Shown here one piece after another: positions 1 to 64,000 of a DNA stretch of 64,000 nucleotides. The translations under genes and the position numbers were made by a program. Source of the stretch: Octopus sinensis (lineage: Eukaryota); the NCBI RefSeq assembly GCF_006345805.1, contig NC_043013.1, positions 51,336,001 through 51,400,000 of the forward strand, given 5' to 3'. A model generated the notes under the pieces. That model was not told the DNA's origin. It worked only from the letters and a program-made list of their open reading frames with translations, and ran no database searches. Each line of letters opens with the position of its first letter. Position 1 is the first letter of the stretch.

Positions 1-75
1 TATCGACCCCGAAAGGATGGAATACCGCTAAGCATTTCGGCCGGCGTGCTAACGTCTCTGCCAGCTCGCCGCCTT
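1..75 (-). mobile_element. tRNA-derived SINE family A, head with internal deletion
   Basis: Reverse complement reads AAGGCGGCGAGCTGGCAGAGACGTTAGCACGCCGG, the head shared with copies at 6.3, 14.2, 15.6, 44 and 51.5 kb. Confidence 0.8.
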
Positions 76-291
76 GTTTTAACGATTCTGCCAGCTTGCA
101 GCCTTTCATAAAATGCTTAACGGTATTTCGTCCGTCTTTACGTTCTCAGTTGAAAATTGCCTTTCATCTCTTCACGGTTGATAAATTAAGTACCAGTAGT
201 GTATTGGTGTTAATCGTGGTTGTGGTTGGGGTAGGGGTAGGGCGATACAGACGACTTCCACACCGCCCAAATTTTCAGGCCTTCTGCTTAT

Positions 292-535
<244 letters not shown>

Positions 536-1064
536 GAATGAGAGAGCAGTGCATGCCATCAAAGTTATACTGAGTTACAAATATACGAAGCCCAGTATAC
601 CCGTCATTTCTACCCGTCTGATAAGGGTACACAAGGCACATGCATCACAACCATATGTGCGCGACATGGTGATCTCATATCAAGATAAACAGCGCATAAC
701 TTTACAGGTGGCGCCCAGTTAGAATTTTCTTCAGTTCGAGTAGCCCATCCTGCTCAAAAGATCCCTGAATAAGGGTTGTTTAAGGATGTCGAACAAAACA
801 CCCCTATTTCCAAAGTTGAATTATCCAAACACCAAAGAATCCCTCTCAACACATGGCTATGATGCTCCCCCACTACTTCTGCTCATGATCAGAGATGCTC
901 ATATCGTCAGCCACTAAGGAACATGCTCAACTGGTTAAGGTCAAACAACTGACAAGCAAATCTGTGGTATTGAGCAGAATATTTGCTGTAGCCCATCTTT
1001 TATACCAAGACAAAACAATGTACAATAAATTAAGATCAGAAGCCAAGAGAGCCACTGTCTTGTA
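536..1064 (-). mobile_element. Family B ~550 bp non-coding repeat embedded in (TAA)n
   Basis: Highly similar to 15103-15511, 47541-48093 and 60345-60799; flanked on both sides by TAA/TTA runs. Confidence 0.85.
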
Positions 1065-1124
<60 letters not shown>

Positions 1125-1127
1125 CAT

Positions 1128-1187
<60 letters not shown>

Positions 1188-1238
1188 CACTACTAATACT
1201 ACTACTACTACTACTACTCTTCTTATTATTATTATCAT

Positions 1239-1275
<37 letters not shown>

Positions 1276-2245
1276 TCTTCTTCTTCTTCTTTCTTCTTCT
1301 TCTTCTTATTATATTATTATTATTATTATTATTATTATTATCATCGTTATAGACTCAAGAGAGGAGGCAGCCGTGACAGTAGAAGGCACGTGACTTCAGT
1401 ATGTAATTGTTGTCTACTGTGTTTTCTCTTTGGAACATCTGTCTGACAAAGAAATAAAAACGAAATAGCGACAACGAGGGATGAATTCTCTCTAAATTTG
1501 TCATAACGTCTCAAAAGATATCAGTGCTTTGTAAAATATATCGCCGTTATGTTAAGGCATACCGAAAAGTCGTCCAATGTCATCCAAGGTCACGTCAACA
1601 CGAGAAAACAAATACATGCACACGTACACACAGATACAATCGCGCACCCATTTTTTATATTCACATATAAGGGGCGACTTTATATTTATGGCTTCTTGGG
1701 TTTTTTTTCTTTGGTTTTTTTTTTTCTCAAAGAGAAAGGGTTGGTTCCTAAGTGAAAAAACAAAGTGCTTTTCGTTGGAATTTAGACATCATCTACAGTT
1801 AACCGTATACAATTACATACTCAAGTCCCTACCACACCCTTAAGAAAGTGGAGAAAACCACCGGCCCTTAAAAAAGAAAAAGATGATAAAATCTAGTTGT
1901 TTGAAAGCTATTTAGAATTTTAACATTTGTAAATTCACAGAGCTGCTTACGCACATACATACACATGTATACAATCTCTCTCTGTCTCTCTATCTCTCTC
2001 TCTCTCTCACACACACACATACACAGGCGCACGCAAACACACTTTTGCACTTATGCTCTCAGACACACGTACAAACACATGCACACGCATACACATACAC
2101 CCTTCCATATATATATATTATATATATGTTATATATATATATATTATATATACATATATACATATAATATATCATACTATATATATATGATATACTATAT
2201 ATATATGTATAATATATATATATATATATATATATGCTAATATAC

Positions 2246-2304
<59 letters not shown>

Positions 2305-2464
2305 GTATATTATATAAATATATATATATATATATGTATACTATATATATATAATATATATAGTATATATATATATATAGATTCAGTTGAATATGGTACT
2401 TAAGTTAAAGGCACCATAATTTGGTTGGCATTATCATATAGTTCAAAATGGGGTGATTACAATC

Positions 2465-2589
2465 AAAATAAGCAACAAGGATATCCAGAGGTAATGCAGT
2501 ACGATCGTTTCGTGGACTCCATTCAATTAAATGGAGTTGCATGAAACGATCGTACTGCTTTACCACTGGATATCCTTGTTGCTTATTTT
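2465..2589. repeat. Fold-back hairpin, each arm carrying a half-hammerhead (GAAACGATCGTA)
   Basis: AAAATAAGCAACAAGGATATCCAG...CTGGATATCCTTGTTGCTTATTTT; ~60 bp arms, 6 nt loop. Confidence 0.8.
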
Positions 2590-2649
2590 CATTATATACA
2601 TACACATATATATATATATATACACACACACACATGCGTATGTATGTGA

Positions 2650-2830
2650 AGGCGTGTGGCTTTGTGGTTAGGTCATACGACTCACGATTGTAAGGTCGTG
2701 AGTTCAATTTCCGGCGACGCATTTTGTCCTTAAGCAAGATACTTTATTTCACGTTGCTCCAGTCCACTCAGCTGGCAAAAATGAGCTGTACAGTGTTTCA
2801 AAGGGCCAGCCTTGTCACACTCTGTGTCTC
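2650..2830 (+). mobile_element. tRNA-derived SINE family D
   Basis: tRNA-like head GGCGTGTGGCTTTGTGGTTAGG...GAGTTCAATT; body TTTATTTCACGTTGCTCCAGTCCACTCAGCTGGCAAAAATGA shared with 23.4 and 44.8 kb. Confidence 0.75.
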
Positions 2831-3775
2831 TGATAGATAGACATTTTCCAGTTAACCATGCTTATAGGAAACTCTTCAATAGACACAATTTAAAAATTAG
2901 TTTTAGTTCAACTACCAATTTTAAAAACATAATCAATCATAACATACAAAAAACACAAGAAGAAAACAGCTGTTCATGCAGGAATAAAGAATTGTGCCCG
3001 CTAAATGGAGCTTGCATGTCCAAGACCATCATATATGAAGCTACCGTAAACTCTATAACCACTAAAGACACCGTTTCGACGAAGAAATACGTGGGCCTGA
3101 CAGAGGGTAATTTCAAGGCCAGTTCAATAACCACCACTTTGAGCTTTAGGCACTGGAACAAAAGAAAAGCGACACAATTATCCAATCATATTTGGTCTTT
3201 AAGAGATAAGGTGTCGATTATAACATACAATGGAAGATTTTGGCCAGATGTAAGCCCTACATTAACGGCAGCGGAAGGTGCGGTTTATGCGACATGGAGA
3301 GATGCTTATCTGGAAAAGCAGTAGACCCTACCACATGTCTAAATACAAGGACAGAGCTTTTCGGATCATGCCCACATGTGACTAAATTTCTGTTACGTTT
3401 TTGGTCCCCTAAAGAAAACGGATAGAACATGCTTTCTGTGTTATGTCCCAAGAAGATTTATATATTTTTATATATTTTTATATATTTTTATGTATTTTAA
3501 TATAATTTTTATGACGAAAAATGCGAGCGATGTATGAGTACGCAGGCAAAGCAGAGTTATAACAGAGTAATTTCCCTCATTTTTACGGTATTTTTTCATA
3601 ACGTTTTCAAATAGCTAGATAACCGAAGAGATGGGTTTGTGGATTTCCACTTCGGCATCTGAAACTCAGAGTTTTATCTTGACTACCGAGTAATGTAACA
3701 TATTGTATAGATAAATTTCCTCTATTTACATAATATTGAGGTCTCTTTCTTTCTTTTGTTATCTTACCGTTTTAT
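2829..3775 (+). mobile_element. Penelope-like retroelement 3' remnant: frameshifted GIY-YIG endonuclease plus 3' UTR/pLTR with hammerhead
   Basis: Translations KLFNRHNLKISFS, CSCRNKELCPLNGAC, IIYEATV...YVGLTEGNFK, LSNHIWSLRD and (frameshift) CGLCDMER...CLNTRTELFGSCPH match the PLE GIY-YIG C-terminal pattern. Confidence 0.85.
3617..3679 (+). ncRNA. Type I hammerhead ribozyme motif in the PLE 3' region
   Basis: agataa CCGAAGA gatg..catc t GAAA ctc a gag TT ttatct: stems I-III pair, U4C core variant. Confidence 0.65.
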
Positions 3776-3849
<74 letters not shown>

Positions 3850-3989
3850 GTTTTATTTATTATTTTGCACATTACTTAATCATCGGTATACTTTTTATTT
3901 AATATTACTATTATATGAAATTTCTAGATGGTGTAATTTAATTTTTCAATTTGAATTGATAAAAATGTGTTTTTTTCTAAATTATCTAA

Positions 3990-4053
<64 letters not shown>

Positions 4054-4104
4054 AGCTATCTATCTATCTATCTATCTATTTATTATCCTATCTATCTATC
4101 TATA

Positions 4105-4220
<116 letters not shown>

Positions 4221-4224
4221 GATT

Positions 4225-4380
4225 TATGTTCCCGTAACCTAGCGCAAAAAGCTTGATATATTAAATAGCAGCCTTAAAATATAAGCACTGTTGTCCATTT
4301 GCTTCAAGTTAACCTCGTTTCTGTGGTTCCCTAGCATGGCTGCAGTCCAATGATTGAAACGAGGAAACGATAAAAGAAAA
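4225..4380 (+). mobile_element. SINE family C tail, degraded
   Basis: CCCGTAACCTAGCG...AGCATGGCTGCAGTCCAATGATTGAAAC matches the family C 3' end. Confidence 0.6.
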
Positions 4381-4655
4381 TATGAAAATTTTCAAAAAGT
4401 ATCTCCATTCCGTTCTTTTTATAAACTTTCCTGTGAAACCCCTCTCCTGAATATCCTTGCTTGTTTTCGGACTTCTATTAGGCCCTTGTTTCACATGTTC
4501 TTACTAATATAAAGCTCTCCTTTCATAAGTCTAAAGTTCCTCTGGTGGTTGGCAAAAACTGGGAATGTGCATCATATATGATGCATCGACCTCAGGGAAA
4601 TAGGTCCTGTGTAGAGCGTGTGATACTCAGGGTAAGGAAAGGATTAATTCGACAG

Positions 4656-5037
4656 CAGAATACTCGGATCTTTACCTTTTGACCTACAGATTTAAAAAAT
4701 AATTTTTTGTAACTAAACACTTTCAAAATCCGTATATTGGTAGAATGTGTCATATAATATATCGTTTACTCTTAGCGTTTTTGAGAAAAGTTTATGTTGA
4801 CAAACAACAGCAGTAATTTCATTCAGCTGAATACACGTCTTTGATTGGTTGAAATTACCGAAATACGCGAAATTTAACACGAAATACCTTCCTGAATATA
4901 AGCTTTTCTCAAAAACGCTAAGAGTAAAAGACGTTTTATGTGACACATTCTACCAGTATACGAAGTTTGAAAGTGTTTAGTTGCAAAAAAGTATTTTCTA
5001 AATCTGTAGGTCAAAAGATAAAGGTCCGAATACTCTG
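4656..5037. mobile_element. Long imperfect inverted repeat (MITE/fold-back), possibly inside a decayed Helitron 4499-5128
   Basis: ~140 bp arms (TTTTGACCTACAGATTTA...CTCTTAGCGTTTTTGAGAAAAG and its reverse complement), ~95 bp spacer. Confidence 0.7.
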
Positions 5038-6278
5038 TACTTGTGACGATATAAAGTGGCCGAGAAATAAGTATAAATGCACAGAAGTGCTTCGAAACCC
5101 GCTGTCGATGTGTAGGAGCGGCCACTGATATTCAAGAAAGCCGAATATTGTAAGCCTGAGATAGTGTGTAGCATTCTGTCAATCAACAGAGAGGAAATGA
5201 AATTGTAAAAGGAGAATAAAATATATTTGTTCTGAGACGTCGTGATGCTGAGTAACAGAGGCGGCGAGAAAGCGAATTTGAAATTGTAATTTTGTAAAGA
5301 GAATTACTATTTACGTTGGCGATGAGGGAATGGCCTGTTAGAAATGCGTCTGCGATCGACGTAATCATCGATCAAGCATAGCGGAGAATAAGTGGCATCA
5401 AGGATATATATATATACACACACACACATATATATATATATATTATACACACATACATACAAACATACATACATACTATATATATATATATACATACACA
5501 TACAAACATATATACACACACATATATATATACATATATATGTGTGTATATATATATGTATAAATATATATATATATATACACACATACGTATATATGTA
5601 TGTATATATACATACATATATATATATATATAAATGCATATATGCATATTGGAGTCGTTGAGATAAACTTGTCTCGTGAATTTACAAATGACTCCAGGCA
5701 GACCTCTACATGTAAGACCCAAATGACTGTGTTTGAACCAAACGGGTTCGTTTAGAATAATTTAATGGTTCGGAATGTCATCAATAAAAACAAACAATGA
5801 CCAAAAAAAAAAACAAGAACAAAAATGTTACGTTGGTAACATTCAAATCTGTACTGTGATAGAGGCAAAACTTTAATATGATTGTTAATGAATATTACAC
5901 TGTTAAATAGGCGAACTGTTATATAGGTTAAAAGGGGTTATATTCTGATGTGAGAAGTTAAAGTTATACTGGCGTGGGCATGGATGCGTGGTTAATACAT
6001 CCAGTTCACAACCACGTGGTTTGGGGTTCTGTTCCAATGAGCGAATCTTTGGTCAACTATTTCCTACGCCAGCAATATTAAAATCATTAGAAAGAATACA
6101 GTTCACAGTATTCGATTTAACTAAATAGGAGCCTTTCACTGCACACGTGGACTGTCACCAGTCACTGAGATGTGTTCCATAATTCATACGTGTGTGTGTG
6201 CGTGTCTGTGCGCGTGTTAATGAAGATAATACTGTTAAACAGACATATTGTTATGTATGTGAAAAGCGATTATATTCT

Positions 6279-6695
6279 TATTCCTTTACTTCCCACAAGG
6301 GGCTAAACACAGAGGGGACAAACAAAGACAGACAAACGAATTAAGTCAATTATATCGACCCCAGCGCGTAACTAATATTTATTTAATCGACCCCGAAAGG
6401 ATGAAAGGCAAAGTCGACCTCGGCGGAATTTGAACTCAGAACGTAACGGCAGACGAGATACCTATTTCTTTACTACCCACAAGGGGCAAAACACAGAGAG
6501 GATAAACAAGGATAGACAAAGGGATTAAGTCGATTACATCGACCCCAGAGCTTAACTGGTACTTAATTTATCGACCCCGAAAGGATGAATGGCAAAGTCG
6601 ACCTCGGCGGAATTTGAACTCAGCACGTAACGGCAGGCGAAATACGGCTACGCATTTCGCCCGGCGTGCTAACGTTTCTGCCAGCTCGCCGCCTT
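6279..6695 (-). mobile_element. SINE family A dimer with 16 bp target-site duplication
   Basis: Full unit plus 5'-truncated unit; AAAGCGATTATATTCT at 6263-6278 and 6696-6711. Confidence 0.9.
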
Positions 6696-7118
6696 AAAGC
6701 GATTATATTCTGGTGCGGAAAGTTAACGTTGCAGGCGTAGTCATGGGTGTGTGGGTAAGAATTCACTTCCCAAGAATGTGGTCTTGCGTTCACTTCCAAT
6801 GCCTATAGTTAATTTGCACTTTAATCACCGTAAGTTCACGTTGCTGAACATAGTGGTGCAACGGTAACATTTACCAACATAACAGTGTATTGTTAATCGG
6901 TTGTATCAAAATAGGTCCAATTTTACCCAGATTATTACTTTTAACCAATATCATAACATGTTCACTTTCTTGAACATAGCAGTACTATGTTAACTTTAAA
7001 CTAAGTAATTTGTTCACCTTCCCCAATATCGTTGTATAAAGTTAACTTACCTCTACCTCACGATACATAAATTTTAGCAACGTTACAGTACGTTGTTAAA
7101 TTAAACAACCATAACAGT

Positions 7119-7295
7119 ATTCTTTTACTCTTTTACTTGTTTCAGTCATTTGACTGTGGCCATGCTGGAGCACCGCCTTTAGTCGAGCAAATCGACCCCG
7201 GGACTTATTCTTTGTAAGCCCAGTACTTATTCTATCGGTCTCTTTTGCCGAACCGCTAAGTGACGGGGACATAACCACACCAGCATCGGTTGTCA
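7119..7295 (-). mobile_element. SINE family C 3' half
   Basis: Reverse complement ends AAGGCGGTGCTCCAGCATGGCCACAGTCAAATGACTGAAACAAGTAAAAGAG. Confidence 0.85.
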
Positions 7296-7323
7296 TGTGT
7301 GGAGGCTCAGGTATAGTTGTGTG

Positions 7324-7541
7324 GAGGCGCAGGTGTGGCTTCCCAACCACATCATTCTGGGTTCAGTCCCATTGTATGACCCCTTGGCCAAGTGTCTTCC
7401 ACTGTAGCTTCGGGCCGACCAAAGCCTTGTGAGGGGATTTGGTTGATGGAAACTGAAACTAACACATCACACACACACACATAACATACACACATAATAA
7501 ACACACAAATATATCTGTTATATCTGTATGTATATTGTGTT

Positions 7542-7575
<34 letters not shown>

Positions 7576-7690
7576 GTGTGTGTGTGTGTTGTGTGTTTGT
7601 GTGCGTGCTCGCGCGCGTGTGTGTTTTGTTTTGTTTTGTGTCTGCGTGTGTCCCTCACTAACCGCTTGACAACCGGTGTTGGTGTGTTTT
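7324..7690 (+). mobile_element. SINE family C head, internal microsatellite and start of tail
   Basis: GGCGCAGGTGTGGCT...GGGTTCAGTCCCA...CTTGGCCAAGTGTCTT...GGAAACTGAAA, then (CA)/(TG), then CGCTTGACAACCGGTG. Confidence 0.75.
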
Positions 7691-8211
7691 AAAGAAAAAG
7701 AAGAAAAAAACAACGGCGTTCTCTACATGTTCACGGGAGTCTGATCGAGTTGCTGGTCCCAGAAAAGTCATGTTTTCATCATTGATACTGACCCCACCAC
7801 CACCACCACCACCACCACCATTTTACTGTCTGTACAATGGCCGTTGTGGTTCCACAAAAAGATGGCACTGCTGCTGCTGTTGCGCTCATTAACTGCCCAT
7901 GAGATGCTGTAGATCAAACAAGTCAGGTTTATAGGTGTTTTTCTTTTTTCTCTCTTTTTTTATACATATGTATTTTTTTAAATTCAGGCTAAACAAAAAA
8001 AAAGATTTAAGTATTGGAATCGACTTATTCGACTATAACTTATTCAAGGCGGTACCCCAGCATGGCCGCAGTCTAATAAAAGGTAAAACATAATACAGTA
8101 CTGTTAACGTTCACCTACCTAACAGTGTACTGTTAATTTTCACCGAATCATCATTCATAGACGATCTAACTTCTATAAAGTTGCATACGTTGCAAACTGA
8201 CGCAGATATAA

Positions 8212-8268
<57 letters not shown>

Positions 8269-9331
8269 TGTGGTGTTGTGTATACACACACACATTATAA
8301 TATATATATATATACTATATATATATATATGCAAAAACACCTTGCAGCCATAAGGTGTGTATATGAAGTGTTTACAGAAATACCTTCACTATAATCCCAT
8401 GGTATTAATCATATTTTCCTGACACAGATCCCTTTGTCCAAAGCTGTCTAGAACCATCCTACCAACATCAGTGTCAGTATTAACAGTAATATTTCGAATT
8501 GTATTAACTACAGCAGACATGAGACAAGCCTTAGAAGATATCTCAACAATATGAGGTAAATGTTTCCTATTCTTACAAGGAAAAAATATGGAACGGCATA
8601 AATGCCACAACTTGAATTCTATGAATTTCATGTGGAAAAAATTATTATCATTTAATAAATCTTAAATTGAAACGTTCAAACTTTGCTTAATTAAATGACC
8701 ATAAATATAATTTAAGTTTTGCGATATCTACCAGCTTAGTTAAAAAAAATATAAACACAATTCTTTCGTTGGGATAAAGATTAACCAGTTCTTTTGGGAT
8801 TAAACAAAGCATAACCAAAGATTCTCACACGCAGATTGATACAAATCCTATTGATCCAAATACATATTACGATTTGGATTTATTCTGAAGTGTTTGCATG
8901 AAAACTGGGTGGAATTATACCGAATCTTCTTGGTATTCTGTAACGCTTGATACACAACTCCCAGTAGATGTTGCTCGCTTCAAACGATATATCTAACCAT
9001 ATAGGGATGTGCATATGTTGATGCATGTTGAAATATTTGCATCCATTACACGGTTACTGGGAACTCTGACAGAATCCCATAGAGTCAAATAAACAAGATT
9101 CTATAGCAAAAGGCTTAAGAATTCCCCTGTAACTACATTGAAATTACGTAAAATTTCTGGGCTCAATTCCAGTGCGTGTTACATTGTATATATGCACATA
9201 TATATATATATGTGTGTATAAATATATATATATGTGTGGATATGTATATTCATATATATATATATATATATATATGAATAATAATATATATATATATGAA
9301 TATATATATATATTATATATATATATATATA

Positions 9332-9381
<50 letters not shown>

Positions 9382-9384
9382 ATA

Positions 9385-9626
9385 TAAACAATTGCAGCGT
9401 GGAAGGTGTTTATAAGCCATTTAAGAAACACACAAAGCCGTTCGATTCACTCCAAAATTTAAGTTTAATTGTCAAAAAGATTTTCGCCGCTAAAATCCGC
9501 GACCTGTTCACTGACAAAGTCCGTGCTGCAAAATATTTTGACAATTAAACTAAATGTTGGAGTGAATCGAACGGCTTTTGTGTGTTTCTTAAATGGCTTA
9601 TAAACACCTTCCACGCTGCAATTGTT
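9385..9626. mobile_element. Fold-back element in (TA)n with a variant hammerhead at 9469-9517 (minus strand)
   Basis: ~95 bp arms AAACAATTGCAGCGTGGAAGG.../...CCTTCCACGCTGCAATTGTTT; minus strand reads ttgtca GTGAACA g gtcgc..gcggc GAAA atctt TT tgacaa. Confidence 0.75.
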
Positions 9627-9715
9627 TTCGTTTCAGCACACGATCTCAGATCAAATTACTTCTATGCGAGTACATCTCCGTAATATATATATATATATAT
9701 ATATATATAGTATAG

Positions 9716-9746
<31 letters not shown>

Positions 9747-9916
9747 CGTATATATATATATATATATATATATACGCATACATATATATATATATACGCA
9801 TACATATAATACATATATATATATATATATATATGAATATATATATAATATATATATGTATGCGTATATATATATTATATACATATATACGCGCACACAA
9901 AAAACCACATACACAA

Positions 9917-9948
<32 letters not shown>

Positions 9949-10092
9949 GGCGTGTGGTAAGTAGCTTGCTTACCAACCGTGAGATTTCGTTATTGAATCG
10001 AGTTTTTAAAAAAAAAACCTCGATTCAACAACACCGTTTAAAATGCTTGGAATGACCATTTTAAATACTATTGGAACTTACAAGGTACAGGA

Positions 10093-10139
<47 letters not shown>

Positions 10140-10145
10140 TTATAT

Positions 10146-10390
10146 ACCCATTCTGGCTAAATAATGGAACTACAGATACAATATCCCTGCATATCTCACG
10201 TCTATTTTCATTCCTCCACTTCACTCTCTATTTCATATCTTATCTAGAATAAATTTTGCTTAACCATCCTCACACACCATCTCCGATTAAGGGATATAAT
10301 AAATATCCCGGAAACAGCTGTAAGACCATCTATTTATAAATATTCTAAAATTTTCAGAGCCTTGGATTTTCATCTCATTCTGTTCATTTT
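10146..10390 (+). mobile_element. PLE-like 3' end fragment with degenerate minimal hammerhead (10280-10325)
   Basis: tct CCGATTA a gggatat..atatccc g GAAA c agct g TA aga; flanked by (TA)n. Confidence 0.5.
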
Positions 10391-10576
10391 ATATATATAT
10401 ATATATATATACACATGCTGATATATAACCTACGTTGATTTCCTTATTCACATATTCATCGAACCTGGAGTCTCTTCATAGCACTTACTCAAGATTACCT
10501 GACATCTTTAGGTCTTATTGACACCATTAACTCTCATAACCCCCCCTCTCCCTCTCTCTCTCTATTTATATATATC

Positions 10577-10610
<34 letters not shown>

Positions 10611-10613
<3 letters not shown>

Positions 10614-10793
10614 CGTTAGCCCCCACCACCCACCATTTTTTTCTCTCCTTGTTTTTTTCTGTGTATCTTTTCTGTAGAAGCGTTAGCCTCGAAACGTAAA
10701 AGACTTTTTCTATTCCTGAGCATTATACTAATACCTCTGTTTGGTCTTGTACACCACCTGTCTTCGTCTTTTGTTTTTTTCGTAAACTCTCCC
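10611..10793 (+). mobile_element. Short repeat with minimal hammerhead-like motif (same family as 59597-59772)
   Basis: TTTTCTGTAGAAG..CTCGAAACGTAAAAGA and shared downstream TTCTATTCCTGAGC.TTATACTAATAC. Confidence 0.65.
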
Positions 10794-10931
10794 TATATAT
10801 ATATATATATACAAAATAAGAAAATGCAGAAATATATCTATGAGTTACGGGGACTAAAAAACATAACAACATCGGTTGTCAAGCGGTGGTGAGGGGACAA
10901 ATACAGACAAAAAAGACACACATACATAGAC

Positions 10932-11322
10932 ATCGTTGCTATTATGTTAAACAGCTGTATGTCCAAATTTGGCCAAATGCGTTTTTTAAAACACTTATTT
11001 CTGCTTACAATTGCCGGTTCTTTTAGTCAAACTATCGTATTTCCAGCTGCCAAGATATCAAAAATTGTAAAAGTGTAGTGCAACAGTTTAACATTTCTCA
11101 AATGTGTGGGTAAGTCCTACAAATGACAGTTTTGCAAATATATTTCTCACTGAAAATATCATACATGTATGGAGTTCTGATTTTATGCACGCAACAAAGT
11201 ATTGTGGTTAAACTGAAACTGTCGCTAATGTAAAAAGAAATGGAATGGGGAAACTATCTTTTCGTGTTCTGAAAAAAAACTAAAGTCTTGGACTTACAAC
11301 ATTTTTGCATAATAGCAACGAT
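10932..11322. mobile_element. MITE with ~34 bp terminal inverted repeats
   Basis: ATCGTTGCTATTATG..TGTATGTCCAA versus TTGGACTTACA..CATAATAGCAACGAT. Confidence 0.7.
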
Positions 11323-11822
11323 ATATACATACATGTTTCTTGATAGTTACGATTCTAGATTACATGTTTTCGATTCTTTATTTCTTTTTCGAAATTCCTT
11401 GACATTTTCTGTATCATTTCATTTTGTGTTTATTTGAAGGAAAGGTTAGCATTTCTTTTGATTAACTTTTTCACCCAATTTAGGCAAAACGAAACATATT
11501 TTTTTGATATTGTTAAATGTTATTTGACATTCAAAACGGAACGTTGGTGAGAACCCATCCCGTTCAAATTTGACAACTTCCCAGAAAATAAATAAAGTCT
11601 CACAAAAGACAAAGAACGATAAACAAATGTAACGTAAGATGGAGCAATTTTAGTGGGGGTGGGGAATATATTTTGCTTTGTTTTTCGTTCAGAAGGAGAC
11701 AGAGTTCAACGACTCGCTAATGAGTTACAATGAGGGTAAAAAACGAAACCCACAACACAGGGCTTGCAAACACGGGTGGATACATGCGTTATATGTAAGT
11801 GGTGTGCGTATGACTATGTGCT

Positions 11823-11856
<34 letters not shown>

Positions 11857-12183
11857 TGCATTTGTGCGTACGTGCTTTATATGTATATTATCTCTGATGT
11901 ATACATTTAGATGTGCAACTGCTAATCTTGAGTTTAGGGGCTACACTTACAGTAGCATCAGGCAGTCTGCATCCAGTACAGTGGTTTATTTGTTACTAGT
12001 TATAATATGCATAGGAAATGTAGGAGAAATTATGATAAACTCAAGTTTATATTATTTCTTCCCTACGTATGTTTCAGCGTTGTGGTTCTTTGCAAACTCT
12101 GCATTAGACGTTACAAGTGCAATTAGCTGCTGAAGCTCAACGGATCATCAGGCTACAATTTCATTGCATTAAGTTAGAGAGAA

Positions 12184-12214
<31 letters not shown>

Positions 12215-12829
12215 CGTACTCGCAGGTGTGGCTGTGTGGTTAGAGGTGTAGGAGTACTGTTTACCTTTGGCGGAACAGTTATCCATCTATGCGTATTGAT
12301 ATACACTCCTGCCGCCTGTTGTGAGGCTCGGGTAGGTTTTTCCTCAGTTCCAGTCTGACCTCCAGGAGAGTAAGACGTATTGTCATGTTTCTGTCTGAAC
12401 TCATCACCACGCGGAAAATTTATAATGGACAAACATTCTAGAACTTAATAACTGATTATATGACTATTCGAACATTTGTCACGATCCATATTTTTACATT
12501 ATGAAGTAATTGGGTTATATTTCTATATTGCTGTATACGCCCTTCTTGGATTTGTGACTCCATGACAAGGAGCCTGATTGTTCTTTCTAGTCCCCTAGGA
12601 TACTGTTATGCCCTATCTCCGAATGCTAAGCAGGGGTTGCCGGTAAGCAAGCTTCGATTTAATCCTATCACCAATTCTTCTTCCAATAAATTATTATTGT
12701 TCTGTTAAGCCTTCGTGCGTTGTCTATTATTCACATCTACATGGAATTATAAGTATTGCATTACAAGGTAATTCTCTTACCGCTGTTTATAAAAACCTCG
12801 GATGATATTTTAGCGCCTATCCACTACAA

Positions 12830-13118
12830 AGGCTTGTTTCTCAACAACAGGTTTCCGGTTTCAGTCCCACTACGTGGCATCTTGATCAAATGCCTTCAAT
12901 TATAACCTCGAACCGAACAATGTGGAGGTAATAGACGGAAACTGAAAGAAGACCGTTGTATGTGTGTGAGTGTGTGTGTTTGTGTGTGTTTGTGTGCGTG
13001 TGTGTGTTGGGGGGGTCTTCGCGCGTACGTGTGTTTGTGTCCGTATCATTGAGTCTGTGTTTGCCCACCACCACCACCACCGCTTGACAACCAGTGCTGG
13101 TGTGTTTACGTCCCCTTA
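12830..13118 (+). mobile_element. SINE family C, degraded
   Basis: TTCAGTCCCACTACGTGGCA...AGACGGAAACTGAAAGAAG, (TG)n, CGCTTGACAACCAGTGCTGGTGTGTTTACGTCCC. Confidence 0.7.
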
Positions 13119-13344
13119 AATGATGCCCGAATTTGGAAGTATAATGTTGTCACCACGGGCAATATCAGGGAATTTGGTGTACCGGCAATAATCGTAATCA
13201 AACATTTATCAAATTTCTTGGTGCTTATACAAAATGAAGAAATCGATAATAATTATCGAAAGAAAAATTAGGATGATTCCTTTGGAAATAAATTAAGTCA
13301 ATCAAATTTCTCATTTGTGAAACTATTCCCAGACATGCTGGTAT

Positions 13345-13835
13345 TTACTCCTTCTCCTCCCACCACCTCCTTCTCCTACTTCCCTCTTTCTCCTCCTGTC
13401 ATCCTCCTTCTCATCCTACCCTCTTCCTTCTCTTTGTACCCTCTTCCTTCTCCTCTTACTCTCCTCCTTCTCTTCTTCCTCTCCTCCTTCTTTCCTATGC
13501 TCCTCTTTCTCCTCCTTCTCTTCTTACTCTCCTCCTTCTCTTCCTACCTTCTTCCTTCTCCTCTTATTCTCCTCCTTTTCTTCCTACCTCCTCCCTACCT
13601 TCTTACCTTCCTCTTTCTCCTCTTACTTTCTCCTCCTCTTCTTACTCTCCTTTTTCTTCTCCTTCTCTTCCTACCCTCCTTCTTACCTTCCTCTTTCTCT
13701 TACTTTCCTCCTGCTCTTCCAACTCTCTTTCTCCTCCTATTTCTCTATTTCTCCTCTTACCCTCCACCTTCTCTTTCTACCCTCCTCCTCTTCCTATCCT
13801 CCTGCTTCTCCTCTATTTTCATAATTCATCCTCTC
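13345..13835. repeat. Polypyrimidine low-complexity tract (CTT/CCT)
   Basis: About 490 bp almost purine-free on the + strand. Confidence 0.9.
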
Positions 13836-14185
13836 TCGGTGCATGCGTGAGTAGTTTTCCATTACTCATTGCCTGCCACCCAAGCCTAGTACGTACACTC
13901 ATCCAACATCTCTTGTATTAAACCTCTCCCGTAATCTCTCTTTTATTCTATCTTGCTCTCACCTCTCACTTTCCCTCTCTTTTCTTACTCTATATTATTC
14001 TCACTCACTCTATGTACGATGGAAAGCGTGACTGGAAATACCAACTAACCAACCAATCAGCCAGCCAGCCAGCCACCCAACCAGCTAAGCAGCCAATCAC
14101 CCAATACGCCAATATTTATATCGGTGATTATTATATAGAGATGTTATCACAATCGTACGAACCTCCCAGAAACAGCGCTGATAAT

Positions 14186-14418
14186 TATTTCTATATTGCC
14201 CAGAAGAGGCTAAACATTGGGGGGACAAACAAGGACAGACAAGGGTATTAAGTCGATTACATCGACCCCAATGGGTAACTGGTACTTATTTAATCGATCC
14301 CGAAAGGATGAAAAGCAAAATCGACCTCAGTGCAATTTGAACTCAGAACGTAACGGCAGACGTAATACCGCAAAGCCTTTCGTCCGGTGTGCTAACGATT
14401 CTGCCAGCTCGGCGCCTT
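14186..14418 (-). mobile_element. SINE family A
   Basis: GGGGACAAACAAGGACAGAC...ATCGACCCC...TTTGAACTCAGAACG...CTGCCAGCTCGGCGCCTT. Confidence 0.85.
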
Positions 14419-15024
14419 AATAATAAGATTAACAAAGCTTCATTTGCTAGCATTTCCTTGTACATCATTATCTTGTCGTTGAAAGGAACTTTGTATCTTC
14501 TTGAGATCTACATTGCGATATTAGTTTTTTTCCATTTTTAACTTCTCTTCTCTTTTTATAGCTTTACTCCTCTTAGGCAGAACAGTCAAGTAAAGAAGAT
14601 CGGAGATAAAGATGCGATCTAACCAAATTCTGAACAGCGCAGCAAAGAAAAGATAAGCAAAGTCAAAAGAACGACCAAATGTCAGGAAAAGAAGTTCAAA
14701 CAGGGAAACACTTAAAATTGCTTCGAAACTTTAATTTTTTTTTTTGCCTTTCGTGTTGAGGTCATCGTCTTGATCTACATGAAAGAAAAAGTTGTGTAAG
14801 TTTCGTTATTGAAAATAATAATTGAGTAATAACTCTGCTGTCATTCTTACAAGGTGAAAACTCCAAACTTACAATGATGTGACGTGAAAACTGTTCCCAG
14901 CCAAGCAGTATGCATTATAGTCAGTTTCGGATTTATGGAATTCAAAAAGAGAAAATTCCAATTTTTTATATGTAATAGCATCATCATCATCTCAAGGAAG
15001 AGCAAATCTATCATCTTCACCATC

Positions 15025-15069
<45 letters not shown>

Positions 15070-15102
15070 GTTGTGGTTATTATTATTATTATTATTATTA
15101 TT

Positions 15103-15510
15103 GAGTGAGAGAGCAGTGCAAGCCATCAAAGTGACACTGTGGTAAAATATACGAAGCGCAGTATACCCATCATGGCTACCCGTCTGATAAGGGTACACTA
15201 GGCACATGCATCACGATCATATGTGCGCAACATAGTGATCTCATATCAAGATAAACAGTACATGATCTTGCAGGTGAGGCCCAGTTAGAATTTTCCTCTG
15301 GTCCAGTAACCCATCCTACTCGAAAGGTCCCTGAATAAGGGTTGTTTAAGGATGGTGAACGAAACACCCATGTTTCCGGAGGTTAATTATTCAAACCCCA
15401 AAGAATCCCTCTCAACACATGGCTATGATGCTCCCCCACTACTTCTGCTCGTGATCAAAGATGCACACATAGTCATCCATGAGAGCCACTGCCTGGTACT
15501 GTATCGGGGC

Positions 15511-15511
<1 letters not shown>
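15103..15511 (-). mobile_element. Family B repeat in (TAA)n, internally deleted
   Basis: Matches 536-1064 but lacks roughly 130 bp of the interior. Confidence 0.85.
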
Positions 15512-15577
<66 letters not shown>

Positions 15578-15579
<2 letters not shown>

Positions 15580-15791
15580 GGAGGTGAGCTGGCAGAACCG
15601 TTAGCACACTGGAGAAAATGCTCAGCAGTATTTCGCTAGTCGTTACGTTCCGAGTTCAAATCACGCCGAGGTCAACTTTGCTTTTCATTCTCTCGGGATT
15701 GATAAATTAAGGACCAGAAAGACTCTAGGGTCGATGTATTCGGCTAGTCCCCTCCCGACAAATTTCAGGCCTTGTGCTCCTTGTAGAAAGG

Positions 15792-15795
<4 letters not shown>
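15578..15795 (+). mobile_element. SINE family A (variant ending AGAAAGG(ATT)n)
   Basis: AAGGAGGTGAGCTGGCAGAACCGTTAGCAC...GAGTTCAAAT...TTTCAGGCCTTGTG. Confidence 0.8.
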
Positions 15796-15867
<72 letters not shown>

Positions 15868-15869
<2 letters not shown>

Positions 15870-16253
15870 GCCTTTGCACAGCTTCTAATGCTGGAGATTA
15901 ACTACGGTGTCAGCTCTTCACTACCAGCGAACTAAGGTAAAACCTCTTATTATTCCAGCACATTCCGGAGTATTCGAGTGGTTCCAAGCGGTACTGTTTT
16001 CGGCAAGTGTTCCACTATTATTGCAGCCCCTATTTGTTCCATATACTTCTCGAGATTTTTAATTCTCGAGACAATTATTGGTACTACTACCGCCTTTTTC
16101 AGCGATCACAACTGCTTAACCTCCCAAGCTAACCTGTTATATCTAACGACTTTTCTTTCTTCCTTATTGCATAACTCGTTGTCAGATGGGCATGCTATAT
16201 CTATGATCCTACATCGTTTGCTTTCTTTCTCAATAAATTCTATGTCTGGCTGA
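15868..16253 (-). mobile_element. R4/Dong-like non-LTR retrotransposon 3' end (restriction-like endonuclease), degraded
   Basis: Minus strand translates QPDIEFIEKESKRCRIIDIACPSD...EERKVVRYNRLAWEV...VVVPIIV...LGTTRILRNVLE*, followed by a (TAA)n tail. Confidence 0.8.
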
Positions 16254-17291
16254 TATTTCTATAATTAGTTGCGCAAGACACAACTGTGAGATGACAGATA
16301 TATATATAGATAAGTTTCATCATATATTTCTCTTCGGCTTACTGATATAAATATTTAACGTCCAGAGCATGATGACAAGAAAACGGTTTGGAAAACAATA
16401 AAGACGTAAAATCGAAAGAATAATTGTTAATCTACATAACAGTTAACGAGGAGATAATGGCTGCCGTTAAGTTTGTTGTTGTTGTTGTTTTTGTGGTTTT
16501 TGTTGTTGTCGTGGTTGTTGAGTGACTTGTGAGAGCCCAAGGCGAATTTAGTTCCCAGTAATATTATTCTGTCCTTCTGTAAAGATAGGTTTGAAGAAAA
16601 GGGAGAGGAATAAAAAAAAAAAAAATTATGAAAATACAGCAAAAATTAAAAAAAAGACTAAAAATAATTTGAAAGGGAAAAAAAAAATGATTGTGTTGAA
16701 GAAGAGTCAAAGAAAACCTAATGATTCAAGAGTAAAGAACGAAAGAAGAAAAATAAATGAGAATTAAAAAGTGATAGAGAAAGAGAGAAGAAACAAAGCA
16801 ATGGAGAGATCAAGAATAGAGAAAGAATAGGGGTGGGGGAGGGGTGAAAAAAAACGAATGTTTGTCATGAAATAAAGATATTGACTATGCACAAACACCT
16901 ACACACACCTCCATATACGAATACATATATATATATATGTATATATATATATAATATATATATGTGTGTGTGTGTGTGTGTATACACACACACACACATA
17001 TATTATATATATATATATGCAGGGTGAGATACATAGATAGAGAGAGAGAGAGGGAGAAAAAGATATATATGGAGACATACAAACATGCATACATAAGTAT
17101 ACATACATACATATATATAATATATATATATATATTATATATTATATATATATATATATAGGCATACATGAATACACACACACACATACGTAAACACACT
17201 TATGCAGACATATATATATATGTCTGTATATATGTGAATACACACACATAAACACACATATCTATAAATTCCTGAAGTGAGAGAGAGAGAT

Positions 17292-17331
<40 letters not shown>

Positions 17332-17424
17332 GAGGAATAAATTAGAGTGAGAAATGAAACTAGGGGGCGAAGGAGATAAATTTCAAACTAAAATATAAGT
17401 AAATTAAGAGACGCGAGTAAATTG

Positions 17425-17517
<93 letters not shown>

Positions 17518-17864
17518 CACACACACTTACTGAAATATACGGATTCACACACACATACACAAATACATATGTATATATATATGCATGTATGTAGGTATGT
17601 ATACTCATACACACGCACATAGAGTAAAGACAGAAAATGAAATAGCAGAGGAAAACATAAAGAATAGTTATTTTGATGAAGTATAGACGTACTTCCAGAC
17701 ATGCGTATATACACACATACATGTGCACATATATACATACACAGAAATACATATATACACATACATCAGCATACATATATACATATATATTTATCTACCA
17801 ACATAACACACATACATATATTTACATACAGAGAATTACATATAAACATACACACACACACACA

Positions 17865-17930
<66 letters not shown>

Positions 17931-18798
17931 ATATACATACACACATACATACACTTACATATATACGGAGAATTACAAATATACATATATACCTATCTAC
18001 TAACTTACATACATACATTTACATACATACAGACAATAACATATGCACATACGTACGTACATACATAAATACATCCCTACGGTCATAATACACATACGCA
18101 CACATTTACAACATTCTTACACACCCTAACACACGCGCACCCCGACGCGTTACTTCATTAAATAAAAGAAGTTAAAAATTATTTTGAAGTTTTTTTTAAG
18201 TGAAATGTCTAAAATGTTGATGGTTATTTTCTTCAATTTCATAGCGTTATTTAGTTTAAAAGTGAATGCCGAAGAGGAGAGTGCGGGGTTATTATTTAAA
18301 CCTTTCATGGCACATTGTAAACACTGTCAGCAAAGAAAGAACTACAACAAGTACAATAACAACACAAAAAACTACAGCGACAACCACTGGCGTAATAACA
18401 AAGTTAAATGAACGTCATCAGGCAGCGATTTTTTCTCTTCTGTGTTAACATTTAACTAGCTGCGGGAGGCGTAGCTTTCCAAGACCAACATCACAATCGT
18501 CTAACAAGCCAGTTTGTATATATTGAACTGCTTTGGGAAAAATATTGATTTTTTTTTTTTGGAAAAAGTATTTCTGTTTCTATTTTTTATATTTCGAAAT
18601 AATTGTTGCGACATAGAATTTCATAATGGTAGAAGTATTAGAGATAATAATGATCGAGATCTGTACAAAAAATAGTTTGTAGTAATCCTTGAGTCAACTC
18701 AGGGGACATCATAGATTTCTAGTTAGGGGCAGAGGAATTATAGAGGCGAAAATATGAAGATAAGTGAACGAATGATGTTAGCAGCTTAGAACATTTTT

Positions 18799-19075
<277 letters not shown>

Positions 19076-20512
19076 TCTAGATCTCTCTCTATCCCTCTCT
19101 GTGTGTATATTCTGGTCTTTTCGGCTTGACCTCTGCCATGTTAACACTGTTGTCTTCGTTTGCCGCAAAGGCATTTTTTCAAAATACGCCAGCCAAGATA
19201 AGTTAAAAATTGTCTGAAGTCGTAAGACACCCGCTGTTTTGTCCTGTTATTACTATTCTTGTTTTTTATTTCTATTTTTTGTTTCTTGTATTTATATTCG
19301 TGTGGCCTTCTGTCCTTGTTTCGTATACATTCGATCCTCTTTCCAAGAAATCTAATGCTCGTAGCTTAGTTTTTCTTTGGGGCTGGTCGTATCGGAACGA
19401 TATCAGGATTAATCAGCTGAAATTGCTAAGATGATCCGGTTCCCGACTGAAGATTAGAGGCTTCGAATGACCCGTCTGTTTTTTTGTGTCGTCTCTTTGT
19501 GTGTTTTTGCGTTCTTGTCCCATTTTGTAATTTATATTTAATTTCTATACATATATATGTATGTATGTATGTATTGTATGTATGTATGTATGTATGTATG
19601 TATGTATGTATGTATGTATGTATGTATGTATGCATGTATTTATGTATGTATGTACGTACGTATATATAAATTAGAAACAAACACCTTTTATCAATTCAAT
19701 AATGAAAAATTAAATTATACCATTTAGAAAATTTCGTACCACATTCTTTATCTATCCTTAGTGTCTTTTAAATATATCTCCCCACCTCCCACTTTTCACA
19801 CATATTCCTTCCTTCCATTCTTATCTCTTCCTATTCTTTTTATTCACTGATGGTTCTCCTCTCCGCACCCTCTCACAATATCTTGACCACCATCTAGCAC
19901 TCCTTTCATTTTCTCTTCCCCTTTCTTTCATTCTTCTTTTCTCCCCATTCCTTTTGACCAATACAATTTCTCTTCCTTCTAACATACTTATCTCTTCTCT
20001 TCTCACTATATACTTCTCCCTGCCTGTATATTCCAACATGTATTTTTTATGTTACAGTTGTAGTTGCATTATCCAAGGAATGTGCTGTGTAGAAGGGGTC
20101 TTGTTCATGGTATGTAAATTCCGATGGGAGTTCATATTTTATTATTACAGATGGATAGTGTGCAGATATTAGTTCTATGTGCTCTTCACTCAAAGGGATC
20201 TTGAAGCGTAAACGAAATTTTGAGAATATACAATGATATTTATTTTTATCCAAATAAAATTTACTTTCTTCCGATCATCTTTACATTCACCCGATGTTTA
20301 CTGCCGTCCAACAATTTGAACCTGGAGATCTCCATTTCCAGCGACTTCGAGGGCCACCTCCCAGTGGTGTCGGGTGTCAACGAAGAGCCCTCGACTACAA
20401 CAAGACGATAAAAGTTTTTTTTCCACGGCCTGAGGTCTCCCACCCCTAAGCCCCAGACCATCACCTAATCACCCTTACCCGTTTGTTGCTTAACAACAAC
20501 GACAACAACAAC

Positions 20513-20840
20513 CCGATGTTTACGTTGATTCAATGATGTTTACGTTAATCTAATGTTTACTTTGAGCGAATGATGTTTAATTCTATACAGCGATGTTTCT
20601 TTTCGTCTGGTGATGACTAACTCTGGATGTCTACTTTGATCAATGATGTTCATTTTGATCCATCAATGTTTAATTTGATCCAGAAATATTTCTATCGATG
20701 CGACTGTTTTTATTTGAGCCAATGATGTTCATTCTAATCCGATTGTGTTTATTTTGATTCAACGATTTAAAAAATTTCTAGAGATCAAATGTTTTTTCGT
20801 TTGATCTAATGATGTTTATTTTGATCAAATGATGTTTTTT
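20513..20840. repeat. Degenerate ~20 bp minisatellite (TGATGTTTAYTTTGATCYAA)
   Basis: Recurrent GATGTTT...TTGATC units. Confidence 0.7.
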
Positions 20841-20931
20841 TAAAGAAATGGGAGTTTTTGGTAAAGGTGTTAACTAAATCCAATACAGATTTGGTGATGC
20901 AAGCAGGGAAAAAGGACTCAGAACATGAATA

Positions 20932-21332
20932 CAGTAATCCCTTGATAGATGTAAATCCGCGAAACAAAAGCAGTAGGGTACTGTATATATATATTTAATT
21001 ATTTTATAATTTCCATGTATTTATTTTATTATGAATGCAAACAACACCGCACAGTCGCCTCAAGAGTTTTGTTTTCCACATGTATTTTCTTTTAATACAT
21101 TTTAATTAATGTTATACAGTGTAGTACTGAAATCTATTTTTATTCGTCAATTTATTAATTTTTAGGTGTGAAAATGCTTATTTTACTACAGAAATAATTA
21201 AAATCTAAAAAAATATAAATACCTATCGGCCGCAGAAACCTGCGATATACTGAGGAGTCCGCGATATAAATTTAAATATATTAGCCAGAAAAATGTGATG
21301 TGCTGAGAGCGCGATACGGAGAGTGATTACTG
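20932..21332. mobile_element. Tigger/pogo-like MITE
   Basis: TA|CAGTAATCCCT ... AGTGATTACTG|TA: CAGT terminal inverted repeats with TA duplication. Confidence 0.6.
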
Positions 21333-21351
21333 TATGTATTTTATTATTTAC

Positions 21352-21599
21352 GCGCCCTTTTTCAAGCCTAGCCAAGCTCATTGGCCCGGTTTCGCGGTTT
21401 CTGTGGCGTAAGTGTTTCCCTCAGCTGGACGGGACGCCAATCTATCGCAGCGTTACTCAAGAAACAGGAACAAAGAGTTAGAGAAAGTTGGGGCCTCGTG
21501 GAGCTTTAGGTGCTTTCGCTCAATAAACACACACAACGCCCGGTCTAGGAATCGAAACCGCGAGTCCGCTGCCCTAATCACTGGGCCATTGCGCCTCCA
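21352..21599 (-). mobile_element. tRNA-derived SINE family E
   Basis: Reverse complement GAGGCGCAATGGCCCAGTGATTAGGGCAGCGGACTCGC...TTTCGATTCC; same head as 63684. Confidence 0.75.
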
Positions 21600-22382
21600 C
21601 ACTGTATGTATACGTTTCTTATTTAATAATCGCCAGAAATCACAGAATGACTCAAAGACCGACAGTGTCGTACTTTGTTACTTATTTTCTAAGTGGAAAC
21701 TAACGAAGCTCTCGGCCTTTGAGTCACTCTATGTTTTATTCCGATTATTAAAAAAAGAGGAAAACTTTTGATACAATACAGATACGTGGTGCAAATATGT
21801 AAGTTGGTCAGGAGTTTGTCAAAGTTCAAAGTGTTTTGTTGACATATTGGCGAGGTTTGTTCCAAAATACTTGTAGCTGCTACATTACCGAATTTCATCT
21901 AACGCTGCTTTTGTGAAAAACAGCTCAGCAAACGTTGTAAAACCAACGAAAATGGGGAAAACATGTAGTGGTATAAATAATTGCAAATGCTACTGGAGAA
22001 ACTCCATTAATAACAGTGACAACAGCTGCAGTTGCAATGGCGATATTTACTTTGATAAAAAGAAATGAGATGGAATTATTAAGCAACAATAAAGCAACAC
22101 AAAATACGAAGCTATGAAATATATATGAGAGGGAGGTGGGGGAAGCAGATGGAAAGGGGGGGAGACATGAAGATGAAGAGTGGTGGTGGGAGTAGAGGAA
22201 TAGAGAGAAAAGAAAGGAGAAATGGAGATCTAAGAGAGAAAATGAGATAGGTTCACAAAAAGACAATGAATCTTCGCTGCTACGACTAAAAAATATCTGA
22301 AGTTATGTGAACACGCACTCACATACAGAGATATGGATTTGCACATAAATATATAATATATACATATCAAATACATACATAC

Positions 22383-22420
<38 letters not shown>

Positions 22421-22596
22421 GATATACATACATGTGGCTTTAGAGTCAGATTTGACAGCTATTTCTGGCATGGTGATACCTCTTCGGCACCCTTAATTAT
22501 AATTAACTTATCCTATTATATATCTATAATGATTATTACCTATATGAATTTTCCCATGCTCGTCTCCTGTTATTTTAAGGAATGGTGTTAACATAT

Positions 22597-22708
<112 letters not shown>

Positions 22709-22751
22709 TAGGTAGATAGATAGATAGATAGATAGATAGACAGACAGATAT

Positions 22752-22816
<65 letters not shown>

Positions 22817-23362
22817 CATACAGGCAGACATACGGATAGATAGATAGACAGACAGACAGACAGATAGATAGATATATAATTGTATAGGGTACAGCTAAAC
22901 TTTATGGCTCAGAAACTACCGTCTTCTTTGAGCATGTAGGCACCGTAGCATCTGCGACTTTAAGTATAATCTTATTCGATACAATTATATATTTCTATAT
23001 ATGTATTTTACGAAAAAGCTTTGTATATACTAGCCATTGAAAAATTCATTAATTTCAATGGATTTATCCTCTAATTATGTTGGTCTATTCTAGACCAAGC
23101 TCTAAAGACAGACGCTATCCAGGGTTAGGGCTTGGTCTAGAATAGGTGAAGGTCAAGACTATAGTTTTTGTATGGTTCTTTGTTCGTTTTAATGGTTGTG
23201 TGGGTTATGTGTTTTTTTTTTTTGTTATTTCGACTGTAGTGGTTTTATTGAAGGGTTCATGTTTGCTTATATTCCTCTTTCTTTTTGGCTGGGCTGAGCT
23301 GCTCATGATTTGTGTTTATTCACTGGGTAAGGTATTTGTTTTATTTATTAATGATGTTTACC

Positions 23363-23577
23363 TTTAACGTAGTTTTCAGGGAGATACAGCATTACACAGA
23401 ATATGACAAGACTAGCCCGTTTCAAGTACAGGTACAAATCATTTTTGCCAGCTGAATGGACTGCAGCAACGTGGTATAAAGTGTCTTGCTCAAGGACACA
23501 ACGCGCCGCCGAGAATTGAACTTACAAGTCTACGATCAGGAGCCGAATAACTTAACCACTAAGACCACCACTCGCCT
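23363..23577 (-). mobile_element. SINE family D
   Basis: ATTTTTGCCAGCTGAATGGACTGCAGCAACGTG...GAATTGAAC...TAACCACTAAG. Confidence 0.75.
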
Positions 23578-23634
23578 CTATATATATACACACACACAAA
23601 CACACACACGCACACATATATATAGATAGACGAA

Positions 23635-23737
<103 letters not shown>

Positions 23738-23838
23738 GTAGGTAGGTAGGTAGATAGAAAGACAGATAGATTGATTGAGGGATTGATTGATTGATGTATA
23801 TATATACGTATATACACACACACACGCATATATATATA

Positions 23839-23882
<44 letters not shown>

Positions 23883-23889
23883 CATATAA

Positions 23890-24260
23890 AGGGTGAAATA
23901 TAATTATTTAATAAAATCAATAAATTTCACCTAGTAGTCTTTCGGTATGGAAAGGATCATATTTGGTAAAAATTTTATATAATTATAATAAAGGGTTTTT
24001 TGCAACAAGATGCTTAAACCACATACCGAAAATATTAGAAGTAGCAGTCAAATGGGCTACTATCACTATTACTACAAAAATAAGTCTCCACAAACAACAG
24101 TATTTGTAACTCATATATGGTAAAAAGAAGGAAGACAACGAAATCACACAGTCTACTGGATCATTTATGGACGATCGTTTCTGGATTAGAATCGTAAAGT
24201 TCATTTCCTTATCAACATAATATTTCCCATAAATCTAGAAATGCTAGGAAAAAACTCACC
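23890..24260 (-). mobile_element. Hammerhead-bearing element (HHR 24165-24220), homologous to 62446-62830
   Basis: Minus strand ttatg TTGATAA gga..tcc a GAAA cgatcg TC cataa; shares TTCGGTATGTGG...AAACCCTTTATT...CCGAA(A)GACTACT.GGTG...ATTTCACCC with the 62.7 kb copy. Confidence 0.7.
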
Positions 24261-24357
24261 TATTATATATTCGACCAGCGACATCGAAAGATATAACAGT
24301 CCGCTAGCATAGCCACATTTATATCGACATGCGAATTCGTATCTCCCCCAAATCTCA

Positions 24358-24422
<65 letters not shown>

Positions 24423-24617
24423 AGTGAGTGATAAATAGATAGATAGATAGAGAGAGAGATGAGACATATACGCACATATGTATACATGTACATACATGCA
24501 GTCAATATATATATAAATCAAACAGCAGCAGGCTGGAATATATTTTCATGTAATTTATTCACCATTTCACATGTTTCACTTGCTAATATTTATTTCATAT
24601 TATATCATCTATATATT

Positions 24618-24665
<48 letters not shown>

Positions 24666-24676
24666 TATATATATAT

Positions 24677-24773
24677 AGAAATAGTAAAGTGTGAAAAACG
24701 ACAGAAGGCTTAAATGTTAAAAATATATATAACATTTAAGCCTTCTGTCGTTTTTTCACACTTTACTATTTTC
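24677..24773. repeat. Short fold-back in (TA)n
   Basis: AGAAATAGTAAAGTGTGAAAAACGACAGAAGGCTTAAATGTTA and its reverse complement about 10 nt downstream. Confidence 0.8.
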
Positions 24774-25127
24774 TTATATATTCACCCCGTGCTTTACCAA
24801 CAAACTTTCTTATCTATATATATATATATATATATATATTGTGTGTGTGTATACTTGAAAAAAAACTCAATCTATATATTTATATATGAATGTGCGTATG
24901 TGGTTGTGTAAATTTGAGTAAGTTTAAGAATATAGTGATTGGAATACTCAATACTGGCAGTAGAGTCAAATTTCTTACGCAGCTCACTTCATGTGGGAAT
25001 TTCAGTTTCGCTTGTCGGTCTCTTCAGCAATCATGCACCCTTAATTGTAGGGCGTAATGCGTGGGCATGCTTGTATATTACATACATGCAAACATAATGC
25101 ACAGATACATACATACATACACACAGA

Positions 25128-25162
<35 letters not shown>

Positions 25163-25255
25163 ATATTCGGAATGTCATATTGCCAGTTAGCATGTATATA
25201 ATATATATATATAATATATATATATATAATCTATATATATAATAGATATATATAT

Positions 25256-25291
<36 letters not shown>

Positions 25292-26000
25292 TATATATAT
25301 ATATGAATGTATGTATGGATGGATGGATGGATGGATGGATGTGTGTATATCTGTAACTTCGATGTGTAACCTATTGCATTCAGTAGACTGCGGCCGTGTT
25401 GGTAGTACCGCATTTTATATATGTAAAGATAAATAAACATTTTGTGTTCTATGTATTTATTTATAATATTCGTTGTCTGCTTCTGCTTGATTTACATGGA
25501 CTCGGTGTTGTTGTCTCAACTGCTTTCACTACATATTGATAGGTACTATACATGCATTATATTTCTTAGTATTTCATATTCAAATATTCGTTGAATATAC
25601 CGTCGATATCAAACAAAAGACTATTATAACTAGAGGCAAAAGAAGACTCATAATAATGGTCAAACGTAGCAGCAACTTCTGGAGATCCTCAGTATTTTGC
25701 AGAATATAACCGCAGTAAATATGCCAGGATCTTAATTAAGGAGCACTTTTATACAGTGAAATGTAGCGTGGTCCTAAAAGCAGATAACGAATAAACAATA
25801 TTCCTGTGTAAAAGAATTTGCTGAGATATTTGTATCAACCATATTTCAGTCGGACTCTATGTGTCGGTAGAGTATGTATAAAGAGATGAATACTCGAATA
25901 CGCTCTCACATACACATATATAAGCACAAACATGCATATAGTAATACACACACAAGCATATATAAATACATACATGCGCACACAGACACATACATACGTC

Positions 26001-26034
<34 letters not shown>

Positions 26035-26756
26035 TACGCACAAAGCACACAGATGCATATGCTCGTATTTTTTATAATTGCAAATGATTCATCAGCACTT
26101 ACTTCTAGCAGTTATCTTTCATTTACGTATTTCCACTGTTTGTTATATGTATATATATACTTTCCTATATATGTACACGTCTATATTATTTATATATATA
26201 ATTTGTTTTTTGTTTGTATACATAAAAACACATAACTGTGTTTTTATATTTACGTGCAGCAACAAGACAAAAGTAGAAAAACAAAATATCATACAATTTA
26301 ACCCACCCTGCGGCCAAGATGTACGCTCAACCGTTGCTACTGCTGCAACTGTTGGGTACCATATAAGAAATAGTTCTTAACTAGACGTAACTACGAGAAA
26401 TTGTATGGCAAACATTATGACAAGGCCATTTATGAATTCGCGAAGAATGTCTGCTGCACAATAATTTATAATCTACAAAGAACACTTTCCAAGAGTGCTA
26501 AAGAGACAAAGTATACATGCATATCATAATATACCATACCCCTATATGACATATGCTAAATAAAATTCATTATTTGTGTAATGAACGGTGGCGAGTAGCA
26601 TAGGTAAAAAATTGTACAATGTTGGTTTGAGTGAAAGAAAGTTAAAAATTCGTTCAAAATTTATAATCAATCTTGCATACTTGCATATATATGTGTGTGT
26701 GTGTGTGTGTGCGTATGATTGCGCGTGTGTGTATATATGATATATATATATCAATA

Positions 26757-26802
<46 letters not shown>

Positions 26803-26811
26803 ATATATATT

Positions 26812-26883
<72 letters not shown>

Positions 26884-27866
26884 CATTTGTATATGTATGT
26901 ACGTCATTGTTCAGTTTTATTTAAAGATTTCTTGCTAATAGAGAAAAAGAGTCGATTTCTGACCTAAATCCCAAACTCGTTCATTGTAACTTCAACGTCA
27001 ACAGGGTATTTTTGAATGTATGTATGTACGTATGTATGTATGCATATATGTATGTATATATGTATGTATGTATGCATGTAAGTACGTATGTAGGTACGTA
27101 GGTATCTATCTATCTAGCTATCTGTCTGTCTGGCTGTCTGTCTATCCAGAAGTTTGCATGTGAATGAGTATATATGTATATATGCCTGCATGCATTTTAT
27201 GATAAACTTTCACAAGCTCATTTTCAAACCGATCGAAAACTTTTCATTTAGGGACCTATGTTACATGTACGTGCAGAAACATATAAGTATACACAGCCAT
27301 TAACGTTCACACCCATATACATATGTATATACATAAATACACACTCACACACAGAGACACACATACATATATAAGTGCATATTTAGGTATGTATATTGAT
27401 GTATATTATATATTACATATATGCATTTAAACATGTGTGTTTGCTTAAATACATATATATATATTATATATATATATATATATATATGTAATGTTTGTGT
27501 GTTTGTGTGTGCATGAATGTATGTATATATGTATATATACATGCAAATATGCATATACGTAACAGGAGACGAGTTAGTCTATTGTCATTACGCTTATAGC
27601 ATGATTACCACGCGACATTCTATAACCAATAGGAATTAGGCTCTAATACTGGTGATAGAAATACCATTACGCGGACTGAGGCTGAAGAGTAAGTCACATG
27701 ACACAGAATCATTGATGTCGTACATTTAGAAAAGAACTTTGCAGAACCTAATCCAACTTGAAATAAGAGTCGTAATATGAGATGCAAATTCAAAATTTAA
27801 GAAAATAAACATGGCAGTTTATATAAATACATATAAATTTGCAATAATCTCCGCTCAACGACGGCC

Positions 27867-28275
27867 ATATATATATATACATATGTATTGCACATATATA
27901 TATATGTATGTATATATATATATAACATACATATGTATGTAATATATATATTATGTATTGTATATTATATATATAAATATTATAGATAATAATGTATATA
28001 TATATATGATGTATATATATATATATTATACATACATATGTATGTATATATATATTGTATGTATATATATATATGTATATATATATATTATATATATATA
28101 TACAGTATGTATATATATGCTATATATATTATACATATATATATATATATACATTATATATATACATATATATATTAAATATGTATATATAATATATGCA
28201 TACATATATATATACATATATACATATTTATATATATATATGTATGTATATATATATATATATAACATATTATGT

Positions 28276-28344
<69 letters not shown>

Positions 28345-28424
28345 TATACATATATATTTACACACATACTATATAAATACATATATATCTATACATATGT
28401 ATATAATATATGCATACATATATT

Positions 28425-28479
<55 letters not shown>

Positions 28480-28530
28480 ATATGTATATGTGTGTATGTG
28501 TATGCACACATACACACACACATATATAAG
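27867..28530. repeat. Long degenerate (TA)n/(TATG)n tract
   Basis: Directly visible; one of dozens of TA tracts in the window. Confidence 0.95.
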
Positions 28531-28827
28531 CTATAAAAACAAATCGTATGAGAGGAGACTATATATTCATTAGGCACTTGAAATACTTAGTGCTGTGCAA
28601 CCTTCTCCATGCAATATTATATTCAGCATAGAGAAAATTGTGCGCACATGTTTTCATTAATATGTGTGTAGCGAGACCCGTGAATATTTCACGGAATTAA
28701 ATTTAAACCTATTGGGTATTTCCTTAAAACTTTCCTCAAAAAAACTGTGTTGTGTCTGTATCAAAAGTTAGTTGCTCATCTGCTAATCATTGAAAAGTGA
28801 AGGAAATTGGAATAAGATGATTACCTA

Positions 28828-30040
28828 ATGCACTATGCTATGATATGCCACAAACTACGTGACCTCGGCATAGCTGGGAAACTTGGAGTGTGGTTGCATG
28901 ACTTCCTGAAAGATAGGAGTCAGGCAGAAGGGGTTAATGGAGCCACCTCTATGAACACACACATAGTGAGCGGTGTTCCACAGGGCACTGTCTTGGGACC
29001 ACTGCTTTTTATAGTGGCCCTCTCAGATATGCCCTCAAATGCCCGGATAACCACTCTGGCCAGCTATACAGACGATACAAAAGTCTCGCAGAAAATACAG
29101 AACCCCAGCGATGTTGCACACCTGCAGCAGGAGTTGGACTCAATCTACAGATGGTCTGAGGATAATAATATGCAGTTTAATGCTGAAAAAATCCAGGCCC
29201 TGCGCTACCAGCATCCAAAACTGAATATTAAACTTATAGGATACACCGGTCCACAGGGAATTTCAATCCCAGAGCCTAAGTCTGTGAGGGACCTGGATAT
29301 CGACATGAGTGATGATACCTCTTTCCAAGTGCACATTACCAGGATGGCGACAAAGTGCAGACGACTGGCTGGGTGGATCCTAAGAACATTCAGAACCAGA
29401 GATAAGGAACCATGATGGTCCTCTGGCGGACATTCGTCCTCAGTCGCCTGATTCTGCTCACAGCTATGGTCACCCACCAGTGTAAAATTAACAGCGGACC
29501 TTGAAGCAATCCAGAGAAGATTCACAAAGAAGATCGTCTCTTTGCAACAGCTCAGCTACTGGGAAAGGTTGAAACAGCTAAGACTCTACTCCTGGAGAGA
29601 AGACGGGAGAGGTATGCAGTAATATATGTCTGGAAGATCCTGGAAGGAATTGTGCCAAATTTTGGCATTGTAAGCTACACCAATGCTAGAACGGGACCAC
29701 ACTGCATAGTGCCAAAGATCCCAGCAATGCCATCACGCTTCAGGACCAGCTTCTGCAACAGCCTGGGTTTCAAGGGCCCACAGCTTTTTAATATTCTCCC
29801 AAAGAGTTTGAGGAACTTGCACAAAGTAGATGTAGCGGTTTTTAAATCAAAGCTGGACATCTTCCTGTCAAGAATCCCAGATGAACCTACCTCACGGCAA
29901 GAGGTGCAAATGAGAGTAGCTATATCAAACTCCATTCTTCACCAAGTGCCACATATTAGACGAGGTTCGTCGCAATAAGATTGTAGCACAAAACGGCGGT
30001 GCATCAGCATGGCCGCAGCTCTGAGCTGAAACTAGAAAAA
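28828..30040 (+). mobile_element. CR1/L2-clade LINE, 5'-truncated: reverse transcriptase C-terminal half with frameshifts and 3' UTR
   Basis: SGVPQGTVLGPLLF, YTDDTK (YADD-like), WSEDNNMQFN, LEAIQRRFTK, SYWERLKQL, LERRRER; A-rich end. Confidence 0.9.
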
Positions 30041-30205
30041 AAATCTATATATAAATAAAAAAATAATATATATATATATATGTATGTATGTATGTGTGTA
30101 TGGTATGTATGTATGTGTATGTTATGTATGTATATACTGGCATATACTTTACGTACAATTCTATAGACTTAATACACAGCACTCCTTAACAATGGGTCAT
30201 TGCGC

Positions 30206-30250
<45 letters not shown>

Positions 30251-30530
30251 TATACACAAATATAAGAGAGGGTTCACTATGTGGACGCTCTTGTGCTAAA
30301 AAACAGATCCGCAATGGTCTCAACCACCAAGAATTGTTCCCAAGGAGAATTAGCACAACTACGAACGTAAACGAGCAGGACAAATGAAAAATAGCAAAAA
30401 TGTACATTAATTCTACACAATTGCTTAACTGTAAATGGATTATGCAATTTTACGCCATTTATATATATATAAATTTATATGTATATGTGTGTTAATATAT
30501 GTATATATATATATATATATATATGTTTGT

Positions 30531-30590
<60 letters not shown>

Positions 30591-31351
30591 TGTATGTGAA
30601 TAAAGGCGCGTGGCATAGTGAACCGGGGTTTGTCCTCACAATTGCAAGAGGTGAATGCAACACACGAGGAAAGCAATACAACCTGATTTCGAACAACACG
30701 CTTCGCCTCATGCAGCTCTGATATCATTTTCCCATCCGACATACGGCACACCGCGCACCTCTATAAGCAAATGTCGATTCTACGGTGACAATGAGCCAAT
30801 GTACAGCAAAGAAATTTGATTGCTATATACAAATCCTCTGTGAAGGTTGTTCAGAAAATAGTTGCATGGTCTTCAATAGTCGTCTACGATATGAGAGTAC
30901 ACCATAAAACAACAATGAACAGAAATTTGAAAAATGTTTTAAAATGGCGGCTTGTTATAAAAAAGGTTAAATGTATTCAAAAGGAAGCAGAATATTGTTA
31001 ATATAATTTAGTTTTAGATTTGTAATGTAAATTTATATTTTAATAATGTATGAATAAAAGCATATTTATGTTATTGTAATTTAGTCCTCATAAATTTCAT
31101 TATTAGCAAAATTATGTGTAATTTATTACTAAGTAAATAAAGATACACTTTCTTATTCTATACTAAGTGGGCAAACGAATTTATACACCGGGAGAAAATA
31201 TTTTATTATTTAGATTAGTAAAACAATATGTCACAAGGAAAGCAAACTTCTGCATAGTGTGATTTTTGATGTGAAATAAAATATTTAGAATACCATAAAA
31301 CCCTAAAGATATTCACAGCTGTTGACATTGATTAAAATGCGTTGGTGTTAG

Positions 31352-32345
31352 GCACATTGCAAGCAAAAGCTCAGAATACGCAGATTTGAGAAAAGAGTCA
31401 AATACTAAAAGCAAAATAAGATGTTCAAATCCAATGCCAAATCATTTTACAGGAAAATGGGGAAAGAAAAAATAAACATTGAAAATCCACCCCTAACGGA
31501 AGAAGGTGAAAATTTTTGGAAAGGGATCTGGAGTGATGAGAACCCCATACAATGAAAAGGCAGACTGGATCAAACGCACCCAAGATGCCTACAAAAATGT
31601 ACAAGAGCAGGTATGCCGATTCTGTAACGATGAGTTTGAAACTATAGACCACCTAATCTCAGGGTGTAGAGTCTTAGCACCCGTAGAATATGAAGCAAGA
31701 TATGACCGAGTCGGCCAGTATTTACACTATCGGCATTATAAAATCAAAACCGCTGACAAATGGTATAAACACCATCCTGAAGCTGTGACTGAGGGAGAAA
31801 ATGTGTCGATTCTCTTGGACTTCCCCGTACATAGCGACAAAACTATAAAAACTAATAAACCGAATATTATTATAAAAGATCAGACAAAAAAGGTGTGTTT
31901 ATTAATTGACATGTGTATTCCTTGCGATCACAATTTGGCGGCGAAAGAATTTATCAAGATCAGTAAATATAAAGACTTGCAAATAGAAATTGAAAAAATG
32001 TGGCATCTCAAGGCGACTACAGTACCAGTGATTGTAGGATCTCTAGGAATGATAAAATAAGGTACTGAAACATATTTGAAAATGATACCAGGCTTACCAT
32101 CCCTACAGGAAGTGCAAAAAATCTTGTTAACTGGAACGGCTCATGTACTGAGAAGAGCGTTATCGCTGTGAAAACAACATTCATTCATGAATTCATTTAT
32201 TTATTAATTTTTTTAAATACATATTTTACCTGTGAATTTGCGTGTGTAATCTGGGAATGCATACAATGAGCTTCTCTGCCCCAGGTGTACGGAAAACACT
32301 CGGCGAGAAATGGAAAAATATTGTAGAAGGAAAAAAAAACATTCA
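31352..32345 (+). mobile_element. R4/Dong-like LINE with RT domain deleted; retains pre-RT region, CCHC knuckle and RLE domain
   Basis: QNKMFKSNAKSFYRKM...FWKGIW...NEKADW joined to CRFC..ETIDHLISGC, NKPNIII..LLIDMCIP, KISKYKDL, PVIVGSLG, TAHVLRRALSL*. Confidence 0.85.
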
Positions 32346-32587
32346 TAATAATAAGTATTGGCAGAAGGGCAACAGTTTTTGAGTGTACGGATAAGTCGAT
32401 TACATTGACGCTAGAACTTGACTGATACATATTTTATCGATCCCAGATTGATGAAAGACAAGGTCGACTTCGGTGGAATTTGAAGTCAGAAAGAAATGTG
32501 GCTGAAGAAAATGCCATTTATTATTGTATCCCATACGGTTACGATTACGTCTGCTCGCCACACTGCTCCTCCTCCTCCGACAACTAT

Positions 32588-32667
<80 letters not shown>

Positions 32668-32853
32668 ACTACTACTACTACTACTACTAATAATAATAAT
32701 AATAATTTTTAAAACAAACTTCTAATCTACTTATGTTTTGACAGACATGGCACCCTAGTCATAACACAAACTTGAACTTCAAACTTGTTGTCCCTTGTGG
32801 TCTATGGGTGAGACTTGAAGTCAGCTTGTACAAATACAAAGCAAAAGCCAAAC

Positions 32854-32945
<92 letters not shown>

Positions 32946-32967
32946 TATTATTATTATTATTATGTTA

Positions 32968-33205
32968 TTGTCTTTGTACAGCCTCTAACGCTGTATATGT
33001 ACTAGGGTATCAGCTGTTCACAACCAGTGAACTATGGCAACACCCCTCATTTTTCGAGCACCATCCAGAGTATTCGAGCGGTTCCAGGCAGCGCTGTTTT
33101 CTGCAAGTGCTCCGCCCTTATTGCAGCCACTATTTGTTTTATGTAATTCTCAAGCTTTTTACTCACTGTTCCTAGGGCTCCGACAATTATTGGTACTAAT
33201 ATCAC
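32968..33205 (-). mobile_element. R4/Dong-like LINE 3' end between TAA runs
   Basis: Homologous to 15868-16080 and 46432-46684. Confidence 0.75.
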
Positions 33206-33232
33206 CTTATTATTATTATTATTATTATTATA

Positions 33233-33415
33233 GTGGTTTCAATTTGTGGCACAAGGCCTGCAATTTTGGGGGAAGAGGATTGAACTACGTTGACGTACTT
33301 CATTTTGTCGACCGCGAAACGAAAAAGGTAAATTCGATCTTGGCGTGACTTGAGGTCTGAACGTAAAGCGTCGGAAGTAGTACTGCTAAGCAGTTTCCTC
33401 TGACGCACTAACTTT
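33233..33415 (-). mobile_element. SINE family A, degraded
   Basis: GGCACAAGGCCTG.AATTTT...GTCGACCGCGAAACGA...GAACGTAAAG...GCTAAGCA. Confidence 0.55.
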
Positions 33416-33504
33416 GCACATCCCAACATGGTCCATACCCTCTTTAAGTATATACACTCATGCAACAGTAGCACACATACACCCAAATATTTCACCTAAT
33501 ATAC

Positions 33505-33738
33505 CTTCATATTATGCGGAGAAAATCCCTGGAGAAGGACATCATGCTCGGAATGGTCAGTGGCAAGAGAGGAGGATGCCGACCAAGAACCCGCTGGCTT
33601 GACACCATCAAGAGTGATACCGGAATGGACATAGCCAATCTGAAAGAAGCGGCCCAGGATAGAACTGACTGGAGGACACTGTTCCAACGAGTAACCGAGA
33701 TTCGACTTCGACTGAGCGGATAGATAGATAGATAGATA
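33505..33738 (+). mobile_element. RTE-clade LINE 3' end
   Basis: HIMRRKSLEKDIMLGMVSGKRGGCRPRTRWLDTIK...AAQDRTDWR, typical RTE/BovB C-terminus, followed by a (GATA)n tail. Confidence 0.8.
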
Positions 33739-34734
33739 TACCTTCACTGTAACATATACATCGGACACTCGTATACACAGAGCAATCACCCAAAACGCCT
33801 CTCACAAACATGCAGAATATATACCCAGGTGCCTGCGCATTGCCTCCATGCAGAATTCACGTTTCTCCCCGGAGAAATCTAACAACATCTATTGATATTT
33901 ACTAAAAATTATGTAAACCAGACCAGAAAAGTGTTGTATTGCCTACACGTTTGTTCTCTGTCCAATTTTTATCTTCAGATTTTCCCCTAGTAAACAGGAT
34001 GAATCTGGAACACCATTCCTTCTTTACTGGAGGAAACTAAAACCTATATATTTTGAAATCTTGTTCATGTTTTTTTGAAATTCTTCATTTTGTCTTCTTT
34101 TACTCCACTGACAGTTTCATTGCAGATTTTAATTACATTTTGATCATTTCAACTTATAATTACGCTTCAAAAGTTCCCACCCTTCAGAAAATGCAATAAG
34201 TTCTACTAAATTCGTATCACATCAGAACCATATCTTTTGAATTGAATCTTGTTTTGAATCATTTTAAATTCAGAATGTACATTAAAAAGCAATCGTAAAT
34301 ATGTTTATAGCCATTCTTTTTATTCAATCCGTTTACTTTTAACTGTTTATATATGTTTCATAATTGAACGTTAACTCAAACAACATTTTATGACAACTCA
34401 TAGTATATTCAAAGTTTCCTGCTATTCAAATTGTCCTATTTCCTGTTTAAGACATAATATAGCCAAAACTGATTTTCTTATAAATTATATTGTAATCTCC
34501 TAATGTAAACAATAACTTATTGCTCCTATTTTATATATTCTATTAAATGGGTTGTACAGAATAAAACAGCTTTCTCAGAAAGCTTATATGTTTTACTCTT
34601 ACGAAAAATATATTTTACAAAGACTTATTTTAATTACTATAAGGCCTCAATAATTTTAAAGACATTAATTAAATTGCAATTTCAATAAATTTTAAACAGG
34701 TAGATTATCATCTTGATTATATGACTATTCATAT

Positions 34735-34770
<36 letters not shown>

Positions 34771-34772
<2 letters not shown>

Positions 34773-34905
34773 CCGGAGTAAACACATAAATGTCTGGATA
34801 GAATTGACATATCGGTTCTATTCTAGCAAAAACTGTCCGATGAATGGCAACGGGAAACTCAGAGTAACAGGTTTTGTTGAATTTTCTGCTGCTTTAAATA
34901 AAAAA
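34771..34905 (+). mobile_element. Hammerhead-bearing short element (HHR 34833-34870), same family as 62951-63158
   Basis: TACCGGAGTAAACACATAAATG end; ctgt CCGATGA ... GAAA ctcagag TA acag. Confidence 0.65.
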
Positions 34906-35934
34906 TATATATACATATATATAGTCACTATTCATATATATATATACATTTAACAGTATTCACTACAAACAGAACGCTTCGTTGAAGTACAAAATCTCCT
35001 CGCTCATTTTCCACAGCCCATTATATATATGTGTGTGTGTGTAAGCAAAAATGCCGGTTCTAAAATCTGTCTGAGAGATCAACGCAGTAGTTGTATTGAC
35101 AGGTAATATTCGTAGTCACTTTATTTATATATATATATATATTTATTTATTTATTTATTTATTTATTATATGCATGCATACACGTATCTTTCTATCTATA
35201 TAATGTGCTTGTGTGCATATTTACAAATTTCGCCGGTTGGTAAAACGCAACTTCAATGGCGTTTCAATCACAGTTGAACTACATCAGCTAGTGGCCGATA
35301 TTAACTCACTATGCGATGCCACTGGATACCAGTTACTGATGATGTTCAAAGAAGCAGAAATATGGATTTAATAATGCCACCGCCATTGCTGGAAAATTCT
35401 CGTCTCTTTATATTTTTGCGTGTTTTTTTTTTACAATATACACCAGAAAGAGATGAATAGCACAGTTTAGAAGGCTTTTAAAAGTAAGAATGCTTTAAGG
35501 TAGATACAGAGATTGCTAACTTCAACTAATAACAATTTCGTCGCTAAAAACGAATACGTATATAATTAATTTTTAGAAACGGAAACAGGATTAATACCAA
35601 AACGCAATCTTTACTAGCAAGTTAACGTGAATGTTTTGTCAGAAACCGGATATTGCTGTATTCGCCATTGGAGATTATCTCATACGGGTGCATGGTACAT
35701 TAAAGCACGTATATTTGGGTTGCTGGTAGATGAGAATCGTCTGCTTCGGGCGCTGAAGCTGACAGAACATCCATATTTCGATGTTTTGCATCTCCTCTGT
35801 GACAACCATCTGGTAGTCACAACACACACTCACACACACACACACACACACGCACGCACACACACACAAATTTAGTCTCATTAGAAATCCTAGCCCTATG
35901 CATACATAAATATAATTTACATATGTTTACGTAT

Positions 35935-36119
35935 TAATAATCCTTTCTATTCTAAGCACATGGCATGAAATTTGGGGGAGCGGGGACTAGTCGATTACAT
36001 CGACCCCAGTACTTAACTGGTACTTAATTTATCGACCCCGAAAGGATGAAAGGCAAAGTCGACTTCGGCGGAATTTGAACTCATAACGTAGCGACGGGCC
36101 AAATATCACTAAGCATTTC
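35935..36119 (-). mobile_element. SINE family A
   Basis: ATCGACCCCAGTAC...ATCGACCCCGAAAGGATGAAAGGCAAAGTCGAC...GAATTTGAACTC. Confidence 0.85.
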
Positions 36120-36217
36120 ATTTTTCTTTGTTTCAGGGCAGGAAACCTTTAAGTGCTTTACGGATCCACATAGTATGACCTCAAATATCTTATGCACCCT
36201 GTATATATATATATGTA

Positions 36218-36320
<103 letters not shown>

Positions 36321-36554
36321 ATAAATAAATGTAATTTAGATTCAGTTGAATTAGGTGCTTTAATTGAAGCACCTTTTGGGGACGAACTAATTTGCACACT
36401 CAGACAATATCAGATGTGTATCAAACTCTACATAGAATTGTTTCCACCCGATATTCTTACAGTGTATGCAGACGGCAAGATCCAATTTAGTGAATAAATC
36501 CGTTCTTGTTTGTTCAGACACGTACTTTATTCAAAGATACTTAATAAATACTTC

Positions 36555-36585
<31 letters not shown>

Positions 36586-36812
36586 AGTGCACACTCATAC
36601 AAGTGCATGCATACATATATTTATACAAACAAGTACACGTGTATAACAACATACATATTTGTATATACAAACACACATTAGATTACGTCAAAAGTTAACA
36701 ATCCATACATTTTTGCACCATCCTCAACATCTCACACAGACCACATTCCAGACATTTGCACACACTCTCTTTCTCTCACACACACACACATACACACACA
36801 CACACACATACA

Positions 36813-36867
<55 letters not shown>

Positions 36868-37384
36868 ACATATATATATGAACTCAATATAATATACTGT
36901 CAGCCACATATCTAAAATGAAAAATTGCCTCATACAAAAGTTATACAATGTAAATGTAAACTTTGCAAGCGTGAATCAAATTTCTGCCCAGCTAATCTTT
37001 CTAAAGGCATCGATCACACCAAGGCAAATATACGTTAACAGACGGCGCTTGTTTAAATTCAATCACATGAACACTTTTGAACGATGAGTAAGTGCTATCA
37101 ACAAATACTAACGGGTATAGTTAATATGTTGAAATATAATATGTCAGACTTGCTGAATCAAGAAATATTTGACAATAACTGGTGGAAGCAATCATTAAGG
37201 TTTCAAATAGTTTCTACGTTAAAATGGGATATTCAGTATAATTATGTTTTGTGTGTTACTGTTATTGGGTTTAGAACTAATTAACGGAGCTTCTTCTCAA
37301 ATTTTAGTCAAGATCATACCGTTTGCAGGCAATACACACACACCCACAATCACTCAAAACCCAAACACACACACACACACAGAC

Positions 37385-37460
37385 AGAAGGTGCGGTGAAT
37401 AAACTGTCGTCGAAATTACGCAAAAATGAAAATAACACTGACATCTCATTTTAACAGATT

Positions 37461-37493
<33 letters not shown>

Positions 37494-37515
37494 CTATATA
37501 TCATATATATATATA

Positions 37516-37569
<54 letters not shown>

Positions 37570-38398
37570 CCAAAATTACATTAAAATATCTTGAAATTTA
37601 CTAAAGTTACTGAAGAGTAAATTAATTCTAATTAATACTAATTTACTAAAGAGTAAATTAATTCAATAATTTCGCGATTGGCCGCAACTACTGCGTCCAG
37701 ACGATTTCGGAATCTCCTGCAACTCTTCTGGATGGTCTCTTTGTTTAAGCTGGTGAATGCTGGCATAATCCTTGCCTTCAGTTCATATTTGGTGTTACAA
37801 GGAGTTTTGTTGGTCTCCCGCTCAACTGTGCCCCACATCTAATAATCAAGGGGTTGCAGTCTGGGGAGTTAGATGCCCAGATGTTAGGGGTGATGTTGTC
37901 TGACAGCCATGACTAGGTTCTCCTGCTTGTGTGTCAAGGTTCAGAGTCCTGTTACCTGACACAAGGTGTTTCAGCAGCCTCCTTCTTGACCCAAGGTAGC
38001 ACTACCTCCTCCAGGCACTTGACGTAGGCCTCTGTGCTGAGTCTGAGGCCGTGTGGGAAGATGATTGGAGGTATAACACGTCCGACACCGTGATGTTGAC
38101 TGGATGTTTGATTTTTATCACTCTTGGGACATGCTCTCAGATTACACTGTCCTCAGATTGACACCGAAACTCTCTGATATGTTCGCATTGAAGCTTCCGG
38201 CACGAATGCCAAGCAGTACCAGCATGTCGTTTCCGAATTTCTGTGAGAGGGAATTGCGCCATGTTGCCGTTTCTCTCAGAGACGAGGCCTAACTGACTCT
38301 ACTATACTGTGTAAGCAACAAAATTAAAAACAAATAATGCTCATGCTCGAAATCAAAAATATAACGACAAAAAACTGCGACAATTTACCCATCATCTA
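37385..38398 (-). mobile_element. Tc1/mariner-superfamily (maT-like) transposon relic with stops and a (TA)n insertion
   Basis: Minus strand QDSEP*HTSRRT*SWL...WASNSPDCNPLDY*MWGTVERETNKTP...CRRFRNRLDAVVAA; degenerate terminal inverted repeats. Confidence 0.8.
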
Positions 38399-38971
38399 TA
38401 TATATAAATAAATAAATAAATAAATATATATATATATATATATATATGTGTGAGTGTGTGTGTATGTGTGTGTGTGTGTGTGTGCGGGTGCGTGTTCAGT
38501 CTTACCATGGAAACCAGAGTTGTTTATTCTTTTAGTACAAGATTATCAGTTGAGTCAAAGGAGAGAAGTTACAAGCAGATGAAATCTCCATGCAGGTTAA
38601 ATACACATCTCTCCGATACAAAAATGGTTTGAAAATATCAGCAGAAGGGCGCCCAGCAGTCATGACATGGATGCAGCACAGCCCCATTGGGATGTAAAAG
38701 TTAAGAGTTGACATACTTGCCGAAGGTGGGGTGGCTCTTCTCTAAACTCCATCTGGTGTTCAGCTCGCTTGAGAGATTCTTACCATCAATTAAGTCTATA
38801 AATACTTGTTAATATGCCTATATATATATATATATATATGTAGGAATGTATATATATATATATATATATAACTAATGTAGGATAATTTTTTTTTTTTCGG
38901 AAAAAAAATTTCATCAATGGCCAGCATATCAAAAAATACCTTTAAAGGTTAAATTTATAAATAATTTACAA

Positions 38972-39201
38972 TATAAGGGCAAAAGAAAAATTCTAATGCC
39001 GAGTATGCCGAAAAAAGAGACAGAATTTGTCAATTAACCATTATAATTTATGCGTCTCGAAACAAACCGATAGAAATTTCTTTAACATTTTTTAGAAATT
39101 TCTATCGGTTTGTTTCGAGACACATAAATCATAATGGTTAATTGACAATTTCTGTCTTTTTTTCGGCATATTTGGCATTAGAATTTTTCTTTTGCCCTTT
39201 A
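38972..39201. repeat. Fold-back (~108 bp arms) adjacent to (TA)n
   Basis: AAGGGCAAAAGAAAAATTCTAATGCC...CCGATAGAAATTTCT and its reverse complement. Confidence 0.85.
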
Positions 39202-39352
39202 TATATATATATAATTATATATATAATTATAATTTTAGAGAGACTTAGTTATTTTAATATTTCTATTATATATATATACAGTTATATAATTATATATATG
39301 TGTATATATATACACATATTCATATATATATGTATATATATATATATATATA

Positions 39353-39411
<59 letters not shown>

Positions 39412-39906
39412 GTGTATATATATACACATATATATAATTATATATATACACACACATACTCGCACATACGCAGTTTTTTTTATTACACATTACTTTTTGT
39501 AATGTGCATATTTATTATACAGTTACAATCACAATGGTGACAGAAACTTCGAAGTTTCAACTTGCTACCCTTCCTCGCTATCCTTCGCTATCCACGGAGG
39601 CGTTGCAAACATTCATGGCTTTATTGTTTTAACTCTCACTATACAAAAAAATGTTAACCGACCGTCTACAACATCGGTTGGTCATTTGAATCACATTCTT
39701 ACCCGCAAAACTACCTGTCTCATTAATTCATGGTCGATTCAGGTGATGCTATTTGTATGGTGGTATGTTTTGCATGCTTCATTCATTAAGTTCTTTGTTC
39801 CCTTTAAAGCTTAAGCGCACCAACAAAAGGTCGCCATCATCTTGATATTTGGCAACGAATTGCATTTATCAACATATGTAGCTGCCCGCCAGTGCTACAG
39901 TTTTTA

Positions 39907-40793
39907 TGGTCTGAACAATAAGTATCCGGACTGTTACCATAGTAACAATGCTGAAGCACGAAGAGTGAAGCCGCTTGGTACAGATTGACCTTGAACTCTG
40001 CTGTACATGTACCTTAAGTTTAAACGTTCTAGCTCACATCCGGTGTTTACAGCAATGCTTCGAAGGAACGTGTGTAGCGTGTGATCGTCGGATTGACAAT
40101 GACAGAGAAAGTTATCATGGCGATACCTGCTCAGAGGCCTACACAAAGTTGCAGAATCTATATGGAGAAGGGTGTATGAGCCGCACACAAGTGTACGAGT
40201 TCAGATGTTTCCAAGATGGCTGAAAAAATGTCGATTTTGACGAATGTTCTAGGAGGCCCGCTACAAGAAGAACTGAGAAAAAATCGCAAATGCGCGTGTG
40301 AAGGGAAATCGGTGAATTACCGCCCGTGAGTTATCAGAGGGTGTGCAGATTAGTTATGGTTCAGTTCTGTTCATTATCACTAAAGATTTTGGTATGAGAC
40401 GCGTGTCTGTCAAGTTTGTACCAAACCTGCGCTCAGCTCACCAAAATGTCACTTGGGTTTCAGTTGCACAAGATCCCCTTGATTGTGTCGAGAACAATGA
40501 AAGCGTTTTGAAAACCTTGCATAGGCCTCTGAAGCAGGTATCGCGAAGCTTTTGGCAAAATTTGATGCAGATTCTCTGCTCAACTTTCTCTGTCATGTTC
40601 AATGCAGCGATTGCATGCTACACACCTTCCTTCCAAGCACTGCTGTAAACAGCAGTAGTGAGCTAGAACATTAAAACTTAGAGCGCATGCACATCAGAGT
40701 TTCAGGCCAATCTGTGTCCAATGGAGGCTTCACTCTCTGTGCTTTAGCTTTGTTATTACAGCAATAGTCCGGATACTTATTGATCAGAGCACA
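39907..40793 (+). mobile_element. Mariner element, internally deleted (HTH region retained)
   Basis: TIRs CTGAACAATAAGTATCCGGACT / AGTCCGGATACTTATTGATCAG; EAYTKLQNLYGEGCMSRTQVYE and MRRVSVKFVP (WVP-like) motifs. Confidence 0.85.
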
Positions 40794-41636
40794 TAGTGTT
40801 TCTGCCTTGCTTCCGTCTCCCTTAAAGTGTCCATTGAAAAGCTTACGTTCCAATGTTTAAAACAAGCTTCTCTAGAATGTGCCACGGCCAGCCCCTATCC
40901 GTCCTTCTAATCTGAGTTTCGGTTGGTAGTGGCTTCGCCTGTTCCAATAAGGCTTTTCTTTGTGAGTCTAGTCTGCATTTTCAATCGGAGGATGTTCCAG
41001 AGACATCTATTCAAAATCTGACCATTGAATCTGCGTATACAATTTTCTTCAGCGAGCAATTAGGAACATGCTTTTAAAATGCTATCATTGTAGGTGGTTT
41101 TCTCAGCGAAAACTTCACCGTTCTAAATTATTTTTAGCTTTCTATTATTTGACAGAAAGGAAGACTAGTTTTCCCCCCGTTTTATTATTCATTCAATTTA
41201 CGCTTTCTATGCACAAGCAATGAGAGTATTAGTGTGTAGAACAGCCGTACCTTAACAACTAGATTAGCTTCTTTCGACCTCAATATTCATCCAGTTCGTC
41301 TTACGGATACTTTCATCGCTTAGATGTCACATCACAAGACAACGGACGATATCTTACAGTCGAAGTAATTTGAGCCTGGCATTATCGCTGCTTTATTCAC
41401 ATTGACATTAATGTTTATTTCCTCCCATGAAAACACATCGGAGAATGTCACAGAAGCAGTGAGACTCGATGATATTAAAGAAAACAACCTGACATTATAT
41501 CATTAAGAAAGAGCTCTGTGTGACAAGACTCAATATACGGCGTCAGAAACATTTTGAAACCTGATTGGTAACCTCCCCAGTGTACATATGTGTGTGTGTG
41601 TGTGTGTGTGTTTGTGCATGTATATCTATATATCTA

Positions 41637-41673
<37 letters not shown>

Positions 41674-41674
41674 G

Positions 41675-41725
<51 letters not shown>

Positions 41726-41854
41726 ATGATATTATAACTATATATATATATTATATATATATATACATATATACATACATACATGGTTACAGATATGTAT
41801 ATGGAAATATATATATATATATATGAGTGTGTATATATAAATGTATGTATATAA

Positions 41855-41893
<39 letters not shown>

Positions 41894-41895
41894 GA

Positions 41896-41935
<40 letters not shown>

Positions 41936-42386
41936 GACAGATATATATGTGGAGCGATATATGTGCATATATGTATGTACGTATGCATATATGTGTGTGT
42001 ATGTGTGTGTGTGTATCATGTTATACTTGGGGTTTGTAATGAATGAATGGAGGAAACACCTATCAAACGTTCTCAACAAGCAAACCGAAGAAGATCTCTC
42101 ATCGTTTCCAGATGACAAAATTACACGCAGCAGAAAATCTGAATGTTGCTAATGGACACTTTATGGACTGATATGTCGAAGTTATTAATGCTAAGCCTAA
42201 TAGGAAATCGTTAGAAAATGGCGTGGTCGCAGCAGCGACAGTGTATTATGCATTAGGAAGCTGGAGGTTATGAAATCACCACAAGACCATACGCAAGCAT
42301 TTAATAAGGAAAATGCTCCGAGCGAGTTGTAAAAAGAAATGCGATACGAATATAGATTCTATACATCATAAATTTGATTGTCGCTG

Positions 42387-42433
<47 letters not shown>

Positions 42434-42743
42434 ATGCGTGTGTGTGTGTTTGTGTGTGTGTGTGTATGCGTGTGTGTGTGCATACATTCATATATGTACA
42501 TATTATATATATATACATGTACGTATACACACACGTAGACACGCACGCACACAGAAACATACGCATACATACATACACATATATATGTATACACACCCAT
42601 GTACATACACATATATGCATACACACACGCACGCATACACGCATATATATATATGTATACACACAAACGCTCGCACACACACATACATGTATGCGTGCGT
42701 CTATGTATGTATCTATTTAACTAACCATATGTATATATATATA

Positions 42744-42822
<79 letters not shown>

Positions 42823-43113
42823 TATATATAATATATATATATATATAGATATATAATATATATATATATATAATATATATATATATATAATCAATATAGG
42901 GTGGCAGAAAAAAATTTTGTAGAATTCTTTTTGCCACCAGCGGCCTAGTGGGAAAGAATTAAATAGTCATAGACCATTTTTAAGTTCAACATCAACAATC
43001 AAGGAACGGCCATGATAGGCCATTCACCCACTAGAAATAACAGCCAAAGCTTCAACCGCAAATAAAGATTAATTCCGTAAACAGGAGAAAATTTAAAAAA
43101 CATTTACCCTGTA

Positions 43114-43220
43114 ATTTCTTGTACGATGCACCGTTTCATCTGCTGTTTAATGGTAAACTAACCTGATTAAATTAAATCAAGCCAATCTTCCATAGGCCCT
43201 CAGATTCTTCAGCAAGAAAT
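43114..43220 (-). ncRNA. Type I hammerhead ribozyme (inverted copy)
   Basis: Reverse complement of 43650-43756. Confidence 0.75.
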
Positions 43221-43649
43221 AGCCAAGTCGGAACAGATATTTTCACGAGGCATTTCAAACCCTGCCAAGGTAGGGTAAATGTTTTTTAAATTTTCTCCTG
43301 TTTACGGAATTAATCTTTATTTGCGGTTGAAGCTTTGGCTGTTATTTCTAGTGGGTGAATGGCCTATCATGGCCGTTCCTTGATTGTTGATGTTGAACTT
43401 AAAAATGGTCTATGACTATTTAATTTTTTCCCACTAGGCCGCTGGTGGCAAAAAGAATTCTACAAAATTTTTCTGCCACCCTATATTGATTAATTATGAA
43501 TTCTGGTTAATTCCGTAATGGAATAGACGGCTTATATTTATTTGCTGCCGATAAATTTGGCGCGAGTGCGACGATTTGAAAATTTTAGGTCAGATATTAC
43601 CTTGGCAGGGTTTGAAATGCCTCGTGAAAATATCTGTTCCGACTTGGCT

Positions 43650-43756
43650 ATTTCTTGCTGAAGAATCTGAGGGCCTATGGAAGATTGGCTTGATTTAATT
43701 TAATCAGGTTAGTTTACCATTAAACAGCAGATGAAACGGTGCATCGTACAAGAAAT
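43650..43756 (+). ncRNA. Type I hammerhead ribozyme with extended loop II
   Basis: atttcttg CTGAAGA atctg..cagat GAAA cgg tgca tcg TA caagaaat; predicted cleavage after 43748. Confidence 0.8.
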
Positions 43757-43944
43757 TACAGGGTAAATGTTTTTTAAATTTTCTCCTGTTTACGGAATTA
43801 ATCTTTATTGCGGTTGAAGCTTTGGCTGTTATTTCTAGTGGGTGAATGGCCTATCATGGCCGTTCCTTGATTGTTGATATATATATATATTATATATTAT
43901 ATATATATATATATGTGTGTGTGTGTGCATATTGGTTGATTGGT

Positions 43945-44360
43945 GGAGCGAGGTGGCAGAAACGTTAGCGCGCCAGACGAAAGGCTTAGCGGTATTTCGT
44001 CTGCCACTACGCTCTGAGTTCAAATTCCGTGGAGGTGTCGACATTGCCTTTCATCCTTTCGGTGTCGAAATATTAAGTGCCAGCTGCGTACTGGGGTCGA
44101 TCTAATCGACTAGTCACTTCCTCCAAAATTTCGGGCCTTGTGCCTAGAGTAGAAAGGTATCTTTTTTACGGCAAAGGCGACGACTTGGTAGAAAGGTTAG
44201 CACGCCGGACAAAATGCTTAGCGGTACTTGCGTCTGTCCTTACGTTCTGATTTCAAACTCCGCCGAGGTCAACTTTGCCTTTCATGCCTTTTGGGGTCGA
44301 TAAGATAAATACAAGATGAGTACTGATGTGGACGTCATCGACCTGCCCCTTTTCCCCCTG
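43945..44360 (+). mobile_element. Two adjacent SINE family A copies
   Basis: Heads at ~43945 and ~44173, each with GTTAGC.CGCC.GAC.AAA.GCTTAGCGGTA and a TTCAAA B-box-like motif. Confidence 0.8.
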
Positions 44361-44786
44361 TAATTGCTGTATTTTGTATGAAGTATATATCTAATACTCT
44401 ACGCCGAAATGCACTCTAAAATATTAATTCTCGGTGATATAATATGTAGAAGTGGTTAATATTTGTAGATTAAACTCCACTAATATAGACTTTAGTATTG
44501 CTTCTCTTGAAATATCCATGTGATTATTTCAATCATCCAATCAATATTTCCAAAATCAATAACTTCATATTTCATAGCTAGAGATCGAATTTATCGCAGT
44601 GACTGGTTGAATAAACCGTTAACAGTAGACTATATTAATTAAAACAAATTTTACAACGCATAACCTCTGCTGTTAATACTACTAATACGTTTAAAAAAAA
44701 TACGGTATTTCGGTGCACATTTACAAACAAGAATCGATATGAATTATTGTTATGAATATGTTTGTTTAATAGGAACAATACTTGCA

Positions 44787-45084
44787 CTTCATCGGTTACG
44801 ACGACCAGGGCTCGAGTTAATCCGATGAACGGAAAATAACATACAAGTGGCTGAGTATCCCACAGACAATCGTAACCTTAACGTAGTTTTCAGGGAGATT
44901 TCGCCGGACAGAGAATATGACCAGGCTGCGCTTAGAATTGCAGCCAGTATTCAGTTCTGCCCTCTAAATAGACTGGAGCAACGTGGAATAAAGTGTATTG
45001 CTCAGGGACAAAAAGCACTACCCAGGAATCGAACCCTCGACCTTATGGCCGTGAGCGGAATGCCATAACCGTTAAGACACGCGT
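44787..45084 (-). mobile_element. SINE family D with full tail
   Basis: GACTGGAGCAACGTGGAATAAAGTG...GGAATCGAACC; tail ATCGGTTACGACGACC shared with 63.9 kb. Confidence 0.7.
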
Positions 45085-45453
45085 CTTTTGTTTAACTATA
45101 GATAGCAATATCAATGACGGCCTGGATTAGTTCGGCCATTATCAACTCCTTGGTTGAGTAGACAATGGCGACACACCACATGACCTAATCGTATTTGAGG
45201 GAAATTTACCAGGTGGCGCTAGTGAGTTAGACATGTCCAGAAATATAACACTAAATTGATCTAAGCTTATTGAATACCTCTTGCTATATATATAATTAAA
45301 ATAAATAATTGCTTTATGATTGCTATATATGTATGATTGTATGTATGTATGTATGTATGTATGTATGTATGTATGTAGGTAGGTAGGTAGGTAAGTAGGT
45401 TTATATATGTGTGTATGTACATATATATTTAAATTGTCTATATGTATATCTAC

Positions 45454-45778
<325 letters not shown>

Positions 45779-45794
45779 ATATATATTTTTTTTT

Positions 45795-46380
45795 TTCAAC
45801 AATATTAAGGAATGGCCCTGATAGGCTATTCGACTCACCAGAAAGAGCAGCCAAACTCAAACTGCTAAATAGTAGTAATTCAGAAATCAAAGGAAAATCA
45901 AAAACATTTACCCTAATCATCCTTGGACAATGCATTGTTTCGACGTACTTTTTGGCAAACCAGCCTAATTAAATTAAATTTAATTTAATCAAGTCAATCT
46001 ACCACTGGCTCGTCTCATCGGCAAGGAATAAATATTCCTCCTGGCTTCCTTGCCGATGAGACGAGCCAGTGGTAGATTGACCTGATTAAATTAAATTAAA
46101 TTTAATTAGGCTGGTTTGCCAAAAAGTACGTCGAAACAATGCATTGTCCAAGGATGATTAGGGTAAATGTTTTTGATTTTCCTTTGATTTCTGAATTACT
46201 ACTATTTAGCAGTTTGAGTTTGGCTGCTCTTTCTGGTGAGTCGAATAGCCTATCAGGGCCATTCCTTAATATTGTTGAAATTATATATATATAGTCTGTT
46301 CCTATTTTCTCTTTCTGACTGGACCGCTAGTGGCGAAAAAAAATTCTATTGAATGTTTTGCTACCCTTGTATTGATTAAT
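45795..46380 (+). mobile_element. HHR fold-back element, copy 2
   Basis: ~235 bp arms 45795-46028 and 46046-46280; homologous to the 43 kb and 57 kb copies. Confidence 0.9.
46047..46154 (+). ncRNA. Type I hammerhead ribozyme (mirror copy 45920-46027 on minus strand)
   Basis: tccttg CCGATGA gacg..cgtc GAAA caa tgca ttg TC caagga; GUC site, predicted cleavage after 46148. Confidence 0.8.
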
Positions 46381-46431
46381 ATATACATATATATATATTT
46401 CTATTCCTGAGCGTTATACTAATACATCTGT

Positions 46432-46684
46432 TAACAGGTTAGCTTGGGAGGTTAAGCAGTTGTGGTTGCTGAAAGCCCTGGGAACAGTGAGTAAAATATT
46501 GAGAAGTATATGGAACAAATAGGGGCTGCAATAAAGGTGGATCGCTTTCAGAAAACAGCACTGCTTGGAACTGCTCCAATACAGCGGAAGGTGCTCGAAA
46601 AATAAGGTGCGTTACCTTAGTTCACTGGTAGTAAACAGCTGATACCATAGTACATCTCCAGCGTTAGAAGATGTGCAAAGACAA
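46432..46684 (+). mobile_element. R4/Dong-like LINE 3' end with TAA tail
   Basis: NRLAWEVKQLW...EKYMEQIG...QKTALLGTAPIQRKVLEK*. Confidence 0.8.
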
Positions 46685-46751
46685 TAAAATAATAATAATA
46701 ATAATAACATTAATAAATCTCTGAACGAGATGTAAACAGTAACTGCTCGAC

Positions 46752-46970
46752 AACGTAAAGTATACTAGCCATCTCAATAGGGCTAACCACTAAGTCCGTG
46801 CGTATCATCTAGGTTGACGAGAGAGGAATGACCTCCCTTTGCAAATAGCATAAGAGCACAGAAAGTGTGCCTAAGGCCAGCTGGAGACGATGATCTCCTG
46901 GGGCTAAAAGCTACAGTAACACCCACCCTTAGTGGTTAGCCATATTGAGATGGCTAGTATACTTTACGTT
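46752..46970. repeat. Inverted repeat (~43 bp arms, ~130 bp spacer)
   Basis: AACGTAAAGTATACTAGCCATCTCAATA..GCTAACCACTAAG / CTTAGTGGTTAGC..TATTGAGATGGCTAGTATACTTTACGTT. Confidence 0.8.
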
Positions 46971-46977
46971 AATAATA

Positions 46978-47126
46978 ACATTCCTTTCTATTAAAGGCAC
47001 AAGGCCTGAAATTTTATTGGTACTTAATTTGTCGAGCCTGAAAGGATGGAAGGCAAAGTTAAACCCGGGGAAATACCGCCAAGCATTTCGCCTGTCGTGC
47101 TAACGATTTTGACAGCTCGCCGCCTT
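46978..47126 (-). mobile_element. SINE family A, internally deleted
   Basis: GGCACAAGGCCTGAAATT...GAAAGGATGGAAGGCAAAG...CAGCTCGCCGCCTT. Confidence 0.75.
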
Positions 47127-47145
47127 CGTAATAATAATAATAATG

Positions 47146-47211
<66 letters not shown>

Positions 47212-47214
<3 letters not shown>

Positions 47215-47517
47215 AAAGACCTGGAAATAGAGGTAACTAGAATGTGGAACCTAAAAACAGAAACAATTCCTATCATAGTAGGTGCATTAGGCATGATAAA
47301 AAAATATTCAGACAAATACATAACAAAAACACCAGGACTTACAAACACATATAACATACAGAAAATTGCACTACTAGGCACTGCACACATCCTACGCAGA
47401 ACACTTTCCATACAATAACCATCAGAGCATCACAACAAATCACAGCACATACCCAAGGCACACAGAGCTGCGCTCGGTAGTGAAGTGAAAGCACGCTATA
47501 AAAATAAAACTACTGAA
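47212..47517 (+). mobile_element. R4/Dong-like LINE 3' end inserted within (TAA)n
   Basis: Uninterrupted YKDLEIEVTRMWNLKTETIPIIVGALGMIKK...IQKIALLGTAHILRRTLSIQ* plus 3' UTR; TAA on both sides. Confidence 0.85.
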
Positions 47518-47540
47518 TAATAATAATAATAATAATAAAT

Positions 47541-48093
47541 TGCCCTGATGCAGTACCAGGCAGTGGCTCTCATGGCTTCTGATCTTAACTGATTGGAAGT
47601 GTTATCATGTACATTGTTTTGTCTTGGTATAAAAGATGGGCTACAGCAAATATTCTGCTCAATACCACAAATTTGCTTGTCAGTTGTTTGACCTTAATCA
47701 GTTGAGCATGTCCCTTAGTGGCTGACGATATGTGCATCTCTGATCACGAGCAGAAGTAGTGGGGGAGCATCATAGCCATGTGTTGAGAGGGATTCTTTGG
47801 GGTTGAATAGTTCACCTCTGGAAACATGGGTGGTTCTTTCAACATCCTTAAGCAACCCTTATTCAGGGACCGTTTGAGCGGGATGGGCTACTCACCTGAA
47901 GAAAATTCTAACTGGGCCCCACCTGCAAGGTCATGTGCTGTTTATCTTGATATGAGATCACCATGTCGCGCACATATGGTTGTGATGCATGTGCCTGGTG
48001 TACCTTTATCAGACGGGTAGTCATGATGGGTATATTGGGCTTCGTATATTTTACCCCAGTGTCACTTTGATGGCATGAACTGCTCTCTCACTC
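47541..48093 (+). mobile_element. Family B repeat, longest copy
   Basis: TGCCCTGATGCAGTACCAGG...CTGCTCTCTCACTC between TAA runs. Confidence 0.85.
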
Positions 48094-49429
48094 AATTATA
48101 AAAATGATAATAATGATAATAATGATAATAATAATAATAGTAATAATAATAATAGTAATAATAATAATTACTAATAATTAAATTTTAATGAGATTTGAAG
48201 TCAAAATTTAGTAGTAAGAAAGTTTATGTTTTATAAGCATTCAACCTGATGGTATACTTTGTTAAAAAAATAACTGCACCATCTTCCTGTTTAGACCTGT
48301 GTCAAGATGGAAGAGCGGATGGCAAGTTTTATTTCATGGAAAGGGAGAAAATATATAATAGCATTTGATAAGGTATAGTGTTTCGTAGGACACATCTGCT
48401 ATTTGTTTGAGTCTGTCATAAGACATGTTCCTGGCTTCCTTCCTAAACTTTCTGCAGTTTATAGTGAGCCAGAACTCTCTATTTTTCGTTTTTGTATATT
48501 TTCGATCTACTAGGAAGAATTTCAACATTTTAAAAAACGAATTACTAAAAGAAAAACCACAAAATTAGCCAGAAGCTAAAACTCTAGCATTATTCATCTC
48601 TTTGATAACTTCCATGAATTCTTATTTTCAAAGGCCATTTTGATATATTATCTTGTATATACGTCTGGCACTACCATTTGGTCTGAATTAGTTGAGAGTA
48701 TTTTTGGATGGACGTTGGCGTATTGTCACGTGATTTTTCAGCTTATGATATGTATTTTAGTGTCTTTGTTTGGTTGTTTGTTGTAAAACCTTAACCAACT
48801 TCCGTTTTCTCAGCTACGATACGATACGAATGACACAACATGTCTTTACACGTGTTATTCTGTTTTATTCTGTTTTATATATCATTGTAAGATGCAGACG
48901 ATTCTCTTAATAGGAGGCTGTCTTGCAAGATGAAGGCTGGATGACATGTTTTATGTCATCGGTGCTGTGCCGTGTTCATAGCCATTAAGATCCAAATATT
49001 TTTTTCCACTGGCATCATTCCCTAAGCATGTATATCATCATTCCTTTACGTTTATGCGACTACAGTGCTATAACTTGGTTGAATGGCCTAATATAAATAA
49101 CGACCAAATACCTTTAAAATATATTCTAACGTATTTTAAAATAGAGCGAGCTGGATATTATATCCGCAGATGAACTGTATTCAAAAGAAAAGCAGAACGG
49201 TTAAGAACGGAACTCTTTTTATCATGATGCTGTTTGATCAAAATTAAACTAGTGTTTCGTGCGTTGCGTTTGTTTTTAAAAGCTTCATTCGAGTGTGTGG
49301 AAAACATTTTTTGAACCTTTTGGAGGCCCTGAGAACTGTGGAAAGAAAGAAAGAAAGACGGGATATTAAAACTCTCAAACTGGGCCAAAAATGCTTCTTT
49401 AGACTACTAAAGACGCTTGAGAACCAGAC

Positions 49430-49657
49430 GGTTGTGCTAACCAGGTCAGTGGACGCTTACGTTAACCCGGGCAGTGGATGGCTGCGTTAAATTGCGCAGT
49501 GGACAGCTGCATTACTCCGGTCAGTGGATCGTTGTGTTAACCTGGGCAGTGGTGGATGGCTGTGTTAATCTGGGTATCAGATGGCTGTTTTAAGCTGGAC
49601 TGCAGATAGATGTGTTCATTCGGAAATCAAATGGCTGTGTTAATCTGGGTGCTGGAT
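49430..49657. repeat. Degenerate 25 bp minisatellite, about 9 units
   Basis: Consensus GGCTGTGTTAAYCTGGGCAGTGGAT. Confidence 0.8.
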
Positions 49658-50276
49658 TCAGCCTACTACACGCTTGCTTCTACGACTCTAGTAACAGGCT
49701 TCACGCTGATTCCGTCCACCATTTTTTCTCGTATTAGCTTGTGGTAACAGTAGAGAGTAAAAGACGATCACCCCAAAATGTCTCCCGATCTAGGAGTAAA
49801 CCAACGACCACGTAGTTCGAAAGCTGTCTTCTTAACCACTCGTTTGTATCTACACTCGATAACATTCAAATGTTCGTCCTAATTCTATCATGAAATAATG
49901 GAAATCTCTCGCAAGTTGGCCAGTGTAAACATTCTTCTCTGAGTCCGTTATTGAATTGTTCATTAGGGATTTAATTAAACAATGGTTAATTACACCTAAC
50001 TCTATCATTGCAACCAATGTCTTCAACGTACTGTTCAGTTGCTTGTATTATCAATGAATGGCTTTGTGGATAAGAAGACTGCTTCGGAACCATGTTGTCT
50101 CGAGTTCAATCTTATCGTGCAGCACTTTGTCTAACGCTGTTGAATGATTTTAATAAGTGGAAAATGTTCGGAACGCTGTCGTGTACATGTATGGGTGTAC
50201 ATATAAATATATTTATTAATGTGCATGTGTACGTGTATATCTGTGTACATATGTATATATTTATACATACATGCAT

Positions 50277-50302
<26 letters not shown>

Positions 50303-50307
<5 letters not shown>

Positions 50308-50431
50308 TTTATAGAAGGAGCTTCTACAGGACTAGAACTGTTTCATTCAGATGAAATCTTCAGGAGCTTCCTGAAGATTTCATTTGAATGAAGCAGTTCT
50401 AGTCCTGTAGAAGCTCCTTCTATAAAATAAA
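50303..50431. repeat. Near-perfect palindrome with hammerhead core in each arm
   Basis: TTTATTTTATAGAAGGAGCTTCTACAGG...CCTGTAGAAGCTCCTTCTATAAAATAAA; arms read CTGAAGA tttca..tgaat GAA(A/G) cag..agTC. Confidence 0.8.
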
Positions 50432-50706
50432 TTAATTTACTCAGCTATGTATTGAGTACCTTATTTACTGTGGTTAACCCCGACTCAACCCGGGACCTAC
50501 ATATATATATATATATATATAATAATCAATATTAGGGAATAAATCCAAATTTACAGGGAAAAATCAGATTTAGGTCTGAATCCAATTTTATAGTAAAATA
50601 TTATATAATATTAATTAGAGACAAAACCACTATTATGCAAATCAAACAAAGAAAGACTTAATCCAATACATAAAAATTTTATATAAATTAAATAAAATTA
50701 AATTCG

Positions 50707-50752
50707 CCACTACAATTGTTTCGTGTCTCTTCTAAGGACATTCATCAGGTGG
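50707..50752 (-). ncRNA. Minimal type I hammerhead with canonical core
   Basis: Minus strand ccac CTGATGA atgtc..gacac GAAA c aatt g TA gtgg. Confidence 0.7.
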
Positions 50753-51512
50753 TATTCAGATCTTCTATTCAATTTTAAGTTATGAAGTCATAACTTCATA
50801 ACTTTTCTCAATGTTCAGAGAACTCAAGGTTACATTATCCAACGGGCAAGATGCTAGGACCAAATATAAAGATGTAATCTACATGTCTCTTCCTCACATT
50901 GGCTTCTGTTTCAGTAAAGGGAAACTGGAATAAAAGAGAATTGTATGTCCACGAGATTTAAGTTAGACATTTGACTAATTCCCCGGTGGGATGGTGTAAA
51001 AGACACAATGCGTTCTCTAAAATATTAGCAACACCAAGTGCTTATGACGTGAACAAATTGCTGTAACTGGATTAGCTGTTCTACTAAAAGCAAGCCGGAA
51101 ATGAAGCCTTACAGTTTTGTGATAATGCAAACTGTGTAGATTATTTTGGGTCCATACTCCGCTAAACGAAAACTCGCTAGAGGTTTTACAAGATATTTCT
51201 GGTAGAATTGCTACCGGACCAAGACAGAAGTGTGATTCCGTATTTTATAATATGTTATAAGCTTTAACACTACATCATCTCTTCTTCTGTACTTAAGCGG
51301 CCATGTAATAGCTAAAGTTCATTAACTCGAGTTTATTTCTCCCTCTCGGTTGTCCTAGAAACTGGTTGGACCATGAATAATTCCTACGACGTACCGTACA
51401 CCTATGTGAAGCACCGTTAATCAAGCACTTATTTAAGTTTCGATCGAATTTCATTGAAATTAAAAGGTGTGCTTCGAGAAGTCCCAAGTGAGAGAAAAGA
51501 CTAGAAGGCATC

Positions 51513-51713
51513 TGTTTCTTTACTACGAACAAGGGGCTAAACATAGAGGGGACAAACAAGGACAGACAAACGGATTAAGTCGATTACATCGACCCCGAAA
51601 GGATGAAAGGCAAAGACGACATCGGCGGAATTTGAACTCACAACGTAACGGCAGACGAAATACGGCTACGCATTTCGCCCGGCGTGCTAACGGTTCTGCC
51701 AGCTCGCCGCCTT
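51513..51713 (-). mobile_element. SINE family A
   Basis: Matches the 6.5 kb copy, with loss of the segment between the two ATCGACCCC repeats. Confidence 0.85.
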
Positions 51714-52581
51714 CAAGATGAGAACGCATCATCTACACGGACGATATCTCGATGGACTCAGTTGTTTTTAATTGAGGTTTGTAAAAGCTCTTATGGAAAC
51801 AAACAGATTTCATGAAAACCAGTAATTCAATATAAGTCACGTAGATATTTTTTCGTAAAATTGAAAGTTCGCAATGTTGTTTCTCAGTATAGAGGCAATT
51901 TATCAGATACTTAAGCACTTGTAATTCACTCCTTCCTACACGAAAAGTTTTCCACCCTCGGTTTAGTTTATTAATAATACAGTACAATTTAGATCACCCT
52001 TGGTTTAAAGGGTCACTAATTCAGTAATTAAGATCTCTGAGCATTGAATAATTAACAGTTCTCATTCAGGCACTGCCTTCCCCACTGACTTAAATAAACT
52101 TCAATGCTTATTTCTAGTGGTGACTACTTAAATTTATTTAAAACTAGGTGAAGTTATGAAACACGGTAAGCTTTAGTAGTAAAACATGTACTAAAGTGCT
52201 ATTGTCACGTTTACTTTTACTCATTAATTATTATCACATTTCATTAACTGCTTATTAGGGTACCATTATTGTAACACCTTATTAGCTAATTATTCTCATA
52301 ACATCATGTAATTAACATACAAACTATTTGTATAATCAATTGTTAAGGACCATTCACACTATAAAGAACGGATTAGAGGAATATTGTCGCTATGGCATGG
52401 CATGAAGTCTAGCAAAACATGCATATATGCATGTATGTAAGCATGTGTGTATGCATGTATGTAAGCATGTGTGTATGCATGTATACATATACATACACAC
52501 ACACACATATATATATATATATACACAGGCATACACAAATATATATATGTATATATGTCCATATATATACATATATATATA

Positions 52582-52626
<45 letters not shown>

Positions 52627-53622
52627 TATATATGCACATGTATTTGCTATAGCATATGAAGTCTCCCACCACATATATGTATGTATCTTCATGTGCCTTA
52701 TGTACGTATATGTATATAAAAGTATATATAAATGCACAAACAATCACACACACACATACACACCCACACACACATACCATTACCAACAGAGCACCCTGTA
52801 TAATTAAACCCTAAACGATTCAATGCAGTGTGCGGTCGACATATATATTGTTCCATTACACCGCACACTGTGCTGTAATTGGTGCTGTAAACACCATACT
52901 ATAACGCAAATATGACATCACACCACATGACAAAGTATGCATGTGTATGTATGTATATATATATGTGTGTGTGTGTGTTTGATTGTGTGTATGTATGTGG
53001 TCTGCTAAGCCATTTATGCTGTAGTTAGCTGTTTACAGGGCCACTGCTTACACTACGGTGTGCGGTCTACTGGAACAATGTAAGTATTATACAAGTAGAC
53101 CGCACGCTATAGTAAATTCGAAAGATCAGTGTTCCAGTCAAAACAGGTGCAAGTTGATTAATAACTAATGTCAACAACGGCAAAATAAATAACGAAAATT
53201 GATCTCTCTTAGAAGTATGCGAAATGTATAAACGATAGCTTTGCTGTAGAACTGCATTTAGGAACGGTTGGGTGTAGTGTTGCAAGAATATACACCGTAT
53301 CACTAGACTCAGTAATGAAAATTTTAAATTGGAGAAAATTTTGTGGCTTATTTTTTGTCTTAAATATTTATTAATAAATAAATAGACATAGCTGAACATT
53401 CAGTGATATCGTTTCCATGGATTCTGGTTATATAATCGCCTTTCTATTTTGGTGTGCATGTGTCAGATATTGTAAGCTGGTTTCGTATTTACTCTCTGTT
53501 CCAACATTAACTAATTTCACATTTTTACATAGCTTTCTACAAACCCTTTGTGTATAAATATCGTATATACATATATACATATGTACACACACACACAAAC
53601 ATATATATATATATATATAAAC

Positions 53623-53667
<45 letters not shown>

Positions 53668-53789
53668 ATATATATTATATAATATATATATATATATATA
53701 ACATATATATATATATACATATATATATATGTACATACATACATATATAAAAACACTCACTCACACGTATGTATGTATGTATCTATCAA

Positions 53790-53841
<52 letters not shown>

Positions 53842-53842
<1 letters not shown>

Positions 53843-54008
53843 GGCACAGGCTTGGGTATGCGGTAACAGGCTGGAAATCAAGCCTGTTACATAGTTTGGG
53901 GTTCGGTTCCACTGTGTGGCACCTTGGGCAGGTATCTTCTACTATAGGCTCGGACCGATCAAAATCTTGTGAGTAGATTTGGTAGAGGGAAACTGAAAGA
54001 ATCCTATC

Positions 54009-54012
<4 letters not shown>
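53842..54012 (+). mobile_element. SINE family C head
   Basis: GGTTCGGTTCCACTGTGTGGCACCTTGGGCAGGTATCTTCTACTATAG...GGAAACTGAAAGAA; ACCTTGGGCA resembles a CORE-SINE motif. Confidence 0.7.
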
Positions 54013-54049
<37 letters not shown>

Positions 54050-55659
54050 AACCAAAACATACCTTTGTTATCGAGTATTTATCTGACCAAACTAAATTCT
54101 TAAATTCTAATTAAGAAGAGGAACATGCTAGTTCACATATATGTTTATGAATTCTGTATGCCTTAAATATAGCGGTTCCCATTAAAACATTACTTTTAAA
54201 TGCATCAATCATTGTTCTTCCTCGAGAAGGGAACACATATGTACACTACGTTACCAAAGTTAGACGCCATCACGTGGTGGTTGCTACGTGGAACACAAAT
54301 TGACGTAAAAGCTTCTAAAAAGTAAAATGAAATATGGTTATGTAAGATCCCAGCAAGTTTAGTTAAATCATACGGAAATTGCATTAGCCATTTAATCTCA
54401 TCACGCTGATAAAAAAAAAATAGATAATAAAATAAAAGCATTAAGCATTGATAACGAAGTGAATTTATTCTCATCTGTGAACCGCGATGCTACATCAATG
54501 ACTTTCTAATGACGTTTAATGATAGATACATTAAAGAAATGGATTGAATTATAACAGCGGAGTTACTTACGTAACCTACATGTTATCTGTAAGTGCTAAC
54601 CTCGTAGCCATGTTATATTTCGGTATCACCAGACCGAATTTTATTTCGGTTCGAAAAGATACTGAATTAATTAAGACTTTATCTAAATAGCGCTAATGAA
54701 GTATTTCTTGCTGACGAGGGAAGCTGACAGCGATCGTTTATTTCTGAAAATTCTAAATATGAGATAAATAGATTTGAGTAAAAAAAAATAAAATAAAATG
54801 ATGGCTAAGAAAATTTATATTAAAGATGTGTAATTTAAATTTTTTTTTCTAATATAGGTTTCTTTTGACGCGTAATAAATGTTCTAAATTATTTAATAGA
54901 AGGGTAGAATATAACAATTTGTTCAATTCATAGTTTTTCTCTCATATTTACTGACGTTAGTGAAATATAAAGTCTTCAATCAGCTCTGCCTGCCGGATAT
55001 AGGTTTCCCAGACGACACTCTTCCCTGTGGGGTACCGCAATTCTCCGGAGTTCGTAATTGTTACAAAATACTTCCAACAAGTTCATAAACGCATTAAGAT
55101 GATGAAAATAGGTGCTCCTCTTCACCACACTTTCAAAATATGATGAATCAATGAAAATTGGAATTACGAAATATAATTTCATTTATTTATGCATTTTTTG
55201 TTGTTATTTTGTTAAATTTTGATATAGTCTTTTGTTATTCCCTGTTTTCAATCATTGGACTGCCGCCATACTGGAGCAGCTCTTTCAAGAATTTAGCCGA
55301 AAAAATCGAACTCTCTAGTCCTGTTTTATGTCTGGTACATATTTTATCAATTCTCTGACAAACCACTAAGTTACGGACAGCATAATTAAAATAATACCAT
55401 ATTGCAAGAAATTAGAAACGCACAAAAGCGCGCAGGTGCATTATATTAATATACACTCACATACACTTATATATATATTTATATGACGCGCTTCAGTTCA
55501 GTTTCCATCTAAAAAATTCACCCACAAGACATTTGTAGGCTAGATTTTCGTTCCCACCTCATATTTTTAATCTCATTTTCTGTTGTGGAGTTAGATTCAA
55601 ATTTCCAAACAGTGTGTGTGTGTGAGAGAGAGAGAGAGACAGAGACAGACAAAGTAGAG

Positions 55660-55808
55660 CTGTTCACGTCCCTGTAACTTAGTGGTTCGGCAAATGGATA
55701 CGATAGAATGAATATCGGACTTAGATATAAGTCTTGCGGATGATTTTTCGATTTCACCCTGCAACACGATACTCCAGCACGACTGCTTTCCAATGACTAA
55801 AAGAAGAT
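55660..55808 (+). mobile_element. SINE family C tail, degraded
   Basis: CGTCCCTGTAACTTAGTGGTTCGGCAAA...CTCCAGCACGACTGC..AATGACT. Confidence 0.6.
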
Positions 55809-55822
55809 ATAAGGTAGAACAA

Positions 55823-56684
55823 TCTTTATATATATAAAATTTGAGAATATGTGTCTGTCTGTCTGTGTGTTTCCCTAAAACTTGAGAACTACACAACCAC
55901 TTTCATTCAAATTTTACACATGCCTTACGTAGGGTCCGGGGAGTGTCATCGGCAAAAATTAACTTTTTGCCTAGGGCGAGCGCACAGCAATATCATATCT
56001 TCTCCACTACGATTCCCTAAAACTTGAGAATTACTCAACCAATTTCATTCAAATTTTACACATGCCTTACTTAGGGTCCATGTAGTTTCATGGGCAAAAA
56101 AAAAAGTTCTTGCCTAGAGCGAGCCCATAGCAATATCATATCTTCTCCACTATTTCAGTATTACGTGTTAAAAGTGAAACCAAAATATTTCTCTATTTTA
56201 TGTCAGATGCTTTCACTTTAACAATAAAAAAATAATAACAATTGAATTATATGTAGTAAGAAATAATTAAAATCAAACTAAAGTATAATATAATCGTAAC
56301 ATACAAAATTAAAAATAGCAATTGGTATAAAATTGCATCAATGATTTGGACTTGAATAAGGGGTTTCACATGAATGGGAATAAATTAAAAATATAATTAG
56401 CGTGCAGAAATGGAATAGTCCAGATGGATAATAAAAAATTAAATTAAAGAAAAGACTATTGTCTATAAAGTATACAATGTAGAGAAAAAGAAGAGGTAAC
56501 AATTCCAGTTTATTATATATTTTGAGTATTGTTATCACTAGCGATATCAAGATATAACTTTGTATTTTGCATTTAATGTGTAGATGTATATATATAGATG
56601 TACATGTAATATGTACACCTATATATAAACACATATATACATGCAGTAGCACTATGACCCGGCAACGACGGGTCTTTAATGCTA

Positions 56685-56685
<1 letters not shown>
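55823..56685 (+). mobile_element. Non-autonomous Helitron
   Basis: A|TC 5' end (TCTTTATATATATAAA), 3' hairpin GACCCG..CGGGTC then CTAG|T; internal ~142 bp tandem duplication starting 55871 and 56013. Confidence 0.8.
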
Positions 56686-56723
<38 letters not shown>

Positions 56724-56997
56724 ATATAAAATATTAATTAATCATCAATAGATTCATGATTTCCTAAATGTGGTCAAAATGCTGCATGCATTATTATTGA
56801 ATAATTTTAATTCCCATTTCATTCATTTTCTCTCCTATTCAGTCTTCTTAGTGGATCCGTATTCAATTAAGCATCCAGTCATGTTCATGTTTCTAGTGCT
56901 TGCAAAGTTAAGTATTTACATAAACTTACATAAATTTACATCTAGATTCAGCTGTCTATCTGTATTTCTAGATGCCTGCCTGCCCGTCTGTCCGTCG

Positions 56998-57062
<65 letters not shown>

Positions 57063-57161
57063 TTATCTGCCAGCCAGTCCGTCTCCCAGAGCAAATTTCA
57101 CTATTAATATATGCATCTACATGTGCGACAAAATTATCTATCACATATATGTAAATATGCA

Positions 57162-57198
<37 letters not shown>

Positions 57199-57499
57199 GC
57201 ATGCATGTATGTATGTATGTATGTATGTATGTATGTACGTATGTATTTATATATATATATATATATATATACATATATACAACAACAAATTGAGGAACGG
57301 CCATAATAGGCCGTTCGACCCACTAGAAAAAGCAGCCAGGGCTTCAACCGCAAATAGTAGTAATTCCGTAAACAGAGGAAAATTAAAAAACATTTACCCT
57401 GTTCATCTTTAGACAATGCATTGTTTCAGCGTTTTTTAATGGTAAACCAGCCTGATTAAATTAAATCAAGTCAATCTTCCAAAGGCCAACGCAAGGCTC

Positions 57500-57600
57500 C
57501 TTTACTGATGAATTGCGTTGGCCTTTGGAAGATTGACTTGATTTAATTTAATCAGGCGGGTTTACCATTAAAAAACGCTGAAACAATGCATTGTCTAAAG
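57500..57600 (+). ncRNA. Type I hammerhead ribozyme
   Basis: cttta CTGATGA attgcgtt..aacgct GAAA caa tgca ttg TC taaag. Confidence 0.75.
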
Positions 57601-57977
57601 ATGAACAGGGTAAATGTTTTTTAATTTTCCTCTGTTTACGGAATTACTACTATTTGCGGTTGAAGCCCTGGCTGCTTTTTCTAGTCGGTCGAACGGCCTA
57701 TTATGGCCGTTCCTCAATTTGTTGTTGAATTTATTAATAGTCTCTGACTATTTCCTTTTTCTCACTAGACCGCTGGTGGCAAAATAATTTCTACTGAATT
57801 TTTTGCTACCCTAATATTGATTAATTGATAATTTTCTGTTTAATTCCGAAATGGAATCGGCAGCTTATATTTGCTGCCGATAAATTGGCGCGAGTACGAT
57901 GATTTTGAAAATTTTAGGTCAGATATTGCCGAGGCATTAAGGTAGCTGCCTCGTGTAATTTCTCTCCCTCCTGGCTC

Positions 57978-58078
57978 CTTTACTGATGAATTCCGTTGGC
58001 CTTTGGAAGATTGACTTGATTTAATTTAATCAGGCTGGTTTACCATTAAAAAACGCTGAAACAATGCATTGTCTAAAG
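57978..58078 (+). ncRNA. Type I hammerhead ribozyme (second tandem copy)
   Basis: Same as 57500-57600 with two substitutions. Confidence 0.7.
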
Positions 58079-58293
58079 ATGAACAGGGCAGTTGAAAGGG
58101 CAGTTGAAGCCGAAACCACGAATAAATGGAATTTCAAAGGGAAAGAAAATAAAAAACATTTTTGTAGTTACCATCAATTTTGCTGCTGAATCTAACTGCG
58201 CTTGCGCGGTGGATTCGAAAATTATGATGTATAAGTATGTAGCACGTATGTTTTCGGTGCTATTTGCTGCATAAATATGCATTAATTTTAGCG

Positions 58294-58364
58294 ACCTCAC
58301 TGATGAAGTACGGATGGCAAATTAATCTGTTCGCATATTGGTACGGAAACTCGAGTTTGAAGGT
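58294..58364 (+). ncRNA. Hammerhead motif in a separate PLE-like 3' fragment (about 58090-58500)
   Basis: acctca CTGATGA a gtac..gtac g GAAA ctcgag TT tgaaggt. Confidence 0.6.
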
Positions 58365-58569
58365 TACTACAAAAATATTTTATATTTTCATTCCCTTTGA
58401 AAATTGCTTTTACTCGTTGTTTAGGCTTTGATTGCTCTTTTTAGCATGTAAAGTACCCCGTCAAAGGTCACCTCTTTCGTGTTTAAATACTGAGATTATG
58501 TATACACTATTATATACGAAAATATGTTGTCTATTGACTTTATTACGCATGCCCTTCTTATTTTCACAG

Positions 58570-58977
58570 TTGTAGCTGTGTGGTAATTACCTTGCATACC
58601 AACCACACGGTTCCAGGTTTAGTCCCACTGCGTGGCACCTTTGTCGACTGTCTTCCACTATAGCCTCGGACCGACCAAAGCCTTGTGATTGGATTTGGTA
58701 ACCGGAAACTGAAAATCCGTCGTATGTATGTATATTCCTTTGGAATAAAACCATGTTGTCTTCGAAACATATGTCGAAAGTAAAAGAATTTTAATAACAT
58801 CTTCGTTCAACTCCATTTATTTACTTATAATACACAAATTACTGCACATTAACCCGGAGTTTCTACCTTTGAATAGGTCGCTTCATCCGTGTTACTTGCG
58901 GGAAGTTTGCTACCTTGGTAACTGTTTATTGAAATTTCCAGGCTAACGGTAAACAAAGGATAAGTCATTCATCCATT

Positions 58978-59040
<63 letters not shown>

Positions 59041-59260
59041 CTGTGTATATGTTTCTGTGTGTGTTTTTGTCCCTCCAACATCGCTTGAGAACCGACGCTG
59101 GCGTGTTTACCTTCCCGTAACTTAGCGGTTCGCCTAAAAGACCGACAGAATAAGTACTATGCTTACAAAGAATAAGTCCTGGGGTCGATTTGTTCGACTA
59201 AAGGCAGTGCTCCAGCATGGCCGCAGTCAAATGACTGAAACAAGTAAAAGAATAAAAGAA
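58570..59260 (+). mobile_element. SINE family C, head and tail separated by an insertion and (TA)n
   Basis: Head 58570-58735 and tail 59060-59260 ending GCTCCAGCATGGCCGCAGTCAAATGACTGAAACAAGTAAAAG. Confidence 0.8.
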
Positions 59261-59596
59261 TATATATATATATATATACATACACGCACCCTCACACATA
59301 CAGACATGCATATATATAAACGTATGTACGTATATATATACGCACACGCACATACACAGAGACATGTATATATATTTATACATATATATGTTTGTGTGTG
59401 TCGTGTATGTATGTATGTATATATATACACGTCCAGATCACCAGCCCTCTTTCACACGCACATACATACTCTCTTATACACACACGCACATTTGTGTTGG
59501 GGGCACCTTTGTGTTAGCAGTCATCTCTACCTTGTTATCTCCCCTACTTTCCCCTCTCCTGTCTGACCCTTCTGTCCGGCACTAGTCGCCATGATA

Positions 59597-59772
59597 GATC
59601 GTTAGACACTACACACATTTTTTCTCTCCTTGTTTTTTTATGTGTCTCTTTCTGTAGAAGAGCGTAGGCTCGAAACGTAAAAGACTTTTTCTATTCCTGA
59701 GCGTTATACTAATACATCTGTTTGTTTTGTACAACACCTGTCTTCGTTTCTTGCTTTTTTCGTAAACTTTCC
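59597..59772 (+). mobile_element. Short repeat with minimal hammerhead-like motif (59647-59684)
   Basis: tcttt CTGTAGA a gagc gtag gctc GAAA cg TA aaaga. Confidence 0.65.
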
Positions 59773-60295
59773 ATATATATATATATAAACATACGTACAC
59801 ATACATGTACATACATATGCGATGGACTTACAAAAGTCGATCACGTCTGCTCACTGGGCAAATATTTGCCGGCTTCGTGGCTAGAGTAGAAGCCATTCGC
59901 TGAAAGTGCTGTACAGTGGATGCGAACTTCCAGCTACCTGATTACAAAGTGACCCTCTTAACCACACAATCATGCATGAATGTTAAATCCTTATATTCTG
60001 TGTCACATTGCCCCTGTTCGTGGTGCGAAATCCACTAACAATGATGTACAAACGGAAACGACTATGGAATAAAAATAATTTCGCTGAATAATCGCCTTAG
60101 ATAAAGGTTTAACCAACGGGATTTTGATGAATCTGCACTTGCAGAGAGTTCAAGCTGTTTAGTAATACCATTGTGTTCATATTTGCTAAATTCGAAAACG
60201 CTTTGCACTCCGGTTTCCAGCTTTGAGAAAATACACCCAGGAAACAGCAACTAATCGATATCCGCATACAGTCGTATTCTATGGAAGCAGTAATA

Positions 60296-60340
<45 letters not shown>

Positions 60341-60344
60341 TACA

Positions 60345-60799
60345 GGCTTCTGATCTTAACTGATTGCAAGTGTTATCATGTACATTGTTTTGTCTTGGTA
60401 TAAAAGATGGCTTACGCAAATATTCTGCTCAATACCACAGATTTGCTTGTCAGTTGTTTGACCTTAACCAGTTGAGCATGTCCCTTAGTGGCTGACGATA
60501 AGTGCATCTCTGATCACGAGCAGAAGTAGTGGGGGAGCATCATAGCCATGTTTTAAGAGGGATTTTTTGGGGTTGAATAATTCACCTCTGGAAACATGGG
60601 TGGTTCTTTCAACATCCTTAAACAAACCTTATTCAGGGACCTTTTGAGCGAAATCGGCTACCCGACCAGAAGAAAATTCTAACTGGGCCCCACCTGCAAG
60701 GTCATGTGCTGTTATCAGACGGGTAGTCATGATGGGTATATTGGGCTTCGTATATTTTACCCCAGTGTCACTTTGATGGCATGAACTGCTCTCTCACTC
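60345..60799 (+). mobile_element. Family B repeat in (TAA)n, 5'-truncated with small internal deletion
   Basis: Matches 47574-48093. Confidence 0.85.
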
Positions 60800-60818
60800 A
60801 ATAATAATAATAATAATG

Positions 60819-60881
<63 letters not shown>

Positions 60882-60954
60882 TAGCATAGTCAAATTTTAG
60901 AAATTTCGCTATCAGTGGCCTAGCATGTATAAAAAGTCAATGGACAGCATATTC

Positions 60955-61159
60955 ACCATATAAAATTAGTGGACATTTAAAGACAAAAGAAGCTACCCTT
61001 AACAGGCACCTTTACATGCTAAAAGGAGCAGTCAAAACGTCCAAAACCACATTTAAGAGCAATTTCGAAGGAAATGACAAACAAAATCTTTTTACCTTGG
61101 TCGCCTCTGTTAAGGGTCGCCTCTTTTGTGTTTAAAAGTACACTAATTTTATAAGTGGT

Positions 61160-61160
<1 letters not shown>
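60955..61160. repeat. Degenerate inverted repeat (~50 bp arms)
   Basis: TATAAAATTAGTGGACATTTAAAGACAAAAGA..ACCCTTAACAG / CTGTTAAGGGT..TCTTTTGTGTTTAAAAGTACACTAATTTTATA. Confidence 0.7.
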
Positions 61161-61220
<60 letters not shown>

Positions 61221-61977
61221 TGTGTGTGTGTGTGTGTGTGTATGTGTGTGTGTGTATGTGTGTGTGTGTTTGTGTATGTATGTATATATATATAAAAATA
61301 TATATATATACAAGAAAAAAGCAACAAGAATTAGTTGTTCAGTACAATTGTTTCATACGAAGAACAGCTTTATTAAAAGCTGCAAATATTGCAGCAAATA
61401 CAAATGTCCCGTATTCATCAGCCAAAACACATATGAGTTTTCCAAACATCCTAGGGGGTGAGGCTACACTCATGAAGTATCGAAGAGAGTTCTATGAAAA
61501 GCAAAGTTAGATCGTAAGCAGACTTAAAACGTTTTCTAATGATGCACAGTTTTATAAAAGGTTTTTAAAAAAGATTGTTAGCTTCACAGAAAAGGTAAAT
61601 CCATCCATAATAATGCAGGTGTAATTTCCGGAGGTATGAGGAGAGATTTTATTCTCAGAGAAGATGAGAATAAAATCTCAATTTCGGCATATCAACTTCT
61701 AAGAGCTGAGGGAGTTGAACATTTACATATACGCGGCGAACATATTTCATTGGACTTATACAATACACAGATCGATACTTCTTTGTACGTCTTTTTATAG
61801 CACATTCCGCAAATGTATTTCAATGCATACGTATATATGTGTTCGTTTGTGAGTGTGTGTGTGTGAGTGTGTGTGTGTGTGTGTGTCCGTGTGTGTATGA
61901 GCATAAACACACTTGTACCATGTCTATACCAGCGTCCACATATACACTAGGACACACACATATCCATGCATACATGA

Positions 61978-62010
<33 letters not shown>

Positions 62011-62013
<3 letters not shown>

Positions 62014-62830
62014 TCAAAGAGTTATAGCTATTTCTTCTACTAAAAAGGGAGATCTCAGTAAAAACAGCAATTGGAAGGCAGACACAAACAGGTAAGAGAG
62101 AATGAATTGACGGCAATCTATCATACAATTTTAAGTTATCTACGGACGTACGTTTCGAAATCAAGTTTTTAGGAAAGCATAAGAATTAAATATTAAATAA
62201 TTCTATCTCACCAAAACTTCTTTTCTCTTCAGCGTAGAATACTACGGATAACCATATTTTATCTCAGTAGATGACCACAGCATCTTGTTTTGGCTACACG
62301 CGGGTGGGAAGGGGCTGGTGACACAATCTTCTCATTCACACATTGAGTTTGGTGATACTAGTTGCGGATTCTAGCTCGCTCTGATACTGAGTTGAGTTGG
62401 TGCCTTCTAGTATCTCAAAATTCAATATATAATCATTTATGATTATAGTATTCTACGCTGAAGAGAAAAGAAGTTTTGGTGAGATAGAATTATTTAATAT
62501 TTAATTCTTATGCTTTCCTAAAAACTTGATTTCGAAACGTACGTCCGTAGATAACTTAAAATTGTATGATAGATTGCCGTCAATTCATTCTCTCTTACCT
62601 GTTTGTGTCTGCCTTCCAATTGCTGTTTTTACTGAGATCTCCCTTTTTAGTAGAAGAAATAGCTATACTCTTCGACTGCTATTTCTAAATTCGGTATGTG
62701 GTAAGGCAATTCGTTGCTAAACCCTTTATTGCTTAGTATTACTTAAATTTTCCTCGAATGAGGCTTTTACATGCCGAAGACTACTTGGTGTAATTGATAA
62801 TTATTCCAAATTAATTAATTTCACCCTTCA
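62011..62830 (+). mobile_element. HHR fold-back element of a second family
   Basis: ~233 bp arms 62011-62244 and 62446-62678, ~200 bp spacer, (TA)n flanks. Confidence 0.9.
62452..62551 (+). ncRNA. Type I hammerhead, canonical core (mirror copy 62139-62238 on minus strand)
   Basis: tctacg CTGAAGA gaaa..tttc GAAA cgtacg TC cgtaga; predicted cleavage after 62545. Confidence 0.8.
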
Positions 62831-62851
62831 TTATTACGGATATATATATAT

Positions 62852-63158
<307 letters not shown>

Positions 63159-63231
63159 ATATATATATAATATATATATATACGCACAGACATACACACA
63201 CATATATATATATTTATACACACACACACGC

Positions 63232-63265
<34 letters not shown>

Positions 63266-63593
63266 TTGTAGATATGTGTGTGTCAGTTCGCGCTGATACG
63301 TGTAGGTGTGCATTTGTGTGCGTACGTGTGTGATTGCGCGTGTATATGTGTGTGTGTGTGTGGCGGGGTATTGGTGTGTGTCCGTGTATATGAACACATG
63401 TGCGACTATTATTTTCAGTTGTACTTTTATCCTGTGATATAATTGCAAATATATACATAATTTCCAGTCGATATCCACCCAACATCTGCTTAAAAAACAA
63501 ACCCGTGCATGTATACGATTATGCATAAAAAACGATATGTGCCTAAGTATGAGTATCTGTTCATGTGCATACAGAAATATATATGTATACACA

Positions 63594-63649
<56 letters not shown>

Positions 63650-63683
63650 CCACACACACACAATCACACACACATATATAAAT

Positions 63684-63932
63684 TGAGGCGCAATGGCCCA
63701 GTGGTTAAGGCAGCGGACTCGCAGGTAGTAGGATCGCTGTTTCGATTCCCAGACCGGGTGCTGTGAGTGTTTATTGAGTGAAAACAACTAAAGCTCCTCG
63801 AGGCTACGGTTGTGAACCCTGCTGTACTCTTTCACTGTGGAGTGCTCAGCCACTTGCACGTTAATTTCACGAGTAGGCTGTTCCACTAATCGGATCAACT
63901 GGAACACTCGTCATTGTAACCGACGGAGTACC
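63684..63932 (+). mobile_element. tRNA-derived SINE family E
   Basis: GAGGCGCAATGGCCCAGTGGTTAAGG (A box) ... GTTTCGATTCCC (B box) followed by a non-tRNA body. Confidence 0.8.
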
Positions 63933-64000
63933 ACGAAAGGATATATATATATATACATATATATATAATTCTGTATTCTCGCCTTCTTTCAAATTCATGA

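What the first reader, a model, noticed from the sequence alone, without database searches (positions are those of the whole stretch)
42888..43878. Circularly permuted copy of the same family suggests a circular or multimeric template
The forward part starts at a different point of the monomer than the 57 kb copy (43273, just downstream of the HHR) and runs about 1.24 monomers (606 bp, period 488); the 57 kb forward part is also about 1.24 monomers (595 bp, period 478). The 385 bp inverted arm begins at yet another position (equivalent to 43598) and reads through an intact HHR. Different start points on one repeating unit are expected from reverse transcription of a circle or concatemer with a strand switch.
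Basis: partly seen in the sequence, partly recalled or inferred. Interest (0 to 1): 0.75.

Follow-up and report, generated by a model that had tools for sequence, protein, structure and literature searches.

The report
Ribozyme repeat inserted the Penelope way
This stretch is one insertion of a 488-base non-coding repeat with a predicted self-cleaving hammerhead ribozyme. It was likely copied into a (TA)n microsatellite by the enzymes of Penelope-like retrotransposons, whose known head-to-head, partly tandem way of inserting explains its "permuted" look without needing a circular template.

Summary
Window 42888-43878 is a 385-bp inverted arm joined head to head to 1.24 forward units of a 488-nt monomer (M), at 99-100% identity.

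It is not a one-off. I examined 39 sites of this family and 30 loci of an older sister family in the same genome.
- The outer ends are not permuted. They always lie at one of two fixed sites, about M120 or about M226, and usually abut (TA)n.
- All 41 two-armed insertions with both ends readable carry one end of each kind.
- Only the inner junction varies.

This is the published insertion pattern of Penelope-like elements (PLEs): partial tandem, an inverted 5'-truncated copy, a "tail" at one end, and an AT-rich target. Here it is used by a non-coding, hammerhead-bearing unit, that is, an animal "retrozyme".

The hammerhead is supported by covariation but missed by Rfam.

In this copy neither arm can be a copy of the other, which argues for two separate cDNAs rather than a strand switch on one cDNA. 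One linear RNA of about 1.45 units suffices, though a circular template is not excluded.

This scan has noted Penelope-type insertions in other genomes. This is a new member of a known kind.

The parts
42730..42887 (.). (TA)n microsatellite, left flank of the insertion (the target)
   Evidence: Read directly. The 40 nt next to the element have a TA-step fraction of 0.92.
42888..43272 (-). Inverted arm. It is the reverse complement of M327-488 followed by M1-221, with its sense 3' end pointing outward (left).
42888..42990 (-). The "tail": the extra segment M121-223, present at this outer end only. This is an S226-type end.
   Evidence: Across the family the outer ends fall at two fixed sites about 106 nt apart.
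43114..43220 (-). Complete predicted hammerhead copy inside the inverted arm
   Evidence: Exact reverse complement of 43650-43756.
43272..43272 (.). Head-to-head junction. Reverse-complement M327 meets M1, and one base is shared by both arms.
43272..43759 (+). One full 488-nt monomer (M). GC is 36.7%, and no frame runs more than 53 codons without a stop.
43444..43480 (+). Conserved hairpin inside the tail region (M173-209). It may be the recognition element for reverse transcription; this is inferred.
   Evidence: Fold. In one search, 90.4% of cells in this helix are paired, and one pair toggles between G-C, G-U and A-U across subfamilies. Covariation over the whole tested structure is not significant.
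43650..43756 (+). Predicted type I hammerhead ribozyme. Helix I is 43650-43657 with 43749-43756. The CUGAAGA core is 43658-43664. Helix II is 43665-43732 and carries an insertion of about 60 nt. GAAA is 43733-43736. Helix III is 43736-43747. Cleavage is predicted between 43748 and 43749.
   Evidence: Not detected by Rfam.
43760..43878 (+). Partial second unit, M1-120. This is an S120-type outer end without the tail.
43879..43914 (.). (TA)n microsatellite, right flank of the insertion
   Evidence: TA-step fraction is 0.85.
45796..46380 (.). Older copy B of a related family (73-75% to M). It has an inverted arm with its outer end at about M119, a fold-back centre near 46040 at the 5' edge of the hammerhead, and a forward arm ending at about M223 next to TA repeats.
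57273..58086 (.). Copy C of the sister family (80% to M). It has an inverted arm with its outer end at C128, a junction near 57495, and a forward arm cut short at C480 with no (TA)n flank.

Best explanation
The 991-bp block at 42888-43878 is one insertion of a young, high-copy, non-coding 488-nt repeat carrying a predicted type I hammerhead ribozyme. It was most likely made by target-primed reverse transcription of the Penelope-like-element (PLE) kind, in which both cut strands of a (TA)n target would prime cDNA at two fixed internal sites of a multi-unit RNA.

**Shown directly**
- The arm layout of this copy.
- The fixed outer ends at about M120 and about M226.
- The one-of-each rule for the two ends of an insertion.
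- The (TA)n flanks.
- The variable inner junctions with 0-8 nt overlaps.
- Covariation in the hammerhead.

**Inferred**
- A PLE reverse transcriptase/GIY-YIG endonuclease supplied in trans cuts both strands of (TA)n.
- One 3' end starts cDNA at M226 and the other at M120. The 106 nt between them form the one-sided "tail".
- Each cDNA runs a variable distance toward the RNA 5' end. That 5' end is often near the ribozyme cut at M477/478.
- The two cDNA ends are then joined head to head through microhomology.

For this copy, one linear RNA of about 1.45 units would be enough: 5' end near M1, with start sites at M120 and M226 of its second unit. Whether multi-unit templates are read-through transcripts of arrays or rolling-circle products of circular RNA is left open.
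For: **Architecture in the A family.** I examined 39 sites. These are the 38 distinct sites among the matches listed (1098 candidates, 40 of them scored), plus the window copy.
- All 26 two-armed insertions are oriented minus then plus, so sense 3' ends point outward.
- 25 of those 26 pair one M112-126 end with one M215-232 end. The 26th has an assembly gap at one end.
- Two further sites have tiny second arms, seen in the flanks (L052, L064), and they fit the same rule. That gives 27 of 27.
- In the sister C family, 13 of 13 distinct two-armed insertions with both ends in TA flanks pair C113-133 with C215-225.
- Window copy B pairs M119 with M223.

**Target.**
- 30 of 39 left flanks and 31 of 39 right flanks have at least 60% TA steps, against 5.6% of 1513 background 40-mers.

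**Inner junctions.**
- They differ between otherwise near-identical copies. 19 of the 26 have overlaps of 0-12 nt.

**Two separate cDNAs.**
- In 6 of 25 insertions, this copy included, neither arm is a sub-range of the other.

**Hammerhead.**
- Of 104 distinct sequences of the region, 62 of 64 A-type carry CTGAAGA and 33 of 39 C-type carry CTGATGA.
- RNAalifold found helices I and III unaided, and 4 of its predicted pairs show compensatory changes.
- On my 10-pair structure, 99.0% of cells are paired, against 23-44% when the partners are slid. 5 of the 10 pairs change on both sides.

**Enzymes present in the genome.**
- Intact ORFs of 775-883 aa with RT plus a C-terminal GIY-YIG domain exist.
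- The one such locus I read sits in (TA)n.

**Literature.**
- PLE insertions consist of a partial tandem, an adjacent inverted 5'-truncated copy, and a tail often at one end only. A (TA)n insertion bias is reported for the Naiad clade (PMC8557442, passages).
- A purified PLE protein cleaves and extends both strands, starts reverse transcription at two adjacent internal RNA sites with the tail lying between them, and prefers AT-rich DNA (PMC11167929, main text).
- Animal retrozymes have been proposed to be non-autonomous PLE derivatives (PMC7229834 passages; bioRxiv 10.64898/2026.07.22.740005, abstract and passages).
Against: - **No autonomous partner found.** None sharing sequence with M turned up. 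43 PLE loci gave only short hits of 24-39 nt. The compact-hammerhead relatives have no ORF of 200 aa or more and no PLE match beside them; the only match is 2 kb away in L175.
- **Rfam is negative.** It finds no hammerhead here at E up to 10. None was listed in the 150 rows shown for the compact relatives (14 further rows were not shown). The ribozyme call therefore rests on core motifs and covariation. Catalysis is untested, and the A family has an unusual A-U pair closing helix II.
- **The tail is long.** It is 106 nt here, against the 30-40 bp in print.
- **The inner-end cluster is offset.** It lies 4-26 nt downstream of the predicted cut, not at it. The windows used for the test were chosen after seeing the data.
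- **No usable RNA evidence.** All runs found are Logan contigs, and laying them gave 57-95-nt pieces.
- **The variant test cannot separate circle from concatemer.** It found 208 private, 15 subset and 6 array-fixed rare substitutions.
- **A proposed stem is unsupported.** A stem pairing the two start sites is only 70.7% paired, and the whole tested structure is no better than its shuffles.
- **Sampling bias.** The loci examined are the best-scoring ones, which favours copies with full units.
Confidence: 0.75

Rival explanations
1. The first reader's reading, which is also the published retrozyme model. The ribozyme-cut monomer RNA is circularised, and reverse transcriptase runs round the circle to give multimeric cDNA. 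A strand switch then produces the inverted arm, so copies start at arbitrary points of the circle.
For: - A hammerhead sits in every unit.
- Arrays reach up to 8 units and were homogeneous at birth: 208 private rare substitutions against 15 subset and 6 array-fixed.
- Some growth mechanism is needed to make long arrays from short donors.
- The circle model is in print (PMC7761336, Figure 2 legend; PMC7229834, passages).
Against: - The outer ends are fixed rather than arbitrary: 65 of 66.
- 18 of 66 inner ends cluster just downstream of the predicted cut, where 3.5 would be expected. In several cases this follows one or more full laps. That points to linear templates with a 5' end.
- In this copy neither arm can be copied from the other.
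- No RNA data were obtainable to show circles.
Confidence: 0.15
2. A single cDNA with self-priming (copy-back). One strand of the target primes cDNA, the cDNA's 3' end folds back and copies itself, and this gives the inverted arm. This idea was proposed for PLEs in 2013.
For: - Near-symmetric junctions are over-represented: 7 of 26 where 1.9 would be expected.
- Examples are L031 (M309|M309) and L038 (M86|M86).
- The model is geometrically possible for 19 of 25 insertions.
- The model is in print (PMC3846280, Discussion passage).
Against: - It is impossible for 6 of 25 insertions, including the window copy, because each arm holds sequence the other lacks.
- It does not by itself explain why the second arm always ends at the other fixed site.
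- Purified PLE protein extends both strands (PMC11167929).
Confidence: 0.06
3. A DNA-level origin. This could be a fold-back or inverted-repeat DNA transposon, or a satellite array with local inversions produced by replication or recombination errors.
For: Long inverted repeats and tandem units are present.
Against: - The arms are unequal, and the inner junction differs at every site while the sequences are 97-100% alike.
- There are no fixed terminal inverted repeats. The two outer ends differ by the 106-nt tail.
- The inner ends look like 5' truncation, the target is a specific (TA)n, and a covarying ribozyme is conserved on one strand.
Confidence: 0.02
4. An assembly artefact, with a palindromic chimera produced from long reads.
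For: Craig et al. note that such structures cause assembly problems (PMC8557442). My read check of the junction did not complete.
Against: The same layout occurs at 27 A-family and 13 C-family sites on many contigs, each with its own junction. This includes old, diverged copies (B and C) whose arms have mutated independently.
Confidence: 0.02

Closest known systems
Insertion unit of endonuclease-bearing Penelope-like elements: pseudo-LTR partial tandem, adjacent inverted 5'-truncated copy, one-sided "tail" (PMC8557442, PMC3846280, PMC11167929)
   Same: - Head-to-head arms with 3' ends pointing outward.
- Partial tandem.
- An extra segment at one outer end only.
- Two fixed reverse-transcription start sites bounding that segment.
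- AT-rich or (TA)n target.
- A hammerhead in the repeated part.
- Microhomology or palindromes at the inverted junction.
   Different: - There is no ORF, and the whole unit is 488 nt.
- It forms arrays of up to 8 units.
- The tail is 106 nt rather than 30-40 bp.
- The one-tail-per-insertion rule is strict here (41 of 41), whereas the papers say "often" or "optionally".
- No sequence-related autonomous element was found.
Animal non-LTR retrozymes (Cervera and de la Pena 2020, PMC7229834; Li et al. 2026 preprint)
   Same: - Short, AT-rich, non-coding tandem units, each with a type I hammerhead.
- High copy number.
- Co-occurrence with PLEs.
- Proposed mobilisation by PLE enzymes.
   Different: - The unit (488 nt) is above the quoted 150-450 bp range.
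- Helix II carries an insertion of about 60 nt.
- Helix III is a 12-nt near-palindrome, as in PLE-type motifs.
- The texts I searched do not apply the words inverted, tail or microsatellite to retrozyme insertions. Their model is reverse transcription of a circle.
- Circular RNA was not tested here.
5' inversion of human L1 insertions by twin priming
   Same: - Two target 3' ends prime on one RNA.
- The resulting arms lie head to head.
- The internal junction shows microhomology.
   Different: In L1 the second priming site is arbitrary and inversion is a minority outcome. Here both start sites are fixed, and two-armed insertions are the majority: 27 of 39 sampled sites, plus L066, whose one end is an assembly gap.
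Non-autonomous Chlamys PLE derivatives such as MRC1 in Chlamydomonas (PMC8557442, passage)
   Same: Non-coding elements that form pseudo-LTRs and multi-copy head-to-tail insertions using PLE enzymes in trans.
   Different: They belong to a different PLE clade and kingdom. They show 3'-end similarity to autonomous families, which was not found here. Most Chlamys lack a hammerhead.

Membership tests
Animal non-LTR retrozyme | A type I hammerhead motif in each unit: conserved core, with helices I, II and III | tested here: met
   - Core CUGANGA, GAAA and a GUH cut site are present. 62 of 64 A-type and 33 of 39 C-type distinct sequences carry the full 5' core.
- 99.0% of cells are paired, and 5 of 10 pairs show compensatory change.
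- RNAalifold finds helices I and III unaided.
- Rfam does not detect it.
Animal non-LTR retrozyme | Short, non-coding, low-GC tandem units (quoted as about 150-450 bp and under 45% GC) | tested here: met
   The unit is 488 nt, slightly above the quoted range. GC is 36.7%, and the longest stop-free stretch is 53 codons. Arrays reach up to 8 units.
Animal non-LTR retrozyme | Expressed, self-cleaved and present as circular RNA | not testable with these tools
   Only Logan contigs were on offer, and the runs labelled RNA are guesses. Laying them gave 57-95-nt pieces with no end information.
PLE-type insertion (mobilised by PLE enzymes) | Partial tandem plus an adjacent inverted 5'-truncated copy, arranged head to head | tested here: met
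   All 26 two-armed A-family sites are minus then plus. The window copy has 0.79 of a unit inverted and 1.24 units forward.
PLE-type insertion (mobilised by PLE enzymes) | A tail at one end, bounded by two fixed internal start sites | tested here: met
   Outer ends lie at M112-126 (34) or M215-232 (31), out of 66. All 41 two-armed insertions are mixed-ended. The tail is 106 nt, longer than the 30-40 bp in print.
PLE-type insertion (mobilised by PLE enzymes) | AT-rich or microsatellite target | tested here: met
   30 of 39 left flanks and 31 of 39 right flanks have at least 60% TA steps, against a background of 5.6%.
PLE-type insertion (mobilised by PLE enzymes) | An autonomous PLE in the same genome that shares the cis sequences | tested here: inconclusive
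   Intact RT plus GIY-YIG ORFs exist, and the one locus I read sits in (TA)n. None of the 43 PLE loci sampled resembles M. Only 150 of 5029 candidates were scored.
Autonomous Penelope-like element | Encodes reverse transcriptase and GIY-YIG endonuclease | tested here: not met
   The unit has no ORF over 53 codons. ORFs of 250 aa or more occur in 12 of the 68 flanking loci. Of the 6 I scanned, 2 were LINE apurinic endonuclease or RT and 4 had no family hit; none was a PLE.
Fold-back / inverted-repeat DNA transposon | Fixed terminal inverted repeats of equal extent | tested here: not met
   Arm lengths and junctions differ at every site, and the two ends differ by the tail.

The most novel reading that the evidence does not exclude
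Every integration uses both internal reverse-transcription start sites exactly once, one on each strand of the target (41 of 41). This would mean a single coordinated, asymmetric enzyme-RNA complex primes both DNA strands on one folded RNA domain of a linear multi-unit transcript. If so, ribozyme-bearing "retrozymes" spread by Penelope-type two-strand priming and not by reverse transcription of RNA circles.
Probability: 0.35. Interest if true: 0.6.

Novelty: new member of a known kind. Interest (0 to 1): 0.45.

Why it matters
Two strands of literature meet here. One describes tandem hammerhead repeats in animals ("retrozymes") and proposes that they spread through circular RNA. The other describes the odd tandem, inverted and tailed insertions of Penelope-like elements, and has recently shown two-strand priming at two internal start sites in vitro.

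This family is young: about 1.6 private substitutions per 488-nt unit. It is also abundant: 1098 candidate sites. Its insertions are clean enough to read the mechanism directly from genomic copies. They show fixed start sites, a strict one-tail-per-insertion rule, a (TA)n target, and inner ends that pile up near the predicted ribozyme cut.

That gives structural support, beyond co-occurrence and phylogeny, for the view that retrozymes are passengers of Penelope-like enzymes. It also offers a natural substrate for testing how those enzymes coordinate the two strands.

For genome annotation, it explains a class of palindromic and tandem repeats in (TA)n tracts that repeat finders and Rfam miss.

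Tried and rejected
1. **Rfam.** There were no matches at gathering score over the whole window. There was no hammerhead at E up to 10 in 42800-44000. PLE loci gave only a tRNA. For the compact-hammerhead relatives, no hammerhead appeared among the 150 rows shown, which were mostly microsatellite look-alikes of miRNA models; 14 further rows were not shown. Rfam models do not see this variant.
2. **Circle versus concatemer by variants.** Array-fixed variants that are rare elsewhere would point to monomer-to-multimer amplification. Over 31 arrays (131.3 units) I found only 6 such substitutions, against 208 private and 15 subset. The family is too young and uniform for this test. One array (L062) shows a local two-unit alternation and L042 shows one mirror-symmetric site; these are anecdotal.
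3. **Autonomous partner.**
   - A GIY-YIG search of the genome gave 5029 candidates, of which 150 were scored.
   - 13 loci were extended to 10 kb.
   - There was no DNA similarity to M beyond 24-39-nt hits and no hammerhead of this type.
   - A pattern search for hammerheads with a short helix II gave 41 hits against 1 in the control.
   - A few of these are diverged relatives of the retrozyme, but they have no ORF of 200 aa or more next to them.
4. **A stem pairing the two start sites (M110-122 with M212-225).** It was predicted by the fold (z = -2.3). It is not supported on the cross-family alignment: 70.7% paired, and the whole tested structure is no better than its shuffles.
5. **Reads.**
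   - All 20 runs found are kept as Logan contigs.
   - Laid on the element they give 57-95-nt pieces of a collapsed repeat. These tell nothing about the 43272 junction, RNA ends or circles.
   - A second lay on 43212-43332 did not complete.
6. **Earlier scan notes for this genome.** There were none.
7. **Rejected readings.** A tail-end fragment of a full-length PLE is ruled out by the units wrapping round with a 488-nt period and no ORF. A DNA fold-back transposon and an assembly artefact are dealt with under the rival explanations.
Full report
**1. The observation**

The block is as described.
- One search finds two perfect inverted repeats: 43061-43272 with 43598-43809 (212 nt), and 42910-43110 with 43272-43472 (201 nt).
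- One search also finds two perfect direct repeats with periods of 488 and 487.
- I took 43272-43759 as monomer M (488 nt) and compared it with the window by BLAST. 42888-43110 is the reverse complement of M1-221. 43111-43272 is the reverse complement of M327-488. 43760-43878 is M1-120.
- Read left to right, the block runs M221 down to M1, M488 down to M327, then M1 up to M488, then M1 up to M120. One base is shared at the junction.
- Both flanks are (TA)n.
- Two more copies in the window have the same inverted-plus-forward plan: 45796-46380 (73-75% to M) and 57273-58086 (80%).

**2. The ribozyme**

Rfam reports nothing at gathering score, and no hammerhead at E up to 10.
- Its parts are: helix I 43650-43657 with 43749-43756; core CUGAAGA; helix II closed by AUCUG/CAGAU around an insertion of about 60 nt; GAAA; a 4-bp helix III with a UGCA loop; and a GUA cut site after 43748.
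- I collected 104 distinct sequences of this region from the fetched loci and aligned 50 of them, spanning the subfamilies.
- RNAalifold predicted helices I and III unaided. 4 of its predicted pairs show changes on both sides.
- On a 10-pair hammerhead structure, 99.0% of cells pair, against 23-44% when partners are slid. 5 of the 10 pairs change on both sides. These include the helix II closing pair, which is A-U in 36 sequences and G-C in 9.
- Helix III is a 12-nt palindrome in the older families. By recall, this is typical of the dimer-forming motifs of Penelope-like elements.
- Catalysis is untested.

**3. The family in its genome**

The window lies in a 2.72-Gb assembly.
- M finds 213 matches, from 1098 first-look candidates of which 40 were scored, at 90-100% identity. 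Many lie in tandem.
- I fetched 10 kb around each of the 38 other distinct sites in that list. I mapped each arm on the circular unit, extending BLAST hits base by base.
- The result is very regular.
  - All 26 two-armed insertions are minus then plus, so sense 3' ends point outward.
  - Of 66 outer ends, 34 lie at M112-126 and 31 at M215-232. The one exception abuts a run of N.
  - The commonest end sequences are ...CCTTGATTGTTGAT followed by (AT)n (25 times), and ...TATTGATTAATTAT followed by (AT)n (12 times).
  - 25 of the 26 two-armed insertions pair one end of each type. The 26th is the one with the gap.
  - Two apparently single-armed sites (L052, L064) have second arms of 12-15 nt, visible in the flanks, and they fit the rule. 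That gives 27 of 27.
- The sister family gives the same picture. Its monomer is 57607-58086, with 1955 candidates. All 13 of its distinct two-armed insertions pair C113-133 with C215-225.
- Copy B in the window pairs M119 with M223.
- In total, 41 of 41 insertions are mixed-ended.
- Single-armed copies end at either site: 7 at M120 and 5 at M226 in the A family.
- Flanks are (TA)n. 30 of 39 left and 31 of 39 right flanks have at least 60% TA steps, against 5.6% of 1513 background 40-mers.

**4. What varies**

Only the inner ends vary.
- Junction overlaps and fillers range from a 22-nt overlap to 72 nt of filler. 19 of the 26 lie between a 12-nt overlap and zero.
- The inner ends are not uniform.
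  - 18 of 66 fall in M478-M15, where 3.5 would be expected. This is 4-26 nt downstream of the predicted cut at M477/478.
  - 8 of 66 fall in M368-395, the 5' edge of the hammerhead, where 3.8 would be expected.
  - I chose these windows after seeing the data.
- 12 of the 18 are in two-armed insertions, where microhomology to (TA)n cannot be the cause.
- Several of these arms end there only after one or more full laps, for example arms of 606-616 nt.
- I read this as run-off at the 5' ends of linear RNAs that still carried uncut internal ribozyme sites. This is an inference.

**5. This copy in particular**

- The right arm (M1..488, 1..120) starts at the tail-less site and ends in the preferred inner zone.
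- The left arm (M327..488, 1..221) starts at the tailed site and stops after 385 nt.
- Each arm holds sequence the other lacks, so neither can have been copied from the other. The same is true of 6 of 25 insertions.
- Two RNA-templated cDNAs are therefore needed.
- One linear RNA of about 709-714 nt (1.45 units) would do: 5' end near M1, with the two start sites in its second unit.
- The similar "1.24 units" of the 57-kb forward arm is a coincidence. That arm ends at C480 with no TA flank and has lost its normal end.

**6. Comparison with what is known**

- Craig et al. 2021 (PMC8557442, passages read) describe PLE insertions as 5'-truncated partial tandems. They often have an inverted 5'-truncated copy at the 5' end, and a 30-40-bp tail often at one end only. 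They report a (TA)n insertion bias for the Naiad clade.
- Arkhipova et al. [quoted passage not shown] They show that pLTR sequences suffice in trans, and they propose self-priming.
- Frangieh et al. 2024 (PMC11167929, main text read) show several things for a purified PLE protein. It cleaves and extends both strands and prefers AT-rich DNA. It starts reverse transcription at two adjacent internal RNA sites, with the tail lying between them. It does not need ribozyme cleavage in vitro. They propose multi-copy transcripts as the template.
- Every one of these features is met here by a unit without an ORF: no stop-free stretch over 53 codons, and 36.7% GC. That matches the animal non-LTR retrozymes of Cervera and de la Pena 2020 (PMC7229834, passages), which those authors and a 2026 preprint (abstract and passages) link to PLEs.
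- In those two retrozyme texts, "inverted", "tail" and "microsatellite" are not used of retrozyme insertions. Their model, and that of the 2020 review (PMC7761336, Figure 2 legend), is reverse transcription of a circle.
- My searches for a paper that maps retrozyme insertion ends found none. Subscription journals are not covered, and preprint supplements were closed.

**7. The enzymes**

- The genome holds thousands of GIY-YIG matches: 5029 candidates, of which 150 were scored.
- The one such locus I read lies in (TA)n.
- None of the 43 loci sampled resembles M.
- A pattern search found 41 hammerheads with a short helix II, against 1 in the control. A few belong to diverged relatives of the retrozyme, but none has an ORF of 200 aa or more beside it.
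- The partner remains unidentified.

**8. What stays open**

- The variant test cannot tell a circle from a concatemer.
- RNA and read evidence could not be obtained (and the unanswered calls).
- The strict one-of-each rule calls for a coupling between the two priming events. I suggest one dimeric complex on one RNA domain, but the stem I proposed between the two sites is not supported.
- The loci sampled are the best-scoring ones.

**9. Verdict**

This is a correct catch of a real and regular structure. The structure is ordinary for Penelope-type insertion. The family is a new, unusually clean member of the retrozyme / non-autonomous PLE kind. The scan has noted Penelope-type insertions in other genomes.

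Noticed in passing
window 43949-44290: Two copies of a roughly 230-nt unit lie 231-232 nt apart at 82-83% identity, just right of the insertion (families D8 and D9). It looks like a short interspersed repeat in tandem.
   Followed up: no
L131:2243-6165 (G000:C6): An intact Penelope-like element with a 781-aa ORF (RT plus C-terminal GIY-YIG) lies between (TA)n tracts. It has an AC-rich 5' region containing a 138-bp internal tandem. Near-identical copies occur at L132, L135 and L136. A 479-aa ORF with no Pfam match lies just upstream in L132 and L136.
   Followed up: partly
L062:3314-7235 (G000:C15): Within an 8-unit array, alternate units share variants: four rare variants in one pair of alternate units and one in the other. 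This is a local two-unit higher-order repeat, which could reflect either unequal crossing-over or a dimeric template.
   Followed up: partly
L172-L175 (G000:C8, C3, C14, C22): These are diverged relatives of the retrozyme (72-82% over parts of the unit). Their hammerhead has a short helix II (11-23 nt) in place of the roughly 60-nt insertion. This suggests the insertion is a later gain.
   Followed up: partly
window 58087-58250: Copy C's forward arm stops at the unit boundary and is followed by unrelated, non-TA sequence. This is probably a later deletion or insertion that removed its normal outer end.
   Followed up: partly
L037:4039-4650 and 5238-5849 (G000:C4): Two copies of equal length (612 bp, M118..M486), both in the same orientation, lie 587 bp apart. 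(TA)n flanks the outer side of each. This is either two hits in one microsatellite or a local duplication.
   Followed up: no
L176:4934-5208 (G000:C23): Two minimal hammerhead motifs lie 237 nt apart on one strand. Their helix III is nearly the same as that of the sister family, but the retrozyme monomers gave no BLAST match to this locus. It is possibly a pseudo-LTR of an unidentified PLE.
   Followed up: partly

What the first reader, a model, noticed from the sequence alone, without database searches (positions are those of the whole stretch)
45795..46380. Compensatory covariation in all three HHR stems across the family
Stem I is atttcttg/caagaaat (43 kb), tccttg/caagga (46 kb), cttta/taaag (57 kb). 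Stem II is atctg/cagat, gacg/cgtc, gcgtt/aacgc. Stem III is cgg/tcg or caa/ttg, always closed by the palindromic TGCA loop. Sequence changes while pairing is retained, which argues for selection on the ribozyme fold rather than a chance motif. Short palindromic stem III is established as the feature that lets type I HHRs work as dimers.
Basis: partly seen in the sequence, partly recalled or inferred. Interest (0 to 1): 0.78.

Follow-up and report, generated by a model that had tools for sequence, protein, structure and literature searches.

The report
Hammerhead retrozyme copied by Penelope machinery
These are three copies of a common ~480-base non-coding repeat whose hammerhead-ribozyme motif keeps one of its three stems paired through repeated matching changes; the repeat likely cuts its own RNA, probably as a pair, and is likely pasted back into TA-repeat DNA by a Penelope-type retrotransposon.

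Summary
The stems are really there. The 43, 46 and 57 kb motifs are type I hammerheads in three lineages of one ~470-490-nt non-coding repeat (at least 3,459 matches genome-wide, control 0; host probably an octopus). With a tree control on 175 distinct copies, covariation is strong in stem I (9 compensatory events against 0.7 expected, p<1e-4). It is consistent but underpowered in stem III (1 event plus wobbles, no breaks, p=0.12). It is not significant in stem II (p=0.18), where the 57 kb helix is shifted by indels rather than covarying. The TGCA loop is invariant, so it shows no covariation. The catalytic core changes only at N7, N17 and U4 (U4C at 46 kb). Helix II carries a ~60-nt extension and Rfam misses the motif. 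Insertions are head-to-head in (TA)n with two fixed 3' ends, one per arm (63 of 64), the same rule as a Hydra-clade Penelope-like element in this genome (10 of 10). Verdict: a metazoan non-LTR retrozyme, likely mobilised by Penelope-like machinery. Cleavage, dimer action and circles are inferred, not shown.

The parts
45794..46380 (.). Whole 46 kb insertion (lineage B): head-to-head arms flanked by T/(TA)n runs
   Evidence: (I1, 235 nt, 99%)
45794..46028 (-). Left arm, 5'-truncated, ends at the short (S) site
   Evidence: L001: S/L
46030..46380 (+). Right arm, 5'-truncated, ends at the long (L) site
46047..46154 (+). Type I hammerhead with U4C core (CCGATGA 46053-59), stem II 46060-63/46129-32 with ~65-nt extension, GAAA 46133-36, self-complementary helix III 46136-47, predicted cut after C46148
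45920..46027 (-). Inverted copy of the same hammerhead (C3 at 46021, predicted cut at 45926)
42888..43879 (.). 43 kb insertion (lineage A, youngest): minus arm 42888-43272 (L end), plus arm 43272-43879 (1.25 units, S end)
43650..43756 (+). Type I hammerhead, core CTGAAGA 43658, predicted cut after A43748
43114..43220 (-). Inverted copy of the 43 kb hammerhead (C3 at 43212)
57268..58088 (.). 57 kb insertion (lineage C): minus arm 57268-57494 lacking the 5' core (S end); plus arm 57495-58088 with two hammerheads 478 nt apart, 3' end not at S or L
57500..57600 (+). Type I hammerhead, core 57505-11, re-registered bulged stem II, predicted cut after C57595
57978..58078 (+). Second tandem hammerhead, core 57983-89, mismatch in stem II

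Best explanation
This is a ~470-490-nt non-coding repeat carrying a type I hammerhead motif whose stem I covaries across lineages; its tandem transcripts are likely cut by the ribozyme (probably as a double hammerhead) and likely closed into circles, which a Penelope-like RT/endonuclease would copy back into (TA)n sites. Shown: the motif, stem I covariation, core conservation, tandem and head-to-head layout, two fixed 3' ends used one per arm, (TA)n flanks, no coding frame. Inferred: self-cleavage, dimer use, circularisation, and that the helper nicks both target strands and primes reverse transcription at two fixed internal RNA sites (about +131-143 and +226-235 from the cut), with the two cDNAs joined at random 5' truncation points. 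Selection acts on the source lineages that keep transposing; single genomic copies such as the 46 kb one (small U4C lineage, arms self-complementary) likely just decay.
For: Pattern anchored off the stems: 3,459 matches, control 0. Stem I: 5 of 6 pairs change on both sides in 29 chosen copies. On a tree built from non-stem columns of 175 distinct copies there are 9 internal compensatory events against a null mean of 0.72, p<1e-4. This held on two trees, where pairs I.1, I.4 and I.5 show 2 or more events and 0 of 789 (or 780) background column pairs do. Stems I+III: pair kept:broken is 16:4 on internal and 11:27 on terminal branches, Fisher p=0.0003. Core C3, G5, A6, G8, A9 show 0 internal changes, free N7 shows 5, and 52% of non-stem columns change. 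211 of 221 arms end at two sites and 189 of 221 run into (TA)n. 63 of 64 fully resolved junctions are one short plus one long end; 2 of 144 5' ends lie near the cut site (about 2.7 expected); 116 of 144 arms cross a cut site. A Hydra-type element in the same genome follows the same rule in 10 of 10 two-arm insertions. The double hammerhead is favoured in 6 of 6 modelled dimers and is within 0.5 kcal/mol of the minimum for A and A2. Longest ATG frame in the units is 21-73 aa.
Against: Stem II is not significant in fixed register (p=0.18) and is weak and bulged in lineage C; stem III alone is p=0.12. The U4C core lowers in vitro activity in a viroid (PMC3088659, passage) yet that lineage spread (71 exact matches). 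In modelled monomer circles the full hammerhead is not the dominant fold (stem I pair probabilities 0.01-0.21). No autonomous element sharing this terminal sequence was found. For an Anolis element, hammerhead cleavage was not needed for insertion in vitro (PMC11167929), and 8 of 9 Xenopus retrozyme dimers did not cleave (10.64898/2026.07.22.740005). Nearest-neighbour models always favour a 12-bp duplex over two 4-bp hairpins.
Confidence: 0.7

Rival explanations
1. The hammerhead cleaves efficiently as a monomer, helped by a loop I to loop II contact (conserved GGY 5' of stem I pairing with conserved GCY in the helix II internal loop); the palindromic loop is incidental.
For: Helix III has 4 bp plus a tetraloop; invertebrate retrozyme hammerheads with shorter helix III cleave as monomers (PMC7229834, abstract and sections). 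GGY is present in 158 and GCY in 172 of 175 copies. The active monomer fold costs only 0.5 kcal/mol locally at 43 kb.
Against: The GGY/GCY pairing shows no covariation. The helix III hairpin is about 0 to +1 kcal/mol against -14.5 to -17.5 for the duplex. The 10-nt and 6-nt helix III inserts of three unrelated families in the window all have palindromic tetraloops (TGCA, GTAC, AATT).
Confidence: 0.25
2. The fold is kept as a structural or protein-dependent element of the RNP; uncleaved multimeric transcripts, not circles, are the templates.
For: cDNA 5' ends are not enriched at the cut site and arms run through it. The U4C lineage transposed. The Anolis hammerhead needs protein and is dispensable for insertion in vitro (PMC11167929).
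Against: The catalytic letters are what is conserved, with change confined to N7, N17 and U4. Arrays of up to about 9 units could only shrink through 5'-truncated copying of linear templates, so something must regenerate them.
Confidence: 0.2
3. The paired changes come from template-switch correction of hairpins or from a few founder events, with no selection on a ribozyme.
For: Only a handful of deep lineages exist, and stems II and III carry one or two events each. Short hairpins such as helix III could be corrected by template switching (own knowledge).
Against: The strongest signal is in stem I, whose strands are 5-8 nt long and ~100 nt apart. Events recur on separate branches and exceed tree-based and background nulls. 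G-U intermediates are sampled in stem III (CGA/TTG copies).
Confidence: 0.05
4. The units are only truncated terminal repeats (pLTRs) of an autonomous Penelope-like element that was not sampled.
For: The architecture is that of Penelope-like insertions (PMC8557442); only about 220 arms out of thousands were examined.
Against: Arms continue upstream into further copies of the same unit for up to 3.3 kb, never into an RT or endonuclease frame. The four RT/EN hits in these loci are separate decayed elements. None of 30 GIY-YIG loci or 30 Hydra loci shares the unit beyond TA runs.
Confidence: 0.08

Closest known systems
Metazoan non-LTR retrozymes (Cervera and de la Pena 2020, PMC7229834; Li et al. 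2026, 10.64898/2026.07.22.740005)
   Same: Non-coding tandem units of a few hundred bases, one type I hammerhead per unit, low GC, thousands of copies, co-occurring with Penelope-like elements.
   Different: The unit (470-490 nt) is longer than the 170-400 nt RNAs of the 2020 paper, though inside the 51-972 bp range of the preprint. Helix II has a ~60-nt extension. Insertions are head-to-head with two fixed ends in (TA)n; 'inverted' and 'orientation' have 0 occurrences in the 2020 text. Circles and cleavage are not shown here.
Penelope-like element pLTR hammerheads (Cervera and de la Pena 2014, PMC4209133; Lunse et al. 2017, not held, known only through PMC6765202)
   Same: Type I topology, palindromic helix III and loop 3, families with compensatory changes, proposed dimer action.
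   Different: Not minimal: helix III is 4 bp, helix II is long, G10.1-C11.1 is kept only in lineages B and D, and no RT-endonuclease frame is attached.
EN+ Penelope-like elements, Hydra clade (Craig et al. 2021, PMC8557442) and Anolis Poseidon (Frangieh et al. 2024, PMC11167929)
   Same: Partial tandems, an inverted 5'-truncated copy, a 'tail' at one end between two internal RT start sites, (TA)n or AT-rich targets.
   Different: Non-autonomous. The tail is ~90-105 nt rather than 30-40 nt, and is on exactly one arm in 63 of 64 cases; no terminal sequence identity to the sampled helper candidates.

Membership tests
Type I hammerhead ribozyme | Core C3-U4-G5-A6-N7-G8-A9 ... G12-A13-A14-A15.1 ... 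U16.1-H17 | tested here: met
   Met at 43 and 57 kb. 46 kb has U4C, a natural variant reported for a viroid.
Type I hammerhead ribozyme | Three helices around the core, helix I open-ended, supported by covariation | tested here: inconclusive
   Helix I significant; helix III unbroken but p=0.12; helix II p=0.18 and re-registered in lineage C.
Type I hammerhead ribozyme | Self-cleavage after N17 | not testable with these tools
   Needs in vitro transcription.
Rfam hammerhead families | Score at or above the gathering threshold | tested here: not met
   0 matches in 6 loci; no hammerhead family among the 150 best of 461 window matches shown. The long helix II is the likely reason (inference).
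Metazoan non-LTR retrozyme | Tandem units of a few hundred bases, each with a type I hammerhead | tested here: met
   113 unit-to-unit intervals of 450-509 nt, 63 distinct; tandem runs.
Metazoan non-LTR retrozyme | No protein coding; low GC | tested here: met
   Longest ATG frame 21-73 aa in 6 units; the sequence is AT-rich.
Metazoan non-LTR retrozyme | Expressed as linear and circular unit-length RNA | not testable with these tools
   Only assembled contigs were available; they cannot show ends or circles.
Penelope-like element (autonomous) | RT plus GIY-YIG frame between pLTRs | tested here: not met
   No such frame joined to any sampled arm.
Penelope-like element (insertion signature) | Partial tandem, inverted 5'-truncated copy, tail at one end, microsatellite target | tested here: met
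   definitions from PMC8557442 and PMC11167929.
Dimer-dependent minimal PLE hammerhead | Helix III of 0-2 bp with palindromic loop, inactive as monomer | tested here: inconclusive
   Palindrome met; helix III is 4 bp (not minimal) but marginal by energy; activity untested.

The most novel reading that the evidence does not exclude
Octopus-type genomes hold several abundant retrozyme families with long-helix-II hammerheads that Rfam and short-spacer descriptors miss, and their insertions record the Penelope integration step directly. One protein dimer would nick both strands of (TA)n and prime two reverse transcriptions at two different fixed sites of a circular RNA, exactly one site per strand. 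This would be direct genomic evidence that retrozymes are mobilised by Penelope-like (here probably Hydra-clade) machinery, and a ~480-nt natural substrate for rebuilding the reaction.
Probability: 0.4. Interest if true: 0.65.

Novelty: new variant of a known kind. Interest (0 to 1): 0.42.

Why it matters
Covarying hammerheads with palindromic helix III in Penelope-related repeats are in print, so the finding as written is expected. What adds value is the surrounding anatomy. Who mobilises animal retrozymes is still argued from co-occurrence and pLTR similarity; here the insertions carry the Penelope signature, with a near-strict one-short, one-long end rule shared with an autonomous Hydra-type element. 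That makes both the helper question and the origin of Penelope inverted repeats testable with a small RNA. The long helix II also suggests that hammerhead counts from short-spacer descriptors are too low.

Tried and rejected
Rfam: no hammerhead match; the microRNA-like hits are the inverted repeat and microsatellites. Expression: no RNA holder listed on record. Four runs guessed to be RNA gave 31-111 contigs each over 28-29 of 29 bins of the unit, with 2-8% running on into unlike sequence, but no silent-stretch control is available, so expression is left open. Palindrome-preserving loop changes: 9 matches with a non-T first loop base against 11 in the control, 5 of them decayed lineage A copies, so none found; the other three loop positions were seen only in fetched copies. 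Whether both arms come from one RNA molecule: inconclusive (39 loci: arm-to-arm closer 6, equal 18, further 15). Helper with shared terminal sequence: not found in 30 Hydra loci, 30 GIY-YIG loci or the ~220 arms. Loop I to loop II pairing: conserved but without covariation. MAFFT does not put proximal stem II in register, so it was left out and tested by core anchoring. R-scape is not available; tree-based nulls were written instead. Earlier findings of this scan: none. Literature: 'hammerhead ribozyme'+'octopus', 'retrozyme'+'cephalopod', 'octopus'+'Penelope'+'hammerhead' and 'hammerhead'+'long stem II'+'retrotranspos' showed no description of this family; the library lacks most subscription papers, Repbase and Dfam, Lunse 2017, and the 2026 preprint's supplements, any of which could hold it.

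Full report
Observation. Each reads stem I, C(U/C)GANGA, stem II with a 58-75-nt insert, GAAA, a self-complementary helix III closed by TGCA, UH, stem I: a type I hammerhead layout. A descriptor found 9 hits in the window against 0.02 per shuffle in 100 shuffles. Two details were missed: the 46 kb core is CCGATGA (U4C), and the 57 kb gcgtt/aacgc helix sits 3 nt off the core.

The element. The motifs belong to one repeat of 470-490 nt (113 intervals, 63 distinct). The genome is 2.72 Gb and rich in TA microsatellites, and a full-length element in it reads as a close relative of the published Hydra-1_Obim (compared by eye), so the host is probably an octopus. A pattern fixed on the loop and a downstream anchor, with stem letters free, has 3,459 exact matches and 0 in the reversed control. 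Lineages A, E, C, B and D differ by 13-37%. The 46 kb copy is in the small lineage B (71 exact matches to its 5' motif). Units have no long frame.

Covariation, descriptive. I chose 29 sequences (the 3 window copies and 26 copies taken mostly from 67 cluster representatives, avoiding visibly decayed ones, so this set leans towards intact pairs). Stem I had 5 of 6 pairs changed on both sides, stem III 1 of 4, and the distal helix II extension 2 of 15. Cells with two-sided change were 51, reached by 0 of 500 shuffles. RNAalifold recovered stems I and III and the distal extension unaided, but not proximal stem II.

Covariation, tree-controlled. From 344 anchored blocks, 48 lacked a recognisable 5' core and 4 were too near a locus end; the remaining 292 gave 175 distinct copies, and the tree used 174 non-stem columns. 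Stem I shows 9 compensatory events on internal branches against a null mean of 0.72 (p<1e-4). Stem III shows 1 event, 4 wobble steps and 0 breaks (p=0.12). Stem II in fixed register shows 2 compensatory events among 3 co-changes, with 10 breaks (p=0.18). The result for stem I held with a second tree and clades of at least 3 copies from 2 loci; pairs I.1, I.4 and I.5 each have 2 or more events with at most one break, as do 0 of 789 and 0 of 780 background column pairs. The outermost pair I.6 is unstable between trees. Within lineages B and D stem II is well paired (42-46 of 46 per pair) with one clean G-C to A-U switch. In lineage C it is re-registered by indels, and in A and E its first pair is often A.C or A.A. 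So 'all three stems' is too strong, but the fold is under selection. C3, G5, A6, G8 and A9 never change on internal branches, while N7 changes 5 times, N17 once and U4 in lineage B. The parser allowed one core mismatch, which biases towards intact cores. In stems I and III, changes keep pairs on internal branches (16:4) and break them on terminal ones (11:27; p=0.0003), as expected if source lineages are selected and single copies decay; assembly errors add to the terminal count.

Dimers. The TGCA loop never changes on an internal branch and no palindrome-preserving variant of its first base was found genome-wide, so the palindrome is conserved but not shown by covariation. Unrelated families in the window also have self-complementary helix III. 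The helix III hairpin is worth about 0 to +1 kcal/mol and the duplex -14.5 to -17.5. In 6 of 6 modelled tandem dimers the double hammerhead beats two monomers by 10-16 kcal/mol. These models favour long duplexes by construction and ignore tertiary contacts. At 43 and 46 kb each strand holds one hammerhead, and read-through across the inversion removes the fold entirely (pair probabilities 0.00); only 57 kb and tandem arrays elsewhere offer cis dimers.

Insertion anatomy. 211 of 221 distinct arms end at one of two places, about +131-143 (S) or +226-235 (L) from the predicted cut, and 189 of 221 run into (TA)n. Of 72 head-to-head junctions, 64 had both outer ends resolved: 63 pair S with L, 1 is L/L, 0 S/S; 8 had one unresolved end, and one locus was counted twice. 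5' ends are spread over the unit, 2 of 144 lie near the cut, and 116 of 144 arms cross a cut site (loci were found through the hammerhead, which inflates that last figure). The template is therefore a circle or an uncleaved multimer, not a linear monomer. A Penelope-like element with Hydra motifs RWK, DKT and CxCX5C, whose 3' end is in the window, shows the same S/L pairing in 10 of 10 two-arm insertions and also targets (TA)n. No sampled autonomous element shares terminal sequence with the unit, so the helper is inferred from signature only.

Mechanism. Shown: fold, covariation, architecture. Inferred: tandem transcripts self-cleave, probably as double hammerheads; monomers are ligated to circles; a Penelope-like protein nicks both strands of (TA)n and primes at S on one strand and L on the other; rolling copying gives tandem arms; the two 5'-truncated cDNAs join with little or no overlap (most junctions -7 to +2 nt).

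Comparison with print. PMC4209133 (parts 1-2 of 4 read) describes PLE hammerheads with palindromic helix III, covarying families and a circle model. PMC7229834 (passages and section 14) defines metazoan retrozymes and names PLEs as a strong candidate helper. 10.64898/2026.07.22.740005 (parts 1-3 of 5) argues PLE origin from co-occurrence and pLTR similarity in vertebrates. PMC8557442 (passages, section 11, supplement rows) describes inverted 5' copies, tails, Hydra motifs and a spacer limit of 17 nt in its core search. PMC11167929 (passages and part 2 of the main text) maps two internal RT starts and cleavage of both strands, with no start-site difference between strands in vitro. PMC3088659 (section 8 and passages) reports U4C as a weakened but viable viroid variant. 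PMC6765202 and PMC6962438 were seen as passages. Lunse 2017 was not held. Searches for an octopus or cephalopod description found none, within the library's limits.

Verdict. A real hammerhead-bearing retrozyme family, a variant of a known kind. The covariation claim holds for stem I, is compatible for stem III and is unproven for stem II. Interest 0.42, mostly for the insertion rule that ties the family to Penelope-like machinery.

Noticed in passing
window 2785-3790 (+): 3' end of a Hydra-clade Penelope-like element (11,752 first-look candidates, many near-identical) with its own hammerhead at 3617-3679, also with a CCGA (U4C) core and a 31-nt helix II.
   Followed up: partly
window 62011-62840: Head-to-head insertion of a second, unrelated 593-nt retrozyme-like family, with hammerheads at 62458 (+) and 62232 (-), a 69-nt helix II and a palindromic helix III; tandem copies occur elsewhere.
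   Followed up: partly
window 61421-61343 (-): A further hammerhead-like motif with a long helix II and palindromic AATT loop next to (TA)n; family not examined.
   Followed up: no
L237:2361 and L236, L246, L250-L252: A GIY-YIG Penelope-like family with a CX2-5CXXC linker carries a hammerhead-like motif with the U3-A8 core covariation and a 6-nt palindromic helix III.
   Followed up: no
window 46041-46046 and 46064-46068; same positions in all lineages: Conserved GGY in the stem I internal loop is complementary to conserved GCY in the helix II internal loop: a possible tertiary contact, without covariation.
   Followed up: partly
window 46239-46262 and 46329-46368: Each of the two fixed 3' ends (S and L) is preceded by a hairpin or helix kept across lineages; candidate recognition sites for the helper protein.
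   Followed up: partly
window 46420-46605 (+); 28816-29978 (+); 31497-32060 (+): Fragments of non-LTR retrotransposons: RVT_1 match at 28.8 kb, weak zf-RVT match at 31.5 kb, and a 3' end resembling a restriction-like-endonuclease LINE just right of the 46 kb insertion (recalled motif, not tested).
   Followed up: no
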